Source of the DNA: Promethearchaeota archaeon
GTDB taxonomy: Archaea > Asgardarchaeota > Lokiarchaeia > Sigyniarchaeales > SOKP01
DNA: 12,256 nt
Assembly: GCA_016839745.1 (NCBI GenBank)
Contig: JAEOTS010000142.1
Location: 1 to 12,256 of the forward strand
Direction: 5' to 3'
A model generated the notes under the pieces. That model worked only from the letters and a program-made list of their open reading frames with translations. It made no database searches and was not told where the DNA came from. Numbering within the stretch: position 1 is the first letter of the stretch; each line of letters starts with the position of its first letter. A program made the position numbers and the translations under genes. Of the stretch, positions 1 through 12,256 are shown one piece after another.

Positions 1-1748
1 ACAATATCACCATCTCTTAAATTATATTTCTTGGCTGATACTCCTGGAGATTCATCATTAACTGAATAAAGCCAGTTTTTTTTAAGGTCATTAATACTTT
101 CTACAATAATTCCCCTCTCACCATAATCTGTGATTTCAACCTCACACCATTCGGATAATGCATCAAATGCTGTTGTATTGTAATCTGATAACGTAAAATT
201 TGCCCATGTCACTATTGTTCCATTTCCGTAATCAACTATTAGAGTTATGTCATTGACTTCTCTTAAAGGGGTATTTACTTCACCAACTTCTATACTAGAG
301 GTAAAAACGAAAAATGATGTAAAGCTAGCTATAGCTAATACTGAAATCAATATATATTTATTAAACTTCTTGAATCCTGGCTTGGACCTAGATGTAATAA
401 AAGATGTGGTAATTATAAGCATACTTATCGAAGCTATAATAATATAAGGAAGAATACTTAAGAATAAGTTCGGAGGTGGCCTAGCTTCTTCTCCTGTTGA
501 TTCCCATGGAGTGTAATCATCAATAGCCATTTCAAGTAAATAGTCCCCTATTGAGGTGTAAACCCAAAGTAATAGCCCCGTTCGTTTTTCATAAATAAGA
601 TTTGTATCTTGTTCTCCATCTGTTTGCTCAAATGCAATTTTAATTGTTAACGGTGTTTCTGCAATTGAAACTAAACCATTAGCGAATCCTGTTGCCTCCT
701 GTAATGCTAGTTTCTTCACCCTTGTCAAATTATCAATAATTTGTATAAGTAAACCTGGTTGGAAGTAGTTGTATCCTAGAGTAAAAGTCCAACCTAACTC
801 ACTATTGGATCTATTAGCTATTGTAAAGTTCGACGTTAAAATACCAGTTTTATTTTCTACTATTTCAATATCAAACCACGGAATAGGATCATCTATAACA
901 TTACCCCAATCATTTGGATCTTTATTATAATATCCCGTTAAATTAGCAATAATCTGTCCTCCGGGATTGGTATTCCAATCTCCCTCAAACCCTCCTGTTA
1001 AATTATACCAACCTGTAGCTCCACTAAATTCGATGATATTATAAATAAAATTATCCTCAAGGGTAAAATTTAGCGATTTAATCTCAAGTAGGTAACCTAA
1101 GACGCTACTCTTCGCCCAAACTAGCAATCCTGTCCATTTATCGTAGATAAAATAAGACTTTTGTTCTAATCCGCCAATTTGTTCAAAACCAATATAAAAG
1201 AAATTGTAACTTTCTTCAATATTTACATCTCCTTTACTATAGAATCCTCCGGGATCAGATTGGTTTAAAGCTAACTCCTTTATATATGTTAAATTTTCAT
1301 TTGGTATTAAAAATCCAGGTTGAAAATTGTTATATCCAAGAGTAAGAGCTCTCGCAACTTCACTATTAGATCTGTTATTTAAAGTAAAATTATTATTAAG
1401 AGTACCAAGATTATTCTGGTAGATTTCAATGTCATACCAAGGTATTGGATCACTAAAGACATTACCCCAATCATTCATATCCTTATTATAAAAATCTGTA
1501 AGATTGATTCGTATTTGCCCTCCAGGATTAGTCTTCCATTCACCTTCAAATCCAAATGTAAAATTATACCAGCCAGTTGAATCCCCGAAATGTACAACTT
1601 CATATACATAAGGCTTATTGAAATTGAGATTTGGGGAATAGGATTCCGAAATCGTTTGTTCAGCTTTTGTAAAGGGGATAGATCCCGAATGGAGTAATTG
1701 AATAAATAAAAAAAGCGAAATAAAGTATAACAGCTCCTTATTCTTCAT
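1..1748 (-). CDS. Membrane-anchored surface (glyco)protein: signal peptide + 2x ~185-aa repeat domain + 2 TM helices + C-terminal DUF4430/transcobalamin-like domain (3' end runs off the window)
   Basis: Hand translation from ATG 1748 is open for 582 codons to the window edge: MKNKELLYFISLFLFIQLLHSGSIPFTKA-EQT...; TM1 ILPYIIIASISMLIITTSFITS; basic loop RSKPGFKKFNK; TM2 YILISVLAIASFTSFFVFTSSI; C-terminus ITLIVDYGNGT...TTAFDAL...YGERGIIVESIN...NWLYSVNDESPGVSAKKYNLRDGDI matches the DUF4430 pattern (V.SI.G...W.Y.VN...P.vga..Y.L.DGD.I). Not in the ORF track because no stop codon lies inside the window. Confidence 0.88.
   Translation of the reverse strand, partial: MKNKELLYFISLFLFIQLLHSGSIPFTKAEQTISESYSPNLNFNKPYVYEVVHFGDSTGWYNFTFGFEGEWKTNPGGQIRINLTDFYNKDMNDWGNVFSDPIPWYDIEIYQNNLGTLNNNFTLNNRSNSEVARALTLGYNNFQPGFLIPNENLTYIKELALNQSDPGGFYSKGDVNIEESYNFFYIGFEQIGGLEQKSYFIYDKWTGLLVWAKSSVLGYLLEIKSLNFTLEDNFIYNIIEFSGATGWYNLTGGFEGDWNTNPGGQIIANLTGYYNKDPNDWGNVIDDPIPWFDIEIVENKTGILTSNFTIANRSNSELGWTFTLGYNYFQPGLLIQIIDNLTRVKKLALQEATGFANGLVSIAETPLTIKIAFEQTDGEQDTNLIYEKRTGLLLWVYTSIGDYLLEMAIDDYTPWESTGEEARPPPNLFLSILPYIIIASISMLIITTSFITSRSKPGFKKFNKYILISVLAIASFTSFFVFTSSIEVGEVNTPLREVNDITLIVDYGNGTIVTWANFTLSDYNTTAFDALSEWCEVEITDYGERGIIVESINDLKKNWLYSVNDESPGVSAKKYNLRDGDI
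513..1610 (-). repeat. Intragenic tandem domain duplication (copy 1 ~1610-1065, copy 2 ~1049-513)
   Basis: aa 47-148 and aa 234-335 align without gaps (offset 187 codons/561 nt), about 65/102 identical by hand count (TGWYN, GFEG.W.TNPGGQI, YNKD.NDWGNV..DPIPW.DIEI, NRSNSE, TLGYN.FQPG). The C-terminal halves share FEQ..G, IY(D/E)K.TGLL.W and YLLE. Confidence 0.95.
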
Positions 1749-1777
1749 AGAATCAATCTTTTTATATTAAATTTTTT

Positions 1778-1820
1778 TAGGAAACTTGTGCTAGGATAGC
1801 TTTCCTATATATTTAAATAT
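1778..1820. promoter_or_regulatory. Candidate divergent promoter/operator: inverted repeat TAGGAAA-N16-TTTCCTA plus palindromic TATA-like ATATTTAAATAT
   Basis: TAGGAAA at 1778-1784 and TTTCCTA at 1801-1807, with inner GCTA-gga-TAGC at 1790-1800. A perfect 12-bp palindrome at 1809-1820 gives TTTAAATA on both strands, near the middle of the 135-bp gap between divergent genes. Confidence 0.4.
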
Positions 1821-1883
1821 TGTGAAAAATTCTGATCCTAAACATATAGAGTTAAAAATAAGTTAATTGAAGATAATAAAAGT

Positions 1884-2546
1884 ATGATTCTCATTGCAAA
1901 ACCAACTAAAGATGTAAGTAAATCCCAAATTTTAGTAGAAAAAAATTCTGAGAAAATAGAAACTGAAAAACTTAATAGTTCGGTGTGGTTAGAAAGAAAA
2001 ACATTTCGGATTGCACTTATTGGCACATTTACGGCTTTATCTATTGTTCTAGGGTATTTAATGGCATATATACCCAATCTCGAGGTTTTTACTATGATGA
2101 TCTTCTTATCGGGCTTCATTATGAACAAAAAAGAAGGAGCTATAATTGGTTTATTGAGTGCATCCATTTTTACTTTTTTCAATCCGTTAGGACCTTCTCC
2201 TCCACCACTTTTCATATACCAGTTAATTCATTATTCGTTAACAGGAATTTTAGGCGGACTCACGAAAGATTTCTTACGAAACAAGCAGTATTTTAAACCG
2301 ACAGAGGATTTGTATATTTTTCGAATAATGTTGTTGTTTGGATTCTTAGGAGCTATTATTACATTTATATTCGATATATTGAGCACTTTATTTGGTGGAT
2401 TTGTAGTTTCTATTACAATCGAGTATTTTATAGCAACATATTTATTTGGTATAGTGTTTACTACAATCCATTTAATAGGAAACATTTTAATTTTTGTATT
2501 TCTTTTGCCTGGATTAATTCAGCTAATTATGAAATTAATAGATTAA
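1884..2546 (+). CDS. ECF transporter S-component, CbrT-like (putative cobalamin/corrinoid-specific)
   Basis: 220 aa with about 6 hydrophobic helices. Helix 1 IALIGTFTAL carries the small-xxx-Ala S-component motif. IPN loop 1, Q...Y in helix 4, and last-helix GIVFTTIHLIGN resemble the CbrT G..F...H..GN pattern. About 35-aa hydrophilic N-terminal leader; exact start uncertain. Confidence 0.8.
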   Translation: MILIAKPTKDVSKSQILVEKNSEKIETEKLNSSVWLERKTFRIALIGTFTALSIVLGYLMAYIPNLEVFTMMIFLSGFIMNKKEGAIIGLLSASIFTFFNPLGPSPPPLFIYQLIHYSLTGILGGLTKDFLRNKQYFKPTEDLYIFRIMLLFGFLGAIITFIFDILSTLFGGFVVSITIEYFIATYLFGIVFTTIHLIGNILIFVFLLPGLIQLIMKLID

Positions 2547-2597
2547 GCCTTGTAAAAATAGGGATACAAAATAAGTTAGAAAATTAGATAAGTGTAT

Positions 2598-3080
2598 TTA
2601 ATTTGCTTCCGAAAGGAGTGTAACTTTGCCGCCCGCGGATTCAATTTTTTCAATTGCTCGTTTTGAAGCTTTATCAACTGTTAGATTGATCTTTTTGTTA
2701 ATTACTCCACGACCTAAGATTTTTTGGATGTTAATATCTTTTAAATTGATAGTGTAAGTATTTCCTGTCTTAGTAGCAACATTTTTTAGCGTGAGGTCTT
2801 CAATTTTTGAATCTAAATCTTTTAGGTTTAGCGCGTTTACGCGGTAGATTCGGTTAATGTCTTGGGGTCTCTTAAAACCTCGTTTTCCGAAATCCCAATC
2901 TGGATCTGGGAATCCAAGTTCTTTTTGTTTGAGATAATAGGATTTTTTGCTTTTCTTCCATTGGGTTGTTTTTCCTTTTCCAGCTCTTTGACCCGCCTTT
3001 CGGTGTTGACCAACTTTTCCATACCCTTGCGTACGAGTTCCTCTCATTTTTCGAATTCTTTTAGGAAATTTTCGCGTAAT
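2598..3080 (-). CDS. rpl15: 50S ribosomal protein uL15 (probable ATT start at 3080; track start 3047)
   Basis: KMRGTRTQGYGKVGQHRKAG, FGKRGF, KILGRG and ASKRAIEKIESAGGKV motifs. The frame extends upstream as (I)TRKFPKRIRK to an in-frame TGA at 3089-3087. SD GGTGA at 3091-3087 lies 6 nt before ATT. Confidence 0.93.
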   Translation of the reverse strand: MTRKFPKRIRKMRGTRTQGYGKVGQHRKAGQRAGKGKTTQWKKSKKSYYLKQKELGFPDPDWDFGKRGFKRPQDINRIYRVNALNLKDLDSKIEDLTLKNVATKTGNTYTINLKDINIQKILGRGVINKKINLTVDKASKRAIEKIESAGGKVTLLSEAN

Positions 3081-3098
3081 ATCATATCACCATTCTAT

Positions 3099-3632
3099 TT
3101 ATATCATTTTATGAATTAATTCGTTAATAAACTGATGTACATAGCCCAGAGTTCCGCCTTCATTGTAATGTTTTTTTATCGTTCCACGGTGTCCTTTTCT
3201 TGGGGGATGTAACCGAAAAACTGGCTTTATTTTATACACATCCGAAGTTCTATATTGAATTTCTCCGGATATTAAAGCTTTGGAAAACTCTTTTAAATTC
3301 TTGTATTTAGTCAGATTTTTGATATGTTCATCTGTGAGTGGTTTGTTACCTTCAACTTTTCCTCTCGCTCTTAATAATCTTAATAGAACCTTCTCATCGA
3401 TTTCCCCATAAGCTATATAATCTTTACATTTATTAAGCATACCCAAATAGCTTATTTCTCCCCATATAAGGACTCCATGATTAACTTTATGCATCCTTAA
3501 CATTTTTAACGTGTCTAAAATTGTGCGCTTCATCCCCGGAGCACCTCTTATACGAACTGCAAAGTATAGCGCAGGGGGTTTGGATACTTTCATTTTGGGT
3601 TTTTTTCTTACAACTACATTATTTTCAGCCAT
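3099..3632 (-). CDS. rpl30: 50S ribosomal protein uL30 (archaeal long form)
   Basis: AVRIRG, TLKMLRMHKVNH, YIAYGE, KPVFRLHPPRKG, GGTLGY. ATG 3632 fits the spacing from SD GGTG (3642-3639) better than the track's GTG at 3644. Confidence 0.95.
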   Translation of the reverse strand: MAENNVVVRKKPKMKVSKPPALYFAVRIRGAPGMKRTILDTLKMLRMHKVNHGVLIWGEISYLGMLNKCKDYIAYGEIDEKVLLRLLRARGKVEGNKPLTDEHIKNLTKYKNLKEFSKALISGEIQYRTSDVYKIKPVFRLHPPRKGHRGTIKKHYNEGGTLGYVHQFINELIHKMI

Positions 3633-3651
3633 CATATACACCACTCATCGT

Positions 3652-4284
3652 TTATAAGTTGAAATTAAATTTGTGAGCATTTTTAAGAGCATTGAAAGTA
3701 GCTTTTACAAGGTTCTCGCTTGTTCTGGTGTCACCGAAGGTTTTGCTCCATACATCTTCAATCCCCGCTAATTTCAATACTTGTTTTACTTTATCAGCAC
3801 ACGCTAATCCAACTCCTTGCGGAGCAGGAATCAAGCGTATTTTGACAGAACCACATTTTCCATCTACTTTAAATGGTACACTGTGAGTATGGCCGCAACC
3901 GCATTCTTTACTACCACACCCTCTAAGAACAGGAACCACGGAAAGCTTGGCTTTGTCAATTGCTTTTCTTATTGCAGGTCCTACTTCTCGTGATTTTGCT
4001 GAACCAACACCAATAAAACCATCAGCTCCAACGATAACGACTGCTTTAAATCTAGATCGTTGACCGCTAGCGGTCATTTGTTGTACCATGTTAATTGTAA
4101 CGACGCTTTCCTGAAGTTGTGGAAGGAGAACATTAATGATTTCTTTTTCTTTGACTACAAGATTATTAGCGAATATTTTGTCTAAAGTGATTAATCCTTG
4201 TTGAACTAATTCACCTAATCGCGTGGAAGGAATCCAGCCTTCATCAGGATTTCTTTGACTTCTTTGATTTCTTTGTCGACTCAT
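3652..4284 (-). CDS. rps5: 30S ribosomal protein uS5
   Basis: WIPSTRLGELV, GQRSRFKAVVIVG, RGCGSKECGCGHTHSVPFKV, LIPAPQGVGL, AGIEDVWS. Confidence 0.98.
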   Translation of the reverse strand: MSRQRNQRSQRNPDEGWIPSTRLGELVQQGLITLDKIFANNLVVKEKEIINVLLPQLQESVVTINMVQQMTASGQRSRFKAVVIVGADGFIGVGSAKSREVGPAIRKAIDKAKLSVVPVLRGCGSKECGCGHTHSVPFKVDGKCGSVKIRLIPAPQGVGLACADKVKQVLKLAGIEDVWSKTFGDTRTSENLVKATFNALKNAHKFNFNL

Positions 4285-4296
4285 TTTAATTCACTT

Positions 4297-4890
4297 TTAT
4301 GTACTACTCTCAATTTTTTTGAATGTATTAGAAACCATTTGACTAATTTTTTGTGGATTAATATTATTTTTTTTTAGATAACTTGAGAAAACTTGTTCAT
4401 ATTTTTCAGGATTCTCACTTTTTAAAAGACTTGCATATTGTTCTATATGAGAACCTTTTATTGTTTCCTCTATATTGCTTGGAAAGAAATCTTCGTTGTG
4501 GGGGATATCAATTCCTGATTGCACTATACCTTTAAAAGCCGCAAGCACTCGGTTTCTGTGATAAAATATACCTAAATCAAGGATGGCATCTTGCACATTC
4601 TGTTTTTTTGCCCTTATACCTGCTAAAAATCCGGTTAAATATGCGGCTGGAATATTTCCTGTGTTAGCATTCCACCCAAATTTAGAAACTAATTCCTTAG
4701 AATGAGCAGAGACAATAACTTTATCGCCACCAATTTTAGATTGAATAATTTGTACAATAGTATGATTATTTGAAGCCCTAATTACAGCTCTTAGTTTTTT
4801 TGATTTTAATAATTTCATTCTCTTATGATAATTCGTCTTACCTTCAGCTCTCCTTCTGAAAGGTCTTCGGTATCTTGGTCCTTTTGCCAC
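4297..4890 (-). CDS. rpl18: 50S ribosomal protein uL18
   Basis: MAKGPRYRRPFRRRAEGKTNYHKR, GNIPAAYLTG, AILDLG; GTG start. Confidence 0.98.
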   Translation of the reverse strand: MAKGPRYRRPFRRRAEGKTNYHKRMKLLKSKKLRAVIRASNNHTIVQIIQSKIGGDKVIVSAHSKELVSKFGWNANTGNIPAAYLTGFLAGIRAKKQNVQDAILDLGIFYHRNRVLAAFKGIVQSGIDIPHNEDFFPSNIEETIKGSHIEQYASLLKSENPEKYEQVFSSYLKKNNINPQKISQMVSNTFKKIESST

Positions 4891-4893
4891 TTT

Positions 4894-5349
4894 CTATCTA
4901 CCTCTCCTTACTAATTCCTTTTCTTTAATATGCCGATTCATCTGAGCAACACTGTTAAACATCCCGCCTTTAGCGTTTTTGTATAGCTTCCTATAAGTCG
5001 CTGTGGTAATTAATTTCCGATCCCTTAACTTTTTAAGTTCTCGTCTTTGCGGACGAATTCGATTCATCCACATTTTTTTCTTTGGCAATCGAGCATGTTT
5101 AGTTCCCTTTCTTTTTCCTAATCCTCTAGCTCTACCTTTCTTCTTGCGCTCATGTCGTACATTTTTTCTATATTTTGAGTTTCCTTTTTTGTATTTTTTT
5201 ATTATTATGCCTTCTTTTACTAAATTGCGGACATCCTCTCGAGTAATTGCCATTTTGATCTCATCAATTAGATAGGGATCGAAGTAGACTCGATTTTCCC
5301 CACATTTTAATATTTCCGCTGCCATTCTTTTTTGGGCTTTTAAACTCAT
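4894..5349 (-). CDS. rpl19e: 50S ribosomal protein eL19
   Basis: MSLKAQKRMAAEILKCGENRV, AITREDVRNLV, GKRKGTKHAR, YRKLYKNAKGGMF. Confidence 0.98.
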   Translation of the reverse strand: MSLKAQKRMAAEILKCGENRVYFDPYLIDEIKMAITREDVRNLVKEGIIIKKYKKGNSKYRKNVRHERKKKGRARGLGKRKGTKHARLPKKKMWMNRIRPQRRELKKLRDRKLITTATYRKLYKNAKGGMFNSVAQMNRHIKEKELVRRGR

Positions 5350-5387
5350 CCATTATCACTTTATGTCTTAATTTATAACGATTTTTT

Positions 5388-5852
5388 TTAGTCCTCATCT
5401 TCTAGCAGATCTTCATCTTCTAAATCTTCTATAGAAGATACTAATGCTGCTTCCAAACTCTCTAATTCTCTTTGTGAGATTCCTAAATTTAGGACTTTAA
5501 ATCCTCTACTTTGAGCGTAATCAATTACACTTATTCTTTTCTTTACGCCTAGTTTTGTTGATACTTTAATAGCGTGTTTTTTATTATTTAGACCTTTCAA
5601 ATCATTTATATTATGAACTCTTACCTCTTCGTATCCCGAAGGATGTAATCCTCTCACTTTTTTAGGGCCTCTATATCCAACTGAAGGAGATTTAACTCCG
5701 GATTTAGACTTTATCCTAGTTCGTGAATCAATCCCTCTTGCTTTTCTCCACGAATCCTTTACTCTTACGTATCTCCAAGATTCAACACGTCTAAAAGAGG
5801 GTCGTTTTTTCTTGATTTTTTTCCGAAGTTCTATCATTCTTTTTTGTTCCAT
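5388..5852 (-). CDS. rpl32e: 50S ribosomal protein eL32 with acidic C-terminal tail
   Basis: KKKRPSFRR, WRKARGIDSR, VGYRGPKKVRGLHPSGYEEV; SD GAGGT upstream. Confidence 0.97.
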   Translation of the reverse strand: MEQKRMIELRKKIKKKRPSFRRVESWRYVRVKDSWRKARGIDSRTRIKSKSGVKSPSVGYRGPKKVRGLHPSGYEEVRVHNINDLKGLNNKKHAIKVSTKLGVKKRISVIDYAQSRGFKVLNLGISQRELESLEAALVSSIEDLEDEDLLEDED

Positions 5853-5867
5853 TATTATAACCTCAAT

Positions 5868-6446
5868 TTATTTTATTTCCCAGGTAATTTCTTCTCCATT
5901 CTGAATTTTGTAGAGGTACACTCCGTCTTGAAAAACTCTTGGGTCTTTTTTTCTAATTCTACATGCTTTCTTTATATTTGCGGCCGTTTGCCCTAAAGTT
6001 TCTTTATCAGGACCAATTAAAATAACATCTTCACCATCGATTTTAACTTCTACATTTTCTAAATATTTGGTGACGCGAGGAGCTCTTTCTCCTAGAAAAT
6101 TTACAATATGAATTTCTTTTTTATCGGGTATCACTTCTACGGTGCATGGAAAATGACTATAACATACTTTACATATGTATTTATAATTTGTTTGAACACC
6201 ACTTATTAAATTTTTAATTAAATTTATAATAGTCTTAACCAACGCGAGCGTTCCGCTTTTTGGGAAGTGCGTGGTAAAGATCATTTTATTCCCTTCAATT
6301 TCTACCTTAATACCTCTCACGTGCGAAAAATCTTTTGTGATTTTTCCATTTGGTCCACTTACAGTAATATGATGATTTCCATCAAGTGTAACTGTAACTC
6401 CTTTCGGAATTTCCATTTCTTCTTTAAAAAATGCTACTTTTACCAT
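5868..6446 (-). CDS. rpl6: 50S ribosomal protein uL6
   Basis: EIPKGVTV, VSGPNG, YSHFP, NFLGERAPR, GQTAANI, KDPRVFQDGVY. Confidence 0.98.
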   Translation of the reverse strand: MVKVAFFKEEMEIPKGVTVTLDGNHHITVSGPNGKITKDFSHVRGIKVEIEGNKMIFTTHFPKSGTLALVKTIINLIKNLISGVQTNYKYICKVCYSHFPCTVEVIPDKKEIHIVNFLGERAPRVTKYLENVEVKIDGEDVILIGPDKETLGQTAANIKKACRIRKKDPRVFQDGVYLYKIQNGEEITWEIK

Positions 6447-6468
6447 TTATCATTACCTTTATTTAAAA

Positions 6469-6852
6469 TCAATAAATATAACATAGAGTCATTCCACCGA
6501 TATTTTTTTCTTCTGCTTCCTTAACGGTCATAATACCTTGATTTGTTGTAAGCACGATTATTCCTAAACCCGGTGCTGGTAGTAGTTTTCTTTCAAGCGA
6601 TTCAAATTGAGAAATGTTGTAATTAAGCCTCATTAAACCAGAGCAATGATTAATTTTGCCTAACAACGCTATTTTGAACTTACCTTGCCTACCATCGTCA
6701 TACCTTTCAAATTCCCCGATATATGCGTGTTGTTGGAAGATCCGAAGAACCATTTGATTTAATTTCGAAGCTGGGCTAATTATAACTTCTTTTTTTCGTG
6801 CTTTTTCTGCGTTCTTAAGGTCGTTACACATATCCGCCAGTGTATTTGTTAT
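6469..6852 (-). CDS. rps8: 30S ribosomal protein uS8 (probable ATA start at 6852; track start 6831)
   Basis: KNAEKARKKEVIISPASKL, YIGEFE, DDGRQGK, LLPA, IIVLTTNQGIMT, GGMTLCYIY. The upstream in-frame (I)TNTLAD corresponds to the conserved uS8 N-terminal xxLAD helix. An in-frame TAA sits at 6858-6856 and SD GAGGTG at 6864-6859. Confidence 0.95.
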   Translation of the reverse strand: MTNTLADMCNDLKNAEKARKKEVIISPASKLNQMVLRIFQQHAYIGEFERYDDGRQGKFKIALLGKINHCSGLMRLNYNISQFESLERKLLPAPGLGIIVLTTNQGIMTVKEAEEKNIGGMTLCYIY

Positions 6853-6880
6853 TTTTTACACCTCATATCTAATTTCAATA

Positions 6881-7027
6881 TTAATCATATCTATAAAATC
6901 CAATTTCTTTTCCAATTTCGTAAAAACAACGACGACATATATATAAACCATACCTCCTTATTATACCTCTGTGTGTATGGCAACGTCTACACTCTCTTTG
7001 ACCTTTACCTAATTTACCTTGTGGCAT
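6881..7027 (-). CDS. rps14: 30S ribosomal protein uS14 (Zn-finger type), 48 aa, absent from the ORF track
   Basis: MPQGKLGKGQRECRRCHTHRGIIRRYGLYICRRCFYEIGKEIGFYRYD*; CxxC...CxxC; SD GAGTGA 5 nt upstream; canonical position between uL5 and uS8. Confidence 0.97.
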   Translation of the reverse strand: MPQGKLGKGQRECRRCHTHRGIIRRYGLYICRRCFYEIGKEIGFYRYD

Positions 7028-7052
7028 AATTATCACTCTTGTTTTTAAATAA

Positions 7053-7658
7053 TTAAATAAAATCTAATTCTAATTTATCAACAATTTCAATTCCAAAATT
7101 TTTTTTTAAGAAATATTGAGCTTCTAAGCGAGAGACATAATGATGTTTGGGTACTTTAGCTTGCCCTTTTCTTCTGTATTTTACTCGCATTCCAGGTCTC
7201 ACTATTCGACCAACAACATCAAGCCCCCAGATGCCAATTACATTGTCATATTCTATTCCTGGAATGGTAATATGTTCTGTAATTCCAAACCCAAAATTTC
7301 CATAATTATCGAAGCTTTTTTTTAACATTTTATCATTGTTTACGACAAAAAGTCTTTTTAATAATTTTTCAGCTTCTTGATTGCGAACGGTAACCATTGT
7401 ACCGATTGGACGTCCTATTCTCAAGTTAAACTCTTTCACATTTTTCTTAGATAAAGTTTTTACAGCAGTTTTACCAGAGATAGTTTGTAAGACGGTAGCT
7501 GCTCTCTCTAACTCTTCTCCTCCAGCACCCACTCCAATATTAAGAACTACCTTTTCTAAATAAGGTTTCTTCATCGGGTTAGTCCACATTTCTTCAAAGA
7601 TTTTTTCTTGTTCCTTCATAGATTTTTTCTTCGTTTCTCTTACTGCTTTCGCTGACAT
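7053..7658 (-). CDS. rpl5: 50S ribosomal protein uL5
   Basis: NPMKKPYLEKVVLNIGVG, PIGTMVTVR, FDNYGNFGFGITEHI, IGIWGLDV, RPGMRV; about 25-aa charged N-terminal extension. Confidence 0.98.
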   Translation of the reverse strand: MSAKAVRETKKKSMKEQEKIFEEMWTNPMKKPYLEKVVLNIGVGAGGEELERAATVLQTISGKTAVKTLSKKNVKEFNLRIGRPIGTMVTVRNQEAEKLLKRLFVVNNDKMLKKSFDNYGNFGFGITEHITIPGIEYDNVIGIWGLDVVGRIVRPGMRVKYRRKGQAKVPKHHYVSRLEAQYFLKKNFGIEIVDKLELDFI

Positions 7659-7679
7659 GACAAATTTCCTCTCTTAATA

Positions 7680-8432
7680 TTATTCTAATTCTGGTAAATT
7701 AATTTCAGATTGGTCTTCTCCTATGATAAAAGTATAGTCATAAAGGGTTTCAGTATGCTCTGAATTATGTTGTATAGATACTGTACTTGCTTTCGGACCG
7801 AACCTCTTTAAAATATTTATGACTTTTCCCACTTGTCCAATATTTTTCCCGGACATGATTAATGCTAAATTCCCTTCCTTGAACTTTAATACTTTTAGAA
7901 TTTCTTGCTCAGGAACGGAAATTTTTAATACATCCATTCTTTTATAAATATCCTCTTTAGGTTTTCTTGGATCCTTCACCTGTACAAATATATTTCTTCC
8001 ATCGTGTAAGTTTAATTGTATATGTCCTCCCTTTAATGTGGATTTCTGAGTAATTCTACACAATTTAAACATACTCTCTGCTTCGACTATTTCGTGCAAT
8101 ATCAATCCGTGGTGAGAATCTGGAAGAATTCGATAATGTTTGTTCAGCTTTTCGATGCTTAACACATCCATTAAACCTACAGGATATGTTTTATCTCTAA
8201 CGATCTTTCCATCTACTTTAAAACGGCCTAATCCTATTAATTTTTTTGCTTCTCTGTGGTTATCAACTATATTTAATAGATCCCTTACGATATGTAGTAA
8301 TGGTAAACAGAATCTACCAGGGTGAGGTCCCGGTGATGGTTTCATAAAGAATTTGCCATGCTTTCTTTTTATTTGTAAGAATTTGGGCGTATTAAGTCTT
8401 TTTAAAGCTCTTGTGCCACCATGTCTAGTCAT
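7680..8432 (-). CDS. rps4e: 30S ribosomal protein eS4
   Basis: LKRLNTP, PSPGPH, LPLLHIVRD, VDGKIVRD..YPVGLMDV, KLCRI, QLNLHDGRN, GKNIGQVG. Confidence 0.98.
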   Translation of the reverse strand: MTRHGGTRALKRLNTPKFLQIKRKHGKFFMKPSPGPHPGRFCLPLLHIVRDLLNIVDNHREAKKLIGLGRFKVDGKIVRDKTYPVGLMDVLSIEKLNKHYRILPDSHHGLILHEIVEAESMFKLCRITQKSTLKGGHIQLNLHDGRNIFVQVKDPRKPKEDIYKRMDVLKISVPEQEILKVLKFKEGNLALIMSGKNIGQVGKVINILKRFGPKASTVSIQHNSEHTETLYDYTFIIGEDQSEINLPELE

Positions 8433-8864
8433 CTATATCTCTTCCTCCTCTTTTTGTTTTTTGGGAGCTTTTAACTCTTCATCAGTGAATCCAAAGACAA
8501 CTTTACGATCAATCATGTTTGCTCTCCATGGGTCCATTTTCTTCTCTTTAGAGAATTTAGTTATTACTACTTTTGAAACATGAATCGCAGGATGAAATTG
8601 GGTTCCATCTGCTTTGTCAAAAGTCGCTTCCTTTATTTTTATGCGCTGATTTTTAGTTATCTCGATTACCTCGCCTTCAAAGTCTTTGAACTCACCTCTT
8701 GTAATTCGTACTCCATCGCCCACTCTTATAGGAAGCGCTTTTATCCCATATTCTTCTCTTAAAAAATCTGCAACTCTTGCAGACAATAACTTTGACCGTT
8801 GATGATTCTGATGCTGATATAATGCTTTCCTCTGTCTCCGAGGTTGTTTTGAATTAACTTTCAT
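8433..8864 (-). CDS. rpl24: 50S ribosomal protein uL24
   Basis: SKQPRRQRKALY, LPIRVGDGVRITRGEFK (KOW), KADGT, IHVSKVVITK. Confidence 0.97.
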   Translation of the reverse strand: MKVNSKQPRRQRKALYQHQNHQRSKLLSARVADFLREEYGIKALPIRVGDGVRITRGEFKDFEGEVIEITKNQRIKIKEATFDKADGTQFHPAIHVSKVVITKFSKEKKMDPWRANMIDRKVVFGFTDEELKAPKKQKEEEEI

Positions 8865-8886
8865 TTTTTTTCACACTATTTTTTAT

Positions 8887-9312
8887 CTAAATAATTAATG
8901 AAGAAATTGAGGCTAAACGTGGAAATAATTCCGCAGCTTCTCTTGCTATAGGTCCACGAATTTCTGTGGCTTTAGGATCGCCTTCTTTGGTTATTATCAC
9001 ACCAGCATTATCTTCAAAACATAATCTAGTTCCGTCTAATCTTCTAAAGATCATTTTCTGCCTAACTATTACCGCTTTTAAAATATTTCCGCGTAAATCT
9101 GGACGACCTTTTTTAATAGTTACTGTACAAACATCTCCGACAGTAGCTTTTGGTAACCTCCTTAATCGCGTCTTTGCGTGATCTACATTAATAATTTGTG
9201 CTATTTTAGCACCTGAATTATCTGTAATAAAGATTTTTGAACCGTTTTGTACACCATAACTAGTTCTTGGTTTAACTAGCGTTTTTCGTCCAAGCTTTCT
9301 TCTCGTTCCCAT
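8887..9312 (-). CDS. rpl14: 50S ribosomal protein uL14
   Basis: DNSGAK, RRLPKATVGD, KKGRPDLR, AVIVRQ, RRLDGTRLCFEDNAGVI, GPIAREAAE. Confidence 0.98.
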   Translation of the reverse strand: MGTRRKLGRKTLVKPRTSYGVQNGSKIFITDNSGAKIAQIINVDHAKTRLRRLPKATVGDVCTVTIKKGRPDLRGNILKAVIVRQKMIFRRLDGTRLCFEDNAGVIITKEGDPKATEIRGPIAREAAELFPRLASISSLII

Positions 9313-9663
9313 CTAAGCAGCCCCAGTTTTTAATTTTTCTAATACTATGAAAGCTTTTGTTTTAGAAAGTTTTCTACTTTCTCCAACTCGCACTAAATCT
9401 CCTACTTTAATTTCGTGATCAAGACATTCAGGTAGGTGACATGCGAGTCTCGAATTACGCCTTTCATATCTTTGATATTTTTTAACGAATTGAACATAAT
9501 CCTGCCTGATAATTACGGTGTTTCTTGATTTTTTGTTAACAACTACTCCTTTAGTAATTTTTCCTCTGATTCGTGATTTCCCATGGAATGGACAATCTTT
9601 ATCACTACATTCACGGGTAGTTGGGGGATTAACTCCGGGAATACCAATATTTCTAACGCTCAT
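9313..9663 (-). CDS. rps17: 30S ribosomal protein uS17
   Basis: RNIGI, CSDKDCPFHG, KKYQRYERR, HLPEC, GDLVRVGESRKLSKTKAF. Confidence 0.98.
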   Translation of the reverse strand: MSVRNIGIPGVNPPTTRECSDKDCPFHGKSRIRGKITKGVVVNKKSRNTVIIRQDYVQFVKKYQRYERRNSRLACHLPECLDHEIKVGDLVRVGESRKLSKTKAFIVLEKLKTGAA

Positions 9664-9664
9664 T

Positions 9665-9958
9665 TTATTTCCTTGACCACTTCTTTTTTTTTAAACTTCT
9701 TAATCTATTTTCAGGAATGCCTACAATCTTTGATCCATTCACTTCTAGCGTTCCATCATTAAGCTTGATTCTAAAAAAATAATCTTTTTTGATATATTTT
9801 TTTATTATTTTATTTTTCTCTGATATTAACATATTCTGAGTATCATCAATTACCACGCCAATATCTAGGAATTTAGAATTATTTGGCTTTGATTTAAGTC
9901 TAGCTTCTACTTCAAAGCCAATTAAATCGTGGTAAATCAGATATTTTGGGCTTATCAT
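9665..9958 (-). CDS. rnp1: Ribonuclease P protein component 1 (Rpp29/POP4 family)
   Basis: ISPKYLIYHDLIG, GVVIDDTQNML, VNGSKIVGIPENRL; conserved archaeal position between uL29 and uS17. Confidence 0.92.
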   Translation of the reverse strand: MISPKYLIYHDLIGFEVEARLKSKPNNSKFLDIGVVIDDTQNMLISEKNKIIKKYIKKDYFFRIKLNDGTLEVNGSKIVGIPENRLRSLKKKKWSRK

Positions 9959-9969
9959 TATAAAATCAT

Positions 9970-10167
9970 CTATTTTTCTTCGTTTTTTACAGTAAGAATC
10001 CTTGCTATTTGCTTTTTTAGAAGTTTTGCCTTCGCAGGGTTATCTGAGATACCCCCACCAGTTTGCTGGCTGTATAACATCATTAATTCTTCTCTCAATG
10101 TTATCAAATTCCTCTCTCTTTCTCTTTCGTCCATTTCTCGAACCTTTGCTGCCGTAATAATATCCAT
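9970..10167 (-). CDS. rpl29: 50S ribosomal protein uL29
   Basis: AKVREM, LREELM, GG..DNPAK, KKQIARILTVKNE; SD GGGAG upstream. Confidence 0.95.
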   Translation of the reverse strand: MDIITAAKVREMDERERERNLITLREELMMLYSQQTGGGISDNPAKAKLLKKQIARILTVKNEEK

Positions 10168-10201
10168 TTTTTACTCTCCCTTTTTTTATTGAGTTTTACT
10201 T

Positions 10202-10993
10202 CTATTCTTCAGTTTGATCATCAGATTCTTTTTCTGATTCTAAAGAGATTTCAGAAATATCTTCTTCTTCGACTTCTTCGAATAATTCTTTCTCTACCTC
10301 AGTTAATTCTTCTTCTTCCTCAGAAACTTCGTAATCCTTTTCAGCTTTCGTTTTAGTTATTTCTGATATCTTTTTTGCTTGAGCTTTTGCTAAAGTTTCA
10401 TCATTAATTTTAACTGTGTCGCCCATTCTTATATCTGCGTGCATAATCTTAACTATAATCCCAAGAGTACCTGATTTCTGAATACATTGAGCTACACCTC
10501 TATCTACTCCTTCTTGAGCCGGCTGTCCTGATTTTTTCATTGTACCTGCCCTAAAAACTGTAGTTCGAGCCCGTTGTGAAGTTACTTTGCCAGAGACGAT
10601 AATTTCTGTGCCTTTAGCTCCAGAATCCATTATTTTTCTCAAAATGTAATACCCTGCTCTTCTGTAATGCCTTCCCCGATCTAACGAATATGCTAAACGT
10701 TCCGCCATAATTTGTGCGTTTAAATCTGGGTTTGGTACTTCTTCTACTTCAATCTGGGGCATTTCTAGTCCAAATTTATCTTGAAGGACATCCGTAATCT
10801 CTTGAATACGCTTTCCACCCTTCCCAATCACGAGTCCTGGTCGACTTGTTTTTAGAGTAATCCTAACTCCGAGGGGTGTCTTTTGAATATCAACACCTGC
10901 AAATCCTGCACGAACAAGTTCAGATCTCAAATATTCGTTTATTTGCATTAACTTAATACCCTGTTCAATAAAGTGCTTGGCTAAAGGACTCAT
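10202..10993 (-). CDS. rps3: 30S ribosomal protein uS3 with long acidic C-terminal tail
   Basis: KH domain RPGLVIGKGGKRI, PDLNAQIMAERLA, GAKGTEIIVSGK, GTLGIIVKIM. Confidence 0.98.
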   Translation of the reverse strand: MSPLAKHFIEQGIKLMQINEYLRSELVRAGFAGVDIQKTPLGVRITLKTSRPGLVIGKGGKRIQEITDVLQDKFGLEMPQIEVEEVPNPDLNAQIMAERLAYSLDRGRHYRRAGYYILRKIMDSGAKGTEIIVSGKVTSQRARTTVFRAGTMKKSGQPAQEGVDRGVAQCIQKSGTLGIIVKIMHADIRMGDTVKINDETLAKAQAKKISEITKTKAEKDYEVSEEEEELTEVEKELFEEVEEEDISEISLESEKESDDQTEE

Positions 10994-11042
10994 ATTCTTT
11001 AATCTCTTTGATTATTTAATTTAATCTATTAAAATTTTTAAC

Positions 11043-11522
11043 TTAACTTGGAAATTCATAAATTACAATTTCTACGTGACTTAGATGCCCAAATTTTGCG
11101 GATGATCTACCATGAGCACGCTGAATATAACGCTTAATTATCCGACCTCTGTGCGTAGCAGAGTGAATAATTCTACATTGTTCGGTGTCTAAACCTTTAA
11201 ATTCTGCATTGGATTCTACTGATGTGAGGATTTCATAAATTCTCGCAGCAGCTTTTTGTGGATATCGACCAGCATACCAATTAAATTGTTTTAAATCCTT
11301 TCTATGAGCTTGCTTCTTTTTATGTTTTCTAAAAGGGACTGATTGCTGTAGCTGAATTACTTTTTCAAGATATATCTTAGCTTGATCTACTTTCATACCT
11401 TTAATTACAGCACAAATTTCTCTTGCTGGTTTTGGTTTTATGCGTAAATCTCTCCCCGCAGCTTTAGCTAGTCTATCTGCGTCATATTTTTGCTCAGTAA
11501 AGGAATAACCCCAATTTGGCAT
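11043..11522 (-). CDS. rpl22: 50S ribosomal protein uL22
   Basis: AREICAVIKGM, VPFRKH, GRYPQKAA, NAEFKGLD, RAHGR, SHVEIV. Confidence 0.98.
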   Translation of the reverse strand: MPNWGYSFTEQKYDADRLAKAAGRDLRIKPKPAREICAVIKGMKVDQAKIYLEKVIQLQQSVPFRKHKKKQAHRKDLKQFNWYAGRYPQKAAARIYEILTSVESNAEFKGLDTEQCRIIHSATHRGRIIKRYIQRAHGRSSAKFGHLSHVEIVIYEFPS

Positions 11523-11566
11523 TACTTATCATCTCAATTATTATTTTATTATTAACGATTATTATT

Positions 11567-12100
11567 CTATTTTAATGGAACATATTTACTTGAACGTGTG
11601 GCTCCGATTCCTGGTGAACCATGTTGAACATACCTTCTAGTTAATGAAAACTCTCCTAAGTAATGAGCGATCATTTCAGGTTTAACCTCTACAATTTCAT
11701 ATGATTTTCCGTTGTATACCCCGATTTTTAAACCAACCATTTCAGGAAAGATCAACATATCTCTAACATGGGTTCTCGTAAGAATATCTTTTCCTCTTTT
11801 CTTAGCTCTATAAGCCCTTCTAAGTCTTTCGAGGAGTTTTTTCTGTCTGGGGGGCAATCCTCTTCTTAACGATCTTCGTGCTCTTGCCGGAAGTAATTGG
11901 ATAAATTCGTCCATATTCATTTTTTTAAGCTCTTCTAATGTATGGCCGCGATAATGAAATTTGAGACGATCTCTCTCTTTTGCTAAATCTAATTCTTTAT
12001 CGTCTATTTCTTCTTCAAGTTCTTCTGAGGATTCTTCTGATGCTTCCTCATTTGTCATTTCTTTTTGTTCTTCATTATCTTGTTCTTCATTCGGAGACAT
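11567..12100 (-). CDS. rps19: 30S ribosomal protein uS19 with acidic N-terminal extension
   Basis: [71 protein letters not shown]; SD GGTGG upstream of ATG 12100. Confidence 0.98.
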
Positions 12101-12203
12101 TTTTCCACCAATCTATTTGTTCCATTCATTATATTTTGTTTATTTTTTACGCTTATATTGACACGTGTAATGAATTTAGTTATCTATCAAATTTTAATTT
12201 TAT

Positions 12204-12231
12204 TAAAACGAGAGAACTAAAAACCAAAAAC
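12204..12231 (-). terminator. Possible archaeal oligo-T terminator after the upstream gene
   Basis: The minus strand reads GTTTTTGGTTTTTAGTTCTCTCGTTTT immediately after TAA at 12234-12232. Confidence 0.35.
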
Positions 12232-12256
12232 TTAAAAGGTTGCCATACGACCTTCG
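12232..12256 (-). CDS. 3' end of an upstream gene (...EGRMATF*), possibly uL23
   Basis: Only 7 codons are visible. The pattern xR-hydrophobic-small-x-F* resembles archaeal uL23 C-termini (SRLGVF-like), not the basic uL2 C-terminus. Sequence is more GC-rich than the adjacent spacer. Confidence 0.3.

Follow-up and report, generated by a model that had tools for sequence, protein, structure and literature searches.

A CbrT-like ECF S-component and a DUF4430 surface protein are a conserved gene pair of Asgard archaea and a candidate module for cobamide capture

The vertebrate carriers of vitamin B12 are soluble two-domain proteins in which an α6/α6 barrel and a β-domain clamp the vitamin, and the general design of a transcobalamin-like binder combined with an ECF transporter was reportedly predicted in 2007–2009. 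In bacteria, secreted or surface-located transcobalamin-like SLBB (DUF4430) proteins are encoded in CbiO/CbiQ-type (ECF) operons of B12 non-producers. Burroughs, Balaji, Iyer and Aravind (2007, PMC1796856) predicted that they scavenge B12 but were doubtful about such a role in archaea. The transporter ECF-CbrT of Lactobacillus delbrueckii (PDB 6FNP), from the gene cluster nrdJ-cbrS-cbrT-pduO, was characterised in 2018 by Santos et al. (PMC5997447). The Lsa1836-1840 operon of L. sakei encodes the ECF S, AA′ and T components together with β-domain-like and α-domain-like proteins (10.1101/864751). A search of the literature on Asgard or Lokiarchaeal cobalamin uptake returned nothing relevant.

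The window analysed here, a stretch of 12,256 nucleotides from a Lokiarchaeon, is one whole contig (C118), the end of which cuts the minus-strand gene of a DUF4430 protein. As described in the initial annotation, two divergent ORFs, 3-1748 on the minus strand and 1884-2546 on the plus strand, share a 135-bp spacer. A further contig of the same assembly, C150, has a 127-nt overlap with the end of C118 and adds the final 6 codons with the stop codon, so that the complete protein comprises 588 aa. This join is backed by the 589-aa orthologue of a relative, which is followed by the same two genes (Roadblock/LC7, aSelB). The features of the locus are as follows.

1884..2546, plus strand: predicted CbrT-family ECF S-component, 220 aa (ORF and translation, family profiles, AF2 model)
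1749..1883, no strand: AT-rich divergent spacer, 135 bp, with TATA-like runs toward both genes (sequence)
3..1748, minus strand: gene of the predicted surface protein, 582 aa in the window and 588 aa with C150, in the order signal peptide, X1, X2, TM hairpin, DUF4430
1662..1748, minus strand: predicted signal peptide, residues 1-29 (hydropathy, AF2 helix 3-21 and sequence reading; presumed cleavage)
1065..1643, minus strand: domain X copy 1 (X1), residues 36-228, β-rich, possibly a LolA/RseB-like open barrel (AF2 model)
513..1064, minus strand: domain X copy 2 (X2), residues 229-412, a tandem duplicate of X1
285..473, minus strand: predicted two-helix membrane hairpin, residues 426-488, with helices 428-455 and 457-485 and a short basic loop RSKPGFKKFNKY (hydropathy)
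3..260, minus strand: DUF4430 or transcobalamin-type β-domain, residues 497-582, with the last 6 residues and the stop on C150 (PF14478)

Visual inspection picked out the TATA-like runs in a genome of 30% GC, and they are not significant alone. An Rfam scan (E ≤ 1) of the whole window gave no cobalamin riboswitch, and no B12 enzyme or other B12-specific gene was found beside the locus, the neighbours being ribosomal protein genes, Roadblock/LC7 and aSelB.

The plus-strand product consists of a six-helix core (residues 38-220, nt 1995-2543) preceded by a hydrophilic N-terminal extension of ~37 aa, and the motifs IALIGTFTAL, IPN and GIVFTTIHLIGN on which the initial annotation had based its S-component assignment are all present in the 220-aa protein. 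The Pfam S-component family PF12822 matches it with E 2.6e-4 and 21.5 bits, below the curated cut-off of 30.7. Its assignment as an S-component is based on the family profiles and the fold of the model. Orthologues from further Asgard families do exceed Pfam S-component cut-offs, with 38.5 bits (L031) and, for PF07155, 36.6 bits (L038). A single-sequence search of the PDB with either the S-component or the DUF4430 protein gave chance matches only, and neither protein matched NCBIfam. When the S-component family profile was compared with the PDB, CbrT (6FNP_A) was retrieved with E 1.1e-10, the next match being PanT at 0.013; a profile built from Asgard sequences only gave CbrT at E 6.3e-9, with RibU (0.033) and PanT (0.86) next, and BioY, FolT and ThiT were absent from the profile matches at E ≤ 10. 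The claim that this protein groups with CbrT, and not with the non-B12 S-components, was thus upheld at the level of profiles, and the nearest relative of the family by sequence appears to be the B12 S-component CbrT (6FNP). The profile alignment places the small-xxx-small motif of helix 1, G47-T-F-T-A51, opposite A-L-L-T-A of CbrT, with A51 kept in at least 90% of the S-component family, and an IPNV-type loop-1 motif and a C-terminal F..H..N motif also align. A small-xxx-small (AxxxA-type) motif in helix 1 of an S-component serves docking on EcfT.

The AF2 model of the S-component (pLDDT 84.9) has the six-helix S-component fold. VIA-align superposed it on FolT, PanT, RibU, ThiT, BioY and HmpT with Z 11-15.2 and rmsd 2.6-4 Å over 150-179 aligned residues, whereas unrelated folds reached Z ≤ 7.6. 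Since 6FNP was not among the 178 candidates returned by Foldseek, structure was unable to rank CbrT against other specificities; the structural check suggested by the initial annotation therefore confirmed the S-component fold and did not separate CbrT from other S-components. Bacterial relatives with 30-38% identity (KSB1, Cloacimonadota) lie in mixed contexts, for example with QueH and radical SAM genes or with histidine utilisation (hut) genes, and among them neither a DUF4430 neighbour nor a consistent B12 context was found.

The divergent gene, which had been missed by the ORF track, does encode a protein ending in DUF4430, as the initial annotation had proposed: PF14478 matches residues 525-581 with E 3e-7 and 31.2 bits against a curated cut-off of 23.8, and the genome search gave 35.8 bits. 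The Asgard DUF4430 family profile reaches the β-domains of the B12 carriers in the PDB, namely haptocorrin (4KKI, residues 330-433, E 9.8e-5) and, at lower significance, intrinsic factor (2PMV/3KQ4, E 0.026), as well as the bacterial protein 3U7Z (E 0.057). In the 582-residue AF2 model (pLDDT 85.6) the domain, inspected for a β-grasp fold, comprises a strand-strand-helix-strand-strand unit at 497-552 with pLDDT 80-92, and a fold search with this model returned low-TM multi-domain matches, the coverage of which left the DUF4430 domain outside. About 120 full-length orthologues are found in Lokiarchaeia, many of them named 'DUF4430 domain-containing protein' at NCBI. BtuH was considered as a DUF4430 protein and rejected, its paper stating that its B12-binding domain is without known homologues.

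The signal peptide has hydrophobic residues 6-24 followed by ...FTKA/EQ, and the protein contains 16 N-x-S/T sequons where 7.7 ± 2.4 are expected, all within X1, X2 and DUF4430. The signal peptide, the hairpin with its basic loop and the excess of sequons in X1, X2 and DUF4430 together fit a location outside the cell, as judged from sequence. Neither the protein nor the neighbouring genes of any Asgard locus examined gave a Pfam match to an α/α-toroid or prenyltransferase-like family. The protein is therefore not built in the two-domain transcobalamin-like manner of toroid plus β-domain; its remainder is the β-rich domain X.

The two copies of domain X are 53.6% identical over 179 aa (E 3e-63). 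No Pfam family matches the domain, and a search of the ESM Atlas turned up no relative bearing a name, with scores no better than chance. VIA-align of X1 to LolA, RseB and DUF1849 was weak (Z 5-6.5, rmsd ~4 Å, 110-124 aligned residues), and both copies compared with LolA, RseB, MucB, VioE and DUF1849 gave only Z 5-6.5 and rmsd 3.8-5 Å, below the level of a fold call. Domain X, a β-rich domain restricted to Asgard archaea, may have a LolA-like fold. The domain-X repeats and the membrane hairpin, the unusual part of the protein, had gone unremarked in the initial annotation. In other Asgard families domain X is a separate gene of 240-265 aa neighbouring DUF4430, whereas here it is fused to it; gene fission and fusion connect the two, and the split proteins of locus L004 measure 129 and 277 aa. 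The hairpin corresponds to two anchors of these split relatives, one at the C-terminus of the X protein and one at the N-terminus of the DUF4430 protein.

The energising module that the locus lacks is encoded elsewhere in the genome, as had been anticipated: a stand-alone EcfA-EcfA′-EcfT set on contig C110 consists of two ABC ATPase genes and a CbiQ/EcfT gene with no adjacent S-component. Two further ECF systems of the host genome, YkoEDC-like and CbiMNQO, are dedicated. The host genome uses B12, having 11 ORFs with a B12-binding domain, and markers for B12 synthesis or BtuCD-type import were not found: CbiC, CobS, CbiB and a FecCD/BtuC-type permease gave no match in this 89%-complete genome, CbiC was found in 0/26 genomes of the family, and CobS and FecCD in 0/4 searched genomes of the genus (host included; two rated 100% complete), the absence of biosynthesis genes being based on draft genomes. 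No marker of corrin synthesis, nucleotide-loop assembly or a BtuCD-type importer was seen in the genus, which leaves this module as the sole candidate cobamide importer that the survey found for it. The pair, conserved as neighbours across the Asgard archaea, is the best candidate for B12 acquisition by these B12-dependent non-producers.

On this evidence the module is probably the substrate-capture half of an ECF-type importer of cobamides, the vitamin B12 family. The 588-aa protein would be a surface receptor, N-glycosylated and anchored in the membrane through its two-helix hairpin, with DUF4430 as the prokaryotic counterpart of the transcobalamin/intrinsic-factor β-domain. DUF4430 and the two domain-X barrels would capture scarce corrinoids outside the cell and hand them to the S-component of the CbrT family, which would bind the corrinoid in the membrane and be powered by the stand-alone EcfA-EcfA′-EcfT from the other contig. 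All refutation tests of the initial annotation that are feasible in silico favoured its claim, which had included such a transfer from a surface protein to the S-component. Observations that speak against the cobamide reading are the absence of a riboswitch and of B12-specific neighbour genes, the mixed contexts of the bacterial relatives, the lack of the toroid that helps transcobalamin to clamp its ligand, and the heme uptake reported for the homologous L. sakei system.

The most probable alternative, which we regard as unlikely, is that the module imports another micronutrient and that its kinship with CbrT and transcobalamin reflects ancestry only, not substrate. Burroughs et al. warned that another metabolite might be the ligand of the archaeal versions (PMC1796856); that caveat, however, rested on archaea that make B12, whereas CbiC was found in none of the 26 genomes of this family. 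S-component specificity shifts readily and identity to CbrT is low, the bacterial relatives stand beside QueH and radical SAM or hut genes, and the LolA-like fold possible for domain X usually holds hydrophobic ligands. Conversely, both proteins independently point to B12, CbrT being the best PDB match of one and B12 binders those of the other, and the genus yielded no further candidate for a B12 importer.

Somewhat less probable still is a capture-plus-ECF system of the same kind that serves heme or another tetrapyrrole and not cobamides. Heme uptake fell when the Lsa1836-1840 operon of L. sakei was deleted, and the authors of that study favour heme as the substrate (10.1101/864751); moreover, bacterial fusions of the S-component family carry parts of TonB-dependent receptors, the best weak matches of which are heme/hemoglobin and B12 receptors. 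However, CbrT, the sole biochemically characterised relative, transports cobalamin and cobinamide with hemin being no competitor (PMC5997447), the solved eukaryotic relatives of DUF4430 bind cobalamin, and the B12 need of the host genome is clear and unmet.

The genetic linkage of the two genes was surveyed in 151 Asgard genomes, the S-component being found in 107, DUF4430 in 97 and both in 88. In 82 of these 88 the two genes lie on one contig within 3,223 bp (~3.3 kb), so that the pair, which had been expected to persist in relatives, is kept across the phylum and well beyond close relatives; two genomes that seemed to have DUF4430 only were found to have a divergent S-component adjoining it. 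Four arrangements occur, namely divergent, directly adjacent in either order, and with the X gene in between. Throughout Lokiarchaeia the pair is flanked on one side by the end of the ribosomal operon that carries uL15 and on the other by Roadblock/aSelB, and in other Asgard families it stays adjacent amid HisRS, PAS kinase, ScpAB and DUF4443. The reading that only the shared inheritance of a block next to the ribosomal protein operon keeps the two genes together, with no functional connection, is extremely improbable and close to refuted: the block from uL15 to Roadblock/aSelB is indeed common to close relatives in Lokiarchaeia, but elsewhere the pair is adjacent in quite different surroundings with order and orientation changed, and the essentially single-copy DUF4430 gene adjoins the S-component in nearly all genomes that have both.

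For the cobamide-capture reading a more far-reaching version can be formulated, which we consider rather unlikely as a whole and put forward tentatively. Domain X, possibly a LolA-like barrel, would replace the toroid and form with DUF4430 a membrane-anchored two-part corrinoid clamp docking on the CbrT-type S-component; this clamp would be the obligate surface receptor of Asgard ECF transporters and a near-universal route by which syntrophic B12 non-producers obtain cobamides from partners. To our knowledge, ECF transporters are defined by the absence of an extracytoplasmic binding protein; if true, the clamp would give those of Asgard archaea a dedicated surface receptor on which they depend. 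Among known prokaryotes, Asgard archaea stand closest to eukaryotes, and they live in obligate partnerships. What has to come from these partners is a central question, and the module is a concrete, clonable target for probing their vitamin dependency.

Compared with known systems, the module is not a new kind of system, its design having already been predicted in bacteria. The initial annotation overstated its novelty, the pairing of a transcobalamin-like protein with an ECF transporter having been predicted in 2007 (PMC1796856) and ECF-CbrT characterised in 2018 (PMC5997447). As for the vertebrate carriers, the Asgard DUF4430 domain is homologous to the C-terminal β-domain of transcobalamin, intrinsic factor and haptocorrin; unlike them, the Asgard protein has no such barrel and is anchored in the membrane. 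ECF-CbrT gives the top PDB sequence match of the Asgard S-component, and no other match is strong; the loop-1, helix-1 and C-terminal motifs of the two align. Like CbrT of L. delbrueckii, the Asgard S-component is solitary, with a shared EcfAA′T encoded elsewhere. Unlike CbrT, it is archaeal, of low identity and extended by 37 aa at the N-terminus, and is known from its sequence and a model. Its gene is not clustered with nrdJ or pduO, and its partner is a large membrane-anchored DUF4430/domain-X protein. With L. sakei Lsa1836-1840, the only such system with genetic data, the locus shares an ECF S-component and an extracellular transcobalamin-β-domain-like protein. The L. sakei operon differs in encoding a fused AA′, a T component and a toroid (α-like) protein of its own, and heme uptake is claimed for it; motor genes and a toroid are both absent from the Asgard locus. 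Like the bacterial SLBB proteins, the putative Asgard surface DUF4430 protein is genetically tied to an ECF component in a host without B12 synthesis markers. The bacterial proteins are usually fused or paired with an α/α-toroid and anchored by sortase motifs or lipid, whereas in Asgard archaea the partner is the β-rich domain X, the anchor consists of TM helices and the ECF motor lies outside the operon. What is new is a DUF4430 protein with two copies of domain X where bacteria place the α/α-toroid, and the design of transcobalamin-like binder plus ECF transporter is thereby extended to a whole archaeal phylum, with a new partner domain in the toroid's place.

The window, 12,256 bp long, is one complete contig (C118). 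The genome that holds it is Lokiarchaeial (Asgard/Promethearchaeota), 3.5 Mb in size and 89% complete, and the locus is laid out as follows:

3-1748, minus strand: surface-protein ORF, open at the contig edge (left end of the window)
Between 3-1748(-) and 1884-2546(+): AT-rich spacer of 135 bp
1884-2546, plus strand: S-component ORF, 220 aa
2598-12100, minus strand: archaeal ribosomal protein operon, last gene uL15
2598-3047, minus strand: uL15, the final gene of that operon, convergent with the S-component gene

The truncated surface-protein gene is continued on a second contig, C150, which shares a 127-nt overlap with the reverse complement of the end of the window contig and adds six codons and a stop, giving 588 aa in total; Roadblock/LC7 and then aSelB genes lie beyond the stop. 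The join is supported by a relative in which a 589-aa orthologue is likewise followed by Roadblock/LC7 and aSelB. This flank (375-1822 of C150, locus L016; L007:1-5653 in the relative, where SepSecS is additionally present) encodes, with Roadblock/LC7 and the archaeal SelB-type elongation factor, selenocysteine machinery as a conserved block next to the ribosomal operon, and secY is absent after uL15 in the window and in the related Lokiarchaeial loci examined. A relic of a second copy of the C-terminal half of DUF4430 follows the TAA stop of the DUF4430 gene in the same frame (C150, 147-347; 38% identity to residues 510-581 of the surface protein), with a counterpart in the relative (L007:5650-5930) that has about 83% DNA identity and is interrupted in frame by a TGA. 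The relic seems to stem from a tandem duplication of the domain followed by decay.

The S-component (P0002) scored 21.5 bits against PF12822, below the cut-off of 30.7, and single-sequence searches of NCBIfam and the PDB gave no match; its homologues number in the hundreds. AlphaFold modelling with 50 of them gave a six-helix S-component fold at pLDDT 84.9, with Z-scores of 11-15 to FolT, PanT, RibU, ThiT and BioY and of at most 7.6 to unrelated helical proteins. The structure comparison did not separate the S-component specificities, and 6FNP was missing from the Foldseek candidates. Sequence profiles did separate them: a profile of the family gave a single strong match, to the B12 S-component CbrT (6FNP chain A, E 1.1e-10), followed by PanT at 0.013 with nothing further listed. 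A profile of 16 Asgard S-components still picked CbrT (6.3e-9; RibU 0.033), and thus the bacterial members do not carry this result. The alignment with CbrT matches the IPN(L/V) loop and the G/AxxxA motif of helix 1, and the F..H..N motif that the initial annotation had quoted from P0002 is also aligned there. Bacterial members of the family, in KSB1 and other bacteria, include fusions of 766-927 aa (P0153, P0168, P0184, P0197, P0241 and about 11 more; loci L020-L022) with a C-terminal TonB-dependent receptor-like part, which has a Plug domain and whose best matches, all weak, are to heme/hemoglobin and BtuB receptors. Such fusions are odd in placing an inner-membrane carrier and an outer-membrane barrel in a single polypeptide; a different KSB1 genome encodes each part in a gene of its own, and these two genes overlap.

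The architecture of the surface protein was taken from an AlphaFold model (pLDDT 85.6) and simple sequence statistics. A signal peptide is followed by these parts, and then by DUF4430:

Residues 36-228: X1, beta-rich
Residues 229-412: X2, beta-rich, 53.6% identical to X1
Residues 426-488: two-helix hairpin with a basic loop

The Pfam DUF4430 model covers residues 525-581 with a score over the cut-off, and the Asgard DUF4430 profile matched the haptocorrin beta-domain (4KKI residues 330-433, E 9.8e-5), intrinsic factor (0.026) and the bacterial DUF4430 structure 3U7Z (0.057). The protein has 16 N-x-S/T sequons against 7.7 ± 2.4 expected, and all 16 fall within X1, X2 and DUF4430, consistent with an exposed, glycosylated ectodomain. 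Domain X matches no Pfam family, and its sequence relatives were found in Asgard archaea only, every one annotated as hypothetical. Structural matches of the modelled domain are weak (Z 5-6.5) and consistent, all to open barrels (LolA, RseB, MucB, VioE, DUF1849); a LolA/RseB-type likeness may be taken as a lead only.

Three ECF systems are encoded in the genome:

C110: stand-alone EcfA-EcfA'-EcfT module
C116 (L014:4163-7494): YkoEDC-like system with a PF09819 S-component, a 605-aa fused double ATPase and EcfT
C180 (L015:3228-5953): CbiMNQO, with CbiM, a PDGLE-domain (CbiN-like) protein, CbiQ and CbiO

The second and third are dedicated systems. CbiMNQO is a cobalt/nickel system, present although corrin synthesis markers were not found in this genome. 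There are 11 ORFs with a B12-binding domain, and CbiC, CobS, CbiB and a FecCD/BtuC-type permease were not found in this 89%-complete draft. Because the genome is a draft, relatives were checked as well. CbiC was found in none of the family's 26 draft genomes (16 are of high quality), CobS in 5/26 and FecCD in 14/26; neither of the latter two was found in the four genomes of the genus that were searched, among them this one and two with a completeness rating of 100%. From this census, with B12-binding ORFs present and synthesis and importer markers not found, the genus looks like a cobamide user that is neither a producer nor a bearer of the usual importer.

The best reading of the pair together with a motor, and to us a fairly probable one, is a cobamide uptake module. 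The CbrT-type S-component would be powered by the shared EcfAA'T, and a membrane-anchored surface receptor composed of DUF4430 and domain X would serve it; which ligand is carried, how it is handed on and what domain X contributes are inferred. Heme or another tetrapyrrole is a less probable alternative ligand, considered since heme import has been reported for the L. sakei homologue Lsa1836-1840 (10.1101/864751), whereas hemin did not compete with B12 in ECF-CbrT (PMC5997447). A ligand other than B12 or heme, a caveat put forward for archaea by Burroughs et al. (PMC1796856), is likewise a less probable alternative. Chance synteny is nearly excluded by a survey of 151 Asgard genomes.

In that survey, the S-component was found in 107 genomes, DUF4430 in 97 and both in 88, counts that are given without a statistical test because related genomes are not independent. 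In 82/88 the two matches share a contig and lie at most 3,223 bp apart; in three of the remaining six (G071, G081, G113) both sit no more than about 2.3 kb from the start of a contig. Of the 82, 45 have DUF4430 upstream on the same strand, and the gene of about 240 aa in between codes for domain X on its own (HMM E 1e-6 to 4e-13). The two are directly adjacent in either order in 20 genomes and divergent, as the Lokiarchaeial fused form, in 16; in the last one DUF4430 lies downstream, on the same strand, at a distance of about 570 bp. Two genomes counted as DUF4430 only carry a divergent PF07155-type S-component immediately upstream. The surroundings vary by family (HisRS, PAS kinase, ScpAB, ribosomal operon), and inherited synteny alone therefore does not account for the linkage. 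The divergent pair recurs in a close relative. Where the S-component is 75% identical, in another Lokiarchaeon, the surface-protein gene is two genes, for 277 aa (signal peptide, one X domain, C-terminal anchor) and 129 aa (N-terminal anchor, DUF4430), and these two anchors explain why the fused form has a hairpin at its centre. Where the S-component identity is 43%, the gene directly upstream of it on the same strand encodes an X-DUF4430 protein of 410 aa. A winged-helix/DUF4443 protein (PF14544 with PH0730-like_N/CggR_N) adjoins the pair in four other Asgard families (L031:5758-6384, L032:5743-6378, L033:2913-3593(-), L038:4055-4699) and may regulate the module; the present genome has a single copy, away from the module (C4:27331-27630, L039), with an ORF for a B12-binding domain some 5 kb off.

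Bacterial B12 scavenging by transcobalamin-like surface proteins and ECF-type components was predicted by Burroughs et al. (2007; PMC1796856), and ECF-CbrT, the B12 transporter of L. delbrueckii, was characterised in 2018 (PMC5997447); a literature search on cobamide uptake in Asgard archaea found no paper. Compared with these known designs, the Asgard version has a phylum-wide, near-obligate linkage, a locus without riboswitch or motor genes, anchoring by transmembrane segments, and domain X in place of the alpha/alpha-toroid partner. In Lokiarchaeia, unlike in the known designs, X, X, hairpin and DUF4430 are joined in one fused protein.
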